Shown here one piece after another: positions 1-64,000 of a DNA stretch of 64,000 nucleotides; within the stretch, counting starts at the first letter, position 1, and every line of letters begins with the position of its first letter. The notes beneath the pieces were generated by a model, which made no database searches, had not been told where the DNA came from, and worked only from the letters and a program-made list of their open reading frames with translations. The stretch is taken from NCBI GenBank assembly GCA_963514005.1, contig OY740785.1:103168001-103232000 (forward strand), given 5' to 3'. A program made the position numbers and the translations under genes. The stretch comes from Raja brachyura (lineage: Eukaryota).

Positions 1-431
1 GTCTCGGAAGTCTGCAGACAATTCCTTTGTCTTCATGGCTTGGTTTTTGCACCAACATGCATTGTCAACTGTGGGGCCTTATACAGATAGGTGTGTGCCT
101 TTCCAGATCATGTCCAATCACTTTAATTTAACACTGGTGGACTCGAAACAAGTTGTAGAAATATCTCAACGATAATCAAAGTAAACAGGATGAACCAAAG
201 CTCAATTTTGAATGTCATAGCAAAGGGTCTGAATACTTCTGTCAATGTGATATTTCAGTACTTTATTTTTAATGACTTTGCAAAAATTTCTAAACACCTA
301 TTTTCGCCTTTTTATTATGGGGCATTATGTGTAGATTGATGTTGAAAAAAAAAAATCCATTTTAGAATAAGGCTGTAACGTAACAAAATGTGGAAAAAGT
401 GAAGGGGTCTGAATACTTCCTGAATGCACTG
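1..431 (-). mobile_element. Tc1/mariner DNA transposon, left end (IR/DR-type TIR), runs off the window start
   Basis: Ends ...gaatacttcctgaatgcactg followed by TA (432-433). Internal repeat of gggtctgaatactt. Reverse complement matches the 5' end of the Tc1 at 60193, including the transposase start (ATG at 36-34). Confidence 0.9.
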
Positions 432-615
432 TAGGTAGACAATCAGATCCTTTTCCCCAGGTTTGAAAGGTCATTTGATATGGATCATGTACAAGCATTT
501 GAGATCAGTTTAACTTGACATCGTGTTCGGCACGAACAATGTGGGCTGAAGGGCCCAATCCTGTGCTGTACTCTTCTATGTTCTATGTTCTACAACAATG
601 AACTACTGAAATAAA

Positions 616-1727
616 TCATAAGATCATAAGATCATGTGATAGGAGTAGAATTAGGCCATTCGGCTCATCAAGTCTACTCTGCTATTCAATTATGGCTGAT
701 CTACCTCTCACTCCTAACCCAATTCTCCTGCCTTATTCCCATAACCTCTGGCACCCATACTAATCATGAATCTATCTAACTCTGCCTTAAATATAATCCA
801 CTGACTTTGCCTCCACAGCGTTCTGTGGCAAAGAAATCCACAGATTCACCACCCTCTGAAATTCCTCCTTATCTCAATCCTAAAAGAATGTCCTTTAATT
901 CTGAGGCTGTGACCGCTAGTCCTAGATTCTCCAACTAGTGGAAACATCCTCTCCACATCCACTCTATCCACGGCTTTCACTATTATGTACTTTTCAATGA
1001 GGTCCCCCCTTGTTTTTCTAAATTCCAGCGAATATAGGCCCAGTGTCGTCATACACTCATCATATGTTAGCCTGCTCATTCCTGGGATCATTCTTGTAAA
1101 CCTCCTCTGTACCCTCTCCAGATTCAGTACATCCCGAGTCAGATTTGGTGCCAATAATTGCTCACAATATTCCAAATGCGGCCTGACCAGCGCCTGATGT
1201 AGCCTCAGCATTACATCCCTGTTTTTGTATACAAGCCCTCTCAAAATAGATGCTAGCATTGCATTTGCCTTCTTTACTACTGATTTGACTTGCAGATTAA
1301 CTTTTTGGGAATCCTGCACCAGTACCATATAACCATATAACCATATAACAATTACAGCACGGAAACAGGCCATCTCGGCCCTTCAAGTCCATGCCGAACA
1401 ACTTTTTTCCCTTAGTCCCACCATGAAAGACAAAATTTTAAAAACAAGGAAAATGTTTATACAAAGAAATACCCCCAAGTCCCTTTGCACCTTTGATTTC
1501 TGGATTCTCTCCCCCATTTAGAAAATAGTCTACCCCTTTATTCCTACTACCTAAATGCTTGACTCCACAATTTGCTGCACTATATTCCATCTGCCAGTTC
1601 TCTGCCCATTCGCCCAACCTATCCAAGTCCTTCAGCAGAGTCCCTGCTTTCTCTAGACTACCTGCCCTTCAACTATTTTCATATAATCCGCCACTTGGCC
1701 ACAAAGCCTTCAATCCTCTCATCCAAA
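616..1727 (-). mobile_element. CR1 LINE, 3' fragment (ORF2 C-terminus), interrupted at 1327-1468
   Basis: ORF 846..1373 contains LVRPHLEYC and LERVQRRFTRMIPG, typical CR1 ORF2 motifs. (cttatgat)n tail at ~616-635. Confidence 0.9.
1327..1423 (-). mobile_element. CR1-type 3' end of a second family, inserted in the CR1 above
   Basis: (ccatataa)n tail plus cagcacggaaacaggcc; nearly identical to 1810-1890. Confidence 0.75.
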
Positions 1728-1809
1728 GTGTAACCCAACTTAAAAATAAGATACATATGGTAAGATACATTACTGGACTACAGTAATTTGTTTATTTTGT
1801 AAGGCACCA

Positions 1810-1973
1810 ATATAACCATATAACCATATAACAATTACAGCACGGAAACAGGCCTTCTCGGCCCTTCCTGTCCGTGCCGACCATTTATTTTCCCCTAGTC
1901 CCATCTACCTGCACTTAGACCATAACCCTCCATTCCCTTCCCGTCCATATACCTATCCACTTTACTTTTAAAT
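1810..1973 (-). mobile_element. CR1-type 3' end (same family as 1327-1423)
   Basis: (ccatataa)n tail and CR1-like 3' UTR. Confidence 0.75.
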
Positions 1974-2944
1974 ATAAATATAAATTAGCCCATTTTCATA
2001 TCCATGTTGTATAATTCATTTTTAAATGTTATTGTCAAGATATGAGCATTGATGTCAGGTTAAAAATTATTGCCAATCAATGATTATCCCTGACGTAATT
2101 TTATGGGGAAACAAGTGGAACTTGATACAATAATTTGGTTCTACTGCCTTATCTGCTGAGCTACATTGGAGTGTAACTAAGCTTCTAGAGTCAGATGTGG
2201 TCCAAACCAAACATGGGAGTGAATTTCTATCCCTGCCCCATTATTTTGGGCCAGTCGTCCATTCTTACTATGACAAACAGGTTACTTCTTTCAACTTCGA
2301 GTAGGAGTGAACGGGTCCTTTTCAGAATGGCAAACAGTGGCGAGTGGAGTGCCGCAACGATCGGTGTTGGGGCCGCAACTGTTTACCATATATATTAATG
2401 ATATTGAAGAGGGAATAAAGAGCAACATTAGCAAGTTTGCGGATGACACAAAGCTGGGTGGCAGTGTGAACTGTGAAGTGGATGTTAGTTGGTTGCAGGG
2501 TGACCTGGACAGGTTGAGTGAGTGGGCAGATGCGTGGCAGATACAGTATAATATAGATAAATATGAGGTTAACCACTTTGGCGGCAAAAACAAGGGGGCA
2601 GATTATTATTGCAATGGGGTTAGGTTAGGTAAGGGGGAGATGCAGCGAGACCTGGGCATCTTTGTACACTGGTCACTGAAAGTTGGCTTACAGGTACAGC
2701 GGGCAGTGAAGAAAGCTAATGGAATGTTGGCCTTCATAACAAGAGGATTTCAGTATAGGAGTAAAGAGGTTCTTCTGCAGTTGTATAGGGCTCTGGTGAG
2801 ACCACATCTGGAGTATTGTGTACAGTTTTGGTCTCCTAATTTGAGGAAGAACATCCTTGTGATTAAGGCAGTGCAGCGTAGGTTCACAAGATTGATCCCT
2901 GGGATGTCAGGACTGTCATATGAGGAAAGATTGAAAAGACGAGG

Positions 2945-3034
2945 GTTACACAAAAAGCTGGAGAAACTCAGCGGGTGCAGCAGCATCTAAGGAGCGAAGG
3001 AGATAGGCGACATTTCGGGTAGAGACCCTTCTTC
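2945..3034 (-). mobile_element. Short Penelope-derived insert with a damaged hammerhead ribozyme motif
   Basis: Near-identical to 27901-27993 and 46752-46841. Imperfect 17-bp TSD agattgaaaagacgagg / agactaaaaagactagg. Confidence 0.8.
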
Positions 3035-3037
3035 CTC

Positions 3038-3288
3038 TTTTTCAAGTCAAGTCAATTTTATTTCTATAGCACATTTAAAAACAACTCTCATTGACCAAAG
3101 TGCTTTACATTAGTGCAGGTACTAACGTGCTACAAACAGTGGTACATAGATCAACAATACATACATAAATACATACATACAGCGCTCCCTCAGAAGACAT
3201 CAAGAAAGGCTTGTGAGTAGAAATAAGTTTTAAGTCTAGACTTAAGAGTTGATGGAGGGGGCAGTTCTGATGGGAAGTGGTATGCTGT
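3038..3288 (-). mobile_element. L2 LINE 3' end
   Basis: (aagtc)n tail followed by ttttatttctatagcacattt...ccaaagtgctttac, the typical reverse-complemented fish L2 3' UTR. Confidence 0.7.
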
Positions 3289-3485
3289 GAAGACTAAAAA
3301 GACTAGGCTTGTATTCACTGGAGTTTAGAAGGATGAGGGGAAGATCTTATAGAAACATATAAAATTATAAAAGGACTGGACAAGCTAGATGCAGGAAAAA
3401 TGTTCCCAATGTTGAGCGAGTCGAGAACCAGGAGCCACAAGCTTATAATAAAGGGGAGGTCATTTAAGACTGAGGTGAGAAATAA

Positions 3486-3959
3486 AGGGCCTGTCCCACT
3501 AGCGCGCGATTAGACGCGACAAGCGCGACCTACTGTGGTCGCTTTAGTCGCCCGGCCTCGCGTGACCCTGTCCCACTGCGATCGCCGGAGTCTCGTCGAG
3601 TTGTGTGTAGCTGGTGTCGACATCGCGCGTAGTGTCCAAAAACCGACACTGCTTAAAAAATTACGCGCGGCAAAATCCTGTCGCGCAGAACGTGATTAAC
3701 GTGATGACGTTTTGACGTTGTGCGTCTTCAGCGTGGCGTTGCGTGATGACGTCACTGCCCGACGTCGTGCAACGCGCATGCTCATGCGCATCGTCACGTG
3801 ATGAAAAATAACGTCCTTCCTTCGGACGTCGCGCGTGTAATCGCGCGCTAGTGGGACAGGCCCTTCACTCGCACCGGGATCGCCTGACCCCCACGCGACC
3901 CCCGCGTCCGAATTTGTCGCGCTTGTCGCGTCTAATCGCGCGCTAGTGGGACAGGCCCT
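3486..3959. mobile_element. PIF/Harbinger-type MITE, CpG-rich
   Basis: ~40-bp TIRs beginning agggcctgtcccactagcgcgcgattag; TAA TSD (3483-3485, 3960-3962). Interrupts the CR1. Confidence 0.9.
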
Positions 3960-4432
3960 TAACATTTTCACCCAGAGAGTTGTGAATTTTTGGAATTCCC
4001 TGCCCCAGAAGGCAGTGGAGGCCAAGTCACTGGATGGATTTAAGAGAGAGTTAGATAGAGCTCTAGGGGCTAGTAGAGTCAAGGGATATGGGGAGAAGGC
4101 AGGCACGGGTTATAGCGGATGATCTACCATGATCACAATGAATGGTTCGAAGGGTGGAATGGCCTCTTCCTGCACTTATTTTCTATGTTTCTATTTTCTA
4201 TGTTTCTAAGTTACTTATACCAAAGCATTTTACTGAAGGTTTGCATCTGATTTTTAAATTTGAAAAGCAACTAAAATGCTAGGGTTGAGATTATTAATAT
4301 ATGTCTCGAGATTACTAAAACTAATGCAAACAATTCACAATGAATACAGCTTCTGGTGGTTAAACCTCATGAGATGTTATCTATTGAAATATTACTTCTT
4401 TTTCACTCCATGTACTGCCCAGGCTGCTGAGT

Positions 4433-4728
4433 TTTAATTTAGTTTAGAAATACAGCATGAAAACAGACGCACTGAGTTCATGCAGATCATCAATCACTTG
4501 TACACTATGTTATCCTACTTTTATATCCTACACACTAGGGGCAATCTACAGGAGCCAATTAATATACACACTTGTACGTTTTTGGAGTGTGGGAGGAAAC
4601 TGAGGCACCCGGAGAAAACCCATATGGTCACAGGGAGACCATACAAACACCACACAGAAAGTACCCGTAGTCAGAATCGAACCTGGGTATCTGGTCTTGT
4701 GAGGCAGCAAATCTACCTCTGCGCCACT
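4433..4728 (-). mobile_element. tRNA-derived V-SINE (HE1-like)
   Basis: tRNA-like head (gtggcgcag...ggttcgattc), V-domain core (ctccgggtgcctcagtttcctcccac) and (ctaaa)n tail. Confidence 0.85.
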
Positions 4729-4844
4729 TTGTGAATTACTAATTAGCAACAACACAATGATGCTGCCAAACCTCAGAATAGTTACCTATTGATATTTGTG
4801 ACACTTTTGGGCTGTGCACAAAGGTACTGCCAGACCAAGGTTAA

Positions 4845-5350
4845 AGGGCCTGAACCACCAGCATACAACTCTATGTGATGAGCGGTCGTGGTCGCTTGAG
4901 CCGTCCGGCGTCATGGGGCCCTGAAAAACTGACCATGTTCAAAAATTCAGCATGGCAACGGCTTGTCGGCTCGCAGTCGCCTCGACGCATTACACACCGC
5001 CTCAACGTCGTGCCTCCGTGACCCTCTCTGTAGGTGCCTCCGTGACCCTCTCTGTGTGTCGCTCCGTGGCCCTCTCTGTGTGTGCCTCTATGCCCCTCTG
5101 TGTGTGCCCCTCTCTGTCCTGGCGAACTTACCTTTAAGACTTCGCTCCAAGTTCGCCTCACTTTGCGCTGCGTTGCGTCACTCACCCGACCTCCGCGCGG
5201 CCCTCGCTGCCGGTTTGGTCGCGCTTGCCGCATGCAGGCGCATGCTGATGGGAACGGCCCTGTACAGGGATCACCCGACCTTCGCGCGGCCCCCGCTTCT
5301 AGTTTGATCGCGCTCATCGCATGGAGTCGGATGCTGGTAGGACAGGCCCT
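4845..5350. mobile_element. PIF/Harbinger-type MITE with internal ~24-bp tandem repeats
   Basis: TIRs agggcctg...ccagcat / atgctggtaggacaggccct; TAA TSD. Repeat unit gtgcctccgtgaccctctctgt at ~5010-5116. Confidence 0.88.
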
Positions 5351-5775
5351 TAAGCCTCTATCTAAACATCTATGTAAAACTAAGCTAGGATAAGCCTTTT
5401 ATCTGAATACCACATTGCATGCTCTGCAGGCATCCCAAAGTAATAAATTACAAAAATGTTATACAACATTGTATTTATAAATAATCGGCACCTAGTGACA
5501 TAACCTTTGTTTCTGATAATCTCTTTCAGCCACTTCATCATTGAATTCATTGCAAAAAAACTCTGAAATAAATTCCCTTGTTCCTCTTAAGTTATTTCTC
5601 CAGTCACTGTTGAAATGCATTTGCTCATTCTATACATTTTCCAATTTGTTTTTGCTTGTCACAGAAATCCCTGTGCGAGTTTGGCACTGTTCTGTTATTT
5701 GCGGTCTTGCTACAGAAAGTAAACAAAGAAAAAAAATTACACGGATCTTGCCAGATATTACTTTTGTTTCTGAAT

Positions 5776-5998
5776 CCTAGCTACGGGTGTTGTTTATACG
5801 GAGTTTGTATGTCCTCCCTGTGACCGCGTGGGTTTTCTCTGAGAACTTCGGTTTCCTCCCACACTCCAAAAACGTACAGGTATAAAAGTAAATTGCCCCT
5901 AGTGTGTGTAGGATAGAGTTAATTTGCAGGGATCGCTGGTTGGTGTGGACTCAGTAGGCTGAAGGGCCTGTTTCCGCGCTATTTCTCTAAACTAAACT
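5776..5998 (+). mobile_element. V-SINE, 5'-truncated
   Basis: V-domain ggtttcctcccacactccaaa and (ctaaa)n tail. Confidence 0.85.
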
Positions 5999-6563
5999 AT
6001 GTTCTTGTGGTACGTGTTACTTCCTAATTCACAGATATCTTATTTTCCATTAAATTCCTTTACGAGGGATGGGAGCGGATATTATGGGACACAAATTGTG
6101 TGTGGAAAAGGTGGGCTGAATGATTATTTTCCTGTGCTCGACTCTGTCACTTCCACATCATGAATTGCATGCTGATCGGAGCCCATTCAAAATAAATCAT
6201 TTGACCTTCAAAATTGCCCCCTTTGCCTTTCTGAAAATACAGAAGGCCAGAGGTTCCTGTTGGAGATATTGAAAAATGCATTTATCCATATTGCTTTCCT
6301 CTGCCATCGCAGTGCAAGGATTTACCCACTTGTTTTAAATGGATTCAGCCTTTGCTAAAATGTCAGGCATGGCAAAACTTAGCATTCATCCAAAATTATG
6401 ACATCCGTGCTTTAGCCTATCAAAACCTTGCAGCTTAACTGGGTCTTCATGACATTATTGTTGTCTGAAATCATTATACATTTTATTTCTCAGGCAGTGC
6501 CCAATTTCAAATGAGGTAAAAACATTTTTTTTAAAACACACTAAAAATAACAAAAGAAAAACA

Positions 6564-7158
6564 GGAGCCCTGGTGCAGGATTCCCAAAAACATAATCTGC
6601 AAGTTGAATTGGTAGTAAAGAAAGCAAACCCAATGCTAGCATTTATTTCAAGAGGGCTTGTAGACAAAAACAGGGATGTAGTGCTGAGTCTATGTAAGGT
6701 GCTGGTAAGGCCACATTTGGAATATTGTGAGTAATTCTGGGCACCGTATCATGAGGACCTCATTGAAATATCTGGAATAGTGAAAGGCTTGGATGGAGTG
6801 GATGTGGAGAGGATGTTTCCACAAGTGGGAGAGTCTTGGACTAGAGATCATAGACTGAGAATTAAAGGACATTATTTTAGAAAGGAGATGAGGAGAAATG
6901 TATTTAGTCAGAGGGTGGTGAATATGTAGAATTCTTTGCCACGGAAGGCTATAGAGGCGAAATCAGTGGATAACTTTTAAGGCAAAGATAGATAGATATT
7001 TGATTAGTACGGGTATCAGAGGTTATAGGGAGAAGGCAAGAGAATGGGGTTAGGAGGGAGAGATACATCAGTCATGATTGATTGGCGGAGTAGACTTGAT
7101 GAGCCAAATGGCTTAATTCTACTCCTATGACTTATGACCTTATGGCCTTATGACCTCA
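6564..7158 (+). mobile_element. CR1 LINE 3' fragment with an internal deletion
   Basis: Homologous to 616-1322 on the opposite strand; (ccttatga)n tail. Confidence 0.85.
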
Positions 7159-9224
7159 TACCGTTTCACTGGCCCTACCCCCATCCCCGAAACACCTGGA
7201 CAAGAGAGACACCTACTTCAGACTTCTATTCATAAACTTCTGTTCCAGCTCTGTAGAAAGAAGCCTTAACCATCTCCCTGGAGCAATAGTGCACTCTACA
7301 TTACACTTCGGTGAAAATAGGATCTCCATTTCTCCAGGGATAGAAGAAGCAAACCATCTTAAAGCAAAGGGAGATGATGAGCAATGTGGTGAAATGTTAT
7401 CTTGGCTCATGGGAAATATGGACATTAACTGCAGTAGAGTGCTTATTTCTGCTCCTAGTTCTTATGTTTATTTGAATGGTTAAAGCAAGCGAGCAAATCC
7501 AAATTGATTTGATCTGCGTCCCAGCAAACTTTAGCTCACAACGACAACCGAGAGAAGATGAAAACAGGGAAGCCAAGGTTCCTGAGAAGCCAATGTAACA
7601 GAATTCTAATAGGGATATGAACTTGTGTACAATCTATTCAGCAATGCAAGAGTTATTAACTTTGAACAGTGGCATACTCTGTTAAGTTTTTAAATGGCAT
7701 AAAAAAAAGCCTCATTTAGCAGAAACTCTGACAATCTTTTTCAACACAAATTGATTGTGATCAATGTAATGTGCAGGGAGTTTTTTCTCTGTTTAAGGAT
7801 GCCGTTTTTCACCGGCTCTGCATGTGAAAATTAGTGAATGTTTAACTAAGGCTAATTGTTAGGCATATCCCTGCCTCTGACTTTTCAAATCAGTTATGGA
7901 AAATCATGACTATTACCGAACAAATGGCCCTGGCGGTTTATTGCCGAAAAGAGACCAATGTATGAACAGATGTCCATTCTACAGATGTGTTGATGCATAA
8001 ATCTCAGGCAACCAAAGAATTGTGTTTCATGAACAATGAATAACATGCCAGGGCGTTGTGGCCAAATAAAGAAAGACATTGGTTGTAAAATGGTCCAGTG
8101 ATTGATTCAGCAATGACCGAAGACTGATCGCATATCGTTGAAATAATATATTAAATTATGCACGAGTTACAACCTTAGATAGAAATTTTCTTTCACATCT
8201 CAGATGCAACTCTTCACGTTGGTAAAACATGTTATAATAGCTGAACATGCACCATATCATAAGATATTGTGCAGCAGTTAAAAATCAATATTGACACACC
8301 AGGGGATGCTGGAGGAGGCAATGTAAGATAATGGATGGCAATTTGCAGCTCCAGACTTCAACACATTTACAAAGCTTATGGATTTGCTCACATTATCAGC
8401 AACCTCAGGGATCCATGTGTGAAAGGGTAGGAGTACTCGAGATCCATGTTCAATCTGCAGCAATATGCCTTACAAGCAGAGGGCAAAGAGGAATCTGTAG
8501 TGGAGCAGGTTTCAACAATGAAACATCAAGAATGAGGCAAGGAGGAAAAATGAACATCATCAGAGTTGAGGCCAAGGGGGCTGTGGGTTGGTGTGGCAGG
8601 ACATGGAGATGATCGTATGGTTCATGATTAATTCAGCCTTCAACCAAAGGAAATCTCCAATGCAGGATGGGATATTAATATTTTATAAAGAAGAGTATTT
8701 TTTGTTTAAACAACTAAAATGATTCAGAAAGCCCTACTGGCAGAACAAAACAAGAATCTAATCCATCACTCAAATCTGACATCAGTAAATTCATGGCAAG
8801 AGATGTCCAGGTTTTAATTTAATCGCTGGCTTTGACCTTTTAACCAAATGGTTGACTCTGTGCTGTAAATCCTATCTTTAACTGTCAACACTCTGACCAG
8901 GCAGAGTTAAATTGAAGATGTAACATTAGAATCTGAGATCAATTCACAGCTGAATATCTACAGTTAGGATAAAAAAGGAGGGCTTCTTGAAATCACAGAA
9001 TCAGGTACTACTCCTGTGCAAGATGTCTAGTAAATTTTGAGTACTATTAAATACATTTTGATTGCATTTCCAAATGTCATAGCTTTGATTTAAAGTTTGT
9101 GTCTTCTTCAAGATTTGCAGACTGGAGAAAATCATTCTTCTGCACCTACTATGTGAAAGTCTGTTATACTTCTTAGAGCAACATTCTTTTACTCTCAACC
9201 TGACAGACAGGTTTGAAAGAGTAC

Positions 9225-9818
9225 AGGGCCTGTCCTACAAGCATGCAACTCTATGCAATTAGCGTGACCTAACGTGGTCGCTTGAGCCATCCGGCGTCGC
9301 GGGGCCGGTCCCACTTCGATCACCGGAGCAGTGCGGAATTGTGTGGAGTTCGTCCCGAGTTCGTCCCGACACCGCACGGGGCTCCGAAAAACTGACTATG
9401 TCCAAAAATTCCGCGCGGCAACGGCTTGTCGGCTCGCAGTCGCCTCAACGCATTACATACCCCCCCGAAATCGTGCCTCCGTGAACCTATCTGTAGGTGC
9501 CTCCATGGCCCTCTGTGTGTGTGTGGCTCCGTGGCCCTGTGTGTGTGTGTGTGCCTCTGTGCCCCTCTCTGTGTGCTCCTCTCTGTCCTGGTGAACTTAC
9601 CTTAGACTTCGCTCCAAGTTCGCCTCACTTTGCACCGCGTTGCGCCACTCACCCGACCTCCGCGCGGCCCCTACTGCCGGTTTGGTTGCGCTTGCTGCAT
9701 GCAGGCGCATGCTGGTGGGAACGACCCTGTACAGGGGATCACCCGACCTCCGTGCGGCCGCCGCTTCTAGTTTGATCGCGTTCATCGCATAGAGTTGCAT
9801 GCTTGTAGGACAGGCCCT
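9225..9818. mobile_element. PIF/Harbinger-type MITE (same family as 4845-5350)
   Basis: TIRs agggcctgtcctacaagcatgcaactctatgc and its complement; 3-bp TSD TAC on both sides. Confidence 0.9.
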
Positions 9819-9889
9819 TACCTAGCCCATTCGGACCAGATTGAAGTAAACGGTACGAACAATCACTTCTGTCTGCCACAGGCAATACG

Positions 9890-10257
9890 TGGGGACGGGG
9901 TGGTTTGGGTGGGAAGGGGCAAATTGACCAGGGATTTACGGAGGGAACAGTCTCTGCGGAAAGCAGAAAGGGGAGGAGATGAGAAGATGTGGCCAGTAGT
10001 GGGATCCCGTTGGAGGTGACGAAAATGTCAGAGGAAAATATGTTGTATGCAACGGCTGATGAGGTGGAAGGTGAGGACAAGTGGGACAAGTGGGACTCTG
10101 TCCTTGTTACGAATAAGGGGAAGGGGGAGTAAGAGCGGAGCTGCGGGATATAGACGAGACCCTGGTGAGAGCCTCATCTATAATTGAAGGGGGGACTCCA
10201 ATACTAGCGCATCGGAGATGTCCTCATTCTTTAGGGAATGGGGGTTCCCCTCTTCCT
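9890..10257 (-). mobile_element. Penelope-like element, internal fragment with an inverted 5' piece
   Basis: Minus strand translates to IIDEALTRVS...HFRHLQRDPTTGHIFSSPPLSAFRRDCSLRKSLV. 10199-10257 encodes the upstream SEMSSFFREWGFP on the plus strand. Confidence 0.8.
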
Positions 10258-11421
10258 GCTGTAGACAAGAGGCTATGGGACCAGCAAGCAGGATTCCAGA
10301 AGGATCGCTCATGCACAGAGCACATAGCAACATTACGCATCATCATTGAGCAGTCTATTGAATGGAACATGTCCCTCTACATCAACTTTGAGAAAACGTT
10401 TGACAGCTTAGACAGGACAACACTATGGCGCCAAATGGACCACTATGGAATCCCCAACAAGATCATAAACTTAATCAAGAACTCATATGATGGAACTTCA
10501 TGCAAAGCTATGCAGGCAGGCCAGCTCTCTCAGAACTTTAGTGTCAGAACGGGGGCGTCAAGCAGGGATGTCTATTGTCACCATTCCTGTTCCTCCTGGC
10601 AATTGACTGGATCATGATGGAAACAACAGAAGGGAAAATAAATAGAATTCAGTGGACAATGTGGGAGCAGCTAGATGATCCTGACTTTGGAGATGACATA
10701 GCTCTCCTTTCACACACACAGATACAAATGCAGGAGAAGATGGACGGACTTTCACAGCTGTAACAAAACTTGGTCTTACACACAATACAGCAAAGACACA
10801 GGTGATGAGGATCCACTCCAAAACCAGCAACCCTGTGCTTATGCACTGCACTGCTCTCGAGGAGGTAGACACATACCTCGGCAGTGTTGTGGACATCACC
10901 GGAGGGGCAGAGACAGGCTTAAGAAGTAGAATCAATAAGGCTAGGGTGGTGTTTAACATGCTCAGGAAGATCTGGAGCTCAAAACACACCTCAATCAACA
11001 CCAAAATATGCATCTTTAACACAAATGTGAAACAGGTGATGCTGTATGGATCAGAGACATGGAAAACAACAAAACACACTACAAACAGGCTGTAAACATT
11101 CATTAACACCTGCCTTGGGAGAATACTTAACAGCTGGTGGTGAGACAAAGTAAGCGATTTGGACCTGTGGAAAAGAACAAGCCAGGAGGCCATTGACTTA
11201 CAAATTCGAAGGAGAAAATGGAGCTGGATTGGACACACCCTCAGGAAACCTGCCACAAACATCACCCGGCAAGCCCTGAAATGGAACCCCCAAGGAAAAG
11301 GGAAAATAGGTCACCACAGGAACAGCTGGAGAAGAGGTGTCCAGACAGAAATGTCTGAGAGTGGGCTCAACTTGGTAGTTCTTGACAGTTGGGAGTTGTT
11401 GGCAGTTCAAAGAAGAAGAAG
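10258..11421 (+). mobile_element. RTE-clade LINE (SR2/Perere-3-like), 5'-truncated and frameshifted
   Basis: QQAGFQKDRSCTEHIATLRIIIEQS, degenerate FGDD (YADD-box), MLYGSETW, RRRKWSWIGHTLRK..ITRQALKWNPQG; (gaa)n tail. Confidence 0.88.
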
Positions 11422-11530
11422 GTATGAACATTGACCTCTCTAATTTTAAATAGACCTTGCTTTTTCCCTCCTTCCCCTCCCCCTTCCCATTTCTCCCACA
11501 AGTCCTACTGTCTCCGCATACTTCCTTTCT
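11422..11530 (+). mobile_element. Penelope ORF C-terminus / 3' UTR fragment
   Basis: Encodes GMNIDLSNFK* followed by a pyrimidine-rich UTR. Confidence 0.6.
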
Positions 11531-12336
11531 TTTGGTGGGGTAGAAGATGGGGTAGAAGATTGGCTGGGTTGCAGGATGAGAAGAGTAGGCATAAATGGTT
11601 GGCGAGTTGCAGCAACTGTTCTGCCACAGGGGTCAGTACTGAGGCTTTAACTTTTCACAAATTATATAAAACACTTGGATGAAGATGTGGAAAGTATGGT
11701 TGCTAAATATGCTGATGGAACAAAGTGAGTTAAGAAAGCAAGTACAGGCACTCCCTGTATAATGGCAATTCAGGTAATCAAAATTCACCCTGCTTGATGG
11801 TTGACAAGGACATGATGGGCTGAAAGGCCTTTACTACGCTGCATGGCATTTGGACTATTGTATACAGTATTGGCCTCCTTACCTAAAGACGGATATATAT
11901 GCATTAGCAGTTTAATTGAAAATTATGACACCAATAATGGTTTGAGAGGGTTGTCTTACAAGAAAAAGTTAGACAGGGCTAGACTTGTATACGTTGGTGT
12001 TAAGGACATTAAGAGGGAACATTAAAAAGATTTGGAAGTCTTTGAAACTCTCTCCCACAAAAGGCAGAAGAATCAGAGCCTCGAAATATTGTAAGGCAAA
12101 GGTAAATAGATTCTTGATAAGCACGCGGGTGAAAAGTTACTGCAGGTAGCTTGGAATGCAGAATGGAGGATACGGAAGAATGTTAAATGGCAGGATAGGT
12201 CTGAATGTCCAATTGTCCTACTCCTGCATCTACTGTGTGCACATATCTTAGTTTAGTTCAGAGATACAGCGTGGAAACAGGCCCTTTGGCCCATCGAGTC
12301 CCTGCGACCAATGATCACCCGTACACTAGTTCTATC

Positions 12337-13459
12337 ATCTCCAAGATTGCGAATGACACAAAGCTGGGTGGCAAGTGTGAGCTGCGAGGAGGATGCTATG
12401 AGGCTGCAGGTTGACTTGGATAAGTTGGGTGAGTGGGCAGGTGCATGGCAGATGTAGATAAATGTGAGGTTATCCACTTTGGTGTAAGAAGGAACTGCAG
12501 ATGCTGGTTTAAACCAAAGATAGACACGGCCCCATAGCTGAAGTGTCCACGTCGCGGGGTTGGAAACTGAAAGTATCCTGAGCTAATTCTGCTACCAACA
12601 TCATCTATTGCAACAAGTGATGACTCCCACTGATTGTCACCGGAAGCTTGCATACTTTTCAGGACAGACGATGACAGCAATGTTAACATTTGAAACATGG
12701 ACATGAAAGAAGACACAAGAAGCTGGAGTAACTCAGTGGGACAGGCAGCATGGATGGTGTCAGATTAGGAAAAGGGGAGGTGCAACGAGACCTGGGTGTC
12801 CTTGTACATCAGTCACTGAAAGTAAGCATGCAGGTACAGCAGGCAGTGAAGAAAGCAAATGGCATGTTGTCTTTCAAAAAAAGAGGATTTGAGTATAGGA
12901 CCTCGGAAGTCCTACTGCAGTTGTACAGAGCCCAGGTGAGACCACACCTGGAGTATTGTGTGCAATTTTGGTCTCAGATTTGAAGAAAGACACTGTTGCT
13001 ATTGAGGGAGCACAGCACAGGTTCGCCAGGTTAATTCCCGAGATGGCGGGACTGACATATGATGAAAGAATGGATCGACTGGGTTATATTCATTGGAATT
13101 TATGATAAGAGGGGATCTTATAGAAACATGTCAAATTCTTAAGGGTTAGATGCAGGAAAAAAATTCCCGACGTTGGGGGAGTCCAGAACCAGGGGGTCAC
13201 AGTTTAAGAATAAGGGGTAAGCCATTTAGGACCGAGATGAGGAAAAACGTTTTCACTGCCACAGAAAGCGGTGGAGGCCAATTCACTGGATGTTTTCAAG
13301 AGAGAGTTAGTTACAGCTCTGAAGGCGAATGGAATCAAGAGATATGGGGAGAAAGCAGGAACAAGGTACTGATTTTCAGCAACGATCATGTCGAATGGCA
13401 GTGCTGGCTCGAAGGGTCGAAAGGCCAACTCCTGCACCTATTTTCAATGTTTCTATGTA
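12337..13459 (+). mobile_element. CR1 LINE 3' fragment interrupted by a Penelope terminal piece (~12483-12750)
   Basis: KIANDTKLGG, QVRPHLEYCVQFW and a CR1 tail. The insert begins gtaagaaggaactgcagatgctgg. Confidence 0.85.
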
Positions 13460-13475
13460 TCATACATATTAGAGA

Positions 13476-13671
13476 CCATTTGTGAAAGCTAATTAACCTA
13501 CAATTAACCTGCAGATCTTTGAAATGTGGGAGGAAACCGATGCACCCGGAGAAAACCCAAGCAGCCATGGGGAGAATGTACAAACTCCTGTACAGTTATA
13601 ACCTATAGTCAGGAACAAACCCAGGCCTCTGGCACTGCAAGGCAGCAACTCTACCACTGTGCCACTGTGTC
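13476..13671 (-). mobile_element. V-SINE fragment
   Basis: V-domain and tRNA-like head, reverse-complemented. Confidence 0.8.
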
Positions 13672-14551
13672 ACACCTCTCTTCTGACTTGAGATGAGGCC
13701 AAGAGATTCACAATTAGAATTGTGCAGGGCTTCCATTCAAGCAACACCATCTGGAGGCAATCATCTGAAAAATGGCTGTCTCGTGCATCCTTGGAACTAT
13801 TCAGTCTGTTATAACACACTGGGGAAGGCTTTGTGAAGCTGTCACTCAGACAGGTGCTCTCCCTTTCTGCAGCAAAGAATCGTAAAACATACCCTGAGCA
13901 TCCTGATTCAGGTGAGACAGAACATACTGCACAGAAGTCAGAAAACAGTTGAAAATCTGTGATTAACTAATTAAAAACTGGAGCTGGGATTGCTGTGTGT
14001 TTGTAAAAGGTTAGGAAGTCAAATGTCAAAAGCATAAATGTCATCCACGAGTAACAGTGGCTCCATTGCAAAGCTTCAAGCTGTTTCTTTTTGTGTAGTT
14101 CTAATTTTTTTTTTAAACATTAAAAATATATATTTATCTATTGGTGTGGGCACTGCTTTGCATACAATTTGTGTTTTGATGTTGTTGGAGATACTCTGTG
14201 AACAATGACATTGTACGAAGACATCATGGGAATACGGTGATTGGTTAAAATTATGGTGTAATATTTATATTCACCATTCCAGAATTCAGGACTCCGTGTC
14301 TCTGATATCTTTGTAACAAGAGTTTGAAGTTCATAAATGTTAACCGCCACAATTTACACAGCATTTGCAAATGGTCCTTCGAGAGGAAATAGTTTCAGGG
14401 CATGCCCCAAACTATTTCCTATACGTCGATGGTCTGACTGTGAGATTTTAAAGTGTAAAACACATTATGTTTTGTTAAATTGCAATTATAGAGCTTTTTG
14501 TGATGGTTCAGTGGGTGATGATAACCATCCAATCTCAACCTGCATGGTAAA

Positions 14552-14912
14552 CAGTCAAGTGAGTCAAGAGTGTGTAATTATCATATGCACTGCATGCAGG
14601 CCAATGACATTGACATTCTTACTTGCAGCAGCATAACATGTTTGCAAACACAATACTCATACATAACATAATAAAAGAAAGTTCAATAAATTATTAGTGC
14701 AAAAAAAAAGCCCAAAGTCCCTCGTGCAACCAAGACAGTATGCAGTTTGTAGTTTAGGTGGTGTTTGCAGTGTTCATGAGCCTCGTGGTTGGAGGGAAGA
14801 AGCTGTTCCTGAATCTAGCGGTCACAGTTTTCAGACTCCTACTGTATACTTTATTTCCGATGGCTGGAGTGAAATGCGAGCATGGCCAGGGTGGTGTGGA
14901 TCCTTGATGATC
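14552..14912 (-). mobile_element. Rex1/Babar LINE 3' end
   Basis: (agtcaag)n tail and gggaagaagctgttcctgaat...cagactcct...ccgatggc, typical of reverse-complemented Rex1 C-termini. Confidence 0.65.
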
Positions 14913-15104
14913 CTGCCGATCCATTCATGGTGGGATTATCAAGACCTGCGGTATCCTTAGGTTCTTCTCTATTTGCCATTCATAAGGCAAGTAACATGGA
15001 TAGAATCTCAAATCAAATATTTATTTTTGACAGCAAACAGCACCCAGCTAACAGCAGTGGTTCATACAACATGTATCCAACTAGTGGAATGTATAATTCA
15101 TAGA

Positions 15105-15430
15105 CGTCATAGAGGAATACAGCATCAAAAGATGCTCATCGACCCACCGAGTCTTTGCCGATCATGAAGTACCCTATTACACAAACCCAATTACACAAAA
15201 CTCCGCACATTCTCACCAAATCTCCCCAGATTCAACCATTCACCTACACACTTGGGGCAACCTATGGTGACAGGTTAACCTGATCTGTATATATTTTGGG
15301 GATATGGGAGAAAACTGGGGAACAAGAGGCAATGATAGGAAGAACGTGCAAACTCCACGCAGAGTGTGTCCTGGGTCAGGCTTGATCCCAGGACTCTACT
15401 GAAAGGCAACAACCTTACTAACTGTGCTAC
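15105..15430 (-). mobile_element. Diverged V-SINE
   Basis: Degenerate homology to the other V-SINE copies. Confidence 0.65.
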
Positions 15431-15474
15431 TCACCCACACAAAGCTTTCAGAGGTGCAGACATGCAATGAAGTT

Positions 15475-17206
15475 TTGTTTATTTTGAGGATGTAACTAGG
15501 AAAATGGACAAGGGAGAGCCAGTGGATGTAGTGTACCTGGACTTTCAGAAAGCATTTGAAATGGTCTCACATAGGAGATTAGTGGACAAGGTTAGGGCAC
15601 ATGGTATTGGGGGTAGAGTGCTGACATGGATAGAAAATTGGTTGGCAGACAGGAAATAAAGAGTAGGGATTAACGGGACCCTTTCAGAATGGTAGGCAGT
15701 GACGAGTGGGGTACCGTAAGGCTCGGTGTTGGGACCGCAGCTATTTACAATATATATCAATGATTTGGATGAAGGGATTCAAAGTAACATTAGCAAATTT
15801 GCAGATGACACAAAGTTCGGTGGCAGTGTGAACTGTGAGGAGGATGCTATGAGAATGCAGGGTGACTTGGACAGGTTGTGGGAGTGGGCGGATGCATGGC
15901 AGATGCTGTTTAATGTGGAGAAATGTGAGGGTATCTGCTTTGGTAGCAAAAACAGGAAGGCAGATTACTATCTAAATGGTGTCAAGTTGGGGAAAGGGGA
16001 AGTACAACGAGATCTGGGGGACCTTGTTCATCAGTCTATGAAAGTAAGCATGCAGATACAGCAGTCAATGAAGGAAGCGAATGGCATGTTGGCCTTCATA
16101 ACAAGAGGAGTCGAGTATGGAAGCAAAGAGGTCCTCCTGCAGTTGTACAGGGCCCTAGTGAGACCACACCTGCAGTATTGTGTGCAGTTTTGGTCCCCTA
16201 ATTTGAGGAAGGACATTCTTGCTATTGAGGGGCCCTGATACATCTCGAACAAGGATTGTTCGACGTACCCTACAAAGAGGCAGGCATAGCTACGCCTTGT
16301 ATTTGGAGGAAATGGGAGAAGTCAAACGATAAGTTATTAAGGGTAAGGGCCAGTTCCGCTAGTCAGTGGAGAGTATCAGTAGACAGGGATTGGTTAACGG
16401 AGGGCTTTGAGACCCTCCTGGTGGGGGATGGAGGTGTAGAGTGACTGGACGTCTGTGGTGAAGATGAGGGGATGTGAGCCTAGGGAGCAGAATTCCTGGA
16501 GACGATGGAGAGCGTGTGAGGTGTCTTGAACATAGGTAGGGAGGGATTTAACCAGATGGAATAGTATCGAGTCGAGGTATGTGGAAATAAGTTTGGTAGG
16601 GCACGAACAGGAAGAGACAATGGGTCTGCCAGGACAGTCACGTTTGTGGATTTTGGGGAGAAGGAAAATTCGGGCCGTGCGGGTCTGGAGAACGATGAGG
16701 TTGGAGGCTTAGGGGGGCAGGGAGCCGGAGTGATATGGTCAGTGATGGTGCTAGAGATAGTGGCCTGGTGCTCGTCTCTGGGGTCATGGTCCAAGGATAA
16801 GTAGGAGGAGGTGTCTGAGAGTTGGCGCGTGGCATCAGCCTTGTAGACATCAGCGCGCTAGACTACCACGGCACCTCTCTTGTCGGCGGGACACGGCACC
16901 TCCCTTGTCACCTCCCTTGTCGGCCACAGTTTAAGAATAAGGGGTAAGCCATTTAGAATGGAGACACTTTTTCTCACGGAGAGTTGTGAGTCTGTGGGAT
17001 TCTGCCTCAGAGGGTGGTGGAGGCTGGTTCTCTGGATACTTTCAAGAGAGAGCTAGATCGGGCTCTTAAAGATAGCGGAGTCAGTGGATATGGGGAGAAG
17101 GCAGGAATGGGGTACTGATTGGGGATGATCAGCCATGATCACATTGAATGGTGGTACTGGCTCGAATAGCCTGCTCCTGCACCTATTACCTAGTGTCTGT
17201 TGTCTA
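15475..17206 (+). mobile_element. CR1 LINE RT fragment interrupted by a Penelope fragment
   Basis: VYLDFQKAF and ORF 15726..16238 (KFADDTK, LVRPHLQYC). CR1 resumes at ~16922 after a deletion and ends in a tgtcta-type tail. Confidence 0.9.
16232..16890 (-). mobile_element. Penelope-like element, RT fragment
   Basis: Minus strand gives LPTYVQDTSHALHRL and IFTTDVQSLYTSIPHQEGLKAL, Penelope RT motifs. Confidence 0.85.
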
Positions 17207-20200
17207 TTTTACTTCGGAGTCACGTGAGTGACTTCGTGAAGACCCCGCCAGGCACGCATGCGCGACATATCGTCGACCGCATGTGAGTGACAGGCAGTGA
17301 GAAGCGCTGCTCCTCTACTGCAGGGACCTGCAGGTAAGAAAACTAACCTGCGGTCCATTTTTTATTTTGGGGATCTGTTACAGAGTACTCCAGGCCGCTT
17401 CGCACTGACTGCTGACCATGGGATGCGGGCAGTCAGGGCGGCAGCAACAGACTGCAGTCGGTAAAGCCCGTTGACCCAGGAGGGTTCGGGCTCACATGCT
17501 CGCCGGTCGGAGGGACGGCAGAGGCAGCCCGACTCTACACCACAGCCCACAGGACCGCGGGCCGACGGCATGTATGAAGGAATGGGGCTTGCAGGCTCGC
17601 CGTTCAAAGTCAGCAACGGCAGAGGGACAGCCCCGGCTCTACGCCGCAGCCCGCAGGGACACTGCAGACTGTCGGCATGAATGGAACCAGGAAGTGGGGC
17701 TTGCAGTCGCCGTTCAAAGTTAGCAACGGCAGAGCGGCAACCTCATGAGTGGAGCATTGTAAAGTGGGAGTGTGCCAGCTGGCTGGGAACTACCGCAAGG
17801 AAACTTTACAAACTACCGCCACCCTTACACCTGTTCCAACTTCTTGCCTGCCAGGAAGCCAAGGAGAGGCAAAAATAAAGGAATTTTCATTATTCGTTCA
17901 TGTTTCTCCAATAGGTGTGGGAAAGAAATTTGAAACCCCATGATTTTACCATAAAGTTTGTTAATTCAGTAATATTATCCTTTCAATTTCGTTCAAAGTC
18001 GGGCAAGCCCGTGATCCAGGAGGGTCCGGGCTTGGAGACTGCCGAAGGCAGAGCAGGAGCTCTGACTCAACGCCGCAGGCTGCAGGAATACCGCGGACTG
18101 ACGGCTATGCTACCCTATGGAGGTAGAAAGACAGAGCCGGGGCCCGACTCGCTACATAGGCGGGAGGCTTGCCGTTAGCGGCAGTCTATGGTCCTGCATG
18201 AGAGTCTGGTCACCATTGAAGCTGGGGGGGGGGGAGAGTGTGCTCCACCACCGGAAGCTTCATAAAGACCCTCAGGTAAGATACTAACCTTGAGTTGTTT
18301 AGCTTCTGTTCGAGACTTTGCTTACAAAAACGATGGATGGAGACCAGAATGAAGGCATTGAAGCATGCCTCCAAGGGCCAGGGGACTTCGGATGGGAGTC
18401 AGCGGCCACCATTCCCGGAGCTGCCCGCAACACCGGCAGCACCCGCTCTGCGGGCCGGGATAAGAACGCGGAAATCAGGGAGCCCTGCGCAGCCAGGACC
18501 CGTCTCTCCACCACGGCTGACCATGGAGCTGCAAAGTGGTAGGAGCACCGCGCGGGATCAGGGTAGGCAAGATCCTGACTCCCTACCACTGTCACCTAAG
18601 CATAGGGACAGTGGAACAAAGGTGAGTAAACGTGTGACCCGCTCGGCGGCACGTTCTGTCTCCCCAACTATGCAGGTCACCAGAGGCGGACCAGGTGGAG
18701 AGCTGCGCCCAGGTCGTGCCCCGCTGCAGCGGAAGGCATCGACATGCCACCAGGGGTAACCTGCTAGATTGTGGGCCGGTGATGGATCTGCTGGGAAGTC
18801 GGGTAGCCCTGCAATAGAAGGAGGTACCGGCTCACCACCGGGTCAGGCTGCCAAAGTGCAGGCCGGTGGCAGCGGATTTCGGTCGTGCGGCCCGCTTAGG
18901 CGGCAGGCAGCGACTATGCACCGTCACAGACTCATGTAGTCAGGAGTGGCAGACAGCCCTCGCGGACATCGGGGTACCACGCTTCGGCAGCAGGGACCGA
19001 CTTACCACCGCTCATGTCTTCCAGACAGGCGGGCCGCCACCGTCCGTAAGACTGCGGACCAGCGGCATGTCCGCGCGGGAGTCGCTAAGTCCCGCTGGAG
19101 TGGCAGGCAGCGACATCCTGTCTAGGCACCCATAGTCATCACCTCGACGAGGTGCGGGCCAATGACAGAAGCCTCAGTAGTTCAGGGGGACCTGAGGAAG
19201 TCGACTTGTCGTCCGCATATGCGGCGGCGGTCGCATAGCTCGGATGGATCGCATGATGGAGAGTATCCTAGAACACAATCTCTGCAGCTGGACCAGATGT
19301 CCTCCAGTTCCAGGAGACATGCGGCTGGGCCACCCAGCATGTCCCCGTCATCGGTGGGGAGTGCCAGGGATCAGCAGCCGGCTGACACGAAAGAAGGTTT
19401 GCAGCAGGAACCTGCAGTACCTGAGAAACCCAGGAGGAACTGCTGGATGTGGTCTCCAAGTCCGCCCAGCCGAAGCACTCAGGACAGCCTTTGCAGCCCA
19501 AAACTTGGGGCCAGCATAGACTACCTCACCACACACCAGCTGCAGGAACAGGTCCTTACCGAGGCGATCAACATATACCAGGCCCAAACAACTGCATATC
19601 ATTGAATGTACCAACAGTCAACACGCCCATCTGGGGCACAGGAGCTGAAGTTACTAAAGATCCTGAAATTGCTGACGTCGGGGATACTGCCTTTGCCAGG
19701 TCGGTTGACGGTACGGAAATGACGGCAGAGCAGGAGGATGCTCTTGCGTAATTAGTCATGGAATTACCCTTCCCGTATTATCGCCATTAAACTGACTCCA
19801 AACCCCATATTCACGGGGTTGTGCAAGGCATCTGCGACGCCACCACCGAGATAGCTGTTCGGTGAGGACCTGCCCAAACAGGTCTAGAACCTGGATTAGG
19901 AGGTGAAGGCAGTCGGGTTGATGAACCCACCTCCCTCCAGCAGGCCGGCAGTGCGCAGACAAACACCATATGCAAGACCTCGGGGGCCACCTGAAAGTCC
20001 AGTAAGTCCACCTCAACACAACCCAGCAACGACGGAACACCAGAAACCAGAACATCAGGCCCGCCGGTAACCATGGAGGTAAGGGGGTCTGGTTCTCTTG
20101 GAAGTGCTGCATGTATAACCTCACAAGTAGGAGGGAGGTTACATACATGCTGGGTTGCATGGGTTCTGATTGTCACTATCCCAGGGAACAAAGCAATAGA

Positions 20201-22427
20201 CATAACAGAGGCATGTAACAGCCTTGCTTGTGCCAGGAAACCGACTATTAGACATACTGCTAAGGTAATTGGTTAACTTGTAGCTACATTCCAGCCACAT
20301 AATTTGGGCCATTACACTATCGAAGCTTGCAAAAGGCATTAAAAGCGAATGCTGGACATTTTACGAGCCTATGCAGCTGCCAATCAAGGCATAAATTGAG
20401 CTACAATGGTGGATTAGCAATGTTTGTGATTGTTAAATCCCATCATTACATCAAACCCATTAGTCGTGTACAAACCGACGCAAGCGCCAAGGGCTGGGGA
20501 ACTACCAACACCATTCCAGTTGGGGCGGTAGATTTGCATGAGTCTAGTTCTCTTCAATCACAAGGTATAAACTGTTTAGAAATGCTGGGAGCATGCCAAG
20601 GGCTACGGGCTTAATGCACTAATCTGCAGCATACGCATGGCCGTCTTCAATAATACCACTGAGGTGGCATATTTAAACCTTATGGGTGGTATCAAGTCAA
20701 TATCTTGTGATGAATTGGAAAAATTAATTTGGCTCTGGTGGATTGAAACAAATATTTGGATATCAGCTATGTACCTTCCGGTTAAGCTCAACACAGTGGC
20801 GAACACCAGGTCACAAGTATTGTGATTAAACGTTATTGTGATTCATCGTTATTAAACGACATCAAGTGGATGTTGAACCTCCAAATATTTGCTAAAACTA
20901 TAGCCTGATATGAAACACCAGATATCGACCTCCTTGCATCCAGGTTGAGTCATTGGATACCAACATATGTCTCTTGAGAACCAGATCCTGGGGCAGTGGC
21001 GATGGACGCGTTCTCGCTACATTGGGGGGAAATGGGTTTTTCTATGCTTTCCCCCATTTTGCTTCATCAGACAGGTGTTGCAGAAAATGCAACCAGATTC
21101 TGCAACAGAAAGGACCATGGACATCATGCAGCATCATGCAGAGATAGTCCACAAGGAAGCAGTACCTCACCCACAAAAGGATATGGGAGGTTTCTGTAGT
21201 CGGACCTAGACCACCTACATATCTGTTACGATCTCCAATGGGCTGGAATGCTCTCGGGCCTGCATTATGATGAGTCCCTCAGTTACAGTGTCATAAACAG
21301 TGCCAGGAGTGCACTGTCATCCTATCTCAACATTGGAGTGGGATCTCACCAGATGGTATGAAGGGTATGTTCTATCCATCCCTCCCCGACTACGATATTA
21401 TATTACCAGAGATATAGGGGTGGTGTTGACCCTACTCAGGAGCTGGTCGCCTTTGACGGATTTACCACTGGACTTACTCACCTTCAAAGTGGTGATGGTA
21501 ATGGCACTGAACACAGCACAACGGGTCCAAACTCCACCTGGATAGACTGATTTCGACCCACAATAAAATGACTTCTTTATAGAAGAGTTGCTTAAACTAC
21601 ACAGGCCTGCGACTACAGGTCTGAAAATGGGCGTCAGGAATATGGAGACGGATCTGTTATCAGCCATGTAAGCCCACATCCCAGGGTGACAGTGCAGACT
21701 ATCTCCAGATGGCTCAAGGTGGTATTCGGTGCAGCAGGTAAGACACTAACATTTTAAAATGTCATTCTACCAGGGCTGCATCCACATCAGCGGCGAGGAC
21801 CATGGAGGTGTTCATGGATCATGTCCTCGCAATAGCGGGCTGGGTCAGTAAAACTACATTTCAGTGGTTTATAACAAACCTGTGGCCGCTCCCGCAACGT
21901 TGCGGTGTCAGTTTTAAGTGCTGTTCCCTAAACGTTTGTCCCCGAGTTCAGGGGTTTATTGTTGTATTAACCAAAATGTTATCATTTTCAGCTTGTTCAA
22001 GTCTGAAATATGTTAACATACTTCCTCCATCAGTATTACGGCAGTGTGTGAGCATGGACGTGATCCAGGGCATGTAATCTCAGAGCTTTGAAATCTTCAC
22101 AAAGTCACTCACGTGACTCCGAAGTAAAATAGTAAGATTAAATGAGAACTTACCAGTTTAAAGTTTGATCCTTATTTTATGACTAGTTACGATGAGGGAT
22201 TTCCTGCCCTCCGCTCCCAACCCTCTATCATAAGGTCAACTGGTATATTAGTTCTCTTAAATCTTACTATCTTCAGTCATTGTTGTTATCTGTGATTCCA
22301 CACCGCTGCTTGGAAGAACGTTGCGCATGCGTGCCTGGCGGGGTCTTCACAAAATCCCTCATCGTAACTCCTCATAAAATAAGGATCAAGCTTCAAGCTG
22401 GTAAGTTCTCGTTTAATCTTACTATTT
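17207..22427 (+). mobile_element. DIRS1-type tyrosine-recombinase retrotransposon, both termini intact, internally deleted and decayed
   Basis: Left ITR 17207-17263, right ITR 22323-22350 plus 3' extension, ICR 22094-22202 complementary to both termini, TTT ends, no TSD. RNase H (TDASAKGWG, INCLEMLG), Dam-like MT (DAF...FPPF) and YR (HSTRAAS, AGW) motifs. Confidence 0.92.
20915..21100 (+). pseudogene. DIRS-encoded DNA N6-adenine methyltransferase-like domain, frameshifted
   Basis: PDIDLLASRL...DPGAVAMDAFSLHWG...FPPF..IRQVLQK across reading frames. Confidence 0.75.
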
Positions 22428-22790
22428 TAGTTTGTTTATTGTCACGTACAGAGGTACAGTGAAAAGCTTTTGTGTGCCATCCAGTCAATGAAAAGAATAT
22501 AAATGATTACAATCAAGTCACCCACAGTGTGCAGATACAGGATACAGAGAATACCATTTACTGCAAGATAAAGTCCAGTAAAGTCCAATTAAAAATAGAC
22601 TCAAGGTCTCCAATGAGTGAGATGGTAGATAGACACAAAATGCTGGAATATCTCTGGAGTAAAGGAAAAGGTGCTGTTTCAGATCAAGACCCTTCCTCAG
22701 ATGGTAGGTCAGGACCACTCTCTAGTTGGTGATAGTATGGTTTAGTTGCCCATTAACAATTGGAAAGAAACTGTCCCTAAATGTGAATAA
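22428..22790 (-). mobile_element. Rex1/Babar-like LINE 3' end with a Penelope insert at 22629-22700
   Basis: gtttattgtcacg...gaggtacagtgaaaagc tail. The insert has a 9-bp TSD agatggtag. Confidence 0.65.
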
Positions 22791-23464
22791 GACAAGATGT
22801 TGCTGAAGTCTTAGTGACAAAAGAAGCCCAACAGGTCGGCCACTTTGGTCAGACGAGGAGGGGGCAGAGCTGCCCAGGGCAATGGCAGTGCCTGCTAATT
22901 GTCTGATCACACCGATGTGACTGACAGCCACGGTCTAATCCACTGTTCCCCAGCAAAAGCCAGACTCGTTGCCTTCAGGAATAGGAGGCAAGTGAACAAA
23001 TCCAGAGGGAGACCGTGATGCCGAACTAATGATTTCAGTGGAGATAATAAATTGCTATAATTTACAATTAAACGAGATAAACTGAAGAATATTTGCACTG
23101 TGAAAATAATACAGCTTATGCTGCCAACCAATAAAGCATCCAATTAATCCCTTGCCCAGTGAAGGCTGACATTCAAAGATGCTCGTTTTAGATCTGACTT
23201 CAATTGCTTCTGCTCCCTGGCAGGAGACAGTGAACCTGTAATCTTTACCCGAATAATTTAAGCTGAAAGGTGAATTTTCTGGTGTGAATACTCAGAACAA
23301 CATTGAGAGAGTTCATGCACAGACAGAGTGAAATACAATGTTTGAAGGGACAGAAAGATCATAATGTCATCTCCGTGTCACCAACCAGAAGTTATAAAAT
23401 GCTCTCGCGGGAATGAGACTGATGAGTTGGCGGCTCTTGGTCACTGGAGAGATGGTGCAGTGCC

Positions 23465-23850
23465 ATAGTCACAGACCTATGCAGCAAGGCTTTTTGATTC
23501 AGATTTCTGACCCATATCCCTCCCAACCCTTCTTATCCATGTATATTAAAAGTGTATTTTAAATCTTGTCTGGGTATGCACTCCACCACTTCATCTGACA
23601 GCTCATTCCATGCACTCGCCCCCTCTGTGTGACAATGTTGACTCTCAAGTGCCTGTTAAATTTCTCCCTTCTTAATCTAAACCTGTGTCCTCTAGTTTTA
23701 GACCTCTCAGCCCCAGAGGAAAATCTGTGGCAATTCACCTTGGCTGTTCCTGTCAAGCTTTTATACACCTCTATGAGGACCCCTCAGCCTCCTGTGCTCC
23801 AGAAGGAAAAAAAAGACCCGGCCAATCAAGGCTCCCCTTGTAACTCAGAT
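23465..23850 (-). mobile_element. Old CR1 3' fragment
   Basis: SKTRGHRFRLRREKF in ORF 23559..23768. Confidence 0.7.
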
Positions 23851-23894
23851 CCTTCAATCAGTTAGAATGAAACCATCCTATCACCAACTATAGA

Positions 23895-24190
23895 GTGGTC
23901 CTGGCCTACGTTAGGTTAATTGGCCCCTGCAAAATTGCCCCTTGTGCATCGGGGGTGGATGGATAACATCGAACTTATGTGATAGATGCTCAGTATGGAC
24001 TGGGGGGAGGATTCAGGTGGGGGGGGGGGAAGGTGGAGAGGGGGGCAGGTGGAGAGGGGGGCAGGCGGAGAGGGGCACTGGCAGAAAGAGAGACAGCATG
24101 CAAACTCTATGCAGATAACAGCAAAGGCCAGGACCGAGCCCCAGTCATAAAATTTGTGACATAGCAGCTGCAAAAGCTGCACTACAACGC
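23895..24190 (-). mobile_element. Diverged V-SINE with a G-rich insert
   Basis: Partial V-SINE homology on both sides of a purine-rich tract. Confidence 0.55.
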
Positions 24191-24759
24191 CCCCACCATC
24201 TCAAATTGCCCTCCCATGAGTCTCATGACTTCATTATTAGTTGCAGGACTTGCCCAGCTTTCGTGTTCATTTTCTAGGTCTACACAAAACTTGAGAGACT
24301 TTAATTTACAATAGAAGTCTTTAATACTTTACTCAATGCTGGCAGCAAGACAAGTCAAAAATGGCAGCACACACACTGTCTAGAGACAGGATAAACTATA
24401 TACAAAACATCTCCCTTTGTCCTGTGCAGTGCCACCTGCTGCACGGGAGGAGCAACGGATCATCCCACCCCACAAAGTCCACCAAACATCACATTTCCCC
24501 TTTCGAGTTTGACTGTCTCCATTTAGCTTCACTCTTTTTTTCTTCAGTGTTCTCTTTTGAAGAGATTTGCTTTATCTGTATGCGTTCTTTCGCCACTTGA
24601 TTGTAGTATTTCTCAGCGGTGGTCAGCAACGGGTCCTCCCATCCCACACAGTCCACCAAACATTACACCAACCTTCCCTCTTCTCATTTTTTCCCTTATT
24701 TAGCTGCTGCTTATAGCCTCAATATCTCCATGTCTGCCTTCTTGTCTAATCTAGTTCAC

Positions 24760-24904
24760 TGTCTGAAAAATAATTCTGAAATGTCACCTATTCCTTTTCT
24801 CCAGAGATGCTGCCTGTCCCACTGAATTACTCCAGTTTTTTGTGTCTGTCCAGCATTACTCCAGCATCTTTGGTATAAAGCAGCATTTGTAGTCCCTTCC
24901 TACA
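24760..24904 (+). mobile_element. Penelope terminal repeat with a degenerate hammerhead
   Basis: ctgaaaaa...gaaatgtcacctattcc...cagagatgctgcctgtcccactgaattactccag. Confidence 0.7.
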
Positions 24905-25430
24905 CTAGTTCACTAGTGCTCCTATGAAGGGATGTTTTGTCATGGTAAAGCTACAAAAAAAGTCAACTCATAGTTGATAACAAAAATAAATGAGAAACAG
25001 ATCTGATAACATTTACATTTTTCTTACCAATCTGGCACAAACAATAACATTTTATCCATCTGCTTTCTCTACACGGCTAACAGTGACAGAGTGACATAAA
25101 TCCATATTGCAAAGGTCCAAATCAATAGAGCCATAACCTGAAAAATAAAAATACCTAAGGCTTACCTTCCAATTTCAAAGCTACATTTCTTCACTCACTG
25201 AGCACACAATAACCAGTTTGATAATTTGCATTTATATAGGATTTTTAATAGTATGCACTCCAAGATGAAAATGGGCACCAAGCAGCTGTGGGTGAGAAAC
25301 AGTTGAGGAGGAAGCTCTCTGGAGACTTTCAAAAGGAACACAAAGAGGCAGGGAGAGCAATGCAGGGAATAGGGAAGAGATGGAAGTTGGGGGTGGAGTA
25401 TGTGGAGTAAAGAAATGTGATGATGATTTC

Positions 25431-25728
25431 GGGGTAGCACAATGGCGCTGCCTTACAGTACTAGGGACGCAGGTTCGATTTTGACTATAGGTGCTGTCCG
25501 TACAGAGTTTGTACATTCTGCCTGTGACCTCATGGGTTTTCTCTGGGTGCTCCGGTTTCCTCCCACACTCCAAAGACATACAGGTTTGTAGGTTAATTGG
25601 CTTCTGTAAATTGGAAATTGTCCCTCGTGCGTAGAATACTGCTTGCATACGGGGTGATCGCTGGCTGGCGCTGAGTCGGTGGGCCAATGGGCCCATTTCC
25701 ATGCTGTATCTCTAAAGGCTAAATTCTA
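25431..25728 (+). mobile_element. V-SINE, near full length
   Basis: tRNA-like head, V-domain ctgggtgctccggtttcctcccac and ctaaa tail. Confidence 0.87.
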
Positions 25729-25787
25729 AGGACAGAAATAGCTTCACAAGTACAAAGAGGCAAAACAAAAAGGGGGAGACCGCATTC

Positions 25788-26165
25788 TTATTCTTTGCCT
25801 CAGGAAGTCCCTTGGGGTAGAGGATGACTTGCTTCCACCCAACTTTTGTGGGTAGTCAAATGACTGGCGAGGCTAAAGTGGGAACTGCAGACTCTGCCAC
25901 CAATGGGACAGGTGATGGTTGAGGGAACGGAGGGATAGTACATGAGGTGGAGTGTTCAATTCACCATTTACACCAGACCCTTGAGTGCTCCTGGTGCATG
26001 GCCTTCAGGTTCTCAATGCTGTGCAGAGTGCTCATCTCCACTATGTTGGTCCTATTCCAGAGCATCCTCGCACACATCTTTTTCTCATCTGTATAGCTCT
26101 ATGCCTGTCAGTTGGAATATTCTTCAAGGAAGCGTTGAGCACAAGTTTTAATTTGTTCTTTTCAG
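25788..26165 (-). mobile_element. RTE (BovB-like) LINE 3' fragment
   Basis: gaggatgacttgcttccac...gtgggaactgcagactctgccacc resembles reverse-complemented RTE 3' ends. Confidence 0.55.
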
Positions 26166-26286
26166 AGGCTTTCAGATAGACACACGGAAATGCAGGGAAT
26201 GGAGGGATATGGATCATAAGCAGACACATGAGATTAGTTTATTTTAGCATCCTGTTCTGCACAGACATTGTGGGCCGGGGGCCTGT

Positions 26287-26948
26287 TAGAAACATAGAAA
26301 CATAGAAAAATAGGTGCAGGAGTAGGCCATTTAGCCCTTCGAGCCTGCGCCACCATTCAATGTGATCATGGCTGATCATCCAACTCAGTATCCCATACCT
26401 GCCTTCTCTCCATACCCCCTGATCCCTTTAGCCACAAGTGCCACATCTAATGCCCTCTTAAATATAGCCAATGAACTGGCCTCAACTACCTTCTGTGGCA
26501 GAGAATTCCAGAGACTCACCACTCTCTGTGTAAAGAATGTTTTCCTCATCTCGGTCCTAAAGGAATTCCCCCTTATCCTTAGACTGTGACCCCTTCTTCT
26601 GGACTCCCCCAACATCAGGAACAATCTTCCAGCATCTAGCTTGTCCAACCCCTTAAGAATTTTGTAAGTTTCTATAAGATCCCCCCTCAATCTTCTAAAT
26701 TCCAGCGAGTACAAGCCGAGTCTATCCAGTCTTTCCTCATATGAAAGTCCTGACATCCTAGGAATCAGTCTGGTGAATCTTCTCTGTACCCCCTCTATGG
26801 CAAGAATGTCTTTCCTCAGATTTGGAGACCAAAACTGTACGCAATACTCCAGGTGTGGCCTCACCAAAACCCTGTACAACTGCAGTAGAACCTCTCTGCT
26901 CCTATACTCAAATCCTTTCGCTATGAATGCTAACATACCATTTGCATT
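26287..26948 (-). mobile_element. Young CR1 LINE 3' fragment with an open ORF2 C-terminus
   Basis: ORF 26385..26936 (183 aa) is uninterrupted. (ttctatgt)n tail. Inserted in an older plus-strand CR1 tail. Confidence 0.93.
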
Positions 26949-27208
26949 CTTGTCTTGTTCTTGTGCTGTACTTTTCTATGTTCTATGAATGAAATGTGAT
27001 GAATGAAGAAAAGCTAACTAATGTAAAAGATAGCTTGGTACTGGACAAGCTGTAGGGAAGAAAGCTTTCAACAGTTTGTATTGGAAATATTGAGGCGGAA
27101 TAAGAATAATACCAACCGCTTAGTCCCTGGAAACTCCCTTCAATAGCCATTAAGATCTTAGCGCACCTCCAATTCTGGGCATTTCAGCAATATAGGTTTC
27201 TATCAGAG

Positions 27209-27334
27209 ATGCAAAGATATCCATATGCTGGAATCTTGCATAAAACACTAGGTGCTGGAGTAACACTGTGGGTCAGGAGGTATCCACAGAAGCAAAGGAT
27301 TGTGACAATTTGGGCCAGGATCCTTCTCCAGACC
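27209..27334 (-). mobile_element. Old Penelope terminal repeat
   Basis: atgctggaatcttg...gctggagtaac...ccttctccagac. Confidence 0.6.
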
Positions 27335-27900
27335 GATTGTAGCAGTGGAGTGAAAGGTGGAAAATGATTTTATTGCTATTCCACTGAAGGCCAGCCCATC
27401 AGCAACCTAGGTCCTGGGCTATGGAAAACCCTCCTAACTGTTCAATAAAAAATTCAAGCAGAAATAAAAGAATAAAACTAGAAATGAAAGCAGTTTTTGG
27501 ATGGTGGGAAAATAATTGCAGATGACACGGGAATACAAAAGGAGAAGCTAGTTTTAAGTCATCAATGTAAATCTTTTAGCAAATCATTTTTTGTACTTTT
27601 CGTTGCTCTTTCGTTGATTTTCAGCCTGTTATATTATTCTGATAAAGCATTGATTATTTATTTTTAAAGCAGATATAACTTTACTGCTATAATATTAATA
27701 TATTTTCAAAACATCTTAAAGGTTAAGCAAAAAACAAACTACTAGAGAAACCTAGTGGGTCAGGCATCATCTATGGAGGCAAAAAGGACAAATAACATTT
27801 TGGATCGGGACTCCATTTCAGATAGTGGAGGAGGAGGGAGATAGCTGGTAGAAAGAGCTGAAGGGAAGAGGTGGGGAGGAAGCTAGCAAGTGAAAGGTGG

Positions 27901-27993
27901 GTACACAAAAGGCTGGAGAAACTCAGCGGGTGCAGCAGCATCTAAGGAGCGAAGGAGATAGGCAACGTTTCGGGCCGAAACCCTTCTTCAGAC
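27901..27993 (-). ncRNA. 93-bp Penelope-derived insert with a minimal hammerhead ribozyme core (27964-27991)
   Basis: Minus strand reads CTGAAGA A GGGT TTCG GCCC GAAAC GTT. 12-bp TSD agtgaaaggtgg / agtgagaggtgg. Inserted in an older Penelope remnant (~27725-28050). Confidence 0.8.
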
Positions 27994-28377
27994 AGTGAGA
28001 GGTGGATCCAGTTGAGGAGGAGTTGATTGATAAATGACTCAGTTGGGGGAGAGAAGATTGAAGATAGGATCTAAGGTTGGAAGTGGAGAAGCTGAAACCC
28101 AATATTGTATTGTTTGCTTTCTCTTTTGCTGTAATCATGTAATTGTATGATTTGCCTGGATAGCGCACACAACAAAGTATGTGACAATAATAAACCACTA
28201 CCAATGCAACACCACATTTTAATATGGGAAATCTATAGTTTCTAACATATGGAAAACCATTCCTAATGGACATTCAACAAAGTTATTGGTATTTTATAAT
28301 GAAGGCAGTCCAGTTGAAATTGTATACATGATATTGACAACATGTAACATAATAAAGATGTTAGCAATGTTAAAGTC

Positions 28378-28727
28378 CCAAACCGTTTGACCTGTTTTTA
28401 CAAAATGTTAAATGGTCAGCTAGACAAAGATCACAATACCTACACCAATCCCAAACCAATTAGGAGCAGACGAGGGCATTCGATCCAATTTGTGGTCCCA
28501 GCCTCAAAGACAGATGTGTACAGCAATTTGTTCTTTCCACACACTATTAAAGCATAGAATAATCTCCACCATGCCACGGTTGCCCAGCCAGATGCAACTA
28601 AATTTAAAGTGGCACTTTCTTCCCAATAACCCTCTCTGGCTAAACCCCTCCCTTCACCACCTCCAGTTTAAATTCCAGTTGGAATATTTTGGAGGACCAA
28701 GTAACCAAGAACCAAGAACCAAGAACA
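28378..28727 (+). mobile_element. L2/CR1-group LINE 3' end (Crack/Daphne-like)
   Basis: Encodes RLTCFYKMLNG...RRGH...YSNLFFPHTIKA*NNL; (accaaga)n tail. Confidence 0.65.
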
Positions 28728-28814
28728 GAATAAAAGGTGCAACTTGGATACAAAATTGCCCCAGAAAGCATAGCTGTAGTGGACATTTGGACATCAGCTC
28801 TGCCTACCAGAGCC

Positions 28815-29455
28815 ACCTGGGGCCTGGTTGCTTACCATTTTAATTCCTCTTCCCCTCAGCGTCAACCATTGCCAGAGTGAGGGCAGGCACAAACAAAAAG
28901 AGCTGCACCTCATATTCCATTTGAGTAGCTTACAAACCAATGTTATGAACAATGAATTCTCCAATTTCAGGTAATATCATCTCCCTCTCTATCCAACTCT
29001 CCAATCTTCCACCCTTGCACCTTTCGTTATAACTCCCCAGCCTCATCACAATTCCTTTCCGCTCCTCCACGTGCCCTACCTACTCCCCCTCCACCAAAAT
29101 TCTCTATCCACTATTCCCCCCATGATTCTACATTTCACTTCCTTCCTATCAGACTCCACCATTTTCACTCTTTTGGTTTATCCACTAGCTGATGATTATT
29201 ATCTCTACCCATCTCTCCCTCATCTAACACATCTGCTACTCTATCGCTGCACACCCGGCTCCATCTATCATTTGCTCATTCTTACCTCACCCTTTCCCTT
29301 CACCACTTTCTACCACCTTTCTCCTCCGCTCCATCAGTCTGAAGAAGGATCCCAATCGTCATCGGTCCATTTACCTCCACAGATGTTCCCTGAAAGGCTG
29401 AGTTGTTGCAGCACTTCATTCTTTGCTCAAAATTCCAGCATCTGCAGTCTCATGC
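28815..29455 (+). mobile_element. Old Penelope element 3' end (GIY-YIG C-terminus, UTR, degenerate hammerhead at ~29339)
   Basis: VAYHFNS...ELHLIFHLSSLQTNVMNNEFSNFR*, a C/T-rich UTR, ctgaagaagg and an ...attccagcatctgcagt terminus. Confidence 0.75.
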
Positions 29456-31351
29456 CTCCAGTTTAAAAAGTTAATTTTGTTGTCAAACTGGACTCAATAA
29501 CTTATATGCATCACAGCAATGAGCCCTACATATTCATCAAAGTTTACATCAGCCAACAGCAAGAAATTTCACCCTGCATATCTTGAAAGCAATTTATATA
29601 TAATAAATAAGGTAAATGCAGGTTTATTGATTTCAAAATTCATTCAGTTTACTTTGGCCAAATGAACAATTCTCATTTGCAAATGTGTACCACATCCTAT
29701 TTTGCATTTAGTAAAATCTGGGGTACACTTAATTGTTATAAACTGCTGTTGAAAATAGAACTCAGTGCATCCAACGGTGGTCAAATCAATATCTGCAACT
29801 CAACACTTAAGAACATGTCTACTGAATAATTCACTTTATAAAATCGAGGAATAGTAAAATAAATAAACCACTTGACAATTGAAAACATATCGTAGAAAAA
29901 TCTCCTTGAGAGAAGATTAATGAATACTGGTTTTCAAATAACTCACAACTTTTCCGTTTTCCTTAACAGAGATGCATGTTTATTCAATGGATAACATTGG
30001 CTGTTTTTGATGAAATTATTTGTAGTGTAGGGGAGGGTGAAGGCAGGGTTGAGTGGGAAGCCACATAATGCATTTCCAAGGCTGGCTGAATGACGAAAGA
30101 AAGTCCTTCAATAATGGGCCTCAAATAAATTTACAATTAGTTATCAACTTATCAACAACATTTCCAGACATTGATAGGCAGCTCGCCAGTCAAGAGTCGA
30201 AGATCTGGCTGTGGTGACACTTGTAGTGAGTGAAGGAGGTAGCAGCTGGTGGGATTCAGAGTCCAGTTAAGGCAGACTCAATGGAGAAGTGAAATTCTAC
30301 TAAATGTGTTATCTTTTTGTGTCAGTAAGGACTCAGCTAAGCTACGCAAGTTCAGCAAATGGTGGCAGAAACATTGGGTTTGAAAATTAAAAATAAGTCT
30401 TCTAAAATTGTCTTATTTGATGGTACCAGCAGTTGTTGATCAAAGGATTGCTATCTGCCAGAGGAACAGGAAAGCAAACAAAAAACAAATGCAAGTTGCA
30501 GATGTTGGAAATCTGAAATAAATGCAGAGCACTGTCAAGGCAGCATCTGTGATGAAACAAAGAAAGTTAATATTTCAGGTTCATGTATTTTGTTAGAACT
30601 CAATGTCACTTGGTTCATTTTGAAAGGGACAAATCACTGGAATAAAAACTTCCCATCTGCAAAGCAGTACCATTAGCAAATAATGATTTGCCTAATGGTA
30701 ATTGCCGACTTGCCTAAAAAGTCACCGAAGCGGGACTGGCCCTTTATGACGTGTTTTGTGGGAGGTATGAACTCACTTAAAGTGAATGGGCTAATAAATG
30801 CTGCAAAAATCAGTCACATAAATTCATTGAATTCAAGTAATACAAATAGTTATTTTGAGTTTGCAGAGTACACAAAAGATAACACTGGCAATTAGTGTGT
30901 GTGCATACGTAATGTGTAAACCAGATAAATTGTGGGCTCGCCACTGTGGAAAGTATGATTTATGAGCAAGGCAAGATGTGTCTAGAGTGGACAAATCCGT
31001 ATTAATGCACCCAGTAAACTGTTTTATAGATAAGCAGACAATATTTATATTATAATTACAGACTCTACAAACTATATACATTTGTGATACATATGGAAAT
31101 ATGAGTATGTTATCTGTAGACACCAGTGTCAAGCCCTGTGCTGTGTGAATTGTGCATTGAAGTAGATAGAAAGAAATGCAACATACACAAAGCAACAGGA
31201 AGATAATGAAAAGAAGCAAAGATATAGGTACGCATGGATCCAACAATAAATTTCAATAGGGATTTGGATATACTCAGAGAGGAAACGTTTTCAGTGATGC
31301 AGGAAACAAGCAGGGGCTGGGACTAACCATCTAGTTCCACCAAAGAGACTA

Positions 31352-31880
31352 ACATGACGCCGAGCAACTTCCTACCGCGTTGTGGTTCAGTGTGATGGTT
31401 AGGAAGATGAACAAATGGGGGCTCGGGAAGGCACATCAGTGTTCTCCCTATCAAGGCGTGCGTAGAACGCATTGAGCTCGTCAAGGAGTGATGCTTCGCC
31501 GTCACTTGAGGTGCCTCCTGATTCTGTCCTGTGAGAAGTGATGGTATTTAAGCCCTGCCAGAGTTGCCGAACATCCGCCTCATCCTCCAGCGGAAGTCCC
31601 TTTTGGCCATGTCAAGGTCGTATCTCTGTGTCACCAGACCTGAATGCCCGGCATCTGGTCTTCAGCAGGGTGCGGATCTCCTGGTTCATCCAAGGCTTCT
31701 GTTTAGGAAACACTCTGAAAGTTTTTGTTGGAACGCAGTCCTCCAAACATTTCCTTATGTAGTCTGTAATGACTGTGGCAAATTAATTTAGGTCTGTTGC
31801 TGAGTCCTTGAACATTGCCCAGTCTACGGACTCCAAGCAGTCCTGTAGTTATTCCTCTGCCTCCCCCACCCAGCTCTGTA
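31352..31880 (-). mobile_element. Rex1/Babar LINE internal fragment
   Basis: Minus strand encodes LQDCLESVDWAMFKDS...YIRKCLEDCVPTKTFRVFPKQKPWMN. Confidence 0.8.
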
Positions 31881-32104
31881 TGAAATTATTCAGAGTGGTG
31901 ATTTAAGAGGTGTGAAAATGCTCTCAGTTTCCTCAGTAACCCTTCACACCCTTGCTTATCAAGAATCTATCTACCTCTACCTTAAAAGTATTCACAGACT
32001 CTGCTTCCATCATTATTTGGGGAAGAGAGTCCCATATGTGCAATCCTATGATAGAAAACATTTCACCTCATCTCTGTCTTATATGAGCAACCCCTTGTTT
32101 GCAA

Positions 32105-32639
32105 ATCCAAATCTGAGGAAGGACATTATTGCCATAGAGGGAGTGCAGCGAAGGTTCACCAGACTGATTCCTGTGATGTCAGGACTGTCTTATGAACAAA
32201 GACTGCATAGACTCGGTTTATACTCTCTAGAATTTAGGAGATTGAGAGGGGATCTTATAGAAACTTACAAGATTCTTAAGGGGTTGGACAGGCTAGATGC
32301 AGGAAGATTGTTCCCGATGTTGGGGAGGTCCAGGACAAGGGGTCACAGCTTAAGGATAAGGGGGAAATCCTTTGGGACTGAGATGAGAAGGAATTTTTTC
32401 ACACAGAGAGTGGTGGGTCTCTGGAACTCTCTGCCACAGAGGGTAGTTGAGGCCAGTTCATTGGCTATATTTAAGAGGGAGTTCGATGTGGCCCTTGTGG
32501 CTAAGGGGATCAGAGGGTATGGAGAGAAGGCAGGTACGGGATACTGAGTTGGATGATCAGCCATGATCATATTGAATGGCGGTGCAGGCTCGAAGGGCCG
32601 AATGGCCTACTCCTGCACCTAATTTCTATGTTTCTATGT
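32105..32639 (+). mobile_element. Young CR1 3' fragment, inserted in an older minus-strand CR1 remnant
   Basis: Latter part of ORF 31912..32547 (IEGVQRRFTRLI...LWNSLP); ttctatgt tail. Confidence 0.92.
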
Positions 32640-32641
32640 AA

Positions 32642-33189
32642 AGGGCCTGTCCCACCAGCATGCGATTGCATGTGTCTAGCACGACCAAACGTGGCTGCTT
32701 GAGGTGTACGGCTTTGCGGGGCCGGTCCCTTTTTGAACCGCAGAGGCGTATGGAGTTGTGCGGGGCTGGTCCCGACATCATACTCACCAATCCGCTGGGC
32801 AGGAGATGGGCCGACTGAATTTGGACGTCGCACGGCGTCGGGCGATGACGTCATCATGCAAAGACACACCGGGTGGTGACGTCATCGCACGACGCCACGC
32901 GCTAGGCATACGCCGTCATGACGCTGCGTATGACGCCAAGACGCTGCATACGCCTGTCGAGACGTTGCGTATGCCCTCAATGCGCCTGCGGGCCGACAGG
33001 CCGTTGGCGCGTGGGACTTTCGGACACTGCAAGATTTTTGGAGCCCCGTGCGATGTTGGGACCAGCCCCGCGCAACTCCATACGCCTCCGCCGATCGAAG
33101 TGTGACCGGCCCCACGAGGCCATACGCCTTAAACGACCATGTTTGGTTGCGCTAGTCACATGCAATCGCATGCTGGTGGGACAGGCCCT
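32642..33189. mobile_element. PIF/Harbinger-type MITE, CpG-rich
   Basis: TIRs agggcctgtcccaccagcatgcgattgcatgtg and complement; TAA TSD (32639-32641, 33190-33192). Confidence 0.92.
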
Positions 33190-33872
33190 TAAGCTGTGAC
33201 CCTGAGTTCAGTTCCTGATCTTATAGTTTAATGAACAAGTGGACAGTCACCAGGCATTGCTTTATAGTCGCAGGCCAGTCAAGGGGAAACATTAACATCT
33301 CGCAACATAACACAAGCACGAGAGCAGTTTGAGAAGTACACAGCAAAGTGACTATAGCGGGGAGTCAGAGCCTTTGAAAAACAACAGAGTGGGGCAGAAA
33401 GTGGCATATACAGATCTGGAACATAGTGAAGAGACAGCTAAATGAAGATAGGATAAGATAGGCTCTGCCACGGTGAGAGACCTCAGTTTAAGATAACTGC
33501 AGATGTATATACAATAACCAAGAGTGACTCCAACAGGAGAGGGCCACATGCAACATTAGCAAGCAAATCATCCACCAAGAGACCCGCAGTTATATAATTC
33601 CAGGCTATGCTGTATGCTGCACCCGGTGAAAACAATTACAGTTCACAGAATTAGGAGATGCTGAAGTAATGTACATGATATAGGCAAGTGTGAATCAGCA
33701 CCAATCCCTATTAGTGAGCAAGCAGGCTTTATGTTTCTCTACCGACAGCAGGATCTCCATCGATAAAGGCCAGCGGCAAGGTGGGACTGCATTTTGCCTG
33801 AATTTGAAACACGGTGTCATCTGGAACATGATGTACAGTCTTACCAAAGATAAGATAAATAATCTAGATTAC

Positions 33873-33953
33873 CTCTGTTGTTTTGTGGCACTGGAAGCTC
33901 TCCATAACTCCAGGGAAGCAATGCTGGGTTCTCCTCGTCTGCATTTCTCTTCA
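33873..33953 (-). CDS. Candidate 81-nt internal exon of an unidentified host gene
   Basis: Minus strand: ttttcatttccttccatatcag|TGAAGAG...AACAGAG|gtaatc. Length divisible by 3. Two frames are open (KRNADEENPALLPWSYGELPVPQNNR or EEKCRRGEPSIASLELWRASSATKQQR). Lies in non-repetitive DNA; protein not recognised. Confidence 0.35.
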
Positions 33954-34352
33954 CTGATATGGAAGGAAATGAAAATTGTGCGGGATGTACAAAGGTACAG
34001 GTAATATATATTACCTGCATTAATAATTAATATAGCCCGTCTTTCCCTTGTACAACGTTTAACAACTACAGCCAATGTGCCAACCAGAACTAGATTTATC
34101 ATTAGACCGATTCAAACTGAACATCATATTTCACTTTTCCAGGCATTCTGTGTCCAGGTTTTAAAACTATCATTGCAGCACACTTCCCACAGACCCCATC
34201 ATCTAATCTTCACCACTGAGATCTGTACAATTCATACTGAATCAGCTGAGACTAGTGCAAATGATCAGGGAACTATAAACACAAGTGAGCCAAGCAAAAC
34301 CAAAACCGATAATAATGGTATCCGGAATAGCTTGAAGTGTTTAAGATAAGAA

Positions 34353-34836
34353 AGGGTTCAGAAAAGATTTACGAGGATGTTGCCAGGACTAGAGGATGTG
34401 AGCTATAGGGAGAGGTTGAGTAGGCTGGGTCTCTATTCCATGGAGCGCAGGAGGAAGAGGGGTTATCTTATAGAGGTGTACAAAATCATGAGAGGAATAG
34501 ATTAGGTAGATGCACAGAGGCTCTTGCCCAGAGTAGGGGATTCGAGGACCAAAGGACATAGGTTCAAGGTGAAGGGGAATAGATTTAATAGGAATCCGAG
34601 AGGTAGCTTTTTCACACAAAGGGCGGTGGGTGCATGGAACAAGTTGCTAGAGGAGGTAGTTGAGGCTGGGACTATCCCATTGTTTAAGAAACTGTTAGAC
34701 AGGTACATGGATAGGACTGGTTTGGAGGGATATGGACCAAGTGCAGGCGTGAGACTAGTGTAGCTGGGACATTGTTGGCCGGTGTGGGCAAGTTGGGCCG
34801 AAGGGCCTGTTTCCACACTGTATCACTCTATGACTC
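34353..34836 (+). mobile_element. CR1 3' fragment (third family)
   Basis: RTKGHRFKVKG..FFTQRAVGAWNKL; ctatgact tail. Confidence 0.88.
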
Positions 34837-35820
34837 AATTCACAATGGCCACAAAGCTGGCTAGTCTTCCTGGTCATAATTGCAGAATTCTGTTAACGGT
34901 AATGGTTCAGCAAATCCTTTGTCGTACTCTCATTTCATTAGATAGCAAAGCACGGGGAGGCAACCTAAATGGTTTTTCTTCACATCACATAATATTAACA
35001 TTAAAAATTGATTGGTGCATACCAATCAAAGCAGCAAATGGTGCAGTATAGATTTTTAATAACATTATTTTCAGTAATTCTGTATCAAATTGTTTGCTGC
35101 TGGAAGACTGGACACTGTAATCAGCAAGGTTTATTTTTGTGATGAACCAATCTTCAACAATGGTACAGTAATAAAACTGCAATTCATTACCAGTCAAATT
35201 TCATCAACAAATACTGTTTAATGGAAAAGGAAGAACAAGGATAATTGTGTTCTATTGCTTTGCCAAACTGCATGAATTCAGGAAAGATTTACTTTATTAT
35301 CAGAAATCTGAAATTGTAAACTAACCATTGCATATCTCAGGACCATTTTGGGCACAATTACCCAGTTGCATTCCAAATGGAATTTCTATCCATCCATTTG
35401 AATTATTTTATGAAACAATTAGTTTGTATTGCTGCATGAAGAATTTAAATTCCTAAAACATAATGGTTTCTTTAATTTGTTAACGTTATGCCCACTGTTC
35501 TTGCACAGTAGTTTGAATTATATTAGCAGACGCCCATTCGCAAGACATCCAAAAAACTCCACAGACGTTTAATTGCTTCCTGAAGTGTAAACAAATACAA
35601 TGGCCAATATGGATACAGCAAACCCCCATAAACAGGAATGTGATTAAAAGCCAGTCAATCTGTTCTTGGTGACGACAGTCCCGTATCAAATAACTGTTCT
35701 CTAATAATGGCAGAAAAACACTGCTGAATGACTCTTAGATCAGTGATAACCCCATAGGCAGGAGGTTGCAGATTTTAATCTGACTTCATTACTAATTCTG
35801 GGCTAACCCTGCAGTACAGT

Positions 35821-36043
35821 AGACAATAGACAATAGGTGCAGCAGTAGGCCATTCGGCCCTTCGAGCCAGCACCGCCATTCAAAGTGATCATGGCTGATC
35901 ATCCCCAATCAGTACCCCATTCCTGCCTTCTCCCCATATCCCCTGACTCTGCTATTTTCAAGAGCCCTATCTAGCTCTCTCTTGAAAGCATCCAGAGAAC
36001 CTGCCAACACCGCCCACTCCACTGAGGCAGAGAATTCCACAGT
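35821..36043 (-). mobile_element. CR1 3' end
   Basis: (agacaat)n tail; FKRELDRAL. Confidence 0.88.
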
Positions 36044-37906
36044 ACTGAGGGACTGGTGCATCTTAAATATGATGTATTTTGAATTAGACAAGGAATCCAC
36101 AAAATGCCATCGTGGAAGATTCTACAGCTCGGGCGATCACAGTGCAAACCTGCCAAATCCACCTGCACAGCTCCAGAAGTTGGGATCAAACCCTGGTCAC
36201 TGCTACTATGAGGCAGCCATTCTACCAGCTGTGCCACAGTGCTGTCCTGGCTACAGTGAATTTGTCACGTGTCAAGATTGCAGTTCTTGTGCAGTAGGTG
36301 TGGAGGCAGTGAACATTTCAGATTGGTGAGTGTATTTCCAACCAAGCAAGCTATTTAGTCCTGGTTGGCATTAAGCCTCTCCTGTGTTTCTGGATCCAGA
36401 GAATTCCATCGCCTTGAAGATGGTGGAAAGGCAATGATTAGTGGGTGGGTGAATGCATCACTCAAAGGATGCAGCCATTATGTATCTGATCAACAACAAA
36501 TGTACTCATGAATGAGTGTAGATCAATAGGATGGCCAATAGCTGGACTGGATTTGGTCTGTGTTTTGTGGCAAGAAATATCATTCTGTGGGATAGATAAA
36601 AGTATGACAACATTGACAAAAACTGTTTGGTGGAAAGGGTGCCATGCTGCAAATGCTAGAGTCAGGTTTTCAGTAAGTAAGTCCAAGGTGTTACTGAACA
36701 CCAGATCATCTGATGGGACTGTCGTCACCTTCAGTAGATTGACTGAAGAACCTTCAGCAAAAGAGTGGTTCCACAAAGATGCAGTACAGAACGCCACAGG
36801 AGATCCCTTTTTCCTGTGACAATCAAACTGTCCAACTCTTCCCCCTTCTGTCTTGGGGTACAGTGACTCTCCTCTCTCCCCCCCCCCCCCCCCCAAATAT
36901 TTGCACATCCCTAATCCTTTCCACTCGTCATTTTAATTTCATGTTTCATGTATCTTGTGTTTTATGATTGTTGGCAGATCAATTTCCCTCCTGGAATACA
37001 TAAAGTTCCATTGTATCTTATATCATAAAGTCTTTGCAATGCTTTCAACCATTTCTTGATATGTGGATTATGCGAATTGTCAGAGGACTAGCTTCTAACA
37101 TGTGAGCACTTCTGGTCAGACACAATTGCAGATGCTTCATGTTTGTCTTTAACATTCATATGTTAGACCCAGTCATAATCAAGGATGTGACATCTCTGGA
37201 ATAGGCTCCTTTTGTCAGTCATTTATTTGCCCACAGCATTTGCCAGTAGAAAGTGGCTTGAACACAAAATGTGGATCCTATCAAATGGTCATGGATTATT
37301 CATTAATCTGAAGATTACATGCAATTATTTTCTTTCTGGCACTGATGTAGACCTGTATTGGAGATTCATAAGTTTAGCACCTAGTTTTTACGTACACATT
37401 CTCTGGAATGTGCATCAAAAATGGGAGCACATTCCAGGGAGATCCTCTATTGTGTCTGATACAGTTCATTGAACACACTTTTTCACCCGTCACTGACCCA
37501 AGATTGAAGTATGAGAACGATTGCATGCTGATGCCTTCTTTGTGAAGGTAGCAGTCAGTGCTCACTAGAACTGAGATGGGCTTTCAAAAACGCTGTCATG
37601 GACTGGTGCATCTGCAACAGATGTTTGAGAGAATAAAAATGAAATAGGCCCATCTTTTTTCTTGGTTGTCTCACCACCTGGTGTCAAACTAATTTGGTGA
37701 ATATTTTCCTCGGGACTTGGGCAATTTAGTTTTGGGTGGAACAGCCAGACTACATTTGATATTGGACATTGAGCTCCATACCCCAGCCGGAATATAATCT
37801 ATGCTCTCTCATCTCGCACTGCTTTGTCCTTTGTTGAGGGAGGATAGCAGGCAGCCATATTCTGGAGATTACATGCGTGATGCCATGAGACTCAGGGATC
37901 AGATTA

Positions 37907-38142
37907 AAGGCCTGTCCCGTTTGGTGATTTTTTTCGGTGACTGCCTGCTTCATACCAGGGTCGCCAAATGATTTTGTACATTTCAAAATCGAGCGGCGAC
38001 AAAAAAAATGCTGCGACACTTGAAAAAGCACCGCGCGTCAATACGTCATCACGCCGCGTCACTGCAAATTTTTCAGTGACCTGATACATCAGTCAATGAT
38101 GTCGGCAGTCACCGAAAAAAATCGCCAAGTGGGACAGGCCCT
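37907..38142. mobile_element. Short PIF/Harbinger-type MITE (236 bp)
   Basis: TIRs aaggcctgtcccgtttggtgattttttcggtgactgcc / ggcagtcaccgaaaaaaatcgccaagtgggacaggccct; TTA TSD. Confidence 0.88.
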
Positions 38143-38510
38143 TTAATGTGCAGAACTCCCGGAACACATTTTGTCACATACTTTGCCTCTAGTTTTGGTG
38201 GGACAAACAGGTGGGACAGGGCACACTCAAGGATGGTGGTAGATGCTGTAATGTGTGATTCTGTGAGTACAATTACCTTAGTTGTTGCTTGACTGCTGTG
38301 TAGTAGAGCTCTCGCAACTTATTCACCAGTCTCCAGGTGTTTATAATCTTCGCAACATCAACTGCAATTTAGCCATATCTGGATCCAATGTCGTAACTGG
38401 CGTAGAGTGCTCTGCCCAGTTTTGTTCTTATTTTGTTTAAACACAGCAGTATGGATACAATTGAATGTCTTGCTCACATATTATCGAGGACCATGACTAC
38501 ATTGTAGAGA

Positions 38511-38630
38511 GTACACAAAAGGCTGGAGAAACTCAGCGGGTGCAGCAGCATCTAAGGAGCGAAGGAGATAGGCGACGTTTCGGGTCGAGACCCTTCTTCA
38601 GACTGGTTAGGGATCAGGGAAATGAGAGAT
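38511..38630 (-). ncRNA. Penelope terminal segment with a minimal hammerhead core (38574-38601)
   Basis: Minus strand reads CTGAAGA A GGGT CTCG ACCC GAAAC GTC. Confidence 0.8.
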
Positions 38631-40119
38631 GGGAGTCGGCCAGAATGAGCAAGGCAGCAGATTTTCCTTTCCTTAAGGGAAGGCAATGTTGCTGACCCTC
38701 ACCAGAGATAAATTCGAAAGAAAAATGGATTTCAGGTGAAGTGTATTTAAAAAGGCTCAAAGAAAGGAGGACAAATTAATGCAGACCAATGGCAAGGGTA
38801 ATGGTAACATGAGAGTAATGGGAAGGGCACACAAGCATAATAGTGCACCCACAAATAGAGTCACGCAAGTAAAAAGTATATAAAATTAAAGATCTTTATG
38901 TGAAGTCACACAGCAACAATATAGTTGAGATTACAGCACAAACCAGATAGCCACTGTTGAGATATGGCTGCAAGGTTGCCAAGATTCAGAACTGAATTTT
39001 AGGGATATCAAATATTTTAAAAGGATAAGTAGAAAGAAAAATGAGCCAGGGTAGTCTGTTAATAATTGACGAGACCATCACTGTGGTGGGAAAAGATATT
39101 GGCTCAAAAACAAGGGCCAATACTTCACCTAGATAAATATTCATCCAGAGATCTTGGGCATGATTATCTACTGACTAAGGGTAAAGATAACTGTTATTAC
39201 TCCCACTCAGTAAGTATCTCAGTATTTTGCACTAAAAATGATGAAAAGTGGGAGCTCAAAATTGTTCTTTGTCTTTCTAATTCCACTGTAAATTATATCT
39301 GAAAAGGAAAAAAACCTTGAATATTCAATTTGCCTGAGATCCCCAGGAAAAATAATAGCAAAATGCTTTTTGATTAAACCAGCTTTCTCCAGTTGCATTA
39401 TACTAAATCACAGAATGCAAATGAATGCAACTAAGGAGGTACCAATGTGGTATGAACTCTTTGTACAGTGCCCTCCATAATGTTTGGGACAAAGAACCAT
39501 CGTTTATTTATTTGCATCTGTACTCCACAATTTGAGATTTGTAATTAAAATAAAAATCACATGTGGTGAAAGTGCACATTGTCAGATTTTAATAAGGCCA
39601 TTTTTAAGGCAATGTTTATACATTTTTGTTTCACCATGTAGAAACTAGAGCAGTGTTTATACATAGTCCCCCTCATTTCAGGGCACCAGAATGTTTGGGA
39701 CACAGCAATGTCATGGAAATGAAAGTAGTCATGTTTAGTATTTTGTTGCATATCCTTTGCTTGAAGTCTGTGATTTATGGATATCACCAGTTGCTAGATG
39801 TCTTCTTTGGTGATGCTCTGTCATCTTTAGCTTATGCTTGTTTTGGGGGCTAGTCCCCTTCAATTTTCTCTTCAGCATATAAAAGACATGCTCAATTGGA
39901 TTCAGATCAGGCGATTGGCTTGGCCACTCAGGAGTTGACCATTTTTTAGCTTTGAAAAACTCATTTGTTGCTTTAGCAGTATGTTTGGGATCATCGTCTT
40001 GCTGTGGAATGAACCGCCAACCAATGAGTTTTGAGGCATTTGTTTGAACTTCAGATAGGATGAATTCATTATGCTACTACCATCTGCAGATGTATCATCA
40101 ATGAAGATAAGTGTGCCAG

Positions 40120-42837
40120 TGTAACGGCACCTAATGGTGGCCGGGGAATCACAAACCCTCGCATTTGGCTAGCGCGGTCATGTGATCGTGGGACTGTTTT
40201 GGCAGGTTTTTGGTATAGCATTCATTCAAGCTCCACCCTGATGGAAGGAGCTTCATATTTTTGGCTGTTCTAAACACGTTTGAGTAAATCAACGGTCGTA
40301 GCCCAACCGTTGCTGGCCGCCGATTTCCTTCTGGCCTTTTCGCTACTGGTGGACCTGCACCCCCTGGCCCACGGTACCTCCCAGCCCGCAGCTGAGCGTG
40401 GTAGCCAACGGAGATGGCCCATATGCCTCCCTGCTCGCCGAGTTCCCGGGGCTTCTCACCCCCCATTTTCGTGCGACCACCCTTACGTTCAGGGTGGTGC
40501 ACCATATTCCCACCGTGGCCCCCCCAAATGCGTGCACGGGTGCGCAGGCTTCCGCCTGGCAAGCTGCGGATTGCTAAAGAGGAGGTCAGACAGATGGAGG
40601 ACATGGGAATCGTGCGGCACTCAGATAGACCTTGAGCATCCCCATAGCACATGGTCCCCAACAAAGCATCTGGGGGGTGGAGACGCTGCGAGGATGATCG
40701 GCGCTTGAACGTCGTTATGACCGCGGACCGCTACCCAGTCCCACATATCCAGGATTTCATGGCCCATCTGGAGGGTGCCACCTTTTTCCCCCAAGGTGGA
40801 CCTGGTTCGCGGCTACCACCAGATTCCCGTTCACCCTGACAACGTGGCTAAGACCACCACCATCACCCCGTTTGGCCTTTGAGTGGCTGCGCATGCTGTT
40901 TGGTTTAGAGAATGCCACACAGGCTTTGGACATGATGGGCCAGGGGTTAGAGTTTGTATTCATCTACCCAGACAACATCCCGGTTGCCAGCCGCTCCCAA
41001 CAGGAACACTACACGCACCTACGGGCGCTGTTCCAGCGGCTCTAGGAGCACAGACTGTTAATCAACCCCGCTAAGTGCCAGTTTGGCCTGCTCTACATTT
41101 CATTCCTGGGGCATCATGTCACCTTGCAGAGCGCAACCCCGTTACCCACCAAGGTGGAGGCCATTTGGCCGTTCCCTCGGCCGCTCACCATCAAGGGGCT
41201 GCAGGAGTTTGTCGGCACGGTGAACATTTATCATCGTTTTGTGCCAGCAGCTGCCAGGATCATGCGCCCTCTGTTTCAGTGCCTCGCTGGTAAGCCACGG
41301 GACCTCGTGTGGACCGCCAAGGCTGGAGCTGCTTTCGATGGTGCGAAGGACGCGTTGGCCAAAGCCACCATACTGGTGCACCCGCGGGCCACCCCCTCAA
41401 TTGCCCTCACAATAGATGAGTTTGATTCAGCTGTTGGAGGGGTGCTTGAACTGACAGCCGCTGGCCTTTTTCAGCCCACATCTGCACCCCCCGGAGCGCA
41501 GCTACCGCACCTTCGGCCGGGAGCTCATTGCCCTGTACCTGGCTATCTGGCATTTTCAGTATTTTCTGGAGAGCAGGCCCTTCAAGGCTATCACTGTCCA
41601 CAAGCCCCTGACGTTAGCCTTGGCCAAGGCGTCCAACCCCCGGTCTGCCCAGCAGCAGCGTACCTGGCGTTCGTGTCCGAATTCACCACGGCATGTGGCC
41701 AGTAAGCTGAACATGGTTGCCGATGCTCTGTCCCGCCCTGCCCTCCCGCCCTGCCCTGTCCCAGTGTGGATCATGCGGGGCTAGCCAAGGCACAGCGCAC
41801 GGGTGACGAGATGGACAGTGGACGGCCACTTCCGGGTTGTGGTTGGCCGACATCCCTTTCGGCTCAACAGGAGTGTCGGTCCTTTGTGATGTGTCCACCG
41901 GGAGACCACGTCCAATTGTCCCCGTGGGTTGGCGGCGTCGGGTTTTCGATGGCATCCATGGCCTGGCCCACCCTTCCATCCAGGCGACTTCTGCGCTGGT
42001 GGCGGACAAATTCGTCTGGCAGGGCCTCCGTAAGCAGGTCGCGGCTTGGGCCAGAGCCTGTATCCCCTGCCAGACGTCGAAGGGCCAGCGTCATGTGCGG
42101 GCGCTGGTACAAGAATTTGTGGTTACCTCTGGCTGTTTCCGGCACATCCACGTGGATCTGGTGGGTCCATTGCCGCCATCTCATGGTGCCACGCATCTAC
42201 TCACCATCGTGGATCATTTTACGAGGTGGCCTGAGGTAATTCCGCTGACTGACACCTCCGCCACGTCTTGTTCTCGGGCTCTCGTGGCCCATTGGATTGT
42301 TCATTTTGGGGTGCCTGCGGACATTTCCACCGTCCGGGGGGCCCAGTTCACTTCCGCTTTGTGGGCGGCTCTGACGTAGCTGTATGGGGGCGCAGTTGCG
42401 ACACACCACCGCTTATCACCCAGGCCAACGGGTTAGTGGAACGTTTCCACCGGCATCTGAAATTGGCGCTGAAGGTACGGTTCACTGGTCTGGACTGGGT
42501 GGACCAGTTGTCTTGGGTGTTGTTGGGCATCCGTACGGCCCCAAACGCGGACCTGGATACGTCGTCCGCTGAGCTAGTGTATGGCTCTCCGTTGCGGGTA
42601 CCCGGGGATTTCTTTTCTGTGGCTCGGGGGCAGCCGGAGCCTGCCTTGGCCATTTTGGCGAGTCTCCAGGAGAAAGTGAGCGGCCTGCCCCTGTTTCTCC
42701 CTCGCGGCATGCAACAGCCCCAGTGTATGTGCCACCAGACCTTAAGAACTGCCTGTTCTAAACGCGTTTGAGTAAATCACTTTATTGTCGTTTAAAATTA
42801 AGAATTTTACCTTAATCAATCGTCTTGACTCACCAAA
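40120..42837 (+). mobile_element. Gypsy LTR retrotransposon, deleted and decayed pol (RT, RNase H, integrase)
   Basis: TG start, 4-bp TSD CCAG (40116-40119, 42838-42841). DRYPVPHIQDF, LQEFVGTVNIYHRF, HGLAHP..CIPCQ (HHCC), HVDLVGPLP, NGLVERFHR. Confidence 0.9.
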
Positions 42838-42847
42838 CCAGTACCTT

Positions 42848-43051
42848 CTCTGCCTCAGAGAGCGGTGGAGGCAGGTTTTCTGGATGCTTTCAAGAGAGAG
42901 CTAGATAGGGCTCTTAAAAATAGTGGAGTCAGGGGACATGGGGAGAAAGCAGGAACGGGGTACTGATTGGGGGTGATTAGCCATGATCACATTGTATGGC
43001 GGTGCTGGCTCGAAGGGCCGAATGGCCTACTCCTGCATCTATTGTCTATTG
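42848..43051 (+). mobile_element. CR1 3' end inserted in the Tc1
   Basis: FKRELDRAL coding end and tattgtctattg tail; Tc1 sequence resumes at agcagccatac. Confidence 0.88.
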
Positions 43052-45295
43052 AGCAGCCATACATGCCCAGGCCATAATTCCCCACCACCGTGTTTCACAG
43101 GTGAGGTGGTATGCTTTGGATCTTGGGCAGTTCCTTCACTCCTCCATACTTTGCTCTTGCCATCACTCTGGTGGAAGTTAATCTTCGTCTCATCTGTCCA
43201 CAGTAACTTTTTTTCCAGAACTGCGGTTGCTCTTTGATGTACTTCTTGGCAATCTGTAACCTGGCCATCCTATTTTTGCCCTTAACCAGTGGTTTGCATC
43301 TTGCAGTGTAGCCTCTGTATTTATGTTCATGAAGTCTTCTGCGGACAGGGGTCATTGACAAATCCACACCTGACTCCTGAAGTGTTTCTGATCTGTCGGA
43401 CAGGTGTTTGGGAATTTTTATTTATTATAAAGAGAATTCTTCTGTCATCAGCTGTGGAGATCTTCCTTGGCCTGCCAGTCCTTTTGCGATTTGTAAGCTC
43501 ACCAGAGCTCTCTTACTTCTTAATGATGTTCCAAACTGTTGAATTTTGGTAAGCCTAAGGTTGAGCTGATGTCTCTAACAGTTTTATTCTTGTTTCTCAG
43601 TCTCATAATGGCTTCTTTGACTTTCATTGGCACAACTTTGGCCCTCGTGTTGATAAACAGCAATAAAAGTTACCAAAGGTGATGGAAAGACTGGAGGAAA
43701 GACTAGGTGCTGAGAGCTCACTTATACCTCCATTAAGCAGACAATTAAACACACCTGACCAATTACTGTGAAGCCATGTGTCCCAAACATTATGGTGTCC
43801 TGAAATGGGGGGAGTCTGTATAAACACAGCTGTAATTTCTACATGGTGAAACCAAAATGTATAACAATGGCCTTTAATAAAATCTGACAATGTGCACTTT
43901 AACCACGTAATTTTTAATATTACAAATCTGAAAATGTGGAGTACAGAGGCAAGTAAATATATGATGGGTCTTTGCCCCGAACATTATGGAGGGCACTGGA
44001 TTTGCTTGGAGAGCAGAACATGAATTAATCAGCGTCAAAGAAAATGCTTTCTTTCAAACAATGTTTTGGTTAGCAGGATGCACATCCAGTCTTTACTGCA
44101 ATAGCTCAAATTCATTGTGCATCTCCGTTTCCAACCTAAGACAAACAAATCCCTGCTTCTTAAGCAGAGCATCACCTCCTGTTTTTTTAATATATAGATT
44201 GAGCTGTGGGAATTGGCTTGATTTCATTATTTTTCCTTTATTTACAATACTCACAGAGGCTTTGTTCACCCTGGGAAGATCCCTTGGAGCCCACCTCGAA
44301 GCAGATTGCTTGACTGTGATCTGACTTTTCATGCATTTTTCAATTTAAGTGTAGCCTCCACCACCTTATTCATTTCTCAAGCAAAGTGCAAGTCATTCTT
44401 AATTAAGCTTGTGAAAATATGGAAAACTGAAAATTGTACCAGACCCAAACCGGTTTGGAATGCAACAAGGAAAATTGTTGTTTTTGATTCTGATATTTAA
44501 AGCTTGAATGTGCATCAGAGCTAAAGCTCTAAGTGTGTCTGTGCAATTAATTAGGTTTATTACGATTTTCGAAACTCAGGTGGATAAAAGGTAAACATAC
44601 AGATCAGCATGGTAAAATGGGCTCGAAGAGCTAAATTGTGTCATGTGTCCCATATTAACTAACATATGTTACTGTTATTATAATAAAAAAAGCACTTGCA
44701 GAGCTTGTTTACTTTGTCTGTTACATCTACCAAGAAATCCGGTGCGTCATGCATTGCTAGACTGCAATGTGCTGATGTTGCAGCATATATTTGTACAGGG
44801 GGAAAGATATAATTACTTTCATTAAACAACTAAGCTAACCTCCGAAATCCGACACGTATACCTGGCAGACAACGCAGTTTCTGTGTAGTCCCATAAACTA
44901 CATCAAACTCATGAAATTCAATTTAAAGTTAAACATTGCACTGCAAGTAGATTTTATTTTTACAAGTGGTGTTTTCACTTGGCAGAATGCCTTTTTAATA
45001 CATTTAAGAGAGACTTAATTGTTTTTCTAAATTACTTTCAGACCCGAGGTTACCTTTGGAAAAATAACTCGCTGGTTGCTTCAAGAAACTGACCTTTATC
45101 TCCTCCAGTTCCTGCTTTCTCATCTCTTTCTTTCCCTAAAGGACTGAACTGTTTTGACTTCCAAAGGAACTGGAAATTCTCACTAAAACAGCCTTATGTT
45201 CTCAATGTGCCAAGCAACGAGTTCTACTTATTTGAGATTAACAGCGCAGAACAATTTTCAGAATTGTCAATATCAATCTGAGCAAAATAAAGAGG

Positions 45296-47036
45296 GGAAG
45301 GTGACTGACAGATTCCACTTCTTACTATCCGGAACTGCCATTCCCGCCATCACTGAGCAACCTGTCAAGAGTTTGGGGAAGGTTTTTGACGAAACTCTGA
45401 AAGACTCTGCCGCCATTCAAAAGTCCATCAAAGACCTTGAAGCCTGGCTCACCAAAGTCGACACGTCAGGTCTGCCAGGCAGATTCAAGGCCTGGATTGA
45501 TCAGCATTCCATCTTGTCCCGAGTCCTGTGGCCTCTGCTGGTTTACGCTGTTCCATTGACCACAGTTGAGTCCCTCGAAAGGAAGATCAGCAGCTTTCTC
45601 CGCAGGTGGCTTGGCCTTCCACGCAGACTCAACAGTGCAGCACTGTATGGGACCAGCAGCTCCCATTCAGTGGCCTCACGGAAAAGTCCATGGTGGCGCG
45701 AACAAGAGAAGCTCTGCAGTACAGGGACTCCAGGGACCAGGAGGTGTCATCGGCTAGCATCAGGGAGGAAATAGAGAGCGGAGAAAGCAGTGGAGGTGGC
45801 AGAGTCACGCCTAAGGCTAAAGGCATTGGCAGAGCAGGATTGGGATACTTCCCTAAAACACCGGTTGGCAAGGCCCGGAGCAAGGAGAGACGCCATCTAA
45901 TCCAGGAAGAGGTCCGAGCAGGTGTGGAGGAAGAGTGGGGGAGCAGTACGCTGGGGCTCAGGCAGCAGGGAGTGTGGACAAGGTGGGGAAGCATACCGCA
46001 GCACAGGATTACCTGGTCAAACATCATGCAGGCAGACTTCCAGCACGTCCGGTTCCTTGTCCAAGCTGTCTACGATGTCCTACCAAGCCCTGCAAACGTC
46101 CACATCTGAGGCAAGAGCGAGACACCTTCCTGCCCACTTTGCTCTGGAAAAGGATCATTAGAACATCTCCTCAGCAGCTGCCCAAAGTCTCTTGGGGAAG
46201 GTTGCTATCGGTGGCGCCATGACCAGGTGCTCAAGGTGGTTGCTGAGAGCATAGCTACTGCCTTCGGTAAAATGAAACACCACCACTACCCACCCTAAAA
46301 AAATCGATCACTTTTGGAGCTGGAGAGAAGCACCGACCACAACCAAAAACAAGGACGGGCCTCCTCTACATAGCCACTGACTGGGCAAACAGCTGAGATT
46401 TCCACAGCACATCACAGCAACATCACTCCGGCCAGACATGATCATCACCTCCGAAGTGACAAAACAGCTGATCATTCTGGAGCTGACAGTGCCCTGGGAA
46501 GAGCGTATTCAAGAGACTAATGAGAGGAAACGGACAAAGTACCAGGAACTGGTGGAGATGTGCCAGGACAGAGGCTGGAAGACATACTATGAGCCCATAG
46601 AGGTGGGCTGTAGAGGCTTTGCAGGACGCTCACTCTGCAAAGTCCTCAACCAGTTGGGCATTACACGGCTGGCAAAGAAGAGGTGCTCTTTTCACAAAGT
46701 GAATGTCTGTGCATTCAATCCGCAAGCGAAGCTGCAGAGAAAGCCACTAGGGGTACGAAAGGCTGGAGAAACTCAGTGGGTGCAGCAGCATCTAAGGAGC
46801 GAAGGAGATAGGCGACGTTTCGGGTCGAGACCCTTCTTCAGCCACTAGGTGGCTTTGGATTAAGAGGGCTGATCCGTGGGCTGTTGCTGCTGGGACGCAA
46901 GTTGGGGCCTGATCAACCTCGGCTGGATCGCCTGGGCGATGGGTGTCTGATGTTGTGAGACCCTAAACTGCCTATGACCCCAGATCACATCACTGAGAAT
47001 TCGTCCCAGCGCATCTAGAAGATGTATCTTTCACAC
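45296..47036 (+). mobile_element. HERO-clade (R2-group, REL endonuclease) non-LTR retrotransposon, 5'-truncated
   Basis: KAWIDQHSILSRVLWPLL, CCHC knuckle CPLC..EHLLSSC, RWRHDQVL, RPDM..ILELTVPWEE, PIEVGCRGF. Confidence 0.88.
46752..46841 (-). ncRNA. ~90-bp Penelope-derived insert with a minimal hammerhead core (46814-46841)
   Basis: CTGAAGA A GGGT CTCG ACCC GAAAC GTC. Perfect 10-bp TSD agccactagg (46742-46751, 46840-46849). Confidence 0.85.
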
Positions 47037-48342
47037 CGTTGACTAGAACCATGGATTAATTTGGCTGTGGGAGCTAAAGGAACTACTCAATTGTCTATCT
47101 CGATGCTAACATATGAAAGGTTTTTTCTGACAGACTGTCTGGAAGGTTAAAGATAAGATCTTCAGCCTTTAAGAAGGTGTTGTAAACCTCAAAAGCTGTA
47201 GGTTTATTTCACCTCAGTGAAGATAGAAGAGAAGGATGTTAAATAATGAAAAAACTGTATAGCAGGAAAGGCATTTGGTCAACTCAAATTAGTAAGAGAC
47301 AATCCAGAGCAAAACCCAAAGTCCTGGAGGAACTCAGCTCTGTTGGTTAAGTGTTCTTTTCACAAAGTGAATGTCTGTGCATTTATTAATTATCTTTATT
47401 ACAATTTTTAAAACTCAGGTGGATAAAAGGTAAAGGTACAGATCAGCACAGCCCTTTTAAAGTGGTAAAACAAGCTCGAAGAGCTAAATTGTGTCATGTG
47501 TCACACATCATTGACATAGGATCAGGCAACAACTGGGGAGGGAATGGACAGTCGACCTTTCCTCGGAGGAAGATTGTCCACCCATATGTCTTCCTCTTCC
47601 ACTGCTCTTCAACTAAGTGTTGATTGTGTGTCGGAGGCCAATTAGTTACAAGACTGAGTTCTGCAAACAGAATTGGAACAAATCCTCCCTCTACCCAATC
47701 TTTAAGGGTAAGTGCAACAGGGTAAAACCCACCTTTATCCATCAGCACACCAGAGAAGGTGTCCTTGGTTTTTCAAAGATTTGACAACTTCAAAGGCATC
47801 TCTGAATCAACAAGCAAGACGTAGCAACAGCCTTTGAAGGCAGCTATTCAGTGATCAAACTTCAAAGTAGTCCACAGGCAGCCAGGCCCTTGGAGGTAAG
47901 AGACCAAAAACCAAAATGTTAAAAGCAACATATTGAGTTTTAATGGATTGCTGAAAGAAAAAAAGATATAAAGTCCAAATTAAAAGAGGGAAAATTTAAG
48001 GAATTCTTGCCAAGAAAAACTTGGAAGAACCAGAAGCCAGATGAAAAAGTGCTTACCATATTCAAGAAATTATAGCAAAATTAAGGTGATATATATATAT
48101 GTAATATTTCAATATATATATATTTTAATAATATTTTTATTTATTAGAAGCAAATGTACAAGAGTAGAAAAAACGACATATGAAATAGTGATAGCTCAGA
48201 ACAGGCTTCTGAAGTACCTAGAGTGATCAGTTCCGTGACGGGATCCAATTTTATATATCACCTTATGATATCTTGAAATATTATTAAAATATATATATAT
48301 ATTATATATATATATATATTTTAATAATATTTCAAGATATAT

Positions 48343-50068
48343 TAATATTTCAATATATATATATTTTAATAATATTTTTATTTATTAGAAGCAAATGTAC
48401 AAGAGTAGAACAAACGACATATGAAATTATACAGTTATTGTACAGCTTCAATTGTGACTCTTTAGCTTTGAATTAGAAGAAAAAAAGAGAAAGAGCAAGA
48501 AAGAGAGATGTGCAAAGATAGGACCCCTAGACTACCAACGTAGTGTAGCCAAAGAGTGGGTAAAAGAAAGAAAGAAGAGAGGAATAGGAAAAAAAAGGAC
48601 AAAAAGAAAAAGAGGGAGAAAAGTGGTGGTATACCTGCCTCTCGTCCGTCCCCACCCACCTCACCCAACCCATAGTTAGATTTAAATCCAAAGTTGAGTT
48701 GTGCCATACTATCCTTGTAAGAAATCGATGAAGGGTGTCCATGTCTTGGAAAAATGATCTGGTTTTTCTGCCAAGACACGTCCAATATTTTCAAGATGTA
48801 TTGTCTAGGACATGTTTATAATCCACATCTTAAGAGTAGGGACTGATGTATGTTTCCAAAATTTAAGTATTAGTTTTTTCGCCATAATCAGGCCATAATT
48901 AAGAAAACGTCTTTGAAATAGTGATAGCTCAGAACAGGCTTCTGAAGTACCTAGAGTGATCAGTTCCGTGACGGGATCCAATTTTATTTTTAGTGTTTTA
49001 GGAAAAAAATTAAAAATTACACTCCAGAAATTAAGTGACTTTATACAAGAGGCAAAGGAATGGGTTATAGTTGCATCCTGAAGGAGACATTTATCACAAA
49101 TAGGAGATACATTTGGAAAGATCTTATTCAGTTTAGACTTTGAATAATAGAGTCTGTGCAGTATTTTAAATTGTATTAACGAATGCCTAACGTTGAGAGA
49201 ACAGTTATGTATGTATAGAAGGCTTTCCTCCCATCTGTCTTTTAACATTTTTAGGCCAAGTTCATCTTCCCAAGCTCTTCTAATTACTTCTGATGATGGG
49301 ATTATATATTTAAAAGGGTATTATACAGATATGATATTAACTTGTTTGAATCCGAGTTTCTATTCATACATTCGTCTGGTGTGTCTGGCAATATATATTG
49401 ATAGTCTTGGATATATGATGTCAGATAGTCTCGTATTTGAAGATATCTAAAGTATTGGCTACCTTTCAGATGATATTTCAACTGTAATTCTTGAAATGAG
49501 AGAAGAGTTCCCATCTCATAAAGATCTCCCAGTTTTGTTAATTCCTAATCTTTCCCAATGTGTGAACGTTTTGTCTAAAATAGATGGCTTGAACAAAGGG
49601 TTGTTGGCAATTGGCGAGAGAAGAGATAAATTTCTCAGTTTAAGGGTTGACTTCACTTGTTTCCTGATTCGTAGGGTACTGTGGATAATCGCATTTTTCT
49701 CATATAGTGTTTTCTTCAAATTTATTGGAGAAGAATCGCGCCTATATTAAAAGACGAACAATCCTCTCTCTCCATTATTAACCATTTTACCTGTTGACGT
49801 GCGTTGTCCATCCAATAGATTACGTTTTTAATATTTGTTGCCCAGTAATAGTATAAAAAATTCGGTAGAGCCAATCCGCCAATTTCTTTGGGTTTACATA
49901 GATGTCGTTCATGGATCACAATAATAATCACAAATAAGGTTTGTGATCAGAGAGTCAAGTTTTTTTTTTAAATGTTAGGAAGATAAATTGGTATTGATTG
50001 AAATAAGTACGGGATTTGATTGAAATAAGTACAGGATTTGTGGAAGGAAGATCATCTTTATGGCATTT
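48343..50068 (-). mobile_element. L1-clade LINE, 3' part of ORF2 plus UTR, with a rearranged tail
   Basis: GGLALPNFLYYYWA, FRYLQIRDY, LIQFKILHRLYY, CDKC..THSF..C (CCHC). Confidence 0.88.
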
Positions 50069-50339
50069 AAGATATTTCAATTAAGATAATATAGTAATAA
50101 CATTGACACCTCAGTGAATACATTATTTAATTTTTATTTTGAAACTTTAAAATGGTGTAATAGTGTAAAATAGTTTAAAATAGTCATTTTAAAGTTAACA
50201 TGAGGGTAGAATTCTGTATAATACTTCTCAATCCATTTAATATTAAAGTGTACCTCAGTTTGTCATAAGGAGGTGAGGTCATAAACAAAAGCCTCAGTCC
50301 TTTGATAGTGCGGCTACCTCATATTAATCAGTTGACTCT

Positions 50340-50560
50340 GTTGAGGAGGTCATATTGTTCAGGTGCCTGGCACCAGACCCCTAATAAAGATTCTCTGTTC
50401 TTTGTCACAAGAACAGATTTCCTGGCGGACAGTGGAAAATATTCGAGGATGTTGTCAAAGCATTCTTGAAAAACGTATATGCCCTCCAAAGACAGGGAAA
50501 TCTGGATTTCAAACAATGATAGGCTAGAGTACAGGAAGGCGACATATAATTCTCATATGC
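50340..50560 (+). mobile_element. Old RTE fragment
   Basis: RFPGGQWKIFEDVVKAFLK resembles the RTE/BovB GGQRKRFKD motif. Confidence 0.5.
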
Positions 50561-51153
50561 TATGGGTGTTGTCTCAATCTCCCAACCTACCTCACTGTGC
50601 ATCTTTAAAAAAAATAAATAGGCACTTTGTAACCTTGATAATATAATACTGTAACACCATATTCTGCACTATTATTTTTTTTTAGTTTAGTTTATTATTT
50701 TCACTTGTACCAGGTACAGTGAAGAGCTATTTTTCTCTTAGCACTACCAGTTGTACTTGCGTATGGCTTCATTATACTCATATGTAGTATTATTTGACCA
50801 CATGTTTGTCACTGTACCTTGGTATACATGGTAATATAAACAAATATCAATTATCTAAACTCTATGCCTTCCTCAACTGAAGAAAATGGTTCCTTCCTGT
50901 TGCACCTGACACTCTCAACATTTTGGATCCAACACCCTCATTGAACATCATGGCACTATTTTTCACACCAGTTTGCCGTACAAAACCTAAATAAAATTAA
51001 GACAGACAGCATCAAATGCGCAAGCCTTATTGGCCCACTTTGTTAACACCTCAAAATATCTCAATCAAGATTTAGTCAAACATATCCTTCCCTACCATAT
51101 ACTGCTTTCTAATCAATGTTTTTTACTCAAAAAGAGATAAAGTGCTAAAGTAA

Positions 51154-51591
51154 AGGGCCTGTCCTACCAGCATCCGACTCCATGGGGTGAGCGTGACCAA
51201 ACCGGCAGCAAAGTTGGAGCGAAGTCCGCAAGGTAAGTTCTCAAGGACAGAGAGGGACACACAGAGAGGAGCATGGAGGCACACAGAGAGAGGGCCACGG
51301 AGGCACACACAGAGAGGGTCACGGAGCCACATATAGAGAGGGTCACGGAGGCACGACTTCGAGGCGGTGCGTAATGCGTCGAGGCGACTGCGGGCCGACA
51401 AGCCGTTGCCGCGCGGAATTTTTGAACACAGTCAATTTTTCGGAGCCCCGTGCGATGTTGGGACCAGCTCCGTACAACTCCGCACTGCTCCGGTGATCAA
51501 AGTGGGACCGGCCCCAGGAGGCCGGATGGCTCAAGCAACCACGTTAGGTCGCGCTCACCGCATGAAGTCGCATGCTGGTAGGACAGGCCCT
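51154..51591. mobile_element. PIF/Harbinger-type MITE (family of 4845 and 9225, opposite orientation)
   Basis: TIRs agggcctgtcctaccagcat and complement; TAA TSD; 24-bp internal repeats at ~51247-51354. Confidence 0.9.
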
Positions 51592-51879
51592 TAACAGTGG
51601 ATCAGCGACCATCTTTGGAGGACATGGATAGGTGACATTTCAGATTGAGATCCTTCTATAGACTCATTATATCATCAAGGTTGTACTTAGTCCTAATAAT
51701 TATTGGTTTTCCAATAATTTCCACACCAGTATTGTCAGTATGATTAGTGTGTGGTTAATCAATTCATTCCTTTTCCACTTTTCAAAGAATACTATCACTT
51801 AGGAACCCATATTCATTTTTATTTTGCTCAAGGAGTTCTGCTGTGTTTAGTATCTATTAACTGACAAAAACCTATCTTT

Positions 51880-52027
51880 GTATAAGAAGGAACTGCTGAT
51901 GCTGGTTTAAACCGAAGATAGAGGCAAAAAGCTGGACTAACTCAGCGGGACAGACAGCATCCCTGGGAAGAAGGAATGGGTGACGTTTCCCATTCTTTCT
52001 CTCCTGAGATGCTGTCTGTCCCGCTGA
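51880..52027 (-). mobile_element. Penelope terminal repeat ending in a fold-back inversion
   Basis: aagaaggaactgctgatgctgg terminus; 51942-52027 is self-complementary. Confidence 0.75.
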
Positions 52028-52431
52028 AAAACGTATATTTTTCTGCAGCATGAAAAACGTATATTAGCCTGCAGCATCCTTGTGTTCTTGATTATCCCGT
52101 AAAATCGACGGAGCTCCAGATTCAGGCGTCTCACCCTTTATCAGTGGGGAATATATTTGCTTCCAAGCCTCTCAAACTATCTTTGTCATTTTTCACAACT
52201 AAGGAAAATATATTAATTGAGTTTGCTATTAACCAAGTTGATTTTGATTAATTTATCTAAATTAAATAAGATTGCTAATACCAAAATAATACCAGAAGGT
52301 CCTGAGCATCCAGGCACAGATCAGTAAAAGCATCATCACTTATAGGTCAAAATAGAGTTATTCCTAGTTTGCATAGCCCAGTTTCTCAGAATAGACCATA
52401 TTTACTAGCTGACCAAGGTTGAAGTTCCTTT

Positions 52432-53134
52432 TAGGCCTGTCCCACTTAGACGATTTTTCAGCGGACTGCCGGCAACTGTCAAGCTTCCTTCACCAGCCCA
52501 TTATGCTGGTGGGGGATAGGGCAAGCGGGGGGAGCGCTGACTATAAAATTCACACGGTGCAAAGCCAAAGTGAAACAGCCACACACCGCGATGAACAGGG
52601 AGGTTGGCGCTGTAAAAAGATGGCTAAGCGCAGTATACGGTAGGTCCTTTAAAAGAGGGGGGAGAGGTGGAAGAAGGGGGGAGAAGGAGTGGAGACAAAT
52701 TTTATGAAGCCTGAGATACACGGCTATGATGCTCGGCAGACATTTAACATTACCGGTCGGTTATCCTTGGTTCTGAAAACAACTGCTTACTTTTTTTCCC
52801 CATGAGTCAATGAAATTCACCGGCTACAACCTACGAGAGCCTCCGAGAACCTTCAACCTCCTGGCAACCCATTAGGGTCTCTTGACGATCCACCTGCGGC
52901 TCGAGAATTCTCGCTACTCTCCATGGCGGCTTCATCCTAGTCGCCGCTAATTTTTCAACATGTTGAAAAATTCACGGTGCCATTATGAGGCCGCGACTAG
53001 TTCCCAGAATGCGGGAACTCCTCATGACCATGAAGGCGACTCCCCGGCAACCACCCGCGAGCATGTGCCGACCATGTGGCGACTGCATAGTCTCCTGCAG
53101 TCGCCTAGCATGTCGCCTAAGTGGGACAGGCCAA
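52432..53134. mobile_element. PIF/Harbinger-type non-autonomous element (~700 bp)
   Basis: TIRs ggcctgtcccacttag / ctaagtgggacaggcc; flanks ttt / tta. Confidence 0.8.
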
Positions 53135-56100
53135 TTACAATAACTCTAACACTAATTTAATGCCATGTCATGTGCAGTAATCTGGATAAATAGTTGTACA
53201 TCCAATTTAGGTGGTGGTTTGAAAAATCCAATGTAGATTTAATGCAGTAGTACATTTTTAATCTGAATTCTTGAACTGCAGGTATAGCTAAATTTGCTTG
53301 CAATGCAAATTCTGAACAAGAATAAGTTGAGCACAGGAGCTGAAACTCACACTCCAACACAAAAAAAACATGTTCCAACCATCCTGAATTCATTCACTCA
53401 TAATTGAAAAGTTGTATTTCAGTCTGTTAGAATGGGTCAGATGTAATTACAGATCATAATATATTGATAAAGGAAGTATGCTTTAAAATGTGCTGTGCTA
53501 TACTTGCAGGGTATTACTTACAACCATAGTGCACAATGTTTATGCAGTATAAAGCAATACAAAATTCACCACAGAAACTCACATGAATGACCACAGACCA
53601 ACAGGAGATACCTCGTGCGATCCAATGATTGAATGACAGATTCCTGCAGTTTTTCATGGGGAAAACTGGCTGCTGAACCTACAGAACCTATGCCTGATTA
53701 GGCTTTCTGCTGGTTCAACTGCAACAACCATTTCAACTGAGGAGAGCCAAAGATAGGGTAAGCTTCAGGTCACTTTGTTGAATTAATTTAAATGCTTTTA
53801 ATTGCTTTTGTATTTGAGTGCTTAAATATTTTTTTAATTTGGATGTTAGAATGTAATATGATTTTTAAATGCTTTTGAATGTTATGTTCACAGACGTTCA
53901 ATATGTTCACAGACGCTCGACGACAGGCAGGAAGGCCATGGTGGTTCTTCGCCAGGCAGTGCTAACTATTCTTAGCAAGAAGGTCCAACAATGTATAGGG
54001 GCACTCCATCAGGGACCTGATTTGGAGACCAGTTTACTAATGTAGGTAGGAGTTTGGGTCATTTGCCGCTTAGTGTTACATGGGTCAGTCCCACCTGTGC
54101 ATTCATGGTTCCATATTGTATTATATTCCTTATTCAATTATATCTTGCACCTAACAACTCACAGGGCATAAAGAGGCTATCATGATTTCCATCCCATAGT
54201 TCTTCACATATTTACCAAATGTTTGTTCCAAAATGTTGTTCCAAAATTGCTATTACGGATTTCTATTTACAATAGTGTATCAAAGTACAGAGGGCCAGGC
54301 AGATAATCCTGCTCTGAATTGCAACAGTACCACATGAATCAGTTAGAAGCTGTTTCATATGCACAAATGAGATGCAGATACAATGAAAATCTTGCTTCTG
54401 ATGCATCACAGGCACACAGACCCAGGCAACATACAAAAATTTAAAGCATATATAATTTACACAAAAATTCTACATCATAGTAAAAAGAAAAAAAGACCAA
54501 AAGAAAGACATTAGCGCAAATATTTATACTTAGAAAACAAGTCTGTTGTGGTGCAAGAGGTGGTCCATAGTGTTCCATTGTCAAGGTAGGGTTAAGATTG
54601 TTTAATTCAGTTCAAGACACCATAAGAGATGGCTCTTGCACAAAGTTTCCATCACTGCTTTGAGTTTACCTGGTGTTTGGCTCATCATCGCAGACCATAA
54701 TAGTTCCAACTTTAAAGCACGAGTTACATTAATCTCTGCATGAACCCTAATAAAATAACCATAAATTGCCCACTGAAGGGTAGACATTTATTTTTAAATA
54801 TGTGTTAAATTATGGAGAAACTTATCATTTATTATCAAGTATGCCAACGTCTTTATGTTATTGTAACCTGTTAAATTAAGCAGAACTGGTCTAACAGGTC
54901 AGGACTAGTTTAACACCTCTCAAGAGAATGAACTCTAGTCCTTTGAAATAACGTTTGGCAGTGTTTTAACCATTGCCATTACTTGTATTGGTTTATCCGT
55001 ATCCCAAGAGACCTTGCATGTCTAGCCCTTTTTGATCTTTCCAAACAGGAGGTTGCTTCTTTTTTCTGCGCCACACGACTTTTGATCTAACTGATACCAT
55101 ATAATAAATCTAATGGACACTGCAAAGAATGCAGGGCGCTTCAGTACCACTCAACAAAGCACAGCATCCTGCCATCTTTGAACAAAGGACGTTTTAAAAT
55201 TTTAAGGTTGCAACACGAGATTCCCGGAGAGTTGGCTCTCTCATTTATTCCACTGATAAATCTGCAGAGTAGCTTTAATAATCTATAAAACAGTGCCATA
55301 TGTGCTTTCCCACATCTTTTACCATTTCTTAATTGTGACTTTGAGGCAAGTTAATGGAGAGAAACAACAGTGCATCTCACTGCATCAGAGATACACATAG
55401 CTAGAAATCTGTACAATTCAAAATAAATGGTGCTGTGCTGTTGAAAATCAGAACAACACAGAGTAGATCAATTTTGTCCACGCTGACACCAAGGCAGTAA
55501 ATAAATCAGTAAATCAGTCAGTAAATTTGGGATCATAATGGTCAATTATGAAACATTTCTGGGCTCCTCATTGAAAATATATATATTTTTTGTTGAATTT
55601 CCATTCACAGTCCTTTGCACAGCAACCATAATAATAAAGCATATCCAATGCACTGATTTTTATTTAGTAGCAGAACAACCATGTTTTATTCATCTCTTTC
55701 ACCTGAAACAATGCTCTTTCCCAAGCTAACTGTCCTTAATAAGATCAGTGACACCAAGAGGCACCAAATATAACCTCACTTGTGCCTCATTTGGATCCAT
55801 GTGTAAAATGGTAAGGTTTAGAGGGATATGGGCCAAATGCAGGCAAATGGGGCATCTTGTTTGGCATGGAGAGTTGGGCTGAAGGGCCTATTTCCAAGCA
55901 GTATGGCTCTAATTACTTTGTGGTATTTGATGTGCATATGAGGATCATTGACAATGCTTCCTATCAGATTCCTGGCCTCAGAATTATTCCAGTCCACTGC
56001 TGTTTATCTCTACCACATTGCTCTATTTGCTGCTCACTGCAGCATTTGGCACATGATCCAAAATCGGTACTCAATGAGAAGAGATTTTGTCCATTTCCTT

Positions 56101-56483
56101 CAGATCATTGCGGTGGAGCAGGCAAGGGACTAGCCATCCATTGAAGTCTTTCCCAAAGAGCAGAGGCTCAGTGACCTCACTCATGTCCTTGCAATGATGT
56201 CCTTGACACCTGTCTGTACCACTGGAGTGTCTCAATGCACAGTCACACAAAGAATACGCCTCCTCCAGGCATTGTTCAGAAATAGTCTGCCCAGGTCCTC
56301 TCATACCTCTGGGAACACTCACCCACACTGCTGTCCCATTAATTCAACAATAGCGACAATCTCATGCAGCATGGGAAGAAATGCTTACATTACGATATGT
56401 CTGGTTAATAGCTGGCTGCAGAAATCACATCTGAGAGAATAAACAGAGGAAGCAGTGAGAAATTATAATAGATCACTGGAGAA

Positions 56484-56732
56484 CACAGTGGCAGAAGCGC
56501 AGCAGTAGAGTTGCTGCTTTACAGCGCCAGAGACCTGGGTTCAATCCTGACTATGAGTGCTGGCTGATAGTTTGGGTTTTCCCTGGGTTTTCCGCTTTCC
56601 TCCCACACTCCAAACACGTATAGGTTTGTAGGTTAATTGGCTTTGGCCTGAGTTGTTAGAATAGTGCTAGTGTACTGCGATCGCTGTCGGCGCAGAAGGG
56701 TCTGGTTCCACGCTGTATCGCTGAACTAAACC
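56484..56732 (+). mobile_element. V-SINE, internally deleted
   Basis: tRNA-like head, V-domain and ctaaa tail. Confidence 0.82.
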
Positions 56733-59515
56733 AAAAAATGTTTCCATTTCTGTTTTCAACTGCTCTTACTGAGGGACATACAATAGCAGTTTTATGTGGA
56801 GCTTGCATTTGAATTTCTTGCTTTTTATGCAACTTTGAAAAACAATTTTAGGGTGGCCCACATTTTAGCTTTAAATGGCACAAATAGGCAAAGTAATTCC
56901 TGGATCATCTCTGCACTCAGTTGCAAGCTTTTTTTCTGCCTTGTCATCTCATACCTTGTCCTTTGGGAGCCTGGTAAATCCTCAGAAGACGGGGCGTGAA
57001 TGCAAAGCAATAGCTTTCTCCCTTCCCTATTCCCCAAGAGAAAATAAATCCAGCTTCAATCTCCCAATAGCAGGGAAAGGTTGTTGAAATTGTCAGATAC
57101 TTTGATAAAAGGGACTAAGCAGCTACTATTTCAGATGGAAACGGATCAGCATTGGAGCAATTAGATAATATTCACATGACCCAGAATTGAGAAGAACATT
57201 TCTTGAAATACATCAATTTGTAAATGATCTAGAACAAATTATTTTTATGAATGGTGCAAGCAGATTTACCAATAGCCTCCAAAAGGAATTGGATACATCT
57301 TAGAAACAATCAAACCTTGCAGGGCTGTGGCGTAAGAAAAGGGACTAGCAAAACATGTCATACACCTATCATCTGTGTTGCATCGTTCAATGCCCATTAA
57401 CTGAGACACATCAAACCTAAATAGAAGCCTGCTTATATTGATATCACCCAAGACAGGTGACCCTTGGCATTACAGAAGGGTTGCATTCTTGGAATACTAC
57501 CTGTATCCTGATTTTCTGTAACATTTCCCTTATCTGTCAGAATAAAATTTCTCTCAACAATAAAGACAGTACCACAGCTGCCGGTTGATATTGGGGGGGG
57601 GGGGGGTGGGGGTGGGGGGGGGGGGGGGTCACCTAAGAAATTGGCTTCTCAGTTTCCAAAGCAAATCTCGTAAGTGACTCGCATTTGGAAACACAAGTGA
57701 CTACAGAGGCTATAATCTGGAGCAACAGAGAAACTGGTTGTGTGCAGGTAGTGATGACAGCTCAAAACAGATAATGGGGGGGGGGGGGAGGGGGAGGGGG
57801 GGGGGGGGGGAAGGACAAATAGAGCCAAGTTGATGAAGGGGAGTGGAGATCAGTGGCAGCCTTGTTTCTTCTTGGTCGATTTGGTTTATAATTTGCACCT
57901 AAAGTGCTGGTCCTTTTTCAGACATCCCAATGGTGAATATTACGGACTTTTATTGAAAATTAACCTGTTAGGTGAACAAATGAACTGCCCAACCTTTTTA
58001 GTGCCACATTACCTGCCCATGTGTCGAGAAATGAGAGTTGAAAAAAAAATTAAAGCACACAGAATGTGTTGTTTCTTTTACATTTAGTGCTTATTTACAT
58101 ATTTCCCTGCCCCTCCCCAAACAAAGGTAGTGATTTTGGAATTTAATTCAGATAGATTTCCAAAACTGGCAAAGCTCTTTAGGAGAGGTTTCCTGCGATG
58201 CTCACAATCCAACCTTCCATTCTGTGATAAAAAGAGGTCCAAATGTAGATTGGCATTTAGGGAAACCAAATGTCAAAAAACAATGTTTGTATAATTAGAC
58301 TTTAATCTATTCTTTCACCTCCTGTGAATGGAGAAACTAAGCTTTGGCTACCCATCTGCATTGCATTACTGATAGAACAGATCATTATTTAGTTTATTAC
58401 ATGATTCTGTATTCCTGCAGATAGTATCATTTCCATTGGACATGAAGGAATAGCTTCACATTATTTTTGTTCCAAAAAGCAGCCTTATTAAGCTTCTCAA
58501 TCCTTCTTATATATCCTCGCTGCACTTGGTACTAAATCTTCCTTATCGACAATCCTTACATTCAAGATCTTCAATAACTACAAAAAGTCACATTGCTTGA
58601 AATGAGATTTTAGGTTATTCCCATAAGATTTACTACATGCTTAAGCATACAAAATAAAAATGGTAATATTCAGTGGACTAATAAAAACAAAATAAAAGCT
58701 CACTATCGCTTCTCACTGTTATTTTAGTTTTTATCTCTTGTGTCAAAATTCAATCATCCATCTTTTTTTCTTTATCGCTGATTCTACACAGAATGTAATT
58801 AGTAGAGCAAGTCAAAGCTTTGTATTATTTTAACCAGTAATCCCACAAGGATTTTCGATGTATTCAAATTCCAGTGCCATGATAGCTCAAGCGATTTTTA
58901 TGAACAAAGAGGGAATTTAATCACCTTCTCCTGCTCAACACACCAGTTGATGCTGTTCCTTACACAAAAATGGAATTATGTACCTAAAAGAATTCTGAAA
59001 ATACACACGTCAAGTCAGCATCCCCAAGCACAAAAGGTAGCAGTATGCAATTTTCTGACAGAAGAACAAATCTGTTGCCTTTTATAGAAACCAGCTGATT
59101 CACCTCTTAACAAAGGAGATTTATAAATTATATTTTTTATTAAAAAATAAAATTTAATAAAATATATTTCAAGGGAATTTGCTGATAATATGGCTGAGCT
59201 TGGAAATCTAAAGATCTCACAAAAACAAAGAAATACAACTCATTAGCACACAGTGCACATCCAAGGGTAAATGACTGCAAGCTTTTTTCCCCCAAGTTGA
59301 GTAAATCAGAAGTTTTGATGTGTTACAGAACAATTAATTAACTGAATTCAGTTAAATAAATATGGAAGAAAATGTGATGGACTTGAAATTCTCCATGGTA
59401 ACATTGTTTGTGACACTTTTTAAAAAAATTAAAAACCAATCCATCATTGAAACTCAATATATATCTTGACAATGGGAAATAAAATAAGCCCCAAAACTGA
59501 TAGATACAAAATGCA

Positions 59516-59832
59516 TGGCAGCGCAGCAGTAAAGTTGCTGCCTTCCAGCGCCTGCAGCTCCAGAGACCAGGGTTTGATCCCGACTACAGGTGCTTGTCTA
59601 TACAGAGTTTGTGCATTCACCCCATGACTGCGTGGGGTTTCTCCGAGAACTTTGGCTTCATCCTACACTCTGAAGACCTACAGGTTTGTAGGTTAATTGG
59701 CTTGGTATTAAAAACATGTAAAACTGTCCCTAGTGTGTGTAGGATTGTGTTAATGTGCGGGGATCGCTGGTTGGTGCAGACTTGGTGTGCTGAAGGCCCT
59801 GCTTCCATGCTGTATCTCTAAACTAAACTGAA
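59516..59832 (+). mobile_element. V-SINE, near full length, inserted in a Penelope terminal remnant
   Basis: tRNA-like head, V-domain and (ctaaa)n tail; flanked by caaaatgc / aaaaatgc. Confidence 0.85.
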
Positions 59833-60588
59833 CAAAAATGCTAAGTTACTCAGCAGGTCAGGCTGTATCTCTGGAGAAGCGGAATAGGTGATATTTCGGG
59901 TTGGAACTTTGTTTTCTTCAATCCATGTGCTTTCCCTTCATGCCAACTACCTCAGGTGAATGATGAAATAAGATCAGGTCTCTCATCTGTAATATTGATG
60001 ACACAAACCCACTATTTGGTCTATTGTGCCCCTGTGGATAGTATCATTTTCATTTGAAGTTACGCTAATCATAATTTCATTTCAGTTTCACATTAATCCA
60101 GAGCAGATTTATTAAGCTTCCCCCCTCTCATGCCCATCATTGCTGCACTCAAATCGCAAAGAGTAACTGGATTCAAACTCAATGCGCATATACAGTACAT
60201 TCAGTAAGTATTCAGACCCCTTCACTTTTTCCACATTTTGTTACGTTCCAGCCTTATTCTAAATTGGATTTTTTTAAAAATCATCAATCTACGCACAATA
60301 CCTCATAATAAAAGAAGCAAAAACAGGTGTTTAGAAATTTTTGCAAAGTAATTAAAAAGAAATAAGTGAAATATCTAATTTACATAAGTATTCAGACCCT
60401 TTGCTATGACACTCAAAATTGAGCTTAGGTTAATACTGTTTCCATTGATTATTCCTGAGATGTTTCTACAACTTGAGTGTAGTCCACAAGTGGTAAATTA
60501 AATTGATTGTAAATGAATTGGAAAGGTACACACCTGTCTGTGTAAGGTCCCACAGTTGACAGCGTATGTCAAGGCAAAAAAACTAGCC

Positions 60589-61588
60589 ATGAAGACTAAG
60601 GAATTGTCTGTAGACCTCCCAGACCGGATTGTGTCGAGACACAGATCTGGGGAAGGGTATAAACCAATTTCTGCAGCATTGCAGGTCCCGAAGAGCACAG
60701 TGGACTCCGTTGTTCTTGAATGGAAGAACTTTGAAACCACCAGGTCTCTTCATGGAGCTGGCTACCCGGCCAAACTGAGCAATCAGGCGGGAAGGGCCTT
60801 GGTCAGGGAGGTGACCAAGAACCCGATGGTCATTCTGACAGAGCTCCAGAGTTCCTCTGTGGAGATGGGAGAAACTTCCAGAAGGACAACTATATCTGCA
60901 ACACTCCACCAATCAGGCCTTTATGGTAGAATGGCCGGACGGAAGCCACTCCTCAGTAAAAGGCACAAGACAGCCCACTTGGAGTTTGCCAAAAGGCACC
61001 TAAACAAAATTCTCTGGCCTGATGAAACTAAGATTAAACGCTTTGGCCTGAATGCCAAGCGTCAAGTCTTGAGGAAACTAGGTACCACTCATCACCTGGC
61101 CAACACCAGACCTATGGTGAAATATGGCGGTGGCGGCATCATGCTGTGGGGATGAACTCCCAGCAGCAGGAACTGGGAGACTAGGCAGCTTCGAGGGAAA
61201 GATGAACGGAGCAAAGTACAGAGAGATCCTTGATGAAAGCCTGCTCCAGACCGTTAAGAACCTCAGGCTGGGGCAGAGGTTCACCTTCCAACAGGACAAT
61301 GATCCTAAGCACACAGACAAGACAATGCAGGAATGGCTTTGTGACACGTCTGTGAATGTCCTTTAGTGGCCCAGCCAGAGCCCTGACTTGTACCCCACCG
61401 AACATCTCTGGAGGGACGTGAAAATAGCTGTGCATCGACGCTACCCATCCAACCTGAGAGAGCTTGAGAGGATCTGCAGAGAAGAATGGGAGAAATTACC
61501 CAAATACAAGTGTGCCAAGCTTGTAGCGTCATACCCAAGTAGACTTGAGGCTGTAATTGCTGCCAAAGGTACCTCAACAAAGTACTGA
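60589..61588 (+). pseudogene. Tc1 DD34E transposase, frameshifted with stops
   Basis: MKTKELS..GEGYK.IS (paired HTH), WPDETKI, QQDNDPKHT, SPDLYPTEHLW. Confidence 0.88.
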
Positions 61589-61779
61589 GTAAAGGGTCTG
61601 AATGTGATGTTTCAGTTATTTCTTCTTAATTGCTTTGCAAAAAATTCCTAACACCTGTTTTCACTTTTTTACTATGGGGTATTGTGTATAGATTGATGAT
61701 AGAATGTTTATTATCCATTTTAGAATAAGGTTGTAACGTAACAAAATGTGGAAAAAGTGAAGGGATCTGAATACTTCCT

Positions 61780-62242
61780 TTTTTAAAAATATTTTATTTA
61801 TTAGAAGTAATGTACATTACAGTGATATAAGCCAAAAATAACATAATACATTTCATGTACCACTTCTTGTTTTAAACTTTAAGGAGGAGAAGAATAGAGA
61901 AAGTTAGTTAAGATAGTAAGTGTGTGAAAGAGTGATCATGAAAAACCTGTAGTAGCGTAAAACACGAGAAAGAATAAAAAAGAAAACCAAAGAAAAAGAA
62001 AGAGAAAAATAGAAGATATGAGAAAGTAAAATAAGATAAACGGGATGTACCTACTTTGTATCTTTACACACCCCTCACCAGGTCTTGACACCATTTATTT
62101 CCAAAGTTACGTTGCACCGTATGCTTGTAATAAGTCGATAAATAGAGACCAAATCTTTTGGAAATGGTCTAATTTGCCTGCTAGGAGGAATCTCATATCT
62201 TCGAGCTGTAACATTTCAAACATATTTGAAATCCACATTTGC
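61780..62242 (-). mobile_element. L1-clade 3' fragment
   Basis: MWISNMFEMLQLEDMRFLLAGKLDHFQKIWSLF matches the C-terminus of the L1 at ~48700-48830. TSD atacttcct / atactttct. Confidence 0.8.
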
Positions 62243-62699
62243 ATACTTTCTGAATGCACAGTAAGCATGCTTTGTAACAAATGTAACAATTTCACAGCTT
62301 TTGCAATGAGACCACTGACTTTGCAGTTGTAATGTTGTTTGATCTGCGTCTCAAACACAAGAACAGTGCTCCTTCAGGGTGCAGCCTTACATCACCTGAA
62401 CCATTCTTTAGGGGACCACTAGTAGGGTTGCATGCAGATTCTTGAAAAATGGTCTTGAAAGTAACCAGCGCTTTGGCGAAGAATTCCCAAGACATTAATC
62501 CTTACCATGGGTGTCGAAATGCACCACATCCTTTTGGCCATTGGGGGTGCCTGGTGCCTGCGCTCAAAACCCAAATTTCACTCAAGAGCAAAACCATCTG
62601 AATGCAGACAGATCAAAAACACGACTTAAGAATGTTTATGGGAACTCTCTGCATTTGACCCAGAGAAGCTAGTAAGTTATGAACTCAAGACCTGTGAGT

Positions 62700-63009
62700 T
62701 CCCGATGTTGGGGGAGTCCAGAACCAGGGGCCACAGCTTAAGAATAAGGGGTAAGGCAACTAGAACGGAGATGAGGAAACACTTTTTCACACAGATAGTT
62801 GTGGAATTCTCTGCCTCAGAGGGCGGTGGAGGCAGGTTCTCTGGATGCTTTCAAGAGAGAGCTAGATAGGGCTCTTAAATATAGCAGAGTCAGGGGATAT
62901 GGGGAGAAGGCGGGAACGGGGTACCGATTGTGGATGAGCCATGATCATATTGAATGGCGGTGCTGGCTCGAAGGGCCGAATGGCCTACTCCTGCACCTAT
63001 TGTCTATTG
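62700..63009 (+). mobile_element. CR1 3' fragment
   Basis: WNSLPQRAVEAGSLDAFKRELDRAL; tattgtctattg tail. Confidence 0.9.
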
Positions 63010-64000
63010 ACCAAACCTGTCTTAAATTTTTTTTTTAGACAATAGGTGCAGGAGAAGGCAGCCAACATTGGAAAAAATTCGAACCAACAGCCAACATTGG
63101 AAAAAATAGGTTGCAGAACTGATATAAAAAAATAAAATAAGGGTAACAATGAAGAATGATAATGTCCAGAGGGGTCAGGAGGGAGCATCGTTTAAAATTG
63201 ACTCAAGTGGCAGTAAGGAAAGCCAAGCAAGAGCACCTTACAGCCACCACCACTGACCAATTCCAGGCAACTCTGGTGCTGACTCGTTTTCCTTATTCAT
63301 GATAATATTTAATAATACAAAGGTAATGCAAGCATTGTAGGGGGCCAATCATGATCTATTGTAGGTGGGGCAAAGGGAAATGGTAAATACAATTTAGAGA
63401 AACATTCATACCAAGCATTTGAAAGAAGGAATTGTGGCATAAACCATGATATTTCCAATCATCAGTAACTTCATAACTAATGTTTTATTGAGACTGTCAA
63501 ATTAATTACCATCAATGCACATTTTTTAACACATATTTGAATTAATCCATCAAATTGATTAAAGCGCTAATTATTTTTTAGTGTCAAAACTAGAGTTAAA
63601 AGACTAAATTAAAGTCTCTTTTTAATTCTTTACTCTTCCTTTTAGCCCCATTGAAGTGCACTCAATGGTTTCCATCCACCTAAACAAGAGGGAGAACACT
63701 CCACAGAAGGAAAATTCATATTCTATTATCGTTTAATAGTGTGATTAAAATAGCGATTACTGGCTATTATTTGCATCATTAATTTCAATCAGATTTTTTA
63801 AAAGTAGTTCGACAGACTTACATTTTACAGTTAAAATTGAGTATGTACTAGAGACAGGTAGGGGCAGAGAGTTAAATAAATATGTATAATATCGAGGAAT
63901 AAGGAAATCTCCCAGACATTAATCATTGAGTCCATGCCAACCACTAATCACCCATTATACCAATCCTGTACGTCCCATTTTATTGCCCCCACATTTCCTT

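Follow-up and report, generated by a model that had tools for sequence, protein, structure and literature searches.

The 90-bp hammerhead sequence that recurs as short inserts in the window, by which we mean the whole 64-kb stretch of DNA analysed, is the pLTR core of a ~4-kb EN+ Penelope-like element (PLE). These inserts are best explained as dead-end end-pieces of the terminal repeat of that PLE, and not as the separate ribozyme element that an earlier note on this DNA had envisaged. They end at a common 5′ edge that likely marks the capped start of the element RNA, and their discrete 5′ end is better explained by the RNA 5′ end of the full element than by an RNA cycle of their own of the retrozyme kind.

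Short inserts in the window and their parent element

Five stretches of the window match each other far above chance (repeat family D11) and consist, on the minus strand, of a hammerhead core followed by ~62 nt (Table 1). As the earlier note had reported, the minus-strand core CTGAAGA-stem II-GAAACGT(C/T) is present in all five, and it is intact, with an extra A before stem II, in three of them (46814-46841, 38574-38601 and 27964-27991). The focal insert sits in the end of an unrelated LINE-like ORF, the target being restored once the insert is removed; its TSD is exact over 10/10 positions and also takes in the last 2 nt of the element. TSDs had been claimed for four inserts. They were found for the focal copy (10 bp), for the copy at 27901 (27889-27900 vs 27994-28005, 11/12 matching) and for that at 22629 (22620-22628 and 22699-22707, 9 bp exact, the insert ending at 22698 and not at 22700), whereas the 17-bp direct repeat attributed to the copy at 2945 was not recovered: the best direct match between its flanks is 9/17, and the left flank recurs on the right side in inverted orientation, though imperfectly (11/17). 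The copies at 2945 and 22629 had both been called degenerate; the former lacks the CT of CTGA, and the latter belongs to a different, more decayed subfamily. The copy at 38511, previously regarded as a slightly longer member of the same class, runs instead ~29 nt beyond the common edge into the 3′ UTR, and its flanks show no TSD longer than 5 nt.

Table 1. Coordinates of the inserts, their parts and related loci. Positions refer to the window unless a locus is named.
Feature	Position	Strand	Remarks
Focal short PLE insert	46752..46841	-	5′ end at the C of CTGA; 3′ end at S1; no tail
Left TSD of focal insert, 10 bp	46742..46751	.	Identical to 46840-46849
Right TSD of focal insert	46840..46849	.	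Identical to 46742-46751
Minimal type I hammerhead core, focal copy	46814..46841	-	CUGAAGA, extra A, 4-bp stem II with tetraloop, GAAA-CG-UC
Predicted cleavage position, focal copy	after 46814	-	By comparison with PMC4209133 (partial text)
Short PLE insert	27901..27993	-	5′ end at -2 (GT); S1 end; stem II variant with U.G pair and UUCG loop
Longer PLE copy	38511..38630 (end approximate)	-	Crosses the common 5′ edge; S1 end
Short PLE insert	2945..3034	-	5′ end within core, CT of CTGA missing
Decayed short insert, related subfamily	22629..22698	-	Internal deletion; TSD-bounded
311-/328-bp tandem loci	L354 (G000:C1:162.94 Mb), L338; L355, L344, L381-L384 (G000:C22:20.18 Mb)		Joint recurs at 2 and 3 loci
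Intact 1,192-aa ORF	L233:1389-4967 (G000:C1:105.18 Mb)		RVT_1 and GIY-YIG

Several other features were seen in the window. The host of the focal insert, at ~45900-46900 (+), is the decayed end of a restriction-like-endonuclease LINE ORF, which we take to be HERO-like, and a second insertion of ~40 bp lies near 46684 in the same remnant. Older remnants of related pLTR subfamilies occur at 24763-24845 (+), 27734-27822, 29337-29412, 51925-52027, 59833-59921 and 12713-12751, the one at 51925-52027 being a palindromic head-to-head stub with a weak mir-3127 match. The stretch 12516-12593 (+) matches the CPEB3 HDV-like ribozyme family with 31.6 bits (E 1.7e-4), below the gathering score of 35.

In the 2.70-Gb animal genome, whose repeats resemble those of sharks and rays, the 34-mer directly 3′ of the ribozyme has 58,471 exact matches and a 35-mer of the core 30,305, followed by the UTR/core joint (10,851), the RT (1,523), the tail-to-ORF joint (689) and the 5′ part of the ORF near its start (198); mutated copies escape such exact patterns, and the figures should not be read as copy numbers. 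Of the first 30 core loci listed, eight can be followed upstream through a 3′ UTR to an RT/GIY-YIG frame. Walking upstream through long copies showed the hammerhead unit both before and after the ORF, with the order core, S1, 34-35-nt tail, S2 and ORF start on the upstream side. The four regions fetched contained seamless 3.9-4.0-kb tandems and one intact ORF of 1,192 aa, which in Pfam matches RVT_1 (E 2.5e-4) and GIY-YIG (E 1.7e-3), neither match reaching the curated cut-off. In translation, the element shows the motifs YIDD and YIGET as well as a CX4CxxC linker, of the CX2-5CxxC form that precedes GIY-YIG and that is described as absent in Penelope/Poseidon (PMC8557442, partial text). The linker, which is the sole basis of the clade assignment, points to an element of the Neptune/Nematis type. 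The element also has the pLTR, partial tandems, inverted copies and a tail within the 30-40-nt range. The N-terminal part of the ORF is long and proline/serine-rich, and its start codon, ~165 nt past the common edge, overlaps a possible splice donor (AG|GT).

Hammerhead motif and map of insert ends

The motif had been ascribed to the minimal hammerheads of Penelope-type elements, and this attribution holds: it combines the conserved core, an extra base before stem II, the G10.1-C11.1 pair and a palindromic stem III, and its core, extra A and palindromic CG fit the published motif (PMC4209133, partial text). Among 58 motifs collected from 458 kb with a search pattern that itself required the core, so that core conservation is built in, the extra A is present in all 58, the stem II pairs are intact in 55-56 and CG occupies 15.2-16.2 in 48; none of the 58 carries a compensatory double change in stem II. 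The earlier remark that stem I has only ~2 bp and that an extra A precedes stem II was likewise correct. Helix I of the element has 2 bp (G-C, U.G), against the 4-5 bp that characterize PLE hammerheads, and no longer partner lies within 60 nt upstream of the core; in the focal copy helix I is absent, because the upstream bases are target-derived GG. Free folding with 3-60 nt of upstream sequence did not predict the hammerhead as the minimum-energy structure, and Rfam covariance models, proposed in the earlier note as a check and run on the whole window, returned no hammerhead family at E≤1.

Insert ends were mapped with a 34-mer downstream of the cleavage site as anchor (≤3 mismatches), which keeps copies whose 5′ end lies at the ribozyme or within it. 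The sample comprised 543 kb from C1:0.17-3.64 Mb (3.5 Mb of one contig), and of 133 anchors with enough flank four in segmental duplicates were dropped, leaving 129. Taking the C of CTGA as zero and upstream positions as negative, 58 of the 92 copies that reach the 5′ edge of the core end at 0..-8, where 0.9 would be expected at the upstream rate; the hazard per base is 0.070 in this interval vs 0.0008-0.0011 upstream, and ends are most frequent at -3, on the A of the AGT that directly precedes the core. The earlier suspicion that the inserts are not random truncations was thus well founded, and random truncation as the source of the short copies, or stubs, is rejected by this pile-up. Further copies start inside the unit (17/109 at +1..+8 and 20/129 at +9..+45), and 34 of the 129 pass the common edge; among the latter, 6/34 end in the next 232 nt, 12/28 in the following 399 nt, and 16 extend past -640. 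The genome-wide exact-match counts for the UTR/core joint (10,851), the RT (1,523) and the ORF start (198) follow the trend of this map.

At the other side, 80 of the 129 copies end at S1, 46 at S2, 34-35 nt away, and 3 elsewhere. Outside the window, an exact TSD of at least 8 nt (median 12) bounds 25 of 59 stand-alone short copies, against 0.3 (maximum 2) with shuffled flanks, so that the TSDs are not due to chance. As many as 40 of the 129 anchors form 20 head-to-head pairs, 18 of them S1+S2 and two S1 with a longer arm; S1+S1 or S2+S2 combinations are absent from these 20. We also observed a few tail-to-tail pairs enclosing a short target stretch. In assembled contigs of three of the four runs examined out of 24 listed, the three being from two other organisms, 53, 89 and 72 loose ends lie at -4; the RNA status of these runs was guessed and they were available as contigs only, so they cannot show transcript starts and document the junction in relatives only. 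As the core is common to other subfamilies, the step in contig depth was left unused.

Two readings of the stubs can be judged directly from this map. If stubs were copies of the 3′ product of hammerhead self-cleavage, they should begin at the predicted cleavage site (+27..+29), as 3 of the 129 copies do, but most stubs begin 28-31 nt upstream of the cut and include the core in full, and ends are as frequent around the site (7/126 within 9 nt) as in the 15 nt that follow (10/119). The end map refutes this product as the main stub source, and the probability that we leave to it is negligible; the few copies beginning at the site are compatible with rare cleavage by the hammerhead. Alternatively, the edge could be set by RNA processing, either at a splice acceptor, given the pyrimidine tract and the CAG that precedes TCTGA, or at a site of another type, the template being a processed RNA. 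The 3′ UTR before the core is indeed pyrimidine-rich and ends in CAG, and the intron of D. virilis Penelope terminates at the 5′ end of helix I (PMC4209133, partial text). Nevertheless, 34 of the 58 edge copies reach -3 or further and so retain the AG itself, and the 5′ flanks of the solo copies differ in 51/51 cases, which implies that there is no common upstream exon; we regard such processing as very improbable.

Extra bases, jumps and the copying of the element

The edge, CCAGTCT, resembles an initiator motif. Genome-wide, the core is preceded by G-AGT in 2,356 cases vs T-AGT in 785, the local background being 1.2-1.5 to 1. Flanks were parsed for 69/70 G loci and 50/50 T loci, the first listed of each set; inverted joints make up 32 of the 69 G loci and account for much of the G excess. 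Solo copies with a TSD show a single untemplated base between TSD and AGT in 6/17 G vs 1/24 T cases (Fisher p=0.014), and the base before AGT belongs to the target in 2/17 G vs 12/24 T cases, in what is a small TSD-resolved sample (17 G, 24 T). An extra G of this kind has been interpreted as a copied cap in L1/SVA (PMC4859970, partial text).

The tail continues into the ORF at 53 places, and at 40 of them the sequence rejoins the element within 25 nt; 19 of these jumps involve positions -8..+8 and 21 positions in the 3′ UTR or endonuclease, from which it follows that the RT also disengages away from any RNA end. The pattern fits cDNA that reaches the RNA end and then jumps, internal departures also occurring. 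The ORF arms of the jumps (L324-L373) stop in clusters at +198..208 (14/40), +225..231 and +241..268 from the core, the last with separate groups at about +241..246 and +256..268. These clusters might reflect RNA 3′ ends under protection, additional sites of priming or the footprint of a protein. Some joints contain short A runs. We also considered a fixed circle formed by back-splicing at the AG|GT close to the ORF start and rejected it, since the 40 joints vary and none lies at that site among the joints listed.

From the end map, the extra base and the jumps taken together, we consider it probable that stubs arise by internal priming, in which the RT starts within the 5′ pLTR copy of a capped element RNA that has not been cleaved and comes off at the 5′ terminus of this template. 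Transcription would start at AGT, a putative Pol II start, so that the hammerhead would occupy the first ~31 nt of the element RNA. The protein would bind just downstream of S2, where ORF-start RNA follows the 5′ pLTR copy only; because this copy alone precedes the protein-bound ORF-start RNA, priming at the 5′ pLTR would be the default and would yield stubs. Priming within the first ~95 or ~130 nt would generate a cDNA of 95 or 130 nt, whose synthesis stops where the capped template ends and which is then attached to the target, the extra G being a presumed copy of the cap. Some run-off cDNAs would jump to another RNA position, which would yield partial tandems, and others would be linked to a second cDNA started at the alternative site, which would yield head-to-head pairs; the hammerhead would mostly be copied uncut. 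Longer copies would need a second route, such as a tandem transcript, strand transfer or a circle, because about a quarter of the copies (34/129) pass the edge. Internal RT starts at two sites that define the tail are known for the Anolis PAc element, in which the first 172 nt of ORF RNA are required and uncut RNA is the dominant template (PMC11167929), and the transcription start of D. virilis Penelope lies inside the pLTR, with an internal promoter (PMC2377424, partial text). Speaking against a run-off, the 5′ ends spread over 0..-7 and do not lie at one base, with the 17/109 at +1..+8 in addition.

That spread is part of the case for the main rival, in which the RT would prime on the 3′ pLTR of a long RNA and stall or fall off at the 5′ edge of a folded or protein-bound hammerhead, stubs being truncations at a structural hot spot. 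Such a stop would account for ends smeared over ~16 nt, for an edge that coincides with the 5′ strand of helix I, for jumps that depart from 3′ UTR positions too and for the 34/129 copies that read through. However, stem II has just 4 bp in a hammerhead that is not the predicted minimum-energy fold, the stop lies beyond the hairpin and not at its base, and the single extra G is left unexplained. We thus judge a structural stop unlikely, and run-off at a capped RNA end remains our preferred reading.

Retrozymes and other known systems

The earlier note had interpreted the 90-mer as a stand-alone, retrozyme-like element with its own RNA. It would then be an independent SINE- or retrozyme-like unit mobilised in trans by the PLE protein, in keeping with its discrete size, its TSDs and its very high copy number, with the internal promoters of Penelope, from which solo copies could be transcribed (PMC2377424, partial text), and with the proposal that retrozymes derive from pLTRs (bioRxiv 10.64898/2026.07.22.740005, partial text). 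Yet the unit is not found in tandem arrays with a hammerhead in each repeat: just 52 head-to-tail joints from S1 to the core within 25 nt exist genome-wide, a count that covers S1-ended joints, and their spacers are all different, vs the 58,471 matches of the 34-mer. Nor does it form a self-propagating lineage, as no repeated short-only haplotype appears among 57 short and 28 long copies, a small sample in which the common haplotypes are shared. In addition, a single ribozyme is unable to cut out a monomer, 3 of 129 copies start at the cleavage site, and the unit stops at the two RT start sites, without the downstream RNA that the PLE tested in vitro requires (PMC11167929). An independent element is accordingly highly unlikely in our view, and we return to stubs as by-products of copying the full PLE.

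Tandem derivatives of another kind do exist. A 311-bp unit, with one joint, has 4 matches at 2 loci and a 328-bp unit 7 matches at 3 loci, each on a separate contig. Complete units show differences of 1-7 nt and contain 53-70 nt of UTR, the ribozyme, the tail with both RT sites and ORF-start RNA, and the arrays, each bounded by one TSD, hold up to 4 ribozymes. Judged by their sequence, these rare arrays fit the tandem retrozyme definition and are candidate newly born retrozymes. A more tentative proposal, to which we give distinctly less weight than to the internal priming from which it extends, is that all PLE copying rounds might begin with a strong-stop cDNA like that of retroviruses, which would be primed by the target at the 5′ pLTR, run off the capped end and be transferred to the 3′ pLTR or another RNA position. 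Stubs would then be failed transfers, head-to-head pairs two strong-stop cDNAs (S1 and S2), and the tandem retrozymes of 311 bp (2 loci) and 328 bp (3 loci) would result from cDNAs wrongly transferred to fixed points that lie 200-270 nt inside the RNA.

How PLEs are copied, how their pLTRs are regenerated and how their hammerheads are used are questions that this family addresses with a genome-wide record of sharp coordinates. The record comprises a predicted site of transcription initiation, two positions at which the RT starts, each used by one arm of the inverted pairs, jumps with clustered landing points, and a ribozyme that served uncut as template. The family also separates look-alikes, namely solitary dead stubs and rare tandem derivatives that are perhaps retrozymes at birth.

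The closest experimental counterpart is PAc, the Poseidon element of Anolis (PMC11167929), which shares with the present one two 3′ ends one tail apart, a hammerhead copied uncut and the use of both target strands. It nevertheless belongs to a different clade and its ORF starts inside the hammerhead, whereas the long ORF starts here ~165 nt after the common edge; moreover, that study maps RT starts and not the 5′ ends of inserts. In D. virilis Penelope, by contrast, the hammerhead follows a 5′ exon and an intron, ~120 nt from the transcription start, and is therefore not at the RNA start (PMC2377424 and PMC4209133, partial texts).

With PLE minimal hammerheads (PMC4209133, partial text) the motif shares the CUGANGA and GAAA..UH core, the unpaired base before stem II, the G-C closing pair and the palindromic CG at 15.2-16.2, as well as its occurrence mostly as single dispersed motifs from truncated PLEs, for which a dimer is predicted to be needed. 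Stem II has 4 bp here vs 7-8 in the Schistosoma examples, and the 2-bp helix I resembles that of the D. virilis variant. Animal non-LTR retrozymes (PMC7229834 and bioRxiv 10.64898/2026.07.22.740005, partial texts) have in common with the 90-mer a type I hammerhead, an origin from PLE pLTRs, the lack of coding capacity and long TSDs, but they consist of tandem 150-450-bp units with a ribozyme each and a circular RNA, whereas the 90-mer is solitary.

The element class, the tail, the inverted pLTRs and the minimal hammerhead are already published; our literature search, with subscription journals outside its coverage, found no paper on a 5′ pile-up or a strong-stop-like product in PLEs. EN+ PLEs of the Neptune/Nematis type (PMC8557442 and PMC3846280, partial texts) show the same RT followed by a C-terminal GIY-YIG with a CX4CxxC linker and internal cysteines, the same pLTR, to which a tail of 34-35 nt may be added, partial tandems, inverted head-to-head copies in which one arm bears the tail, and TSDs of ~8-18 bp. 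What distinguishes the present family from the EN+ PLE insertions described in those texts is that about half of all its insertions share one 5′ edge.
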